Shown here one piece after another: positions 1-64,000 of a stretch of 64,000 bases of DNA. Location: NCBI GenBank assembly GCA_002189035.1, contig NEEC01000004.1, positions 4,216,001 to 4,280,000 on the forward strand, in the 5' to 3' direction. Source of the DNA: Utricularia gibba (Eukaryota > Plantae > Magnoliophyta). How positions within the stretch are numbered: the first letter of the stretch is position 1; every line of letters starts with the position of its first letter. The notes beneath the pieces are model-generated. The model did no database searches and was not told the DNA's origin. It saw only the letters and a program-made list of their open reading frames with translations. Made by a program: the position numbers and the translations under genes.

Positions 1-2028
1 GAATCAGATTTGCATAAAAGGCTATCAACAAGAAGGCGACGGCAATGGCCAGGAAGATGAGGCCAAACATCACTTTGTTCGGCAACAATCTCATGAAATC
101 CATGGGCCTGAACGGAGAGGTGAATACGTTCACGAATATTGCGATGGTGGCGATGGCGGAGATCAGGGCGGCATTACTGGAATCGATGAAAACTGTGAAC
201 GTGCTCCTATCTTTGAAATTCGGCATCCCATCGGGACTGTTGCCGCCGGGAAATGTGATAACCCCTGCGAATGCAACCGTGGCCACCAGTGACGCCACGA
301 AGGAGCATGAAGTCACGATGGAAAGAATCCAGTTCTTTTCCTTCTCCACAAGCTCGCGATGCTCTTCTAGGAACACAGCCCAAGGAGTTTTCTTATCTTC
401 ATTCAAGCCCATCTTTTGCAAGGATGCACTATATCCTCAATTGCCTGGACACAAAGAAGCACAATCAATATTGCCAGTCAGTCAAAACAGACATATGGAT
501 GATCCAAGAGGAAGAGAGCAACAATACAGTCACTTAATCAAATGAGATAAAAAAAAAAAGATGGTCGACGAGTTCCATGTTTTCATCCATTATCACCTGA
601 AACCATAGCAACTCGCGCCGCATCTCGAAGATGGTGTCGCGGTAAGTATAATGGTAGCTTTGTTTCGGATTACGTGCCACCAAATGCAGCAAATTATTGC
701 TCCTTTCTCGGTAAAATCCGCACCACATGTTGTTTCCCCCTTGCACGTACCGTTTTTGTAGGAACTCGAATATCTTTCTCCGGCGATGCATCAAGGCTAG
801 TTTGATCGCAGTAGTGCCGTCGTCGTCGCTAAAGTTGATAGCATCCGGATGCGAATCAACTATCTCTTTCACAATCTCAATCACCCCGTTCTGCGTAGCG
901 ACGAAGAGCGGTTCCATGAGAAAATCTTTAGCTCGTCCGTGGGCTTCCACATTGATCACTTCACACAGCTTTTTCACAAGCGGGACTGCTTGGCAATTCC
1001 GATTTCCTGCAATTTCTGAAACTTGTGATTCCTGAAGTACGAATCCAACTTTCAATAATAGTAGTGCCACCTGGTGATGGCGTCTCCGAAATTATATCCG
1101 TCTCTGGACTACCTAGAAACCGAGATTAGATTTGTTCACTGGTTCTAGAAACCCAGAGCTCGAAATGTATTTTTCCAGGCAAGCAGGCTTACAGTAGTAA
1201 AAAAGGGATTTCAAGATCCCGAGTTTCATCACACTTCGAAAGGCAGAGGAGTTCCATGCCAGCATGTTCAATGGGAGGCACATTGTTTCCCTGCTCATAG
1301 CAAGATATCGTTTTTTCTCCACCATCCACAGAGCGAGATCTGGAAACAAGAGCCATACTCCTCAAATGGGAATCATTTTCATCCGTTCAAACCAATGTTT
1401 GGGCAGTTTTCAGTGCATACCGTAAAGCTGGAAACTAAGAGCGAAATCCATGAATGATACCGCACCTGGTCCTTCAAGCACATCATCCATGTTTGTTTTC
1501 ATTTTCTCCATGAAAAGAAAGGTCATACTTTTATGGAGTTTCGCGGCGGCCAAGTGCACCGGCAGCAACGACTCCTTGTTCCTAGTCGCCAGCAGCACGC
1601 TGTTCTTCTCCACCAGAAGCTTAGCATCCTCTAAGCGCCCGTACTCCGCCGCGATGTGAAGCGGCGTGTTGCCCTGGTCGTCACCCAAGTTCAACTTGTC
1701 CCTGGGCATGAGCTCCACCAAATGTCTAATAATCCAAGGCTTTGGATTCGATTTCACTGCGACCATCAGGAGATTCTGACTCTTGGGCGGTAATGGCGTC
1801 CACAGTGCGTCGGGATGGTGTCTCGCAAAGTTCATCACAATCCCCATTCTCCGTTCGAAACGTAATCCGGTAGATCTGAATCCAGTTAACAATGATCTTG
1901 CAAATCAGACATCAGGACAAGAGATAAAAGCAAACATCATTTAGGGATGGGGCACCTTCAAGCGCTGGTTCATGCAACTGTGGATAGTAGCGAAGTGGAA
2001 AAGAAGTGGATGCCGAGCTTGAACTCAT
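1..2028 (-). CDS. Ankyrin repeat/PGG-domain membrane protein (ACD6/ITN1-like), paralog A; runs off the window start; frameshifted as assembled
   Basis: Manual splicing: exon 1 ATG at 2028 (MSSSSAS...), ankyrin repeats (GNTPLHIAAEYG, LLPVHLAA) in ORF 1410-1892, LFVATQNGVIEIVKEI...RELLWFQ in ORF 534-1070, intron 596-445, then AIEDIVHP...SCSFVASLVATVAFAGVITFPGG (PGG domain) and hydrophobic helices. Frame breaks at about 1843, 1030-1110 and 419. Confidence 0.8.
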
Positions 2029-3708
2029 TTCTTCCTCCTCAATGCACAACCAGCCTTCATTTATTTCTGCCAAGTGCTTCCTGCCGCCGTTCTACGTTCA
2101 TGGTGGATCATCCACAATTTAAACCCACAAAACAGTCAACTAATTCAAAACCACAAAACAATCATCCAGAAAGCTGTATCGGCCGCGGTCTTCAAATTTC
2201 TATACTGACTTGGCTTCTTTTCAGATTTCGTATTTTGTAAAATTGATTAAATAAGAATGAGATAATGTATATATAAAAAAAATCAATGATTTCAACATGA
2301 TGATTATGTTCTCTAGGTGGGGTTAGGATATATAGATACTGTGGATTTATCTATTCACATGCTTGAATACATTGATTAGTGATTTAAAAAAATTACGAAT
2401 TTCAATTTAAATATTTTCACGTATATTAAATTATTTTTTGAAACACTCAAATAAATTAATTTTTACTAAAAACTAAAGAAACTTAAAATATCATTTAAAC
2501 TAATTAAAAAAATAAAAAATCAAATAAAATTAGAAATATCAAGTCAATAAACACCCGTACCGGATTCAATCTTATTAGATTAGAATTATTAATTAGTAAG
2601 ATTTAAGAAATAAAAAAATAAAATAAATGAAGAAAAAAATTAGGTTTAAAATTAATTAGTTAATTAATCTGGGCCCCAATGCACCAGAAATGATATAAAA
2701 GTCGAATCAGTGATTCATAGTTCTATTGAAATTTTTATTTAATAATTAATTATTTATCAAGTCTTTAATACGACTTTTTACATTAAATTAGTAAAATTAA
2801 TTAAATCCACTTAATATATGCATTTATATTTCATCATAAATGTTAAATTAGATAAAAAAAATAAATTAAACATCTAATTCATAATATTAAATATCAAATT
2901 TCGATTTAATAAGATATATAATATTTTAAAAAAAGAAAGTCAAGCGGTAATCCTCTCCTGTTTCGTCTTCCCGGCGGCGGAACGGCCACCTTGTCACGTC
3001 ACCAATCTTTGAATAAAAATTTATAGTGGATGTATATTGTATTTCGTGAGGTCTTGGTTTCAGTTCATCAGTTTAATAATTTCTGTGTGCTATTAAATGC
3101 ACATGATGTGTTTTTTTAGAAAAAAAAATGGATAGATTTTTTATGTCCAAGCAATTGTTTTCTAATCAACTAATTTAAAAATAGTTATAAAGTTCATATC
3201 TATTTTAAACTATTTGAAATTGAAAGAAACAAGCGATTTTGACAAATTACTAATGCATACGAGTATGAGGAATTGATGTTTTTAAATAGTTAAATTGGTA
3301 TAAATAGATAATTAATCTAATGATCTTTCAGATTGATGTGGGCATCACGAATTAGTAGTAATGTCTTTTGAATTCGCAAATGCACCAGTAACCTTCAGAT
3401 GATGGTTTTTATTGATGATATATTAATATATTTTTAGATGAAACTTTTCACATACTTCATAGACCGATCGTGCAATGAAGTTCGAAACTCAAAAATAGCC
3501 TTATGGTTAGGGTGAATTGTTTATCAAATTTTATAATTATAGCTAGTAAAATTTATTGATAAAAATTAAAATATATAATTTGTTATGATAAAAACCGAGT
3601 TTGATCACAAAACGAACAAAACCAGTTCTGAACAGAACCAGCTCAACGCATCAACTGTTTCAAATGAAAACATAGCACAAGCAGAAGATTCTACATATCA
3701 AAGTGGAG

Positions 3709-6404
3709 CTAAGATCGATGGAAGGAAGACTTGAGTATGCGGTAAAGAGCTCTCCACTGCATAGCGCTGTAGAGTAGTATTGGTAGAGTCCCTGTAGCAA
3801 CAATCGCCATCTCCGATGGTTGGCTATGGGGAGCAACGGCGAGAAGCATACAGCAGATAAAGGAAACCATCAAACAGATGACTGAGACGGACAGGGAGAT
3901 GAGGCCTATGATCACTCTCCTTGGTAACGAGCTCATGAAATCCATGGGCCTGAACTGAGAGGTGAATACCGTCAAGAATGTCAGGACGGTGGTGACGGCG
4001 GCGGCAAGGGAGAGCATCGGCATATATGAACAAGCTGAAATTCTTTCCGTGTTTAAAATTTGGGATCCCATCGGAATTGTTGCCGCCGGGAACCGTGATG
4101 ACGGCCCCGAATGCAACTGTGGCTACTAGCGTCGCCACGACGGAGCATGAAGTGGCGATGGAAAGAATCCAACTCCTTTCCCCTTCAGCGAGCTCACGAT
4201 GCTCTTCTATGAACACAGTCCAGGGTCTTCTTGTCTTCATTCAACCCTGTCTTTTGAAAAGGATGGACGATCCTCTCGATCGCCTGAAACCATCGCAACT
4301 CGCGTTGCATCTCGAAGAAGGTGCTGCAGTTTGCATCAAGGTAGTTTCGTTTCGGATTACAGGCCACCAAATGCAGCAAATTGTTCTCCTTCTCCCGATC
4401 AAACCAGTACCACAAGTTGTGGCCCCTTTGCACGTACCGTTGCCGTAGGATGTTGAATATACTTATCTGGCGATGCGTCACCGATAGTTTGATTGCAGTG
4501 GTGCCATCTTCGTCCCTGAATTTGATAGCATCCGGATGCGAATCAAGTATCTCATTCACCATCTCAGTTATCCCGTTCTGCGTGGCGACGAAATCGGATC
4601 CATGAGATATTTTGTGGCTTTCTCTGCGTCTGCATGACAATTTATGATTTCACACAACTTCTTCACAAGCGGGATTGCATAGGAATGATTGATTTTTGCA
4701 ACGATGACATCTTCAGCTGGAAAAACCCCAATCCCTGCAACGATTCGAACCCAATCCTCTGAATAATAAGACGCAAAATTTTCATGGGAGGGAGCACATG
4801 CTTCATCGCTAGTGTTTACCTTGCAAGCCCATCAGCACACAGAACACAAGTAGTTTAACAACTGCGGTAAGAGGCTTGATAACTGGACTGAGAAGTTTTC
4901 CGATCAAAGAGGACTGAGCTGTCATGCTGTCTGCAGTAGCCGTGGAGATGACTGGTGATGGTGGAAACGTCTCCGAAGCTCCATATGTCTCTGGAATACC
5001 TGCGACGGATTTTCAATCGAATGTGCCATCAACAGAAGCTCAAGGCCTACTTTTCCTATAACAGGAAGATGGGGCAAGCAAGCTTACAGTAGTAGAAAAG
5101 TGTTCGCCAAAACCCCCATTTCCACCCACTTGGAAAGGCCGAGGAAGTCCTTGCCAACATATGCAAAGGGGGGCACATTGTCTCCATGCTCATAGCAAGA
5201 CTTGGTTGACGCTCCACTATCCACAGTGCTAGACCTGGAAACCAAAACACATTCCTTCCTCAAATGGGTATACACATCAAAAAATTTGGGTAGTGTGTAA
5301 TTCTGTATACCATAAAGTTGGTAGTTGAGAGCCAACTCCATAATTGCTACACCTCCTGTTCCCTCAAGCAGATCATCGTTTCTCATTTCTTTCAAAAAAT
5401 AAACTGTCATGCTTTTTTTGAGTTCCCTGGCGGCCAAGTGTACCGGCAGCAGCGATTCGTTGTTCTTCATGTTTAGTGGCTGGGGGTTCTTCTCCACCAA
5501 AAGCTTAGCATTCTCGATGCGCCCGTACTTGGCCGCGATGTGAAGTGGTGTGTCGCCCTTGCTGTCCTTCCAAATCAGCATACTACTGGACATTAGGCGC
5601 AACAGATCTTGAATAATTGACTGAGTTTGATTCGACTTCACAGCCACCATTAGGAGAGTTCTGTCGTTGGGTGCTAATCGCAATTTCAGTGCCTCGACGG
5701 GATGCTCTGTCACAATTTTCAGGACCTTGGTCCAGTTTCTTAGATTCACCGACTCTACTAGTTCCTGGCACCAACGTGGAGGCTCATCGCAGCCTTCCTC
5801 TAGATCTGAATTCACTTCTTCAATATCATGTAGCCCTTGTAAATAGAAATTGTCGGGAGAAATTATGTTAGCCAATCGTTCCTGGAAAAAAGATATCATC
5901 CGTGTGTTGCGATTCCTGGAGGCCAAATGAAGCGGAAGAGAGGATGCATAGTTTTTTCTGGTAAGCAATGCTCGGTTCTTTTCCACCAAAAGGTTTGCGT
6001 CTTCTATTGTCCCAAATTCAGCTGCGATGTGCAGCGCCGTGTTGCCTAACCAGTCGGCTGTAGTCAAATCTTTCGCACCCGTTAGATCCACCAGTTCTTG
6101 AATGATCGAAGAATTTTGGTGGGACTTCACCGCCAGCATAAGAAGAGTTTCGCCGGTGGGCGTGATCGGCTTCAAGATCTTCTCCGGGTGTTCCTTAACG
6201 ACCTCCATGACCCTCGTCCAGTCTCCTCTCTCGATCAAGTCTGGGTACCAACAGTATCAGAAAAAATGCTCGCTTACTTGAAAACTGATATATCACCTGA
6301 GTGTGATCGGCGAGACCCATACCGTTCAGTGTTTCTGCTCCATGCTCGCTTGCAGTTGGATGAACGAGCCCCGAGCTTGAAGCCGATTCACGCGCGGCAG
6401 ACAT
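3709..6404 (-). CDS. Ankyrin repeat/PGG-domain membrane protein (ACD6/ITN1-like), paralog B; frameshifted as assembled
   Basis: Exon 1 ATG at 6404 (MSAARESASS...) splices in phase 1 to DLIERGDW. ORF 5084-6238 holds two ankyrin modules. Downstream are VATQNGITEMVNEI...RELRWFQAIERIVHP, then SCSVVATLVATVAFGAVITVPGG and TM helices ending at 3709. Small deletions at about 4594, 4222 and 4010. Confidence 0.82.
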
Positions 6405-6430
6405 TTTCCATGGAAGGAAGTTCCGAAACA

Positions 6431-7292
6431 TCGTTCTGCAACGAGAGGTTGCCTTGAGGACCAGAAGGATGGATATGCTTCGGCCCCAGAACTCCCACCG
6501 GATTCTCTTAAAGATCAAACGGAAGCTTCCAGGAAGTCCAGAAATCGAAATACCGCTTGCTTCTCAGACCCCCAGCCCAGGCATGCAAGTCCTACCTGAC
6601 AACCTGCATTTTCCATTTATTGGTCAAAAAAAAGAAAAAAGAGTTCCATTCCCGTTTCATCTTCGCTGGCTGTGCCCCGGTCACATGGTGAAGAAGAAGA
6701 AAGGAGTCTGATGAAACCCAATCTGCTGATGAAATCTAGAACTCCCGTCCTTCTACCACCTGACAGTCATTGAGTGGCTGACCTTCTCGTAAAAAGGATT
6801 AGATTTGTTGCCCAAAAAAAAAAGCTGTCAAGCGTAATCCTCTCCTATTTCATCTTCTCCGGCAGCGGAACGGCCACCTTGCCACGTCACCGATCTTTGA
6901 GATTTCAAAACCATCGTTCTGCAACCGGAGGTTGCCTTGGGGACCACAAGAATAGATATGCTTCTGCCAAGAGAACGCCCACCGGATTCTCTTAAAGATC
7001 AGATGGGAAGCTTCCTCGACGCCCCTTCTGAATAATAAATAATTTTCCCAATGGAAGCTTCCCGGAGTTCAAAAATCCAATGGCGCTTCCTTCTCAGACC
7101 ACCCAGCCCAGGCACGCAAGTTCTACCTGCAACCTGCATTTTCAATATATAATATTTTATTTATTGCTCAAAAAAAAAAAAAAAAAAAGCGTTCCAGGCT
7201 GGCTGCCGGAAGGCCACATGTTGAAGAAGAAAGGAAAATGATGAGATCCCAAGCAGTTAATGAAAATATTATATTCTGATTTCTAGAACTCT
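6431..7292. repeat. Diverged local tandem duplication upstream of ankyrin paralog B (copies about 6431-6735 and 6914-7292)
   Basis: Both copies share in order TCGTTCTGCAAC..GAGGTTGCCTTG, CCACCGGATTCTCTTAAAGATCA, TTCTCAGACC..CCAGCCCAGGCA.GCAAGT.CTACCTG.CAACCTGCATTTTC, an A-run and GAAGAAGAAAGGA. Confidence 0.8.
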
Positions 7293-8840
7293 GTTCATGT
7301 TTTTTTCCGGGCGGCTGGCACTCGTTGTGGTTGCCCTTCTGGAAAGAAGGAATTTGTAAAAAATCATTGCTTTTAAAAATATTAGAAAAGTACCTCTATG
7401 TTTTAATTTTTAATTATATATATATATAGATATTTTTTCCCCTTTTGTTGTGCATAAATGTTTTAAATTTGTTTGTGTATACATGTATAATAAAATATTT
7501 AAAAAATATTATTATAAGTTAGGTTATTTTCAAAATATAAGAATAAAACTTTCATACATTGTGTGATCACTTCATATGCATATTTTTATAAAATTAAAAT
7601 AATAAAAAATCATTATGAATATGTATTAGATTTATTTTTTTGATGCATTGTCACCACGTGCAATAAAAAATTTATCTGAAAATGTAAAAAAAAGTTAAAT
7701 CAAAACATTTTTTAAAATAAATATGCATATAAGTGTATTTTAAATAAATATACCTACTTATTTTTAATATGTCAAATATATATTTATTTTCTTATTAATT
7801 TCTCTCATAAAAAAATGTATTCAATAAATAAATAAATAACTAATATTCATGAAATGTTTTTGAAAAATGAGTCATTTAGCAAACGACTTTTTCTCCCAAA
7901 AGGCCATTTTGTTAAATGACTGCATGTTGCTTTATCTTTTCAAGTCAAGGATTCCTCTTTTCCTTTGACATAAGGGTAATTCCATGGGTGTCCCAAACTA
8001 ATAGAGAAATTGGTGAAAATCTCCACATTAGCTCTATCTCAATGGTCAACTTTTCATCTTTTCCCATGAAGGGATTTTGACAAAAATAACATGGAATTAT
8101 CTGGCGAAATTTTCTCTATGGAGAATTCAGGATAAAAGAAACCATGAAGACAACTCCAAATATGCAGTATTTGGTGAAAAAATGATGCTTGCTAGATATA
8201 AAGTAATAAAATATTTAATGTAGAGTAAAATAAGAGAGAAATATAATGTAATAAAAAAAATATGATTTGAAAATATTAAAAATGATGAAATAGTGAAAAT
8301 TGATGCGATCGACCTAACAAAGAGCAAAGAGGAGCCAATGTTTCAACTGATGAGTCACATTCTGTTTAGGATTTAGCATTTTCATGTCCTCTGGTCTTCT
8401 CAAACGATACTTTGCATCGAATACCATTCTGTTTCTATACAAGAAATAAAAAGTAGTAATGGTATTTAAATGTAGTGGGATGATGCACAACTTGCTTTCT
8501 TCAAAGAAGTTTTGGGTTTGAAGGGGATCCCCAGAAAGCAAAGCACATGCAGAGAGAGGGGATAGGGAGAAAAATATAGGCCAGCAGTAAGATGACGATA
8601 CAAAACAAAAGACAAAAAACCAGATTGATCATTCTGGCCAAGTCATTCAGCAACCTACAACAGCTATCCATCCTCAACTGCCTGCAAGGCCTCCTTCTCT
8701 TTTGTCTGTTTCATGTTTTTACACCTTCAAAGTTTACTAACCTTCCTTTCCTCCAGTCCCATGTACAGAGAGATTGATTGCACACTGACCCACCCTTGTT
8801 TCCTGATTTTTCTTTTTGTTTTCTTCGTTCCCTGCTCCAT

Positions 8841-11197
8841 TCAGTATACAGCAACACGTAGAAGCCCCGGCTGGGGCTCTGAGAAGACGAGGCCTTCCTC
8901 CTCCAGGAGGTATCGCTGAACAGCGATGGGGAGTCTTGCTGGAGTTCGTGAACCCCTTGTGTGATGACCTGTACCCACACATATGTCAACAAGCAGCCGC
9001 TGGTCAGTCATGCGCGCTGCATTCCTCATCATCGCCAGCTCCCGCTTCAGGACATGGATGGCTTCACTCACATGTAAACCATGCAGGTCTATCAGTCTCT
9101 CTTGTCCACTGGAGTGCATCTCCGGATTCCTGAAACATGTTTTGTGAGTCTACATTTTCCAAGTAGTGAAAGATAGCAAGATAGACGCAGAGACGGGAAG
9201 TTCCTGGCTGATTTCAGGACCTCCCATAGCTAGTGAGTGATTATCGAAGTGACAAGTACTACCTTCATCATCTTGTGGTAGTGCAATTCTGCTGAACTCT
9301 TGGTGAAGCATTAAGCTTTATTTGCATGTCAAAGAACAATATACATGCCTAATGAAAAGCACACAAGTGCGAGTGCTGGACAGATGAGCCACCTTTGTTG
9401 ACGAAGTTTTGTTTTGCATGTGTGTAGGCCGCACATCATATAACACTCAAATCATATACCATTCATCTTGTAAAGTCAGTGAGCAAAGAACAAACCTGTG
9501 ACGGTAAATGGATTCTTGTGCTTTTCCATGAGCAGCCTTCATCTGCATGTTATATATATGCCCCTTGATGCTCAACTCCCTGGCCAAAGCTTTGTTCCCA
9601 TTGAGATATGCCTGACGTGCCTGATAAACGGAATATGCATTACCAAATCTACATATATGAGTGAAACGAAACGCAAACACTATTTGAGCACTTTTCTTAT
9701 TCAGTCGTATAAAACATGTACCTGCTCAAAGCATGCATTGCGCACCCGTGCATGATCACGTGCCTCCCTCTCATCTCAGAATACATATTTGCTGCCATCC
9801 CGAAAATATTACTTTCAAAGTCCTGTAGAATAATAAAAAAACATCATTGAAGAACATTACCAACAGCGGTCCCAGTTTCAAGCCAAGCTGGAGATGCATG
9901 AGCTGATCCTCTAGATGACAACCTATCGATGTGGCTTGCCTTACCCAAGCCACCATCATATGAACTTCCCAAGTTGTGTGAGATTCTACTTGATCCAATG
10001 TTTGCATCTAAAGAGCCATTTCTTGAATAATTCCAAATTCCTGCATCTCGAGGTGCCATTTTCCGAACAGCTGAAGCAAAATCTGCAGCACCCCTGGAAG
10101 AAATTGATGAATTTGATCTGAAAAACAAACTGTTCTCCTTTCCAGATGCATGATGAAGCCTAGTACTTAAATGCTGAGCATCGCTAGAAAAGTTTGCTGA
10201 GCCATTTTGACCATCAGTAGCTGTGAGAGCAGGAAAATCCAATGCAGTAAGTGTCGGAGCAGATAAGGTCTTAGACTCAAAACTCTGGTTCAATCCTCCA
10301 TCAACCTGAAGCTGCAAAAGAAAAGGCCATGGAAACCAATTAAGTAACCAAAATCTACATAATCATCATATTACAGAGCAGCACATTTCAAGCATGAGGT
10401 CAGAAAGGTGATAAATCTAAAGAAGTACAAAGCATGTAAAAGCTTAAGTTGCTTACCTCAAGCTGAGTAAGCATATCAATGGTCAGGTTTAAGTCACCTC
10501 CATTAGCAAAGAAAACCTCTGCGAGACTTTCAACTGCAAAACCAGGAAACTCTGAAGCTAAAAACCTGAGGGGGCTTGCAGCCGCATTTTCTTCCAACAA
10601 GGTCTCATTTGAAATGTCCAAGGGGAAACTGTTTTGTGAATTCTCACTATATGAATGATTCCCTCTTACGTGGAGGTGATCATTTCCGATATTTTGCCTG
10701 TCCCAAGGCTTACCAACAGAAGGTTGAAACATGGGATACTCACGCCTTAGTTGTTCACTGTTTTGATGACCATCAAGTAAATGAGAAGGTAAGCCTTGAT
10801 CCTTAGAAATAAAGCCAGAAGACATGAAACTTGACCCGTCATCAGTCTCACTCAATGATAAGCTCGATAAGGGTAAGCTTTTTATCCCTTGAGTATCATC
10901 TATACCCATTAAATTGAAGTCAGGAGTAATATCATCGGGGAGCTGACAGCGCCAGTATTGCTGAACCTCATCATCAGAGTTATTGGAAACTGATGACTCT
11001 GATCTGCCTAATACTGCTTTTCCGTGGGTGGCTGCAGTAGCAGCTGCAAACTTAGATGATGCATTAACATGGGTTAAACCTGCATCAGATGTTCTGAGAG
11101 CCAGAGGAACAAACTCCGCGGCATTTGGATTCAAAGGTGCCTTCATCGCACTAAACTTCTTGTCACCATGCGAGATTTCATTTACAGACAAGTTCAT
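8841..11197 (-). CDS. CID7: PAM2/CUE/Smr-domain protein, poly(A)-binding-protein-interacting protein 7-like
   Basis: PAM2 motif LNPNAAEFVP, CUE-like FPGFAVESLAEVFFANGGDLNLTIDML, DUF1771-like ARQAYLNGNKALARELSIKG and Smr domain IDLHGLHVSEA...VGTGHH. GT-AG exons can be joined. One 1-bp deletion at about 9766. Confidence 0.9.
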
Positions 11198-12573
11198 TAT
11201 ATCACTTATTGCCAATTCACTCTTTCGTTATCCTCCAAATGAAGTAAACAACGTGGGGTACATAAAAAATACTTCTTAAATTATGAGGAGTGCAAGAGTA
11301 ATAACGAATCACCCGAGCCCTGCAAACGAGTGAGTTGCTTGAAGTCAAAAGCTCAATAATCACACCAAACTACTACACTCAGTGAAGTGCAATTCTAGAA
11401 AACCTTGCAAATAGAGACACCATGATATATTTCGTGAGCTCCTGGTGAACCAAAGCAACTATGCAATGAATCAATTCAAACCAAATAAACTTTTTCAGCA
11501 AGCACCGTTGTTGCAAAAACAGGTAAACGAGCCAATGAAGGCCAACATGAGAAGTAAAATGTGTAATATTAAAAAAAAACTATTACTATCACGAAATCCA
11601 AGTAAATAAATGCAACTACAGTGACAACTTGATTCCTACTCTGAACACACTGCAACAAAAAAGAAAAATCAATAAAAAACAAAAACAAACAACAAGAAGC
11701 TAAACAAACGTCGAAGATCCAGCAAAGAATATGCACATACAAGAGAGCCCACAACTTGAACCACAAAACCACAGCTTTATCACAATAGATCTCCAGTAAT
11801 TCAACCCAAAAACAAGATTAGAAACAACCAAACAAGTGGGTCTCTCAGGCATACCTTTACGAACATCCATAACGAAAGAAAGGACTCCCAGTTGATCCAT
11901 TACTGCACAGAAACAGAGAGGCTAAGGAAAATGAGCTGGGGTGGGAGAGAAGTGAAACCAGAGGCGGTGAAATCCAATAATTGCTACCTTGGGTGCTAGT
12001 TTTCGTTGCTGGATTTTGGGTCACCTTTGTTTGCAGCGGTGTCTACTCGAAGTTCTCTCTCCAATCTGTCTATCTCTGTTTCCGACCCTCCCTTTCCTTC
12101 TCTCTCTACTTCCTCTTCAGAGAGTTGTACAATCCCAGCAGTCTGCTTAGGCTTCAAGACCACAAAAATAGGTTTTTGCTTTCTCCTCCCCACCTTGGTT
12201 TCCCCATTCCAACCATCAATTTTAAGTGTTTTCTCTTCAATACTTCGTGATGTATAAATTCAGTTGCGTGCAATGAAAAGTCATTATATACTAAATTAGT
12301 TGTACGGAATCGGCCCATTGGATCAACCGTTTTCGTTGGCCCAACAGTTTAAAAATAATTATATTATTTTTAAAAATAGAGAATTTTAATTTAATTTAAT
12401 TTATTTTTTATTTTTAGATAAATAATAATATGGTTAAATAAAATAAAACCATGCAGTGCAGTGCACCAGATTGAGGATAAGGTATCTGAAGGAACGTAGA
12501 TCGGCGTCGGCAACTGGACAAAGCTTTCACCTTCTACCACCGCATCGTCATCTCCATCCTCTGTCCTAAGAAA

Positions 12574-13520
12574 ATGAATTCTTGCCCGTCTTCTGCAGAT
12601 TACCGTTTTAAAGATGAAAAAGATTTCGTTTCTGGAACAATTGCTTCGCCTTCATTTTTCTTGCCATTGATTTCGTCTCAATTGGGTCTCATTCAGAGCT
12701 TCAGGCAACCTCCACGCCACCGTCCTAACTTCACGGAGAAAACCGAGGATTTTTTGCGACATCTGGGTAAAAATGTTTCATCCAATGTCAGTAGATGCCT
12801 CCAAATGATGCAAGAGTTCATCTCCCAAAATGGGTTTCTGGAAAAGATATTGTCCATTCGTGTTCATCCTCGGATTGGATTCCATTTCCATGTAATTTTC
12901 CTCGTTCAACTTGCTGTATTTCCGTGTCGGTGTTGGTGAATGCTCATCAAGTGTTCGATCTCCTGACACCAGGGGTTCCAGAGCGGGGTTCTGATGCAAA
13001 ATTCGAATTTTGCTGCTATTTTACCTGGCGATTCAGTTGCAGGGATGGTGGCAGCCAATGGGGTTTTGAACTTCTTGAGCATCTACAACACATTGCTTAT
13101 TGTGAGGTTGGTTTTGACTTGGTTCCCCAACGCTCCTCCTGCAATCGTCAGTCCACTTAGGTAACAATTTTAACTGGTTTGTACAATAAACCCAGATGAT
13201 TTCAGTTGAGTGCAGAATTCTGAAATGGAGTTTGTTTCACTGCCTTTTTCAGCACATTATGTGATCCCTATTTGAACATCTTCAGAGGCCTTATCCCACC
13301 GCTTGGTGGGACACTGGATCTTTCTCCCATTCTCGCATTCCTAGTTTTGAATGCTTTCACCAGCACGGCAGCTGCATTGCCAGCTGAACTTCCTCCTTCT
13401 ACAGACAACAACTCTCCCTGTTATTCACAGGAAAGTGTTACTCATTTAACATCATCTCAGAAGAAATGGATCACAAGGCTTTCGGGGGAGAACAGAGTGA
13501 GACCAGGTGGTGCAATTTGA
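12574..13520 (+). CDS. YLMG2: YGGT-family YlmG homolog 2, chloroplastic
   Basis: Exons 12574-12891, 12982-13160 and 13253-13520 give 765 nt in frame. Contains FAAILPGDSVAG...YNTLLIVRLVLTWFPNAPPAIVSPLSTLCDPYLNIFRGLIPPLGGTLDLSPILAFL. The first intron boundaries are inferred. Confidence 0.88.
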
Positions 13521-14083
13521 GACACGTATGGGAGCTGCAGAAAGGTTTGCTCGAACTCTGTGACAGATAGTTTGCTTCTGCGATAAGTGACATACATGGT
13601 TGATGATTGTAGAAACCAACTGTCGCAACGGTTTTTGGATGCAGGGGCATCTTTTTTCCGTATTCAATGCAATTTCGAATTGTTTTTTATGAAACTGCTG
13701 TGGGTCAGGAGAGATCAATCCATTTGTTTCTTCATGTATTTAACCAAGTGGCAATTGTGCTTACCAATGAGCAAAGAACTTGCTAACACCATAGCTATAA
13801 ATTAATAGACGGAGTTGCAGTCTCTGATAATTGCAGAGCCATGATTCTTCATATTGTAGAGGAGGATCAGAAGAACTTGACTCTGCTTCTACAGGGATCC
13901 GGGCATAAATACAAGGTTTCTAGAGCTTTTTTTTTTTTTTTTGTTTCCTATACATCAACACACGACAGTAAATTATTCCATAGAAGCCCATAGGCGACAT
14001 CCAAACACCACAACCCACTGTAAACAATGTTTCTTTGATAATACTCATTGTGGGATGGAATTCACTACTCTTTTCTTTTGTTC

Positions 14084-17000
14084 TCAATGGAGAGCTAAAC
14101 TGCTAAAAATCCGCTTCAAACTTGGGCACGCCCCGCGTAATCTGCTCAAGTTTAGTGGAAATATCTGTGCCATGCCAAGAGAAATGTCAATACTTAGCAG
14201 CATGTTCAACCCAAAGGGATAAGAAGTTGTGGTTAGGTATCATTGTGTGAACCTTGGGGCAGAAGCGCACATCAAGAGTCTCCAGCATGTTGCATTGCAT
14301 AATGGCAGTTTCAACAGCTTCCTCATCAATATGACAAGACTAGAAGAATCACCGGGTCAAAAAGAAGCTAAGTGATGTATCACCAAAAGAGAAGCGGGCT
14401 GAAAACACACACCAGGGAGTCTTTTGAAGATAAGAGGGAGCAAACTGATGCGGCGTACCTGAAGAAAAAGGCTGGTCAATCTTGGGCAGTCGAGCTTGAG
14501 AATCTCCAAGGAGGTGCAGTTGCTGGACGGTTCAAGAAGCAATAAGAAACATATTGTGCATCAAAAGGATCGAGAATGGTGTAGGAGTTCAGAAACAGAA
14601 TACCTCAGGTTAAGAAAGGTTAAATTGGAACATGATAAATTGACTTCTTTCAAGTTTGATGACAGTGAAAGATTGAGCGCCGATAGATGAACACATTGTG
14701 CTGCATGAGGAATAGCCACCTTTTTTATATTGGGACAGCCAACACAGTTCAGGTTCTGCAGAAGCCGATCACGTCTAAAAAGCTCATTTTCCTCCAATGA
14801 CCCATAAAAAGAGTTTACTTCAGAGAGTCTGCCGCCCCAATCCAAGTCATGCATATTCACGCATCCGTTTAAGCTGACATGGGTTAGGTTCATACAACCA
14901 GCAAGCAGTTCCTCTATTGCTGACTGAGAGAGTGACCCATAGGACAAGTCCAGTTCACAAAGAGCTGGGAGAGCATTGCCCTTATACACGGGTTCGAGAG
15001 CCATGTCGCAGAGATACTTGCAAGCTTGCAACTTAAGAACCTGTAAAAGGTGGAAGAATCAGGATGGAAAGATTAGCTAAATTGCCTATAAGTAACCAAA
15101 TGCGCTCAAAAAAAGTTGGAAGACTTCAGATGATTCTCTGTTTCGTGAAGAGTGGAGTACCTTCAAGAACAAGCAGGAGTCATAAACAGGCTGCAAGTTA
15201 ACCAAAAATGTATAGGATAAATCAAGGTAAGTCAACTTGGAAAGGCAGTGCAAGGAAGACAGTCCTCCAGAACCAATGGAAGGGCAGGACATCAAAACTA
15301 GGACTTCGATGAGGGGGCAGGAACATGCGGTAGCCGATAAGCAGTCATCCTTCAGTTGGCTGCAAGTGTAAAGTGAAAAAATATAACAAGGAAAGAAACT
15401 CATCAAGATCTAGTTCAGATTGAGGGAACACTACTAAATACCTGCAGAAGGATGCATCTAATGATGTAAGAAGTGGGCAATATATAAACGCTTCTGACAG
15501 TACGCCACAGCCTTTAAGTTCAAGTGAAACCATCTGTGGTGCTTCAATGTGGAGCACGTTTAACTTTGGGCATATGCCTAAATTCAAGGAGCGAAGACCA
15601 ACCTGCAATAGATATTAAAAATATAATGAGTCAGGATCTTTCGGAAAATTTTCATTTGAAAATTCAAGCTCCCATCAATGACATGTTGCTGACTTACTGA
15701 AGAAAAGTATGCCTTCTCAAGATGATCACACCCATCCAACGAAGCATTCTCAAGTAATGGGCAGTTGAGTTTTACACAAGTTAATCCACGACAACCACCA
15801 AGTGAAAGGTTAATTAAGGACATACTTTGGAAATTTACTGATGTCAAACTCTGCAAGAAAAAGAACTTGACTTCAGATATACCCAAAAAGAAGCTGCCAC
15901 ATTCTAAAAATAATTAATGGAAAGAAATTTTGAAATTTGGGATAGAAATCGTGTGATGTACCTCGCAGCTGTCAAGAAGCAATGATTTTAACAAAGGGCA
16001 ACCTCCTCCTGTACTGAAAACCTCGCAGATGGAATTCGTTAGAGATTCACACTCAGTGAGGTCAACCTCTTCCAAGGAACGGCATTGCAGTATCAAGGTT
16101 CTTAGACTTTCTTGCTTTTGCAAGACTAATCTCTGCAAATAAATTCAATACATTTGCCTCAATGAATGGATACATGTCAATTTTGTGTGTGTGAGGATAT
16201 GCGAGTGACAATATGAAGTTTACCTTCAGTGCATGGGATGTGATACTTATTTTCAGTAGGGAAGGACAATTGGAAATATTAACTGATGACAGCATATTAC
16301 TTCTTAAATTTAGATCAGCGAATCTGAAAGAATAAAAAAAGGTTTCAGTTCATCCAAACAGCGAGTAAATTTTTAAGGCCAGCAATGAAAATTAGAACAG
16401 ACTTGCGGCAATGTACGAGCCGTATACACTTCAATCGTGGTAGATCCAATGACAATGATACCAACAAATTGCAATTGTCAAGCTCAAGGACCTATAGAAG
16501 ATATGTTACATGAGAAAAATCAGATTTTGCTAAACTTCTGGAAAAAATTAAAAAACAGTAGGCACAAAGAAATGCTTGAGCAGCGGCAATCAAACCTCGA
16601 GCATATAGCTATACGCAACAGCAGCCATTGAAGCTGATGTTATACCCTCGCAGCTATGAAGCTTTAGCACGGTCAGCACTGGCAGTCTCACAGACTTCAA
16701 AGGATAAAGTAAATAATAAGATGTAATTTGACTGGAGAAAATCATGATCCTTCGTTTTCTTGAAAGAAAAATAGAGATTGAATAAATAAAAACGTACTTC
16801 AAGAGATATGTTAGGGCAATATGAAGCATTGAGCGAATGAAGACTTCCACATGAAACAGAAATATCACGAAGTGTCTCATCACTAAAACATGAACAGTTG
16901 GACACATCTAAGGATTCCAACAATGGGCACGAAGTTGCTGCAGAGCGTATTGCAGCATCTGACATCTTGTGACATGATGCCAAATCAAGTTCGCGCAGAG

Positions 17001-18882
17001 TAGGACAATTGAGAGTGGCCTGTGGCATAGAGCTGCGTTTCAGGGACAATGTTTCAAGCTTGGGGCACCTGCAAGGATAGATGTATCTTTATTCTAGAAG
17101 GGATAGCATTGGAGCTAATGAGATATTTCAATGAAACCTGATTGAGATCCGTGACAGGCGGCATTTCACTATCTGAAGATCATGTAATCGACTATGGAAA
17201 ACCATAATTTCTTGAAATCCATTACCCAAAGTAGCGTCATTGATTATTAAGCATCTCAACGCCTGGCATTCACACAAGACTTGGAAAAAGGGTTCATCTA
17301 TCTGGCCCTTCCCAAGAGTTAGAACCTCAAGGTTTCTGAGAACAAAAAAAAGGCATAAATGCCTTGGAATTCGTAAATCAACATAAACTATCCATTCTAC
17401 GGTAAAAAATACCTCAATGAGGCGGCAGCTTCCATCAACAAGTTATACATATTAGGCACGCCATAGACATTAACAGCAGAAGCCTTGGGGTACCTTCGAC
17501 AAATCACTTCAACTATACATCAAAGCCACTAAAAAGATTAGTTCTTGAACAGAATTTCAGAAAAAAAAAAAAAAAAATCAAAGCTTAGGAACAAATGAAC
17601 TATATTCGACACATGTCTTGGGCAATAAATAGCTCCAACATAAACAAAATAATTAACAAACTTTTTGGATGAGGAAAAATAAGAAACTATATATTGGCAC
17701 TCAAACATCCATATCAATATCAGTGTCATGCATCTTGCACCTGATCGATTCTATAAGATAACGAATTTAGTTAAATAAGAATTCAGGTTCGCTTACTTAA
17801 TTTATTTAGGAAAAATTAAAGAGAAATCATGCAACACTCACACTGCGGTACAGATATGGATCGACCCTCAAAATTTAAGTAACGCCATAAATCCTCATGG
17901 GTGCTAGCATCCCGCCACTGCCTGCAAACAATTGCCGCACGGCAAAGGTCACTGTGGTTCAAGAAACTGAATACCTGTATAAGTTCACAGATAAGCAGGA
18001 TAGTTAGCCCAAGACAATAGGATAATGAGTAGAGAGTTGGACGGGTTACACCAACCATATGCAGCAAGTCATCAGTAAGGTCCATCCTAACATCTGAATC
18101 ATCCTGGAACATGGGATCTCCATTAATCCCACTGTTATCCATGGGAATAACATGATCACCCAAATTAGTATCCACCTCAGTTATCGCATTCACTAAACAG
18201 GGGTAATGGATGTCACTACAAATCCTTTCGCCCCATTCCCTGTGAAAAAAATATGAATGAGTATTGCTCATGGTGAACAAGAGAGACGAAAATCAGGTTG
18301 TGCAACAACTTATATTCATTTCTCGGGAAAAGAATATGGGAAACAATAGAAACAACAAAATTTGATCTTTTTTTCCCTAAATTATGCGAAGATGATAAAA
18401 TCTGAGTTTGATAAAATGGAAAGCGAAATCGGGTGTCTTACAGTGATAAAGAATGAGTTTTACTCCGTTTGTTATCACGCTCACAATGCTCTGTTCCCAT
18501 TGTAATTGCTGTCGCCAAGGAAGATGATGACTGATCACTCAAACCCACATTGACGCTAGCATCTTCTTTCATCCCTCACCATCAACAACACCCTGCCTAG
18601 ATTGCAACTGAATTATCCAATTGCTGAAATCCCCATCGGCAAGACTCATTTCCGGATCAGAAAAAAGCCCTTCATTCAGATCAACCCCTCGGCATCACCA
18701 CCCGAAGACGGCAATCCAGAATTTTCATCCATGTCCTCACATTCATCACCCAAAACTACCCTCTCCTTCAACCCGTTCCGCTTACCAGCAAGGTGGTAAC
18801 GACGCAAATAACCAATGATAAAAGAAAATAAATTTTCTCCTCTGCCCCCAAAGCAGGAAAATAGTAAGCACCTAATCCTCAT
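14084..18882 (-). CDS. FBL15: F-box/LRR-repeat protein 15 (SLOMO-like)
   Basis: Start MRIRCLLFSC, F-box DLTDDLLHMVFSFLNHSDLCRAAIVCRQW, many Cys-containing LRR exons (LNCPTLRELDLASCHKMSDAAIRSAATSCPLL), C-terminus SRLRGACPSLKRIFSSL*. Two 1-bp G-run deletions in exon 1 (about 18685 and 18573). Confidence 0.92.
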
Positions 18883-21800
18883 ACACACGGAGAAGAAACC
18901 ACGGACTACTTCCCAGCACTACGAGTAACTGAAAAACAAAAAAATCGCAGATTTGCATTACCCTTCGGGATTCCAAGAAACTGAACAGCGAAAAACCAGC
19001 AATTACCCAGATAATTTCCACGTATAAAAACACACTTTTTGCGGCCGAACTGAATCAGATCGGCGGAATCAGTGCGCCCTCTTCACAGAAAAAATGAACC
19101 AGATCGCCAAGAGTAGTGACCTTGACTTTCTTCAAGAATTCTTCCAGGAAACGAGCCGCTGCAGACGAGCTTTTTTTTTTTTTTTTTTATCCCTCGGCCC
19201 TTTTTGTTTCTCTTTTTACTTTTTTAATATCCAATCTCTTCTTCCGCATCTCAGAAAAAGAAAAGCAAAAAAAAACAAAAAATTAGAAAATGCCAAAACG
19301 ACATCGTCTGCTCCCCTGATCAAAACATGGCCATCTCATTCGAAACGAACTCTGAAGAACAGCGCTTCAGAGCTACATTTTCGTGAATATATTAAAAACT
19401 TGAAATATACAAAAAATAAACCCACCTCTAGTGTTGTGATGCCTTCCAAACCAATCAATTTCATCAAGCTAATAGTTCATAAATCACGATTTGATATCAA
19501 ATTTGATTCAAATTTCTATTCCACTCACCCACATTAGCCATTGTGTATGTTTTAGAAGCACAATGTTTTTTTTAAATTTCTTCAAGGATTCATAAAAATT
19601 ATTATGAGTATATTAAAACATTCTCAAAAATATCAACTTTTTTCTAGGCACTTACAATATATGGATGTTTAGTAAAAATAATGTTGTTGACAGTTTTTTT
19701 CATAATGGGATCATATGAAAAATACAATTTTGAACTGAAACCAGAGTTTTGGTTTTAATCGATTACAATTTTACCTATCTGCTAAATTTAACTAATTTCT
19801 CTTTTCTTCATTTTATTTACAATTTTTTTTGTAAAATTTTGTTTTCCAATAATAAAAGTGCATATTTCATTGCAATTTTTTTATTTTTTTGATAGTAAAA
19901 AAAGTTATAAATATTTAATTATCAATATTAAAATTTAAATGATACTTATCATCAAATATATCGATTTTGTGGATCCATATCCATTAGAATCTTATAAATT
20001 GAATACTCTATTCTAATTATGTGGGTCCTACTCCGAGATTTAAATTATTAACCAGGGTTGACCTTGGACTTGCCATTTAGTTCATTTTTTATAGACCGGG
20101 GGTCAAGCTTCAGGGAGCCGGCTGGGAAGGGCATTTAAGGAATTGTCTTTCATCCGGATTATCATCATTTCTCTTTTTGGATATTCGATATTCATCATGT
20201 TTCATAGGAGAATATGAAATTCAAAAAATTGAACCCTTATTTTTCATTCCTTTCAAAACAAAAAAAAAATTAAGAAGTATGCATTTTTCTATTAATAAAT
20301 ATTTTTTTAATGATAAAATCACCAGGTATAATTAATTGTAATTATAAATTTAAAATGAGATTTAATTTATATAATTTCTTAAAATATTTAGTAAATTAAT
20401 TATTCAATTATACCAGCTTATCTCATCAAATATATTTGTTTCTTATATTTGTATTCATTAGTGCTTCATAAATTATGATTTCTTTTAATAGTTATAATGA
20501 TAAATATTCAATTTAGATGAAACCCTTGTAATTTTCCGATTCTAAATAACTCATGCTACGGGATAATTTTTACAATTGTTTTGATTTTCGGTGGTATTTT
20601 CTCGGGTTATTTGATAAGAAAATATAAAAAGTATACACCTAAATTTACATATACATCATTGTTTGATTGATTAATACATATATCAACTTTGTATAATTAA
20701 ATTATTGGCATATTCATTTTTTAAATATATGAATAATATATATAAATGGAAAAGAGGTTTAATTATATATATATATATATATCATTCATATATTTAAAAT
20801 TCTATTCTTACATATCAAACATTGTCTATAATTGAATATATACATATTCAATTACAATATACTTAAGCATGTTAATACTTTACTATCAAACAATCCATTT
20901 GTGTAATAGTGTATGAATAATCTCCATTATTATGTTGACTTCATTAAGATCATAACATATCATTATATCATCCTTCCAATACAATTCCAACAAAATTCTA
21001 CCTTTTTATTGTTCGATTATAGCATAATGAACTGATTTCAAACATTCCATTTTGATTTTCATTAACACTCTTTGTATAACCATTCTTGATTCTCCATTTG
21101 ATTTCATTAAGAATATAAAATATCGTTAGATCATCACTCTAAGTGATTCCAATAAAATTTCTACATTCTTCCATTCGGCTAAAGTATAACGTACTGATTC
21201 CAAGCATTACATGCATTATTCACACATATTAAAGTTTTGTTGTCATATGATCTATAGTCATTGTTTATTATATTATCTTCTACACACACACACGTTATCC
21301 CTTAATTTAAAAAGTGTATGTAATATATTTTTTTTATTGTTACCAAACACCATTTACTTTGTATTATGAAAAATAAAAATTATTATATCACTTATAGAAA
21401 AATGAAAACACTATTACGGCCAACAAAAACAAATGTGGGTTTTTTTTCTGAGAAAATAAACAAAAAAATGAGCAAGGTTAGAATTTCGTTGACAAATGTA
21501 TACGAGCAACGTACGACTTTTGTACTAGAGGATGAATAGTCGTACTTGAGTTTATCCATTGAAAATGGGCTGGCCCAATATTCCAAACTGGGCTTTTCTT
21601 AGTTGAAGTTTCGCCCACGAGGCCCTGGAAAGAGTTGGGAGAATTGCATATGCAGTTGACACCATTTGGTTGGCATAATTAATTTTAAAACCAAACAATA
21701 TCAATTTATATTGTTTTATTATTTGGTAAAATTGGTATTCATTATCAATCTTAATTTATATTCAAATTACCACCCACCCATTGCCATCCTCCATCGATCA

Positions 21801-22094
21801 CTACCTATTGTCGCTCGTCGGTGCATCCTCACGCATCACATTGCCAAGGATGATGGTGATAAAATTTTGAAATTAAGAATTCGATTAATTAAATGAACAT
21901 AAGTAAAATTCAAATATATAAGAAATATATACATTAATAAAATTAATTCAACTAATTAATAATAATTTGAAATATTGCATATATTAAATTATTTTACTTT
22001 CATTTTTCAATATCAGATTATTTGCTTTAATACCCAATTTTAAGTCAAATTAGTTTTTTATCCGGTTAGGACTTATCAAATGATAAAATAGTAA

Positions 22095-22516
22095 GGGTGT
22101 GTTTAATTGACAGTAATATGATGAGGTGATTTTATATTAATGAGGATTAAATGAAGTAGAATAGGATGAGATATCATTTTTTATTGTGTTTGGTTAGTTA
22201 ATATGAGATTATGTTATACTATGTTGTTGATGACGTTAAAATATATGAGATTAAAAAAGATAATTTATTAAAATACCCTTTTGGAATTGAATTATTTTTT
22301 TTAAAAAATAAATATAGGTGTAAGATAAGGTTAATTTGATAAAATCATATCATGGAATTAAGTAAAGTAATGAGGTGTGGTTACTTTATATAATCTCACC
22401 AACAAGAATTTATCAAATCCATGTATAATCTTGGGATATATAAACCACAAATAAAACACAATAATATCAAATACCCATTAATTAATTCCCCCTTATACCC
22501 CCAACTAAACACTACC
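22095..22516. mobile_element. Tourist-like (PIF/Harbinger) MITE
   Basis: Imperfect TIRs GGGTGTGTTTAATTG ... CAACTAAACACTACC, TAA at both flanks (22092-22094 and 22517-22519), AT-rich non-coding interior. Confidence 0.65.
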
Positions 22517-23157
22517 TAAAAGCAAGAGTACATAACATTAGAGATTTTTTAGGGCATTTAGGGAAATAAGAATGAATGGGGTGAAAGGGACGGGGCTCCC
22601 CATCCATCCATTCACGTGCGCCACCATTTACATTCAATTCTTTTGGGTAACGAGGGTTTAATGTTTACCTTCTTATCACCCGCATTCGCACACGTGCCCC
22701 TTGTCCTTCTTCCCTTCTCCACCCCTCCACGAAACCCTTGGCTTTATTTCATCGTCTTCGTACCCAACACGATGACGCCATTTTCCGCTTTACTCACAGC
22801 TTACCCAGTTTTACGTCTTCTTGATAGTTAGTGTGTGTTGTGTTGGGGAAAATGGGATGGAATTCTTGATTGTTCTGAGACGCATAAAATGGATAGATGC
22901 AAGTTGTGATTATTTTAATTGTTTTTGAAGTACAAATATAACATGTCCTCTGAAGTAGAAAAATATATGGAACCTGACTGACGACTGCCTACACACACAC
23001 CCACGGGGTTATTGCTTTTTTATCTTCTCGGAAGGTGACACCATCACAACAACAGGGAAGAAAGAAGGGCGCCACCGCAGTGTGTGGGAGGAAGAGCTCT
23101 TCAAAATCCCCAATCTCTTCAGCTTCTTCTTCCTCCTCTTCTGGTGCTGCTGCTGCG

Positions 23158-24261
23158 ATGAGGAATTATCGCTACGGTATGGAAAGATCCACGACCCAAC
23201 CCGGTTTCGAGCCTGAGGAGCCGCAGAACCCACCCGAATCATCAGCACCGGTCGTCGTGTGGATGAACCAGACCCACATTGTTCACCAGATCCACTCAAT
23301 GCAGCCCACAACCCACCATCACCTCTTCCAGAACCACCACCATTTCCTCCCGCAGAACTTCGTCGCTGGAGGATCCGGAAGCGCCACCGCTGCCGGCACG
23401 GCGGCGCCTTATTTCCCCGCCGTCAACTTCAGGCTTGGGTTGAACGAATTTTGTTCTCCCAACGAGCTTAAAGAGAGTGGAGTTGCGGAGACGAGACCCT
23501 CCTTTGGGACTTTCAATTCCGGGATTAAACTACACCAACCCTTTTGGTAATTGTTCTCTTCTGCATAATGCATAGTGTATGAGGATATATGATGATTATG
23601 CTTGCTTCTTTTGGGTTGGAGAATCCATGAAGGAATCGCTTAGGACAAAAAGGATCACGTTGATTAGATTTGGTTTTTGTACACAACAAAGAGACAAACT
23701 CCCTAATCTGAATTGCCCCGTTGCATTGCTTTTAGGGAGCCTCTTGCAGCAGACGCATCCAATGAAGACAGTGAAGCAGTCGGCGCACAGGCACAAAGCC
23801 ATGCCACGGGCAGAGTACAGTTCGGGGAGTTGGAAGCCATATACAAAAGCCTCCCATCGGCAAACGCGGCCCAGCCGGATCAAGGCTCCGATGCGACGGC
23901 TGGAGAGAACGAAGAGGAGGACTTAGAAGAAGGCTCGAACGCGAGGAAGAAGAAGAGGAGAAAGAGGAGGAGTGAGTACAGAGAAGTGATCCCTCCGATG
24001 GCTGAGTTTTTCGGTAAGCTAGTGAAGCAGATGATGAGTCATCAGGAGATTCTGAACAACAAGTTCACGGAGATGATCGAGAGACTGGATGAAGAGAGAC
24101 GCGCGAGGGAAGAGGAGTGGCGAGTTCAAGAAATGGCGAGGTTCGAGAAGGAAGCCAAGGCAAGAGCTCGAGAGAAGAGACTAGCTGATAACAGAGAAGC
24201 TGCCATTGTTTCTTACCTGGAGAAATTAACCGGCCACAAATTCAACTTCTCCTCTACATAA
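23158..24261 (+). CDS. GT-2-clade trihelix-related coiled-coil protein lacking a recognisable trihelix DNA-binding domain
   Basis: Exons 23158-23546 and 23736-24261 join as QPFW|EPL (304 aa). Contains QFGELEAIYK and the GT-2 central helix FFGKLVKQMMSHQEILNNKFTEMIERLDEERRAREEEWRVQEMARF...REAAIVSYLEKLTG. Confidence 0.75.
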
Positions 24262-25327
24262 AAGAACAATGCTTGAGAACCCAGAAACCCGAGTTCCCCA
24301 TACTCATGGATCTTGCAGCAAACTTATTCATATTATTATCGAGATGGGACAGTATCCAAATGTGGAGCACTCGGTGTTGTTATATTAGAACTCAAAGCGA
24401 TGACCACCTTAGAAATGAGGAAAAACTCATGTTTAGTCAGAGCTATGGATCAAATCCCACGTACAGAAGAAGCACAAAGATGTGATGATACTCGTTTCTT
24501 GCACCAATGATAATGATCTTGGTCTAATTACCTGATTAGTTGAGGGGTTCACCGTGGTGTTGCGTACGGCAACACCCAGTGTCTCGTTCGCATCGGTGGT
24601 GGTGTGGTGAAGTAGTGCTTTCCTGTAATACAAACGAAAGATAAAACAATAATAAGAAAGATAGATAAAAACCAGCCAAGCAGGGAATGAGAATGATGAT
24701 TACAAAGTGTGAAAACGACGTCGTCGGGCCGACCGCACATGTGAGTGCCTGCCAACACAGACGAAGACCTTTTCGAAGTTATGTGGAAAAAAGCTGCTCT
24801 GAAAACTCTGCCGCCTGCGCGACAAGCCTCGCACACACATGCCGCTGCTGCGTTTTGCGAAACCTCTCAGAAAAAAAAAAGTATTATCAACTGGATTCCA
24901 CTTCTCACCCAAGAACTAAACCGACAAACCCACACGGACCTACCTCGTCATTTGGTTGTTGAAGGATAAGTTTAAATTGTCTCTCATTGGTCACAATTCC
25001 CATCATGAAATGGAAAAACTTGTTGAACTGAATTACAGGGCCTTTGTGAAAAGCCCTCCAAAAATTGGGGTATGCTGCGTGGTGAGACAAGCACACGGTA
25101 TTCTTTAGTAAAAGGCGAAAGAATAGTTCGCTTTGTGCTTATCTCGCAGCTGTTATGTATCATAGTTGCGATCGGGGATTTTATAGTGGCTGAAATTCCC
25201 AATGAACTATTTGCGTAGCCGATGTGGATATCTGGGCCATCGATTCCGCGTACAAATAACAACGGCTATATTTTTCATCTTGTCAAAGAAAAAGTCACAT
25301 GCTGCTTGGAGGAGGAGGAGGATTGGC

Positions 25328-26245
25328 CTAAATGTCGAAAGCGATCAAGAGAGCAAACGAGAGTAACACCCAACCTAGAAGAATGTATCCGACGATCCTT
25401 GTCGGCGCTTCGTCCTCCGGCTCCTGAAAAGGAACTCGATGGTAGTGATACGGCGCTCGTGGAGGGACAATCTGATTGAAACATTAATCCATGACATGAC
25501 CGGGGTGATACCTCAGGAGGAGGGTCGCCGGAGGAGGTCGGAGTCGAATCAAGCTCAAAAGGCCAAACATATCTATCTGCATTCATGTTCCGAGCCAAAC
25601 TCCAATCGTAGAGTCTCCTCTCTTCCGCCGTCGACAAAATGGTATACGATTCCTAAAGACTTCAAATCTTATGTCTATCTATGAAATTTGCTTTGCCGAT
25701 TAGGGAATTGACAAAACCTTCAACAGATCGAGCTCCTTGTTGAGATCTTCTTCCTCTAAGCCTCTGTTCATTGCCTCCATTACTTTGTTCCGGTAGGCAA
25801 CCTCAACCTGAATACAGGCATCAGTTGGTGGAATTTTGAAAAAAAAATGGGTAAAACTAGAAACTACGACCTCATCGATTGTGCATCCGCTGCGAAGATC
25901 GAGCCTCCCGTAGTGATCGGCATCCGTAATTGCTGCAATTCTACTGCGTGAACCATCGATTGCAGGAGCGAATTAGAAACCGGATCAAAATTTCGAGAAT
26001 ACCGATGCGGCGCAAGGCTTCTCCACGTTGATTGCGGAAATCAACGACGGGCGGGTGATTTTCGGAACTTCCTCCGGCAAATTAGACTCCGATTCAACGG
26101 CCGCGACGCCATCGTCACCGGAATTCCTCAATTTCAGAGTTCCGCGACGCCGATACGAAATATCCGAAACGCAGTAGTGAAGTCTGATCAGACTGTTCTG
26201 AACGGAGACGCTGCTCCAAGCGACGGCGGCGGAGGCAACTGCCAT
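25328..26245 (-). CDS. ndhU: NAD(P)H-quinone oxidoreductase subunit U (J-like protein CRRL), chloroplastic
   Basis: Five exons: transit peptide...PSLISAINVEK(A)LR, ITDADHYGRL, EVAYRNKV...ELDLLK, ESYTILSTAEERRLYDWSLAR...YVWPFE, EPEDEAPTRIVGYILLGW (TM). One 1-bp deletion at about 26018. Confidence 0.9.
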
Positions 26246-26466
26246 TTGTTCTATCCCTGCTTTCATCCCCGCGTGAAGAAGATAAGCTGCGTCATGTTGT
26301 TTTCCGCCAACCAAACGCTATCTCTAATTTTTTTAATAATAAGTACGCGCCTTTTAATTATTTATTCCAAAAAAGGGTTTAATATATATTTCATTTTAAA
26401 AATTATATTTATCATTAGAGCGTGCCCTTACTGGGAAACTGTGTTAAACAACAGAGGGAACCGCCC

Positions 26467-28876
26467 TCAGAAATCGGAGTGATGGAGACAAACGAGAGAA
26501 GGATGCGTCACCGGAGAGCGACACAGTGGGCATTCCGGCTTCTCGTTACACCATTCCATTATGCAGTTCCTGCGGAAGGCAACCAAACCAGAGAGAGCAC
26601 AATCAACCATCACAAACGCAGAAGAATACAACACAGAGAAGAGTGCTGCTGATGATACCAGCAAAATACATGGCCGCAGGGAGTGGCTGTTGGCTGCTGA
26701 CGATTACTCAAGCAGAGGGTGCATTTGCTTGTTCTGATGATGGGGGCCTGGGAAATAGAATCACTGTCATGAACTGATTTGGTAGTGGAGTGATTCAAAG
26801 CCATGGATTAAGAGATGGAAGGCGCCATACACTGGAAGTAGAGGTGGATTCTGAATTCCCCACAGATTTTATAGAGTCTTCAGCAACGAGATTTCCCTCC
26901 TCGTTTAGAACAGGAATGCCCCTAACTGCCAATGGTGATTTGAAAGCCGTGTGTCATTGCTAATGTAACAGCAAATATCACACAGAAAGGAGTGAAAAGG
27001 CATTGCATCTAACAGAAAGGGATGCGGAAAGCATGTCAACACAGATGAATTTCTATTAAAAAAAGCACTAGCCTGCTGAAGGTGGATAAGCTCCAGTAGA
27101 TGTTTGCTGAAGTGAAGCAGCGACAGAGGACAAATTGCTTCTCCTTAACCACTCAGCACCAATGATGCAAAGCTGAGCTAGTAGAAAAACGCCCAAGATT
27201 TGATACCTTCATAAAATTGCACATATTACACAAGTGAGCAAATTGTGTTGATAGGAAAATTCAACTCATCAAAAGCCTGCAAACAAGTTTTTTTTCCATA
27301 TTGAAGGCTTAACGTTTAAGAAAACCTTGGCCTCTGATCTGTAGGTTTGCCTACATAAACATAACGTATCCCAGCAGCTCTTTTTGATATATGATAATAG
27401 AGGCCTGCAAGAGACCAACAAAATATGGATGAAAACATAGATGAGTAAGCAAAAACATATAATGCTTTCTCTGAAAAGAAGTATCTGATCCGATGACCTT
27501 CAAAATAGAAGAACATGAGGTTTGTGCGGAGAGCCAACATGAGCATTTCCCGGGTCAATGGTAGCAACTGTTTTACATTGTAAGAGATGAAACTCATCCA
27601 AATGCAATTGAGGACAGGAAAAACTTAAAAAACCAAACTCATCCATTATTCTGTACTTCCTAATTTCCCCCAATGCAAATAGTAGTCAGCAAGTACATAC
27701 TGTGTGCCATCTTCGTATTGCATACCACCACAAACTAGAAATTCTATCTTTCAATCTTGAAAAATGTGAAATAGAGCCATCCGATACTGATGGAGATTGA
27801 GAGGGGACACTGGAAGATGACTGACGTGGACTAGAAGAGGTTGATTCATCTCCATCAACATTGTTGGATAGAGAATCACCAATGGTGATACCTTGGGAAG
27901 AAATACGTGAGCTGCAGACGAGATAAAATGTTACTGACAGCACAGAAACCCCCATGATTCAAACAGGAAAAGGAAGATCTTTTAACCCGATTCTTTCAGC
28001 AATATATGGTAATGCTGTGTGCCAAAAAATAAACAGAGAGCGTCTGGCAGGAGTAGGAGGGAGCATATGAGGGCCAGAAACCTGAAACCCAAAGTCAATT
28101 CTTGAACATGAAAGAGCATCACTCGAGAATGTGCATTAACTTCGGCAAGGGTCAGCCTTCAGTACACGCAGTCAGTTTTTTTTGTGAAAAATCAACTTTT
28201 TAACTCTCTGAGGGAGCATCACTATGCAAGAAATGAATCAAATTAAAGGTTTTCAGCAATAACGGAGGTGAAGCATGACTTAGATTCATACCTGCATTAT
28301 ATCACAGTACTCCTCCCCTAAGGTCTGTTTACCGGCACCCGTTGTCAACATATAATAAAGCATCTGCCCCAAGAGTTTTGCCTTTAGAAGAAAACAAAGC
28401 AACCTTTCACATGAGAAAGTACAGGAAAACACCCTCGTTATAAGTGGGGCGAGGCGCAAACCTCACTTTGATAGGCCACAGCGACTCTCGTTCCTGGAGA
28501 TAGGAACAATATTCAGAACCCAAAATTCAGGTATCCACCAACGAAACAGAAATCCCGTAGTAGAAACTCAAGCAACCACCGTCACACGAAATGACGGAAA
28601 GAAACGAAAATTGGGCGCCATCAATCATCCAATCAAAGCGGGATGAAATTCCCGAACCCAAGAAGGGCTAGCTAGAATCAGATTACCGAATAAGTGACGG
28701 AAGGCTTCGCGGCAAGCCTCGTAAACGAAGGAAGCATACTGATCGTCCTTCTCCGCGGCTCTCATTATCTCCGGCTGTGCCGCCGATGGAAAAGAACGCA
28801 CGGAAGCGCCGACTCCCGGGGTGGCATCAGAACTCCGGTCGACATCGGCTGTGCGTATTGATTCGCTCAGCCCCAT
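26467..28876 (-). CDS. PEX10: Peroxisome biogenesis factor 10 (RING peroxin)
   Basis: [31 protein letters not shown] motif, [24 protein letters not shown]3HC4 [26 protein letters not shown]...[16 protein letters not shown]. The exons I read join in frame. Confidence 0.95.
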
Positions 28877-29124
28877 CCTCGGCAACGGATAGAAGAAACG
28901 AAGAGGACTACACTACCGTCAAGAGAACAATGGTGACGAAGATTGTTTTATACTAATATTATTTTCTATTAATTAAAACAATTTAATATTTCCACTTTTA
29001 TATAACTAATTTTAAAAGGAATAAAAAAAACTGTTTCGCTATCGCATCACATATTTTTACAAGAAAACCGTTATCATACCCCGTCGCCGGGAAGTAGAGT
29101 TTTCTCGAAAATCAAACAGCAACT

Positions 29125-30925
29125 GCTTACGGGCCGGGCCTAACCTACTTCTTGGCCGAGGCCAACTTCAACTCATGCACTGGGTCATTTAATGCTTTGG
29201 GTTACACTTTAGTAAACTTATGGGTTGGGCCAAATAGATGTACCGGATGGGCCAGAGTACTAATTCGGTTGAGTCACCTTCAACTCGAAGGTTGGCAATC
29301 AAATGTTATGGGCTACCCTTGGTGACCTATGAGCTGGTCCAAATAAAGTTACGGGCTGGGCAACATTAATTTATGGGCTGGGCCACATAATGTTTTGAGT
29401 TATGCATTGGTTACTATGGACTGGGCCAAAATTAATTTATGGGTTGGACCAACATTAATTTACGAGCTGAACCTGAGTAATTAATGGGCTGAGCCACCTT
29501 CATATTATTGGGCTTGTCGAAATGAATTTCTGGCAAGGTCTAAATACTTCATGGGTTGGGCCACCTTCAACACATTGGCTGGACTATCAAATGCCTTGGG
29601 CAATGCCTTGGTACGTTATGGGCTGAGCCAAAATATTTTAAGGGCTTAGCGTAGGCTATTTAATGGAATGGGCCACATTGAAATCATTGGGGTGGGCCAT
29701 CCGATGATTTGGGCTACGCCTTCGTAAACTTATAGGCTGGGCCAAGTATATTATTGAACTGGGCATTTGTGCCAAAAGATTTTAAGGGCTTGGCGTTCGC
29801 TACATAACGACCTAGGCCACGTACAAATCATGGTATGGGTCAAATATATCATTGGACAGGACATTTGTATACGTGCGCTCGGCCACAATAATTTACGGGT
29901 TCGGCCTAAACTACTTTATGCGCAGGGCAATCCAATGGTAAACTTACGAGCTGGGCTAAATATATTATCGGCCTGGGCATTTCAATGTATGCGTTGGGCC
30001 AAATTAATATACGAGCTGGTCCGAAGATATTATTGGGTTGGGTCATATGTATATGTAGGCTGAGACAAAATAATTTACGGATTGGGCCTAAACCACCAAA
30101 TGGCCTGGGCCACCGTCAAATAATGGGCTATATCATACGATTATTTGGGCTAGGCCATGGTAAAATTATGAGATGAGTCAAATATATAATTGGGCTACGC
30201 AAATGATAATGTGGGCTGGGCTGCATATGTGCCTGGGCATGGACATTTGGGGTATGTGGGCTGATCCAATCTAATACATGAGCCGGGTATCACGGTCTGG
30301 GCAACATTATGCATTCGGCTAGGTTGGAAAAATTACGTGTTGGGCTAAATATACTATTGGTCAACTAGAAGCATGGCTTGGGCCATCTAGCAGTTTGGGC
30401 TAGGGCTTGTTTAAATTCTGTCTTGGGCCAAAACCAATTTAAGGGAGCTGAAACCAATTAATGGATTGGGCTACATAAAGTTTATGGGGATGGCGCAAAA
30501 TTAATTTACGGGCGGGGCCTAAACAAATTTATGGTCTGGGCCACATAAAGTCATGGACTAGGACTTGATTCAATTCTGCGTTGGGTCAAGATTCATTTAC
30601 TTTCTGCGGGAAATCTAATTAATCTGATGAACCACATGAAGTATTAGGATGGGCCTTTTGAATGTATGGGTTAGACCTCAATTGAATTTACGACTGGGTC
30701 AACAGGACCTAAATTGGTTAATCGGCGTGGCCTCTATAGCTGGGCCAACATTAATTACGGGTTAGACTAAAATTAATTAATGAGTTGACCACATAAAAGT
30801 TATGGGGATGGACATGGTAACGTGTTGACTACTTTATGGGCTAGGCCTCAATTGAATATGAGGGGGGCGTTCGGCCTCAGCGATAAAGGGGACTCAAATT
30901 GGGCCTTTGTAGAACGAGGCCCATC
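29125..30925 (+). repeat. Degenerate tandem array of ~21-23 bp units, consensus near AAATTAATTTATGGGCTGGGCC
   Basis: Dozens of same-strand TGGGCY/TGGGTT/TGAGCT cores, each preceded by an A/T tract, e.g. caacattaatttatgggctgggccac and aaaattaatttatgggttggaccaacattaatttacgagctg. No credible ORF. Confidence 0.8.
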
Positions 30926-30963
30926 AGAAATTTAGCCCCAGTTTTGGCAATGGAACCCTGTAT

Positions 30964-31074
30964 GTTCTAGAATTTCGGGTCGATGTTCTAGATATTTCGA
31001 CACTTTTCAATGGGATCCGTCAGCTTCTCCCGAGTTCCAGATATTTCTTTATCCTTCTCCCCTGCATTATAAAT
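30964..31074 (+). promoter_or_regulatory. Heat-shock elements and TATA box of the small HSP gene
   Basis: gTTCtaGAAttTCg at 30964-30977, gTTCtaGAtatTTC near 30985, gTTCcaGAtatTTC near 31034, and TATAAAT at 31068-31074, about 95 bp before the ATG. Matches the nGAAn inverted-repeat HSF binding array. Confidence 0.85.
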
Positions 31075-31167
31075 CGCTCAGATGAGCTGCATTGTCGATC
31101 CAGTAAGAGTTCGATTTCCGAAAATACCGAGTTTCCAAGCGCAAGTTTCCTCTGCAATCTCAACGAA

Positions 31168-31638
31168 ATGGACATCAGATTCCTGGGCTTCGACTCACCG
31201 CTCTTCCACACTCTCCACAACATCCTCGACGGCGATGAATCTGACGCCAAATCCACCTGCCAGCCTACGAGAGCATACGTCCGCGACGCTAAGGCTATGG
31301 CGGCGACGCCGGCGGACGTGGAGGAGTTTCCGAGTTCCTACGTATTCGTGATCGATATGCCGGGATTGAAGTCAGGCGATATCAAGGTGCAGGTCGAGGA
31401 CGACAACGTTCTGCTGATCAGCAGCGAGAGGAAGAGAGAGGAGGCAAAGGAAGGGGCGAAGTATGTGAGGATGGAGAGGCGGATGGGGAAGTTTCTGAGG
31501 AAGTTCACGTTGCCGGAGAATGCGGATACGGAGAAGATATCCGCCGTGTGCCAGGACGGAGTACTGAAGGTTACGGTGGAGAAGCGGCCGCCGCCGCAGC
31601 CGAAGAAGCCGAAGACGGTTGAAGTGAAGATCGCGTGA
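31168..31638 (+). CDS. Cytosolic class II small heat shock protein (~17.5 kDa)
   Basis: Intronless 156 aa. Class II signature [17 protein letters not shown] and alpha-crystallin domain [23 protein letters not shown]...[18 protein letters not shown]...GVLKVTVEK. Confidence 0.96.
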
Positions 31639-32175
31639 CCTACCCTAGTTGCAACCGCTGCTGCTGCAAATCATGTTACTCATGTTGCCTGCTTGTCTCT
31701 TTGCTTTCATTGTGAAGTGTAACGTCTCCTGCCTCGGCATGTGAATAAAAGCGGTCTTTCATCATACTGCAAGGTTTTCGCCATTTTAAAAAAGAGAAAA
31801 CATACGAAGAATTAAAATTGCATTAAAAAATCCAACTTTTTCCCCCCTTGAATCCCGTTCTAAAAACATCTTCCTACGAAATGAAACAAAACAAGTTACA
31901 GGATTAGGTTACGGATGTAATGAAATCACCAACTAAGATTTATTTATAACATAAGCCTTAAGTCACTAGAAGCGGACTGCACACAGCCAGCGTTCACTGC
32001 CTGAAGAATTCAGCACAGAGGAGCCATTTCGTAATGTACAGCTAAGTGATAGGTATATTTCACTCACGAAATACCAATGGAGGCGTGCAACCAACACATA
32101 ATAAACGGGGTATGCACAGCCTCACCATAGATCCATTATATATCATATTGCATATACGAATCACGAGTAGCACCT

Positions 32176-35731
<3,556 letters not shown>

Positions 35732-36526
35732 CTTCTCTGTTCCTGTTTCCCACTTTTTCTTCTGGATTTCCGCGAAATCTTGGTGCGTCGGAACCGTGAA
35801 ATATCCAAAATAGTTGCTCGCATTTATATATCCGAGTGTGTAATTTATTGGGAGCAGATCGGTTCAGGAGCCTGTCTATACGGCGTCGTTCTGAGCCCAT
35901 TCGGCGTGCCAGGATCACCTGCGCTTTGGCCTTCCTGCACCACGTGATGATGTGGACTCTATTTTTCTTTTTTTAGGAAGAAACGTGATGATGTGGACTC
36001 GACAAATCACCGGGACCACTGTAGAGTTAACCGTTACATTCCGCGATTTATTAACACGGTAAAATCAAAATTCGGTCACTTTATCAACATATTTTAATTC
36101 AATATTAAATATTTTTAACATATATTTAAAAAATCATTGAATTAAAAAATATTCTGAAAAATTTTTAGAATATATTTCTAATTTTTCAAAATTATTTTAA
36201 AAAAATAAAAATAATTTTAGAAATAAATATAGATTATAAATATTCTAACAAATTATAAAAAATAGATATAGAAAAATACTTTTAAAACAAATGAGTGTTC
36301 TGTATAAAATTCTTTTTAATAATTTTAAGTAGTTTTTAAGATAATATATAAATATTAATAAACATAATTTTTTAAGATTAAAAAATATATATTCATGCAT
36401 CATCATCTAAAGTTTAAAAAATAACAAGATTAATTAATATCTTCATACCTTACTTTTAAAAATAAGATTTAAAAATTTTAAAGTTCTAAAAATACTTTTA
36501 GGAAATTTAGTAAAAAATAGAAATAA

Positions 36527-36858
36527 GGCCTTATTTGGTTAGTTGATTTAGATTTTTATAGGTTTAGATAAACTCAAATATGTAGGTTTATGTATAAAAG
36601 AATGTTTGGTATACCATTTTAGTTTATTTGGGTAATATATTAATGTTATGTTTGTTATGTGGGTTTAGAACACAAATGTAATTTTAACATCAGATATAAA
36701 AATACCTACACTCTCCTTGGGTATGTATATACCCATATATAAGGGTAAAAAGTGGGTATAATTATACCAAGTAGGTAAAATTAACCCTAGATACCAAACA
36801 TCAAAATTTTACTAAACTCATTATAAATCAATCCTAAACCTTTATATCAAACAAGCCC
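36527..36858. mobile_element. Tourist-like (PIF/Harbinger) MITE
   Basis: TIRs GGCCTTATTTGGT / ATCAAACAAGCCC (10 of 13 match), TAA at 36524-36526 and 36859-36861. Confidence 0.6.
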
Positions 36859-37449
36859 TAAGATATAAAAATAGTTAATTCTTTTATTTTTTAAAAATAA
36901 TTTTTGTATTATAATTTTAAAATTAATTTTGATAGAATTATTTTTATAATTAATATTATTCCAAAAGAAATTTTTTTCATATATTTCAAGTAAATCTAAT
37001 ACTATAGAATATCATTATATATATATATATAATTTAGTTATCCAATACATTTTCAATTATAACAACATAATATATATATATTTTTTTTTATTTATATTTA
37101 TTTAAAAATATGAATAATTCAAATATAACATTAACTAAACTATAGTACAGAGGAATTCATCCACTAGAGAAAGGCTGCAGCATTGGAGTGTTCAAAATGA
37201 GGGAGAAAACAAACTAACTGTGAGCAGTAGCATTACAGAGGAAGATGTATCAGAATCAGCCTTGCAACTAGATGAAGGAGCAGCTAGCCAAGAGTCAAGG
37301 TCTAAGGTTTTCTGTGTATCAAGAGATGCAAATTCAGCCTACAACAAAAATAGTCACCAGTTTGCTCAAGAAGAATTTGAGTCCACAGGATCAAACTGTA
37401 ACTATCTATGGCACAGAAGCTACAAGAAGACAAACAAATGTATGGTGAT

Positions 37450-39171
37450 CTAACGGAGAAAGGATGTCCCTGCTAGGTTGTGGTGAAGCAGATTGTGAGC
37501 AATGGCATCTCTTGCTCTCACTGCATTCACGGATCTCAAACTGATTTCCGGAACCATCTCATCATCAAAGATTTCGAACTCGTGCTCAGGTTCCAAACGC
37601 TCGTTTCTGATCTCACAGATGTTGTGCAGCACACAGCATGCTCCTAGAACCACTGGTAAGTCCTGAAGTTTAACTTCAGTTCTCTTCTGCAAGCACCCCC
37701 ACCGGCCTTTTAGCCGGGCGAATGACCCTTTTGCGATCCGGTGGATCTCCCCGATCCGTTCATTGAAGGCGTGTTGAGTCCATGTGAGGTTAGGCTGCGT
37801 GTAAGGCACTAAAACCCAGTCCATCAAGGGGTGCCCTGAACCTCCCACAATCCATACTCCCTGATAGAATCCAGCGTTTGCTCTCTGAAAAAGTGTGGAG
37901 TTTTCGAGAACCTTATCATCCGCCATGGAACCCGGGTAACCGATGCAAACATCTGTGAAAACTCCTCTGTGATCAACAACACCTTGAAGGGTAATGGAGT
38001 AGGATGTCTTCTGGTTTCTCTCGGTGTGCCTTCTGTTGAAATAAGCAGCCACGCTGATCTTTGGTGCAATTATCGGTACATGAGTTGTATACATGGATCC
38101 AACTACATTGGGAATCCCTGAAGCGGTTTCGAATTCCTCTTTGATCCTCCTCAGAGACTCCTCTTCCGGCCATCTCAGATACTTGGGCATCAGAACAGTT
38201 TTGATTGCAGAACAGACTTCAAGAACAAGCTTATGGCAAGTTGATATCCCCAAGCCAAACTTCTTGGACACCAAACGAAGAGGCTCACCGGTGGCGAGCC
38301 GCCATATGCAGACGGCTACGCGTTGCCGGACTGGAACTGCATCTCTCAACATAGTGTTTTCCTTGGCTACAACAGAGGAAAGCTCATTGCAAATCAAGTC
38401 AAATGTTTCTTTCCCCATTCTAAACGCCTTTTTGAATTCCTCCTCTGGGAAATCAGGACTACTACATTGATCCCACCAATCTTTAGACCTGTTTTTGACC
38501 CACAAACGCCGTTGTGGCCCCGCCGTAGGAGGTCTATCATTTCCGGCCGCGGCGGCTGCGGCAGAGGTTTTATCATTGGAAGCAGAATCAACCCCACCTA
38601 CCGAACCTATTCCAATCGCCGCAACGACGCTGGTAGCAGCAGCAAAAGCATTCGCCCGTGCCTTTCTTCTCCTCGTTACGTCGCTTCTCTCGGCATCCTT
38701 GTAAAAATCTTGAATCCCAGAATAGCAATCCATCAGAGCACGCGATCTCTTCCCATGATTCTCCTCATATTTAAGCATCTCTTCTCTGCGCGCCTTCTCA
38801 GCTTCTTCAATCTCGTTTTTTTGCTCTTCTTCCAGAAACAGCAAAGGAGTTATGACCTCATCAAACCCTTTACTCTTCTTCCCTCCTTCCTCCTGAATCA
38901 AAAACCCATCTTGCTCCCCGGTATCTCTTCTCCGTCGTTTACTCAAATAACCCTTGCTATCATTCATCTCGATATCAAGAGCTAAATTCAACCACAACTC
39001 GAAGAAATCAATCAGTTTCTCCACATAATTAAATACCCAATATGCAGTCAAAGTGATCGACGGAATGTGTGAATGGAAAAACGCGAACAAGGGGGGCGAG
39101 CGAATGTCAACCTTGAAGAAAGATTGGATATTGGGTGTGCTTTGAAAAAACTTCTGGGTCAGCTTCGGCAT
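37450..39171 (-). CDS. Domesticated PIF/Harbinger transposase-derived protein (HARBI1/ALP1-like, DDE_Tnp_4 fold)
   Basis: Intact intronless 573-aa ORF; an internal Met at 38967 may be the real start. Contains RRLWVKNRSKDWW, FRMGKETFDLIC, PVRQRVAVCIWRLATGEPLRLVSKKFGLGISTCHKLVLEVC and FARLKGRWGCL. No flanking TIRs seen. Confidence 0.92.
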   Translation of the reverse strand: MPKLTQKFFQSTPNIQSFFKVDIRSPPLFAFFHSHIPSITLTAYWVFNYVEKLIDFFELWLNLALDIEMNDSKGYLSKRRRRDTGEQDGFLIQEEGGKKSKGFDEVITPLLFLEEEQKNEIEEAEKARREEMLKYEENHGKRSRALMDCYSGIQDFYKDAERSDVTRRRKARANAFAAATSVVAAIGIGSVGGVDSASNDKTSAAAAAAGNDRPPTAGPQRRLWVKNRSKDWWDQCSSPDFPEEEFKKAFRMGKETFDLICNELSSVVAKENTMLRDAVPVRQRVAVCIWRLATGEPLRLVSKKFGLGISTCHKLVLEVCSAIKTVLMPKYLRWPEEESLRRIKEEFETASGIPNVVGSMYTTHVPIIAPKISVAAYFNRRHTERNQKTSYSITLQGVVDHRGVFTDVCIGYPGSMADDKVLENSTLFQRANAGFYQGVWIVGGSGHPLMDWVLVPYTQPNLTWTQHAFNERIGEIHRIAKGSFARLKGRWGCLQKRTEVKLQDLPVVLGACCVLHNICEIRNERLEPEHEFEIFDDEMVPEISLRSVNAVRARDAIAHNLLHHNLAGTSFLR

Positions 39172-42100
39172 TAAATAGCAACCTCTACATGTACAAATTT
39201 TGGGTACGAAGGGGATGAAGAAAAGGAAAAGAAACCGTGTGAATTGAAATCAAATCTGTGTGAACGCAAGCCATCGGTAACCGCTGTTCCAACGGTGCAC
39301 GACTGCCAATTCGAGATGGGGCTGTGGGGTCTCTCTGGGTCTCTCTCTCCCTTTGACGAAGACTGAGCCAATACCACCACCAACACCAACGCGTTTCTAA
39401 GTTGTCCTCAATTTCGAGGTTTTTTCATGTACCCACTCCCCATTTACTGCTGTAAATTCACTAAATTCAGACGACCCAGGAGCAGCCCTCCAACAGCAGC
39501 AGCAACCGTAGCCAATCCCAATGAATTTTTGCCCCTTCGGACAAGGAGATGATTCGATAGGCAGCAATTTTGCCTGCTCAAATTCCGTTCATCCCTCCCA
39601 TCCCACAAATCCAGTGTCGTGGAACGGGCCTTCATTTCATCTCACTCCCCAGGCTGAAAAACCAAAATTACCTTTTGCCCCCAATAATTTCGTATTATAC
39701 CGCGTGGGGCCCTCCAATTTTCATTATTCACCTCAACCCCACGTTAGTTCTTTGCACCACTTAAATTAGAATTTAGAGGCATAAATTTCACTAAAGTTTA
39801 TATTAGGGATTACAATGCCCCAAATTCAAAAATGTGCAATGGCATTTTTGGGAATGAAAATGGGGCAAATATGGTATTAAAGCAGATGAGAGGACTCGCA
39901 AGTCAAAAGATGCTAAATCTCATGACTAATTTTATAAAAAAACTTTTTGACTAAATCTCGTGTATTTCCAAAATTAGTTTGGAGTGAGGGTTTTATTTTA
40001 TTTTATTTATTACCTTCTTTTCGATTTAGTCTTAAGTAATCTACAGAAAGAAAGCCTAAGGGCACACCGCAAACTGCGCTCCTTTGTATTGCGTGTGTTG
40101 AAAAGATGTGCCAATTCAATGCTCATTTAGTCCCCTGTGATGAATCCAAAATAATTCTGGTAAATTAATTGTTTAACTGGTTGTCCCAAAATCTTATGCT
40201 TTTGCTGGAATCTAAAATTAGGGGTAAGGATATGTTATGTGTTTCAAATTATATAGAATAGAATAATTTTTAAAATTATATGAATGTAATCAATTTGAAA
40301 TTCTAAAACTGTTTTATAGTATAATATAAAATTATATTATAAAATTTAATATATATATATATATACATATTATATAATTTAATATTATGATATAAATATA
40401 TTTTTAGAATAGATAAAAAGTAAATATTATAATTTTTCTAATTAATCTGTTATTTAATCATTAAAATAAATATTCAATAATTTTAAAATTAATCTAATTT
40501 TATTATAAAACGATTAACGATTAGACTTTTCAAAAATTACAGAAAACAGCCCATAACCATTTTATATAAATACGAATCCGATCACTATTTGTTATATCTA
40601 GAATCCGTATTGATAGTATTTGTATTTTACTTTCAAAATGGGTATTACGTATTTGGTTTTGATAAATATAAAATATACTAATTTATAAAAATTTTAAGAA
40701 AATCTCCACCGAGTGCCCTAATTAGTCGAAATCTTTCCTTTAATGGATGCCTTTACAAAATGTTATCGGGTGGTTCTAGAAACAGTGACATCTGATGGAC
40801 AAAATAACTAATGTTATTTTATATCGAAGAGATGGATTTTAAAGAAACGTCGTCGTATCAGGATGGCTCCATCCAGTTGACATGACGCTTCTGCCGCCCA
40901 GCCAGAGAGGCGCTACCTGGCGTCCACAAGGCAACAAATGATCCGCCGCTTTTGTTGAACGCGCAAAGATTCTCCCCCTGTGCAATAAAACAAAAGAGCA
41001 ATGGAATGGAATATTAGATTTTTTTTTTGTGACAATTATCACCATCACTGTTGGCCGCTGTTCCCACTTGTTCTGCCGCTGCCGTAGACCGTAGAAGCGT
41101 CTCCACCATACCGCCAGCCAGCCAGCCAGCCGGTTGCTTGGACCAGAGGGCGGTGGATACTTCTTCAGCTGATGCTGTCTTGTTGTTCACAGCCATGTTC
41201 ATGCATTCATTCCACGGTGGATATTTCTCCTGCTGCATTACCAGCACGCGCAGGCAGGGAGGCAGGGAGGCAGGCTGCATGGTGCCCAGTATGAGTGGCT
41301 TACTGTATATGCAGATTCCAAGTGGGAAACCATGACCATTGTGATTTGTGAGTGAGGACTGCTCTGAGCAAACGATAAAATATGTTTTAAAAGACGGCAC
41401 AGCGTCACTGCGCATCACATTTATTTATGCCGAGACTGCTCTGCCCAAACGATACAATACAAACAGTTTCTTTTTTCTTTGCTGATATTTTTTAAATAAT
41501 AAAAGTATAAATAAAATTAAATGTTATATAACACCATGTTTTAGAGTATCAAACCAATAATTTTAACAATTAATAAGTCATTTAATAATAGAATATTAAT
41601 ATATTTAATTATAATTAAATTAGATTTATATAATTAATTGTATATAACATTTGATATTCAAAAATAAAATTTTATGTGAGTGTTAAATATATAATTAAAC
41701 TTCTACTTCATATATTTAATTATAGTGTAATTAGATATTTATATACTCAATTGTATCTAATATTTGATATTAAGGAATAAAATTTTGAATACGTAACTAA
41801 TATAGATATAATTAATCTTCTACTCCATTTGTGTATATTGTTCGTATATTCAAAAAATAAGTATGTGATTGATATAGTTATTGGTATACATATTTTAGTT
41901 AATTAAATAACAGTTTATATATAAATTCTCTATAATATTCTACAAAATACCCTCTAAATTACATTGATTTTTTAAATAATTTTAAAATATAAAATTACTT
42001 TGTAAATATATTCTAAAATAGTGTTTAATTTAAAAATAATTGGAGTTGATGGTCGGATCTTTCAGCAGCGGCGTCGGTGTGTGTTGGACGCAATGATGAT

Positions 42101-44158
42101 TAGATTATATTAGATTAGATTGCAAGGCGGGTTTTGAGTTTTCCCAGAAAAGATTATCCTCATTATTACAACAGACAAGTGCAAGTTAGCTGGTTGATCC
42201 ATCCTTGAGACAAATGAATCAAACGCACAGAGAGAGAGACAGACAGACGAACTGTGAGTGGAAGCGCGAAAAGGGGTTTCGGTTTAATCATGTACGTCAC
42301 CGGGCACTCCAACCCGGTTCCTGGTTAGTTCGTTGGGCGGGCTTTCTTTCTCCGACAACATTTTGCTTCAAGGACGATGGGGTGGTTATCCACTCATCAT
42401 CGGCGGAAGTGACGGCCGTACTACAGAATCTTCCTTGTTTACATCTCATGGGGTGGAGTACCATACACGAAACTACCCATTAATCAACTTGTGCTGTTCG
42501 ATGTCATAACAAGTGTTATTTTTTATTAATTCATTGAACTGCTTTGTATAATTTTTAAATATTCTAATATTAAAATTCCGTAATAAAATTAAAAATTTAG
42601 ATTTTATAATTAATTATAAATATTATTGAATTAGTTTAATTTGTGTTCAGAGATTAAATAAAAATTATAATATTCATTTTTATTTATTTTAAAAATATAT
42701 TTATATTATAATATTAAATTATATAATAACTTAATATATTAAAATTTATAATATATATTTAATTTTAATAAATTTTATATTATCTCATACAACAATTTTA
42801 TAATCTCAAACTGATTTTATATACGTAATATTGAAATTAATTATATTTTATATAATATGAAGTACAGTTTAAAATGACATAATATATCCATAGTTCTCAA
42901 AACTTTACTTACATAGAGAAGGATTTATATTTTTTTGCACACTAGATTAAAAAATGCCTATAAATTTAAATTTTTTTAAAATATAAATAATTAATATTTA
43001 ATAATAAATTATTTTATTTTTTAAAAAAAGCTTTTTAAAGAGGCCCTAAATATATATAGAGCTTACTTAATTCTACTCTTTCTAATAAAATAGAAGATTA
43101 AGATTGTTTGTTTTTTAATAATAAAAAAATACTTCTAAATTTATATTCTTTATCAAATATGAATTATTGATGTTTGATAACAAATTTATTTTCAGAATAT
43201 TTTTTAAAATATTCATTATTAGGTTATTTAAAATGATCTCTATACTAATTAAATAGTGAATGCTTCCCTCTCTGGTTCCAATAAGATTTATTTGACTAAT
43301 AGTTTGTTTTTTTTTATTTTAACAGAGGAATGAGCATTTAAAATAAATGAAAAAATTGATAATTTAGTGAAAATTCAAAAGATCACAATGACAGACGAAA
43401 GCAGATAAATTCTTAAAACAAAAAAGAAAAAGAAAAAAAGAAATTCGTAACACGGGGATTTCCACTGGGGAAACGGGCTCAGCCCTAAGACCGTGTGATT
43501 TCTTCTTCCCTTTGGTTGAACGTTTTGGCGCATGGAGCATGGCGGAAAAATGCTTCTAATGTGTTAGGGATGCTTAATAGACTGGTATGTGGTTTTGCTG
43601 CCCGTTTCAAAAACTTCAGTGCTTGTAAACTTGGTTTCAATTTGCTTTCGTAATTCTGACAATCTCTGTAAATAAATTGGCGTTGGTTTTTTCCAATTTG
43701 AGTTTTGGGAATATGGGTACCAGGAGTGGGAGTGAGCTGTTATGGTTTCCATATACAGATGCTGAATGTTATGTTTGGAAGTTCATACCTTTTTATTTGG
43801 CTGTTCTACGGTTTTCAGTGAAGGGTTGTGTAGGACATGCATTTTATTATAAATCCTTATACTGATATTGTGCATTCAAGGTGCTCTCCAGAAGATCAGG
43901 TTTTGTAGAACCTCCCGTGAATTACTCCCATCCGAATTTCAAAAAGTTGCCGCCCGTCGGCGGTTGAGGAATCTGTCTGTGAGGTGAGAATTGCGCGTCG
44001 TCCTCATCTTTTTTAATATGGATCTTTAGATATTTGGAGCACATATGCTCATCAGTGCTGAATAATTTTCTAGCTTAAGCGGAATATAAGATTGATTCCC
44101 GCGCCACCTTTCCTCATGTTAATTAAATCTTTTTTTATTGTTCGAAAGGAAGATAACA

Positions 44159-47100
44159 ATGGCATCCGATCCACAAACAAGTGGAGATGGAAATCCCCAG
44201 CCACATCCAAAGATACAAATATATTCGTCTTCCAATGACCAGGTGTCAGATTTCTGGAAAGGTTTAGCCTTTGCCATCTTTTCTTATCACTTCCCGAGCA
44301 GTTAAGTGCACAATCAAGTTTATGTTCGCAGATAAGTATGAAAAGAATGCAAAGAACTACTGGGACAAGTTTTACAAATTCCATCAAGATAAGGTGAGTA
44401 ATGCACATCTGGGCGTTTCATGATGATCGCATTAACGATTGAAGTTTAGATTCCAAATTTTACAAATTTTTTTCGTTGGTTAAGTGAACTTAAAGCATGA
44501 ACTTGTTATTACTGTGATTAAGCCATATACAAATTACTAAGGCCACATTAACTCATTTCGCCCTCATGTGGCCTAATAGGCATGGCATGATGGTTTATGC
44601 TAATTCCATTTTTATTGCTCCTCAGTTTTTTAAGGATCGACATTATTTGCATAAAGAATGGGGACACTTTTTCTCTGTAAGTGGAAAACATGGAAAAATT
44701 CTCACTTGCTGACAGTAGTTGGTGTTAATTTACCAAGTTCTTCGTTTTGCAGGGAGATGAAGGAAGGACTGTTCTAGAGGTACTAGAAACAGATGAAATT
44801 ACCTTTCATCTATTTAATGTTTCTAGTCGACTATACTAGTAATACACAATGTAGAATTCTCCAAAAGTTTAAGGCGACTTCTGCAACATTTTTTCAATTA
44901 CAATTTTCTCTTTTAAAGTTGGACTTCATTATTGTCATGGCAACTTTTGTTTTCCAGGTTGGCTGTGGGGCTGGAAATACTGTATTTCCTTTGCTCACAG
45001 CATTTCCAAATATATTCGTTCATGCTTGTGATTTCTCACCACGTGCTGTGAATTTGGTGAAGGTGGATCTTATTCTTTTCTTTTCAGCTTTGACTAATTT
45101 CTTGGAGGAATTATTTTTATCTGTAAGGTATGAAGTCATTTATTCTGGGTCAAAAGTGATAGCATGTATGCGTTTTTTTCATTTGGCATTCCAGATGCGC
45201 AAGGATTTCACTGAGGGCAAGGTGAATGCATTTGTTTGTGATCTTACCGTTGATGACCTGATCCTGAATATTCCTGCTTCTTCAGTGGACATTGTCACCA
45301 TGGTAATAGTTGCAGTACCTTACACCATTGATTAAAGACTTGCGTTTCCCAGTTCCAACTGTTGAGCAGCATCTTTTTTCTCCAATGTTTAAAAATATTT
45401 TCCATTTGCGAGATACCATTTTCATTACTTGCATTTAAACTAACCTTTTTCAAGGTAGATTTTTGTTCTATCTGCAGTATCACCTGATAAGATGCCCACT
45501 GTATTGCAAAACATCAGAAAAGTTCTTAAGGTTTGCACTGATTTTTAATGCAATGGTGTTTTTGAATAAAGTTTTCCGACTTGCAGTCATATTATAGTAA
45601 GCTCACACTTCCCTTATGCAGCCAGATGGTGTTATTCTGTTTCGGGATTATGCCACAGGGGATCTTGCTCAGGTAACATTCTGGTTTGACTTGTTTTACG
45701 TGAGTGTAATGTCCCATCCTGAGTAGTTTAATAACTATAAATAATGATTTCAATGCTCGTTTTTTAAGGGAAATTCGTTTTTTTTTCTTTTAAGAATGTG
45801 ATGTATATTCTGTCCTAGCTGAAGTGTATTATCGAATGATGGGCAGGAAAGGTTCACTGGGAAGGAGCAAAAGATTAGTGAAAATTTCTACGTTAGAGGT
45901 GATGGAACTGTAAGTCGTCCAACATTCTGATTCCATTCTCCTTGCACGTGAGATCCACAAGTTTTCACTAACTGCCCGCATTTCACTGCCAGAGAGCTTT
46001 CTACTTCTCCGATGACTTCTTAGAAAGTCTTTTTGTAGAAAATGGATTCATTACAAAAGACCATTTCGTGTATTGCAAGAGAGTGGAGAACAGATCAAAA
46101 GAACTTGTTATGAATAGGTGAGTCGACTTAAATTCTTACATCTCCTAGTTTTTCTCATCAAAAGACACATCTCATGCTATTTTTTGTTGCCGTTTTGTCT
46201 GATGCCTCAATGCCTACTTGCTTCATCTAATTTGAGTTACAGGAGGTGGGTTCAAGCTGTGTTTCAGAATTCCGAATCGAACTCCATTATTAATATAGCC
46301 CCTGAAGCTGAAGTTGCTCATCTAGCAGATTTTATTAAGAATAAGTATGAGGCCGATGAAGCGGAAATTGCTTTGTCAGATGGAATGGCTGCGCAGATGT
46401 TTGGGTTTTCGTGTTCGGATGAAGAGGTATAATACAACATCAGCTTATTCAATGCATTTTATGGATTTTACAAAGCACCGTTTTCTTATCAGATCGTTGA
46501 GATTCCAACTAGGAACTCATCCTTCAAGATAAGGGTCTTGCCCAAGGAGCATCAGCACACTTGCCCATCAACGGGGTTGATGCTTTGGGAATCAGCACGA
46601 TTAATGGCTTCTGTCCTTGCTGCAAATCCAGAGCTAGTGACGAAGAAAAGAGTTTTAGAACTTGGGTGTGGTTGCAGTGCCATATGCTCAATGATAGCCT
46701 CAACATCTGGGGCTGAAACTGTGGTTGCAACTGATGGAGACCAAAAAGCACTTGATCTGCTCTCAAAAAACGTGGCCTCAAATCTGGAACGGCCACTTCT
46801 TGATTCATTCCTGGTGCGCCCTCTCAAATGGGGGTGCAAAGAAGACATTGAGGCCATCAAGAAGCTGAATGAGAAAGGATTTGATCTCATAATCGGCACG
46901 GATGTCACCTATGTACCCGAAGCAATTGAACCTCTGTTTGCTACTGCTGCAGAGTTGATCTCAAAGTGCAACAATGGACACAAGAGCGAAGAGCCAGCTT
47001 TGATTCTATGCCATGTTATTCGAAGAGTCGACGAAGCTTCAATCATTTCTGCTGCGTCGAAGTTCGGGTTTCGTCTCATCGATAAATGGTCTCACGGCTG

Positions 47101-47206
47101 CCTCAGCCGCACATCGCCCGGCGGCGTCATCGGAAAGTGGTTTTCTACTTTCTCCGGTGAAGTTGCGTCTACAGCTCTTAATATCATGTATTTCGAAATT
47201 GCATGA
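44159..47206 (+). CDS. Two-domain SAM methyltransferase: METTL6/Trm140-like tRNA m3C domain plus C-terminal Methyltransf_16-type domain
   Basis: Twelve exons join in frame: YWDKFYK..FFKDRHYL, LEVGCGAGNT, FRDYATGDLAQ, RRWVQAVF, then STGLMLWESARLMA, VLELGCGCSAI, FDLIIGTDVTY. Confidence 0.92.
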
Positions 47207-47941
47207 GATGCCTTAGCCGCTCATTTTGGACCTTCTTAATGCTTCAGAGTTATAACTGTTTATTTATTTATTCGGTTTTAGTTTTAAAAGTGTAAAATAT
47301 AAATTAGAGATTTAAAAAATAAAATAATTGTTGGAACCAAAATAATAAGCCCAATATCCCTTCGTTGAAGGCTGGCGGTTTTTTTGGGTAATCGATTTTG
47401 CGAATTCTTGAGGTGTTCCAACTCCGACTGACGCGAGGGCCGGCTGATTCTTTCCTGTCGCGCTTCTCTGCGAGAATTTCCGATATTCCACGTTGAGAGG
47501 AATCGTCACGACAACTCTGTTTTTCCGGTAAACTGCTCGGGGCTCCCCATGGTTTAGTAAAAGGGTGGAGATCGTTTATCTTCATCCGGGGGTTCATTTC
47601 ATTCATGTTGGACTCAACGTGGTTGGCTGATTAGTGAGGTCTTCCATCATCAAGCGCGTATTAGGGCAGGGAAGCATCCGAGGACATTGCTGATTCAAGA
47701 GGCTGGGTTTCAACATCGAGCAATCGCAGTTGGCCCATTGAGAAATAGATTCCATATTTGTTCGCTCTGAGGCCTCGGATTCTGCCAGATCGATTCCCTC
47801 TTCTTAGATTGTTTCTTCCTACTCCTATCTTCACTCTATCAAGCGACTGGGGTAAACTCAGCCTACTCCTGGAGTGTCCTTGATCAACCTTTGATTTTTT
47901 ACTTACCGTGAAGCGTGGGTTAGGGTTATAGTATTTCAAGT

Positions 47942-50900
47942 ATGGTACTTTGGTGTGCTACCTGCGCTAGATATATCAAGCAGACTCATGCAGTGGAAGG
48001 CAAAACGTAACTCCTCCTAACTTCGTTTGCTTTTACATTTTTACATTCTGTTTTTAACTGGGTGATTTCCTATTGTGGTTGACGCAGATGTTGTTCCCTT
48101 TGTGGGAAGGTCTTGTTTGAAGATTCTTTATCGGAGGAGGCAACATTTGTGAAAGGGTCATCTGGAGAGGTTTGACTTGTACCATCTTCTTCTGTATTCT
48201 TATCACCCCTTGGAAATCGATGGTCATCCTATTTGAAAGTTTGTTCCATGTTTCATCAATCAATTAAGGGGATATTTTACATTATCCAGACATATGATGT
48301 TTACCCCGGTTTTCTGTTTGGTGAACTATGGCTTGTGTTAATCATATCGGTCCATGTTTTTGTATTTGGTAAATAGAAATGGATTCAGAACCTGAAACAA
48401 TGAAGAGCATATCTTCGTATGATGAAGAAAGAATATGTATGTGTTGAAGTCATTTTACTGGATGTGTAGCAATGCATGCCATTTTCAATGTGAAGCAGCA
48501 TTAGTTAGCGGATTGGATTATAGATTTGTTTAATGCTTTGGACGTTGTGTTCCTCCAATAAACCTTACCAATGCTTGTGTAGACTAACTCTAGCTTATCT
48601 GTAGAGCAAAATGTCTGGGAATTTCGTGAGAACCGTTCAATCAGAGATATCACTTTCACGTGTGAGAACCTTGAGAGAAGGTGTGTACGATTTGAGCATT
48701 TCTAAGAAGTACATCAGCTAAGCACTATTCTGGCTTTTCTTATGTAAATTTCACAATGCTATAACCTGTAGATTTTTCAAGTACGTGTCTTCTGTCATTG
48801 TTTGATGTTTCATGACTATCCTGACACTCAAAACTAGAATCTTGTGCATGCTGTAACTGCAATTACCAACTCCTTGCATGTTCCAGCTGAATATGGGATT
48901 CAAGATATGGTTGCAGCGCTTGATATTGATGGTGGTGATTCCATAGTTCGACCAGCTTTAGCATTTTATACGGTGATTTTTTTTCCCTTGAAAATGTGCT
49001 CGTTATGATTCCAATCTGCCGTCTATATCAGAAGTCCATTTTGCCTTCTTAGATAGCTGTTGAACGGAATTTCACAAGGGGTCGCAGGAAAGATCAAGTT
49101 GTAGCTGCTTGCTTATACATTGCATGTAGGTAAGATGTCTAGATTATATATCTATTAATATTTCTTGAGCTTTTTATAAGTGTCTTGACTGATATGCATC
49201 ATGACTTTGCTGTTGTGTTTATGTTTATTCGTGAATTACATTGCTCTTTCAAGGTTGTATACCTGTCAACTAATCTTTGTGTGTGTGTGTGTTGAGAATG
49301 CTTTATCGAAAATAGACTACTTCATGTGATATTTTCTTAAGTCAACTAGTGGGTGAAGGAAGAGATAGGTTGGCTTCCTTGCCGTAGCTTTTCTTCCACC
49401 CTATGTAGAGAAATTTTTATCTTAATAATTTTCCTTTTGCCGCAGGGAGAGCAAAAAGCCCTATTTGCTTATTGATTTTTCAGAACACCTGAGAATAAAT
49501 GTGTAAGTACCCAAGTTCTTGTCCTTGGCATTTTTTTCCTATTTTTTTTTTTCGTTTTCTGCCCTTGTATTTCTGATTTTTTAGCTTATTACAACTTCTA
49601 GACGTTTTTCTCTTTTACCTAAATTAAACATACGAGGCTTAGATTAACATTATTTTTCTCTTTTTCTGAAGAAATTCAAGACCTCGTTTTAGTGGAGTAT
49701 AGTTTTCAACTTTATACGCTATCTCAAACTGAAAAAGAAACACACTTAAATGGTCGGCAGATGGTTCATCCTTGCCCACATCAATATGGAATGTGCACAC
49801 TTGTTATGATTTTTAAGCATGTTTCAAAACTGATTACAATGCTAATTTCCTTCTTTTTTGGCATATTAGTATGTCCATTTATGAATTCAAAACTCACACT
49901 TCTTATGTTTCTGATTTATAAACCTCAGATATGCCCTCGGGGCTGTGTTTTTGATGCTATGCAAACTTTTAAGCCTGGAAGAACACCCAATTGTTCAGAA
50001 ACCTGTTGATCCTAGTCTTTTCATTCACAGATTTTCTGATCGTAAGTAAATTTTCCATATTCTGGATTCTTGATAACTAGGCTGTAGTTGTGGTCTGCTA
50101 GAGTTGAGATTTGCTGCCATAAAATTCATATTTAACCTTCCCTTGGTCGCTTAAGCCTTTCTAGCGGATTGACAAGGTTCTAGGTGAATCTCGCTAACAT
50201 GGAAAATTTAACATGCATATATCCTTGCAGGTCTCTGTGGGAGACAACCAATTATAACTAGGACTGCCCTCCAAATTGTTGCAAGCATGAAGCGAGACTG
50301 GATGCAGGTTTTTGTTCATGAATGTTGTGTTTTGAGCGTTTTCTATCTGGTTTTGTTTGATAATTTTTTTAAAAAATCTACTATTCCAGAATCTTTTTTA
50401 ATTTCGTACTGTAATTCTTCTCCAGACGGGAGAAAACCTAGTGGATTATGTGGAGCTGCTCTCTATATATCTGCCTTGTCCCATGGTCACCATTGTACAA
50501 AGTCTGACATTGTGAGTATGTTTTCCATTGGTCTTCTATGTAATGTTTCAACTTAATACTATTGCTCATTTTACTAGATGTTCTTGGTCATAGATTTAAG
50601 TTCGATTCCCATGTTTGTATTTATTTTTTGGTATGCATTATCTGCACCAACTTCACTAAGTGCACAATGTGGTTATCAGATCAGGATTGTTCATATCTGT
50701 GAAGCTACACTGACAAAGCGCTTGATTGAATTCGAAAATACAGAATCTGGAGGAATGACAGTACGTATTAAAGAATGAGCATATCAAATTCCAAGCGACA
50801 TAGGTATCTCTGTTCATGCATCCACATTTTATCTGAAAAGCTTTCTTTCCTTTCAAACAGATTGATGAGTTCAAGAACAAAGAAGAAGAACTTGAGAGAG

Positions 50901-52638
50901 AACTGCCCAGTAAGATAGTTGGCGCACAAGGTCTTGGGTCTAGCAAACTTCTTTGTAATCATGGTGTTGAACCTCCCTTTGCTTATGGTCTTTGTCAGAC
51001 TTGCTATGAGGAGGTAAATAACGAGTTCCTTTGATGGCTGTGTTCCTTCACATGTACCCCCTTAATTCCTGTATTCTCTGCTTTTGCTGCAGTTTATTCA
51101 ACTTTCTGGTGGCTTGGATGGCGGATCTGAGCCTCCAGCTTTTCAAAGGGCTGAGATTGAGAGAATGAGGGAAAAAGAAGCTGAATGTGAAACCTCCGCT
51201 GTAGTGAATCCTTCTTATTTGCATGACACCTCTGGAAACGATCCCATGTTCCGAAAGGTATTTTTCTTATACTATGTCTACGCATTCGTGCATACCTCAT
51301 GGTGCATAGTCATATAAAAAACCAGTTTTGTGGTTTGCGTAATGTTTATTGATAATCAATCATTTTAGAAGCTGACTTTTTTTCCATCTTAAACATCTCA
51401 CATCATTCTAAACGGTATTTATGTTGGGGTTTTATTTCTAGAAAGCAAGAAGCTTCCCGAATTCAACCGGCCATGAAGCTACGCAAGGAGCAGAATCTGT
51501 GTCAGCAGGTACCATCTTATATTTACTTGATATAAGTATTACAGAGTCCCCAAAGACTTTTGTTGTCTGGACATCAAACAGAGGCCATCCCGCAAGCAAC
51601 TGGTGATGATTTTGAAGAATCGGATACTTTATCTGATATCGATGACCATGAGGTTCCAACTTCTTCCCCTTGTAACACCGAGCATACTCTTCCATATTTG
51701 TACTGTCTTGGGTCGCTGAAAGCTGGGCTATTTCAGGTTGAATTATACCTTCACAATGAGGAGGAGAAAAAATTAAAGAAGGTCGTTTGGGAGGAAATGA
51801 ACAAAGAGTACCTTGAGGTATTGTAACAACATCTGATTCCTGGGAAATCAAGTTTTGGTCTCATCACCTCTGATGCTGTTTCATAATTGCAGGAGCAGGC
51901 TGCCAAAGAAGCTGCTGCGTTGGCTGCTAAGAGGGCTTATGAGGAAGAATTGAGCGGCTTACCTGAGAGCGTAATTGCGGCAAGAGAAAGTGTTGCCGCA
52001 GCCAGCGCCAAGCTAAAGAAGGTGATGTCTTTGGAGGCTCCGCTGATCTGATAATTTGATAACTTCTTCACAGGAATGTTACTAATGTGTAGATGTCGTG
52101 TCAATCACACCTAATCTCAGGAAAGGCAACTTAGAAGAGCATCGGAGGCTAAAAATCTTGGTCCTCCTTCGACTGCTGCTGAAGCCGCAAAGCAAACTCT
52201 TGACAAGAAGGTATCATCAATCCCACATCAAATAGCGCTTGCTACTGCTGTCTGCTCTTGTACTGTGCGCCTTTCCTCATTATGCTTATTCGACTACCAC
52301 ATTCTTCACCTGTGTATGACGCAGAGGCTGAGTAAAAAAGTCCGATTCGATGTGCTTGAGAAGCTTTTTGATGAACTTGTAAGTACTTGTACGTTGACAA
52401 GTTCTTCTGCATCCCTTTAAGTACTCAAAACGTGTTTATGCCGCCGTTCCCAATGCAGGATCCTCCGGCCAAGAAAAACCGAACAGAGTCAGAGATGGCT
52501 GAAGACTTCAGCGATGGCGCTGGCCGCGTGTACAACGACGGCATCGATACCGAGGAATTTGCTTTGGGGAAGGCCGGAAAGGTGCATACCACGAGCGTGG
52601 AGGACGACCCTGGTTACGATAGCGACTTTTTGTTGTAA
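47942..52638 (+). CDS. BRF1: TFIIIB subunit BRF1-like (TFIIB-related Pol III transcription factor)
   Basis: Zn ribbon MVLWCATC...CSLCGKVL, cyclin folds RNFTRGRRKDQVVAACLYIACR and RDWMQ(T)GRKPSGLCGAALYISA, BRF1 homology block DTLSDIDD.EV..YLHNEEEKKLKKVVWEEMNKEYLE. One 1-bp G-run deletion at about 50430. Confidence 0.9.
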
Positions 52639-54233
52639 GGGTGATAGCACATGTAAAATTGGGGTATTTAATAGTTAAATTAAGTGTTTTAATTATGTTT
52701 TGTAATGTTTTGATATTTATATTTTTATATGTAAATATGTATTAGATCGATAATTTAACTCGTTTTATATTTTTAATTTGTAACCAAATGCTAGGCATCA
52801 CTAACATGGAACGAATTAGATTTAATTTATATGTATAAAATTGATGAGGTATGACATGTGAGAAAAAAAACATGATAAATTAGTTCAGTTGCAGGTTTTA
52901 GGTTAATAATATTATAGAGCACATAGAATTGAAAATGTTTTGATGAAGTAAAAAAAAATGATTTATTATTCTGAAAATTTTTTGAACATATGGGAATATC
53001 AACTAAGGCGAGGAAGAAATCAACTTGGGAGTAGACTATGACTTGAAACTCCTTTAACACTAAATAGATACAACTTTATGCTATTCTATTTCAAATCTAC
53101 TGTATATGTGTATTTATATTTTATAAATTTTATTTGATACAAAAATTCAAAATTTATATACTAAAAAAATTTAGCTTATCAGATGGGTATATCTGAAAAA
53201 AAAAATCAGGGACACAAACTATCCAACTACACATTAACTTATCATTAAAAAAAAAAAGGAAAGTACTCTTTAGCAGTTGGGTGCATATATGAAAAAAGTA
53301 ATCAGATAAATTTATTCCAAAGAATTAAAATAATAGTATAATAAATTATGGATGCCATTTGCCCCACTTGTTAGAGTCATGTGCCTTTGTTAAATTCAAG
53401 ATTTGAAGTTTATTTTACTAGTGCATGTATTGAATATTAGCTTTCCCTATGAGAAAGGGACAACTCCATTGAAATACTGGAATGAAAATAAGAACAATAA
53501 AAAAAGAATGAATGAATATTCAAAAATGTATTAACCCTAATTCCACACCAAAATACATTCACTTCTTCCATGTAAACAAATCCCAAAGGAAACATTTACA
53601 AAAAGGTGCACATCCACCCAAAAAGTGACTGCAGAGGGAACCAAGTTGTTGCTTGTCTCTGTTCCATTGCATCATAACCTAAACATAAAGCACTGTTATT
53701 TCACTGTCACAATAGTTGCAGCAAAGATGAGGAAAAAGAGCAGCTCTAACAGCAAAGGGCTCATCTGATCGCAGAAACACAATTGAATGAAAATCTCAGC
53801 ACATGCTAAGCAGTTTACAAAGATCTAAACACTTTTGTTGTAGAAGCCACAAGAGTAAAGTGTGTTGCTGATTAGAAAAGTGAGGTGATTTGGTGCAGTA
53901 CTTTCAAAACTAGCAGAAGGGATGAAGGCGTGGCTGGCAAACCACAGCCCCCAAGATCTGAAGCAACTTTTACAGATTTGGTGAACAAAAGCAACCTCCA
54001 ACTCCCAAGAAACTTCAAGATCTCCTGGTAAATGAAGCAAAACAAGTGTTAATGAAGGTTGAACTCTAGATCTCTCTGGCCCAGAAAGTTCAAGATCTCA
54101 GAACACCCTAACCTAGAGCTCAAAACCCATAAATCTCCAGGTCTTGTGGCAAACACTCACACATCAAAAACCAGTCTTTTGATCTTGGGAAACCAAACAC
54201 ACAGCACCAGATTTTCAACCATCATAGAGCAGT

Positions 54234-54328
54234 GGGTGACAGATAGAGAGTAAGCACACATAGCTTCCAGCACCGACCATTTTTCGTGCAAGAAAACCAC
54301 TATTTGTGCTCACTCTCTTCTGTCACCT
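54234..54328 (-). ncRNA. MIR156: MIR156 precursor hairpin
   Basis: Exact canonical miR156 TGACAGAAGAGAGTGAGCAC on the minus strand at 54325-54306. Pairing star arm GTGCTTACTCTCTATCTGTCA at 54257-54237. TATA-like TATTAAA on the minus strand near 54575-54581. Confidence 0.96.
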
Positions 54329-57178
54329 CTCATAATCAAACAAACCCCAAAATAGATCTGCAAAAAAAACCCTAAATCTGGAAGCCCTTGATGCAGAAAC
54401 ATTTCTCGCCTTGTACTGTTCCATTAAGAAAGATCAGCTCCTGCAAGCGTTAGTGTAAACCAAAGGCACCAAAACAGATAAGAGAAACGAAACATTCTCG
54501 TGAGAAGATCCTTCTTTCTACTGTTGCATTAGAAATATGAGATTTTGCAAGTGCTAGTGCGCAGTGAATGGCCCTTTAATAGACAAGAAATAACACCAAA
54601 GGGTACAGTAAAGTAGCCAAGTGGGAATGCAGAGTCTGCGTGCAACGACAAGAACAAATGCGGGGTTATCTTATCACGTCTGCGCCACTACACCAATCAT
54701 TTTTTATTACAGGGATTTCAAACTCACGCACCCGTACGTGTTTCTGTGTCTGGTTGTCTATACACCACCACAGGTGCAGAGAAAAAAATAATAATAATCA
54801 CAACAAGCTTTCATTGGAGCACACTTCTCAATTCTCATAAATTCTCAAACCATGCACCACCGCGTATAATTCCTCTACCCCAGAGGCTTCTAATGGAACC
54901 CAGAGTAGGTGCGTGTCGCCAACCGCAAACTTATGCTATGGATTAACTCCCCACATTTATTATCATTCTGAGAAAGTGAGTATTACAGCATTGAAAACCG
55001 TCATCAATCAAACTTTAATACATGCAGATATTTTTAAATGTAGCTGGTTGTGTTCCTGTGAAAGGGAGCATGGCCGTGTTAGTCAATCTCTTGCTTCGGA
55101 CAAACTGTGGTGTAAGATTGTATTGTATAGATATGACACACAAGGTACACTTCATCAAAGATTGAAACATGTTCTGAAATAATATTTTTTTTGAAAAGAA
55201 AGTACTTCCTTTAATAATAAAATTACCTGTTAAAATATAAGTTAAGTTCAAAAGGGTCTTTTGACAGCAACCATGCCATAGGATACAGCAGCACAAATCC
55301 GACTTTGTAATAGACCTGTGCAAGCTTTTCACAATATGATTTGTTTGTATGGAATTCCGCACACACGAGCTCATCAAGTCCCAAACTCTCACACCATGAT
55401 CTTTGATGGGATACATAATTCAAGCTTGGGGAGTGCTGCCCACCATTTTTGATTAGGTGCTATGAAGAACGTATAAATAGACAATGTGAGCGTTCACCTA
55501 GTCACGTTGAAATGATTCTCATATATGTAAGTTCATCGGAAATGGCTTCACTTATCGTATAATGAGCTTCTTTATCGGGCTTGTGTTATTAAATGCAGTA
55601 AACTCTTCTCCTAGATGCTCATCTAGTTCTCTTTAGATATGGCATACACACCCACAATCTTAGCTTATTCTTAAAGTTGAGAGTACTCATCCATTCAACA
55701 GGTAATGCCCACAAGATTTAGCTTCTAATCTGAATTTCTAGGGCTCCGACAGATGCTTGTCTTCTCTACATGAATCCATTCTCTTCGATTCAGGGATTCC
55801 ACGACTGAGCAATACCAATACAAAGGGGTGTACATTGGCTTCATAGGACAAAGAAGGGTCAGGATTTTTCTGTACGTAGAAAGACAGGGAGAATAATATC
55901 AGATCACATTCCTCGATCGGTAAAATTAGTTTCTAAGGATTCGAGATTCTAAATCTGACACCCCAACTGTGTTCATTTGGTCCTTCAGAGATTAGATGCG
56001 ATGCCGTTGCCGAGATGACGACCTTCTGATTCCTCCGTGGTCATAGATACCCTCTTTTGCCCCTTGGAAAAGGATTGATTGGGTAGAGCAACTCCGGGGA
56101 TAAAGTCATCTTCTTCACTAACCCGAAGTTGATGGTTTTGTCTTGTTTTGTGTCTGAAATTTCCAACTCGAGAAATACAGTTGAACCCATTACTGCACTG
56201 CACATGAAGCACAACTACCCATCACACTTGGCTGTAGCCCACAAAGCCATGGTGGTGTACCGGCAATAAATTACAGTATGGAGATCAACGACTGTGGTGG
56301 TTGGAACTTCAAACTCGTGTAGGCCAAGTCTGATAGGAATCTAGGGCATTCATTTTCCTTGCCGCAGCTTGGATCGTTCGCCAAGTGTGAAGCGTTGAAT
56401 CTGGGTGCAGGCCAAATGTGGTACGAATACTAAGGGGCGCCAATCGCCATGGCAGTCAAGACAAGGAGATGTCGTATGTACTTCATGTGGGAGTCCTCCA
56501 AAATGGAATCTAGGGCATTCATTTTCCTGGGAGTGAAAAAAAGAAAAGTTACCCAGGACAGGCGACGTGTCGCATGGCGAATCGGTCAACCGGCAGACGG
56601 CCCAGCCACGTGTTGCAGCCTCACCGGTAGTCCCATTGAATGAATGGAGTCTGTGGCGAGCTTGCTTCATGACTGCCGTTGGCTCATTCATTTCTCGTAG
56701 CCTGACAAACACTGCATATCCAAAAACCCGATCGACTGGACGCGGCAGCGCAGCCGCCCCTTTCCGGCCGTCATCCAGCCTTGAAGAAGATGAAGGGAGT
56801 ATCGTCTAATTGGGGTTCGCAAGTTTTTTTTACTGTCGAATGCTGTATCGTCCTCCGTTTTAGCATATTTAAGGATATCCGGAAATGCAGCATTTCCGGA
56901 AAATTGATTTATTTAATTTTGTTTATAAAGTTTATTTTATATTTGTATTCATTTTCGAAAATTGAGTTATTGTGATATTACATTTACGTTTAGATCTTTA
57001 GCACCGTGTTTTTAAGCAGTTTTCGGAAGTAAACGGGAATTCATCATTTTCATTTCCTTAAAAAAATAAAAACAATTTTACTCATTTCCAGAAATCTTAG
57101 TAAACTCCTTACTCTTCGACTTCGGAGAAGAACAGAAATATACACGACCGGTTCTTGCTTATGTATAACTATGTACGT

Positions 57179-57394
57179 GTTTTGTTGGATTGATATAGAG
57201 AGAAACTAAATATTATTTATATGTTTCGTTGGTTGATTAAATTATTTGTGAGTAAAAAACAATCTATTAAAATCATACAATAAAGTATAAAATAACACTA
57301 AAGAAGAATTAGGTTTTTTAATATCCATTAAGAAAGAGTTTTTTTTTATCCCAAATAAAATTAAACTCATCTATTCACTTCAATCTAACAAAAC
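57179..57394. mobile_element. Possible short MITE
   Basis: Inverted termini GTTTTGTTGGATTGA (57179-57193) and TCAATCTAACAAAAC (57380-57394), 14 of 15 match. TSD not clear. Confidence 0.4.
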
Positions 57395-59702
57395 GGACCC
57401 AATAGGTTACCGCATGGCCTATTGAAAAAAATTATAAGGTTATTAAAATTTGATTTCTCCTTATATGATTGATTTTTATTTCTATTTTTGTTAATTTCAA
57501 ATTAAAGTAGTATTCTTGAAAATTTTTGAAACCTATTTTTATTTTTTAAAATTCGAAATAAAAAAATAAAAGTAACCAACTACTTACTTTTTCAAAAATA
57601 AATTTTATAATTATAATTTTAAAAGTATTTTTTATAAAATTACTTTTACAATTAAAAATGTTCTAGAACAAAATTATTTTTATTTTTGAAAAATAGAAAT
57701 AGTTTTTAAAATTTTTCCATAAGACTCTTTAAGTTTTAACAAAATATATACATCGAGGTTCTATTTGATTAAAATTACTTTTAAAAAAATAGTTTCAAGA
57801 AATATAACTAAATATAACATCAATTTTCACCTCACAAGATGTCCCATTGGAGAGAATTTCTTCGATTAAAACATTAATAAGACGTGGGATATAATTTTTA
57901 TTTTAAAAAATAAATAATTATGCCAAACACAAGGAAAGATAATATCGAATATTTGAAATGAAATTATTCCAAAAACACTCATCACAAATACATTGGGGTT
58001 AGACAAGATTCCTCGCCCCTGGCATTCCTTCACTGCGTTCATTTAATTGGGAGACCAATTATTTTAATTCCTATAATTTATTCATTTACTATCCTTTTTT
58101 AATTGTTATTTTGAAGCCGTATTGATTGCAAGGCAAGAGCTCACATGTCTTCTCGCGGGCGAACACATTGAATGCCATCGACAGTGATTAAATATACAAC
58201 TAAAAAAATTCCATTTAATTGGGGCGAATTAAAATATTGGAAATTTTATTAATATAATTTGGTTAAAAAAGGGCATTTATTCTGATTATTCCAAACCCGT
58301 GAAATTGATTTATTTTGAAATAATTAGAATTCAGGTGGTAATTATATAACCAGAATTTTTGTATTAAATTACATTAAATTCAACTAAAATATAAAAATCA
58401 CATAATAATGTCACAATATCACTTTTTTTAAACTATTGAACATAGCTTTGGAGTATTTATATATTCCTTTTTTATTTTTAATTTTTTTAAAAAATTAAAT
58501 TTGAAATTAACAAAAAATTAATCGGTGAGTTGTAGAAAAATTAAACCATTCGACTTGTCTATTAATCAACCCATTTGAAGTCCAACTACAAATACATTTG
58601 TGAGAGTTTTTTAAAAAAAAATGCGAAGCCACGTGGTAAAATTTCTCAATCAGCCAGGCGATTTGGGTTTTTTTGGGCCGTTATAGAATATCGATAACAT
58701 TTTGGGCTTTAATCCAACACATTTGGGTCTCAAGAGTTCAATAGTAGGAAGCAAAGCTGGCCCAGCCCGTTGCCACCTCTTGCCTTTTTTCAAAATTAAT
58801 GCGTTTAATTCATTTTCGTAAATGCATTGGTTTAGTCATTTAATCATAAAATTGGAATGATTTTTTTTATGATGAGGTAAATCTGATTCACTAATTTTCA
58901 ATTATATTTAATAACATTATAAAACAAAATTATTATCTAAATTAACTCAATCAAAGGTTGAGTTGAATTTTGAATACGACTGAATGAATTTAATTTATGA
59001 TTTTAAAATTCTAATTTAGATAACGCATATCCCATACATTGTTGTATTTATGAGAATCAATTTTAAATTATCAACCCGAAAAAATCAATCTACCAAACGA
59101 TGTTAGGTTTGCGATTTGGTTTCAATTTTTAATATTTTTACCAATTATGCAAACTCATCAATCGATTCCGATTTTTACAATGTTTCGATGAACTTTGATT
59201 AACCGAAAAATATGCACCAATTCTACAAAATAGTATATTTGAAATAGTGGAAAAATTGATATAAAAAAGAATTTGTAATGATTTGGATAAATGATTATGA
59301 ATTAATTAATCAAAAAATATCAAACTATTCAAAAAATTGAATTTTCATTAATTTTTGAGATATCAATGATTTTGAATAATAAACATTTATGATTTAATTC
59401 TGTGCAAAAGTGGGATTTGACTTTGGAATACAACAAATGAAATAATCCTGCAGTGCCACCAATTACAAGGAAGCCAGCTGTCAGACTGAAAAGGAGTTCT
59501 TACAAGCAATTATTTTATTACTTTATTTTGCATAAAATAATGTGCACAGAAACGGATGAAGCCGATGCCGATGCTTTTGTTCAAAGAATCTGTCTTGTCT
59601 CCTCATCCTCTAAAGCATGCCAATGATTTTTATACACACCCGCCCGCAACTGAACATTGAACAACTTCTTTTGTTTCTGGTACAATCGGAATGTCGTGGC
59701 CT

Positions 59703-60629
59703 TCACATTCCCAGCTCCAGCGACATCGATGTGGAGCAGCTCTTACCCTTTTCATCAGGCGCCGCTCGCCGGTCCTCAGACTTTGTGCAATCCATCGTTA
59801 CTCCGAACAGCCTCAGCCTCTTCACGGAGGCCTTTCCGTTCGCCGCCGTCCCGGGGTCCAGCGCCGGTTCTGTCGTTCGCGGCGCTGCCGGATGCTGCCG
59901 TATGTTGGCGATGACACTGCTGTAGCCTGGAGGAATTTATTGAGACACTTAAGAAGGCGGAATCAGATAAATCTTGGTTGGTGTGAAGAGAGCATTACCA
60001 TCGAGTAATAAGCTTGGGGTGTGGTACATGTGCTTGAACTGGGATCTGGAGGAGGGCTCGAGCAGAAGGGGGCTCCATGGATGAATGTGGGAATGGGAGC
60101 GGTGGAGGAAGGAGAAATGGTGAGACAGCGGCAGCGGCGGCTGGATCTCGAGGCGGCGTCGCCAGTCGATAAATAAACGGTCTCTCGAAACCCCGACTCC
60201 CCGTTGAAACGAAACGACGTCTCCGGCGTCCAGCTTCTTCTCCTTCACAAACCTGCTCATTTTTTGTTCTTGAGATCAGATCTCCAGAAAATGATGCAAT
60301 AACGTGGTGTACGTACCTTGTGTTAAAAAAAAATAGCAGTAACAAACCAAACCAAACCTGCTCCATCCTTTGGTCATAACGTAGCTCTGGCTGCTGTTCC
60401 AGTACGAGTACCGAAAATGCCATGGCTTCCCATTCCGATCTTCGAAGCTGAGAAGAAGCCCCTTCTCATTGGCACTGGAATCCAATGGAAAGTATTTTTC
60501 AGCGTACTGTTTAGGGATCACCAGACGGTTGAGTTTCCCGACGTCACTCGGCGTGACGACTTTGTCGAACATGTGCTCTTTCGACTTGTCGTCGACGGCG
60601 GTGCCGCCACCGGCTTCTAAAAAGTTCAT
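59703..60629 (-). CDS. NGA: NGATHA-like B3-domain (RAV family) transcription factor
   Basis: Exons 60629-60358, 60252-59999 and 59926-59703 give 750 nt (249 aa). B3 domain [34 protein letters not shown]...YVMTKGWSR|[15 protein letters not shown], repressor motif RLRLFGV, NGA-type C-terminus [15 protein letters not shown]. Confidence 0.9.
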
Positions 60630-61387
60630 GGCAGAGGAAAGGGGAGATTTTGGATCGGATTAGGCAAGAAGAACGGAAAAGAGAAGGAAAAAAAGAAAAT
60701 CGAAGGGCCCTTTTTTGACCAAATGAGACTAGGGGTGGGTTTATATGGTCCTAAGTTTATTATTAATTAATGAACGTATGGACATCAGAATTTTTCGAAA
60801 TGAAAAGCAGATCCCCCCCGAGTTACACTTCCAGATTCCTCTCAATTTCACTAACGTAACCCTAATTATGCAACTCATATAAACCCCTAAACGTGATCAA
60901 AAAGGGCGAGTTTAAGGTTTGAACACTTGGGGTCTCTGCAAATAATCAGAAGGCAGCAAAAGTTGCCAACTTGACCCAAAACAAGACTTCAAGTGACGAT
61001 ACGGATACACATGTAATAAAGGCAGAAACCTTGGGGAACACATTGAAATCATTTCATGTGGTTTTAGGTGGAAGCATAAAGCACTGTAGAACCTTGAAGT
61101 ATGAGAGAGATACAATACTCTCAGACATTATGTACCCCCTCCTCGCTACACTCATGCACTCATCCAATCTACAATGCCCGACACCCAACCCAAAGTAAAG
61201 AATCATCATTTTCTTGTACGATATTATTAGTTTTGAATATCAATTCTTATAGTTTATGTCATTTCCTTTTGGAGAAAAAACATTATGTAAGATTATGGGA
61301 GTACTTCTATTTAAACACGTTTTTGCTCCCTTATTATACATAATCAATGTGGAATATCATCAACAGAGTTATTAAGAATCTGGATTT

Positions 61388-61404
61388 GGCTCTAATACCA
61401 AATG
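61388..61404 (-). mobile_element. Primer-binding-site-like remnant of an LTR/TRIM retroelement
   Basis: The minus strand reads ...TTACA-TT-TGGTATTAGAGCC: an LTR-type CA end, a 2-nt spacer and a near-canonical tRNA-iMet PBS (TGGTATCAGAGC). No coding remnant or paired LTR identified. Confidence 0.35.
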
Positions 61405-64000
61405 TAATAAATTAGACTCTCATTTTCTCTAAAATGAAAGAATATAAAATCATAAAGATTGGATGTTTAAAATGCATGGTATCGTTCAAGATGAGAATTA
61501 GTTGTTACATTTGTTTGGAAATTTCGATAGTGATTCAGGGAGATAGAACTTCATCACCCACAAACATAACTAAAAGGGAGAGGTATCTTCTGATACTTTC
61601 TTTCCATTGGGAACTAACTCATTGGTCCTCACTCACAATTACGATCCTTCACTTTTGGTGCATGGGAAAGAGAGATCTAGAGCGAGAGACGTACTGTTTT
61701 ATAGCTAGGGGGAGGAGGGGGGGACTGTAGAGTGTAGAGTGGACCGGGCCGAGTTAGGGTGCCAGTTATTACAGAAATACAATAAATAATATATCATTTA
61801 AATTAAAAAAATGGCAACCAATTAATACTTGCAAGTACAGCTGCTTATTACAATAATAACAAGAGAAATCAAGTGATCTTTGTGTGTGGAACAACTTGAA
61901 GTAAACTCCACTCGTGTCTCAGATGCCCCTTCCTTCATTCCTTGCAAGGAGGAGGGAGCCAGCTGTTGATTTATTGCAATAATAATTCAGAATTATTGTC
62001 AGTTCACAATTAGAAATATTAATTCACATACATTATTGATGTAGCAACCATAAGTTTCATATCATGTCACATTGTCTAGGCATACCATCCCATGCCATGG
62101 CTCCAATTTGCAATGATTCACACCCATTGTGTAAAATATCACCCATTTCTAATGATCAACTCCTTATAGTTTCATGTTTTCACTGCCTTTTGTCTTTGTC
62201 TTTTCAGAATTTCAATTATTGTCACTTTACTCTAGATTAAACATACTTAACTTTAGAGTTCATACCAAAGACCATTTACAGTACTCAGGAAAAGGTATCG
62301 TATAACATTTGTATGATCATTCTACTCAATCTCATATTCCACTTCATGTGTAACTGATATCAAATTCATCTAAGTCCCTTCCGCACTTCCTGAGGCAGGG
62401 CATCGTACTAATTCAGATCATACCCGTATTTCTTCCATCACATCTGCTCATGAAAACCCTAGAATTTTCTCCTTTCCAAGGCCCCAAAACAGCATAAGTA
62501 TCAAATGCTATTTAAGATGTAGTGTTTGGCAAGTGGGTTAGGAGTCGAGTGTTTGGTAAGAAATTTTATTTCATATAATTTAAATTTTAATCTTTTATAA
62601 GAATTTATCGAAAACGATAAAATAGAAAATTCTTGTTTTAAATCTCATTAACAATTTAAAACACAATTGAATATAATACCATTAAATAATCTATGTATCA
62701 AACATATTTTAATTTAAATTTTTAAAAATTACTTTTATCCTATATCAAATAACAAAAAATCAAATTAACTAATAATGCTATCTCAAGGGATTTGATCCTC
62801 GCATTTAGGGTTTATTTTTTTTCTTATACATTTGCATTTTGTTACCATAAAATAAATATCTTATAAATACAAGGGAGTTTAATGATCTTATATACAAAAG
62901 ATTGGAGATAATCCCTTTATTGGTTTATATCATATAGTCAGATTTGGTTCTTATAGCCACCATATACATAACTGTCTTGTTTCTTACATATTTGTATGCG
63001 TACAGTTTTGAAAAAAATAACAATAATAAGTGGGAAGATGGTCGTGGATTGGTAGGGTTAGGGCCACCCGGTCGTCATTAAATGCGACGTAGTTCAAATT
63101 TTGTCTTTACAGTTAATGCGGAGTTGCATAATGCAGCAGGTCTACCTAGTTGAGTCGCAGCAATGGAGTTGGACAATTATTGACCTCCTCCATTAATCAA
63201 TCATTTAATTCAAATTCATTTACCTTTTTCCCTTGTTTCCTCCTACACATTTCAAGAATCCAATCCCCGCCTCCTTTCTTCGTCCGGACAACAAGAAAAC
63301 CTGTAAAAACCAGATAACCCTGGTCTGATCTTGGAGTGGGATTCGAGCTGACAGTTCGTGTTTCATGCAGAAATGAGATGCAGATGCAGGGGTTGACTCG
63401 GGCTCTTGCTTGCACTATTCCTTCATGGTGTAGGTGATGCATATTTTTTCCTGAAGTAGACCACACCTGTCGATAGTGGTGTAATGCATGTAGCCCTGAA
63501 GATAGGCTAGGAGGGCTAAACATTGAAACTAGGGGTCCAAGGGAAAATACCGGGTGCAGGCACTACATGGGTTATGTTCATTTTTTTTTTATCTTAGTGT
63601 ATGAAATATAGATGTAAAGTAATCAGATGTGTGAATGACTCTATGAATGCTTTGGACATGTTAGAAGTAGTGGGCTGTCTCACATTCGAAGTAACAAATA
63701 AAGAACCATAGCATACGTGATCGATTCAAATTTATGCTTCCGAGCACACGTATAAAAGAATTGGAGTCTATTTGGTGCAATTCCAATTTTAATAAAAGTA
63801 TTTCTAGAAATGATTTTCGAACAAAATATATGTTACTTCTTTTTCGGATATAGCTTCAATTTTTTTAAAAGATGAGATATCTATATTTCATTAAAAATTA
63901 AAGCATTTCTAAAATCACTTCTTTAGAACTGTTTTTTTGGAATTATACCACACAGAGTTTCGCGTCCACAGTTATAGGAGCTCTTCTTAGTGTTAATGGC

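Follow-up and report, generated by a model that had tools for sequence, protein, structure and literature searches.

The minus strand of the window (the whole 64-kb stretch of Utricularia gibba DNA that was analysed) contains a B3 gene that we assign to the NGATHA class and for which a model with three exons is proposed, Table 1. The exons sum to 272+254+224 nt, i.e. 249 codons and the stop codon by arithmetic on the model. Homology searches were run exon by exon. In exon 1 Pfam finds a B3 domain (PF02362, positions 1-67 of 101, E-value 1.4e-17), and the alignment shows that the domain continues in exon 2 up to the DWRRR motif, the same as in all homologs. An AP2 domain is absent upstream of the B3 domain: 20 residues precede it, and B3 is the sole domain that Pfam reports.

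With exon 1 as the query, a full HMMER scan returned 872 relatives, and the top ones are all B3 proteins. The best named matches of the exon-1 open reading frame (ORF) are an Erythranthe guttata protein described as 'Os02g0683500-like' (93%), NGA1-like proteins, and Genlisea aurea (87%). Exon 1 is 82-93% identical to the NGA-class proteins (NGA1-like and Os02g0683500-like), versus 67-75% for the At2g36080-like proteins (NGA-LIKE1). When proteins are ranked across the three exons, the nearest are Lamiales NGAs of Phlomoides, Sesamum and Salvia, and Lamiales proteins of the NGA1-like / Os03g0120900-like type are the best relatives. The RLFGV and C-terminal motifs of exon 3 are in frame and align with the Lamiales NGAs. 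On the basis of these features, i.e. a B3 domain, no AP2 domain, RLFGV and a C-terminal motif, and a closer similarity to NGA than to NGA-LIKE proteins, the gene is classified as NGATHA / RAV class II B3 type. Neither the species' own model nor a transcript-derived protein came up when the ORF of exon 1, the NGA protein P0002 of Punica, or a profile of the Lamiales NGAs P0335, P0326 and P0343 together with the three exons was used as the query.

With canonical NGATHA genes the locus shares the B3 domain without AP2, the RLFGV repression motif and the C-terminal KGK..S(L/M)xL, the nearest being Lamiales NGA1-like. It differs from them in two respects. The sampled coding sequences of the canonical genes are single ORFs, whereas two short interruptions are found here, and the predicted protein has 249 residues compared with about 310-430 in the Lamiales NGAs. 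A central block of ~70-90 residues is missing, including QMVFESVPVVQ, while the B3 domain, HPWSPL, RLFGV and the C-terminal motif are still present.

Table 1. Features of the NGATHA-class B3 gene in the 64-kb window; a slash marks a splice junction.
Feature	Position	Strand	Remarks
NGATHA-class B3 gene	59703..60629	minus	ATG at 60629, stop at 59705-59703; putative three-exon model
Exon 1	60358..60629	minus	B3 profile positions 1-67 of 101; last two bases AG start the Arg codon
Upstream copy of the 11-bp repeat GAGCAGGTTTG	60353..60363	minus	six bases exonic, five intronic; holds the donor AG/GT
Putative gained intron 1	60253..60357	minus	105 nt, GT..AG, phase 2, 65% A+T
(GTTTG) x3.2 microsatellite	60343..60358	minus	5' end of intron 1; first unit lies within the upstream copy of the 11-bp repeat
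Inner inserted DNA	60259..60352	minus	94 bp; single copy in the window
Competing internal donor AAG/GTACGT	60315..60316	minus	exon 1 longer by 41 nt, frame shifted; would leave a 64-nt intron
CTGAT branch-point-like motif	60275..60279	minus	A 23 nt from the intron 3' end; overlaps the read-through stop TGA 60278-60276
Downstream copy of the 11-bp repeat	60248..60258	minus	holds the acceptor CAG/G; GAG/CAG tandem (NAGNAG-like) acceptor
Exon 2	59999..60252	minus	remainder of the B3 domain through DWRRR, and HPWSPL block
Putative intron 2	59927..59998	minus	72 nt, G/GTAATG...CCAG/G, phase 1, two in-frame stops
Exon 3	59703..59926	minus	KRLRLFGV repression motif, MDC, C-terminal NGA motif, stop

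The first interruption lies inside the B3 domain and is bordered by the 11-mer GAGCAGGTTTG, which a repeat finder and a DNA search both locate as two exact copies 105 nt apart. These are the only copies in the window, where 0.02 are expected, and two or more copies were present in 0 of 100 shuffles. The donor junction (minus strand, 60370-60352) reads ...GGATGGAGCAG/GTTTGG... and the acceptor junction (minus strand, 60262-60240) reads ...AAATGAGCAG/GTTTGTGAAGGAG. Exon 1 ends with YVMTKGWS followed by AG and exon 2 opens with G, so that removing 60357-60253 rebuilds an Arg codon and the reading frame. The removal also brings GWS-R-FVKEK back together, and the junction is free of gaps in the alignment with each homolog that was checked. 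If the insert is instead read through, a stop is reached at 60278-60276 (ORF 60276..60629). The preliminary description had called attention to the exact repeat with its AG/GT, the 105-nt split of GWSR-FVKEK with the frame restored upon removal, and the stop that follows from retention; the copy number in the 64 kb, the homolog alignments and the read-through ORF agree with it on all three points. The GAG/CAG tandem acceptor (60253-60258, minus strand) arises from the downstream repeat copy, and use of its upstream AG would add one Ser codon.

To obtain a null distribution for the junction, all GT..AG pairs 60-300 nt apart on both strands of the window were collected. Among the 344 pseudo-introns with an AG/GT..AG/GT core, an 11-bp junction repeat is seen in one, the insert described here. 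One direct repeat of at least 11 bp that contains AGGT, with a spacing of 40-300 nt, is observed in the window versus 0.13 expected. Even for introns with an AGGT core, a junction repeat of 11 bp would arise by chance in no more than about 0.3%. At a rate of ~0.3% of the AGGT-core introns, some long junction repeats should be expected by chance among ~10^5 introns. No further repeat-flanked introns were identified within the window.

We consider that the insert is probably a real, newly gained phase-2 intron, spliced at 60357/60253. This reading is favoured because the gene is otherwise intact and conserved. No frameshift is present over the three exons, and stops occur only inside the two segments bounded by GT..AG. 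Over its first 73 residues the B3 domain shows 4 differences from the Lamiales consensus, two of them also found in other Lamiales. The insert itself has the features of a U2-type intron, i.e. GT..AG ends, a frame and alignment that are restored by its removal, AU-richness, and a branch-point-like motif within 18-40 nt of the 3' end. Its A+T content is 65% versus 49% and 43% in the flanking exons.

The insertion could instead have disabled the gene. The 105 nt would then be retained, or cut mainly from the donor at 60316, leading to a truncated B3 domain or to nonsense-mediated decay, and the locus would be a young pseudogene or a null allele of one NGA paralog. The strength of the two donors speaks for this possibility, since 6 of 9 positions of the in-frame donor CAG/GTTTGG agree with the U1-pairing consensus, versus 7 of 9 in the internal donor AAG/GTACGT. 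The tract ahead of the acceptor, which is A-rich and not U-rich, also points in this direction. However, the stretch of 41 nt from one donor to the other is 54% T, and plant introns are recognised partly by U-richness, which favours the upstream, in-frame donor.

The predicted protein also bears on this question. In addition to being shortened, it has His in place of the near-invariant Arg of WRFRYSYW (about 60415-60413, minus strand); among 393 homologs Arg is found in 359 and His in 2. The substitution could have altered a DNA contact, or it could reflect relaxed constraint. Taken together with the missing central block, it makes some relaxation of constraint possible. NGA genes function redundantly, and redundant genes would tolerate the loss of one copy. 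Against a disabled gene stand the lack of any frameshift, the confinement of every stop to two segments with GT..AG ends, the alignment being restored once these are taken out, and the conservation of the B3 and C-terminal motifs. On balance we regard a disabling insertion as unlikely.

If the putative intron is spliced, the gene output is predicted to depend on the choice between an in-frame and a frameshifting donor. The internal donor had been described earlier as one that shifts the frame, and with 41 nt added to exon 1 this is the case. That the two donors might act as a splice-controlled off-switch is speculation at this point.

To establish the ancestral state of the site, contigs from JGI/ENA metagenomes were scanned with a profile of 14 NGAs, and 80 plant loci were obtained. 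In 76 of the 77 loci with a YVMTKGW motif GWSRFVKE is uninterrupted in the genomic DNA, and the remaining one is cut by the contig end. The exact motif is missing in three loci, of which L073 is likewise uninterrupted, L078 ends short of the site, and L080 has diverged already ahead of it. In total, all plant NGA/RAV loci that reach the site (77/77, i.e. the 76 motif-bearing loci and L073) lack the interruption. Aligned at the DNA level, 7 homologs have a clean gap of 105 nt at the insert, and in L018 the identical 11-mer GAGCAGGTTTG occurs once, as an empty site.

The protein sequences agree with the genomic DNA. In the 40 top-ranked homologs, without exception, exon 1 aligns up to a residue X and exon 2 from X+2. 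Exactly 2 residues separate TKGW from FVKEK in all 378 motif-bearing homologous proteins. Deviant homolog protein models were examined as a proxy for introns, and none of them qualifies: they are explained by a 2-nt frameshift (P0115), contig ends and exon-skipping predictions. Since the interruption is absent from the homologous loci and proteins, the insertion is derived and the duplicated 11-mer is ancestral coding sequence. This is in line with the earlier suggestion that the duplication provides both the donor and the acceptor.

The 80 loci yield 59 distinct stop-to-stop ORFs, and in 52 of these the B3 domain and RLFGV lie in one ORF, most of which end in an LDL-type C-terminal motif. The presence of both in a single ORF in the relatives indicates that the canonical NGA coding sequence is intronless. 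Romanel 2009 found the B3 domains of the RAV family to be all intronless in Arabidopsis, rice and moss, in a family that also comprises class II, which has no AP2 and to which the NGA genes belong (PMC2688026). The preliminary description had put forward that RAV/NGA B3 domains have no intron here, which is borne out by this report, the 77 loci and the 378 proteins. It had also proposed a comparison of NGA gene structures in congeners and outgroups, and among the metagenome loci the site is uninterrupted in every one that reaches it.

The codon usage at the site was also examined. In the 77 YVMTKGW loci the Arg of GWSRF is encoded by AGG in 4; the others have CGN, except for one AGA and one Leu (CTC). 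AGG is thus rare at this position, and the AG/GT proto-splice site is itself uncommon here. The loci L018-L020 each contain the very 11-mer GAGCAGGTTTG once.

The repeat copies are identical at 11/11 positions. Of the 22 repeat positions, about 6 (TTG and GAG on the intronic side) are presumably free of coding and splice-site constraint. These free intronic sites are undecayed, and the donor is still the exonic GTTTG and not GTAAG-like, which points to a young event. From the undecayed intronic halves of the repeat we infer that the insertion is young.

A gained intron could alternatively be real but old, inserted in an ancestor common to other Lamiales genera or families, with the repeat kept by constraint. 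Such a history would be helped by the small number of unconstrained positions in the repeat. However, the copies are identical also at those positions, and the donor keeps its non-consensus exonic form without any drift toward GTAAG. Furthermore, no Lamiales protein model is anomalous at the site, a weak argument given that spliced models hide introns. We find an old gain rather improbable, though less so than the two readings that follow. A spurious 105-bp insertion in the assembly consensus is very unlikely, as a unique, non-repetitive insert with a perfect target duplication corresponds to no known pattern of assembly error. Finally, an ancient NGA/RAV intron with a coincidental boundary repeat, which might be suggested by the usual three exons of NGA-LIKE genes (PMC9266525), is the least credible of all and that gene structure was rejected as an explanation, given that the gene is of the NGA class by identity, that the interruption is absent from all homologous loci reaching the site, that RAV-family B3 domains are reported to be intronless (PMC2688026), and that such a junction repeat is so rarely produced by chance.

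Relative to its homologs the gene has an insertion with a duplication at its ends, removal of which restores the frame and the alignment exactly, and the remainder of the gene is intact. In the favoured scenario of a recent gain, an ancestrally intronless NGATHA-class B3 coding exon would have acquired a foreign segment of ~94 bp, and the 11-bp target GAGCAGGTTTG would have been duplicated in the process. The target would have happened to hold the proto-splice site CAG/GT because the Arg is encoded by AGG here. The duplication would then supply both splice sites, giving a 105-nt unit that starts with GT, ends with AG and can be excised exactly. Splicing of the new phase-2 U2-type intron would reconstitute GWSRFVKEK, the core of the DNA-binding domain that is otherwise invariant.

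Concerning the origin of the inner 94 bp, we would rank filler insertion during the repair of a staggered double-strand break first, non-LTR retroposition second, and a decayed DNA element, Mutator-like or other, third. The 11-bp flanking repeat, a filler without transposon hallmarks and the (GTTTG)x3.2 at the 5' junction are all features of double-strand-break repair, and (GTTTG)x3 slippage at one junction would fit filler repair of a staggered break. Retroposition would fit a target duplication of variable length and an A-rich or (CAAAC)n end adjoining the repeat. The 11-bp duplication would agree with this, and the repeat is adjoined by a short AACAAAAAAT end in the sense strand and by a short (CAAAC)n end in the antisense strand. 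For a Mutator-like element the duplication has an appropriate length (11 bp, where 9-11 bp is typical), and terminal inverted repeats are absent. The best pair in the inner 94 bp matches at 8/10 positions, a score reached by 11% of random AT-rich 94-mers from the window, and here too the first inspection, which had seen no convincing terminal inverted repeats, was right. No second copy, parent element or template of the inner 94 bp exists in the 64-kb window, Rfam gives no match for it, and the RNA fold of the insert is not beyond that of shuffled sequences (z = -0.11).

The event can be compared with several systems of intron gain. In Daphnia populations, Li et al. in 2009 reportedly described gains via double-strand-break repair with short flanking direct repeats. 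The putative intron resembles these in being a short new intron at an AG/GT proto-splice site, with a direct repeat that duplicates exon sequence and a filler without transposon hallmarks. It differs in that the host is a land plant and the repeat is longer (11 bp). Intron gain by double-strand-break repair has also been discussed for Drosophila, where repeats of at least 5 bp are no commoner at gained than at conserved introns (PMC3296678). It follows that only long repeats such as the 11-bp one found here are informative.

Introners, families of intron-generating transposons, were surveyed by Gozashti et al. 2022, and none were found in land plants (PMC9860276). As with introners, the insertion studied here has a target-site duplication that helps to supply the splice sites, and it forms a short spliceable unit. 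On the other hand, introners are defined by many near-identical copies, whereas our insert is single copy within the 64-kb window and lacks terminal inverted repeats. A further model, ascribed to Rogers, is said to explain intron gain by tandem duplication of an exon segment that contains AGGT, an RdRP gene in potato being a reported case. Both splice sites would derive from a duplicated AGGT there as well as here. However, only 11 bp are duplicated in our gene, and tandem duplication of an exon segment was rejected, as the 11-mer is all that is shared with the flanking exon; the inner 94 bp has no similarity to that exon and is an insertion. A search of the literature on intron gain in Utricularia found nothing relevant.

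The type of event, an insertion with a duplicated target at a proto-splice site, is known, and the instance in a NGATHA B3 domain appears to be undescribed. To our knowledge, land plants offer few datable gains of spliceosomal introns in which the sequence reveals the mechanism. In the present case the two halves of the event can still be recognised, namely the duplicated target that provides donor and acceptor and the foreign filler enclosed by it, and the insert sits in one of the most conserved, otherwise intronless DNA-binding domains of plants. If spliced, it would be a textbook case of how a proto-splice site and a small insertion make an instant intron.

The second interruption of the gene is also derived, as it is absent from the homologs, where the coding sequences are single ORFs. 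A CTGAT lies 36 nt from its 3' end, and there is no boundary repeat. BLAST aligns the 72-nt segment ambiguously with the NGNPCPPGSIVYLR block of the relatives, and it may be either inserted DNA or coding DNA that has become intronic.

The presence of this second derived intron in the same gene supports a broader and more tentative idea. Intron 1 might be one case of a lineage-wide burst of short introns in a compact Lamiales genome, brought about by small insertions with AGGT-containing target duplications; we hold this to be less likely than not. Such a burst may have made spliceable introns inside intronless coding exons, including those for the DNA-binding domains of transcription factors. 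If true, it would be the first for land plants, given the survey that found no intron-generating elements there (PMC9860276), and the lineage would let the rates and mechanisms of intron gain be studied in a flowering plant.

Two further observations were made. A 9-bp AGGT-containing repeat at 16028/15968 was considered as a signature of intron gain and rejected, as it reflects the leucine-rich-repeat periodicity of a coding sequence. It lies in an F-box/LRR-like coding exon (15960-16028, minus strand, 60-nt spacing; ..SICEV.. / ..DSCE followed by gt) and is a false positive for intron-gain scans that are based on repeats. Among the homologous proteins, P0152 (Erythranthe guttata isoform X2, 166 aa) is an annotated short NGA isoform that ends within the B3 domain, just past ..TFQRGLGD, and this hints at alternative splicing of an exitron-like kind inside the otherwise single coding exon of a Lamiales NGA.
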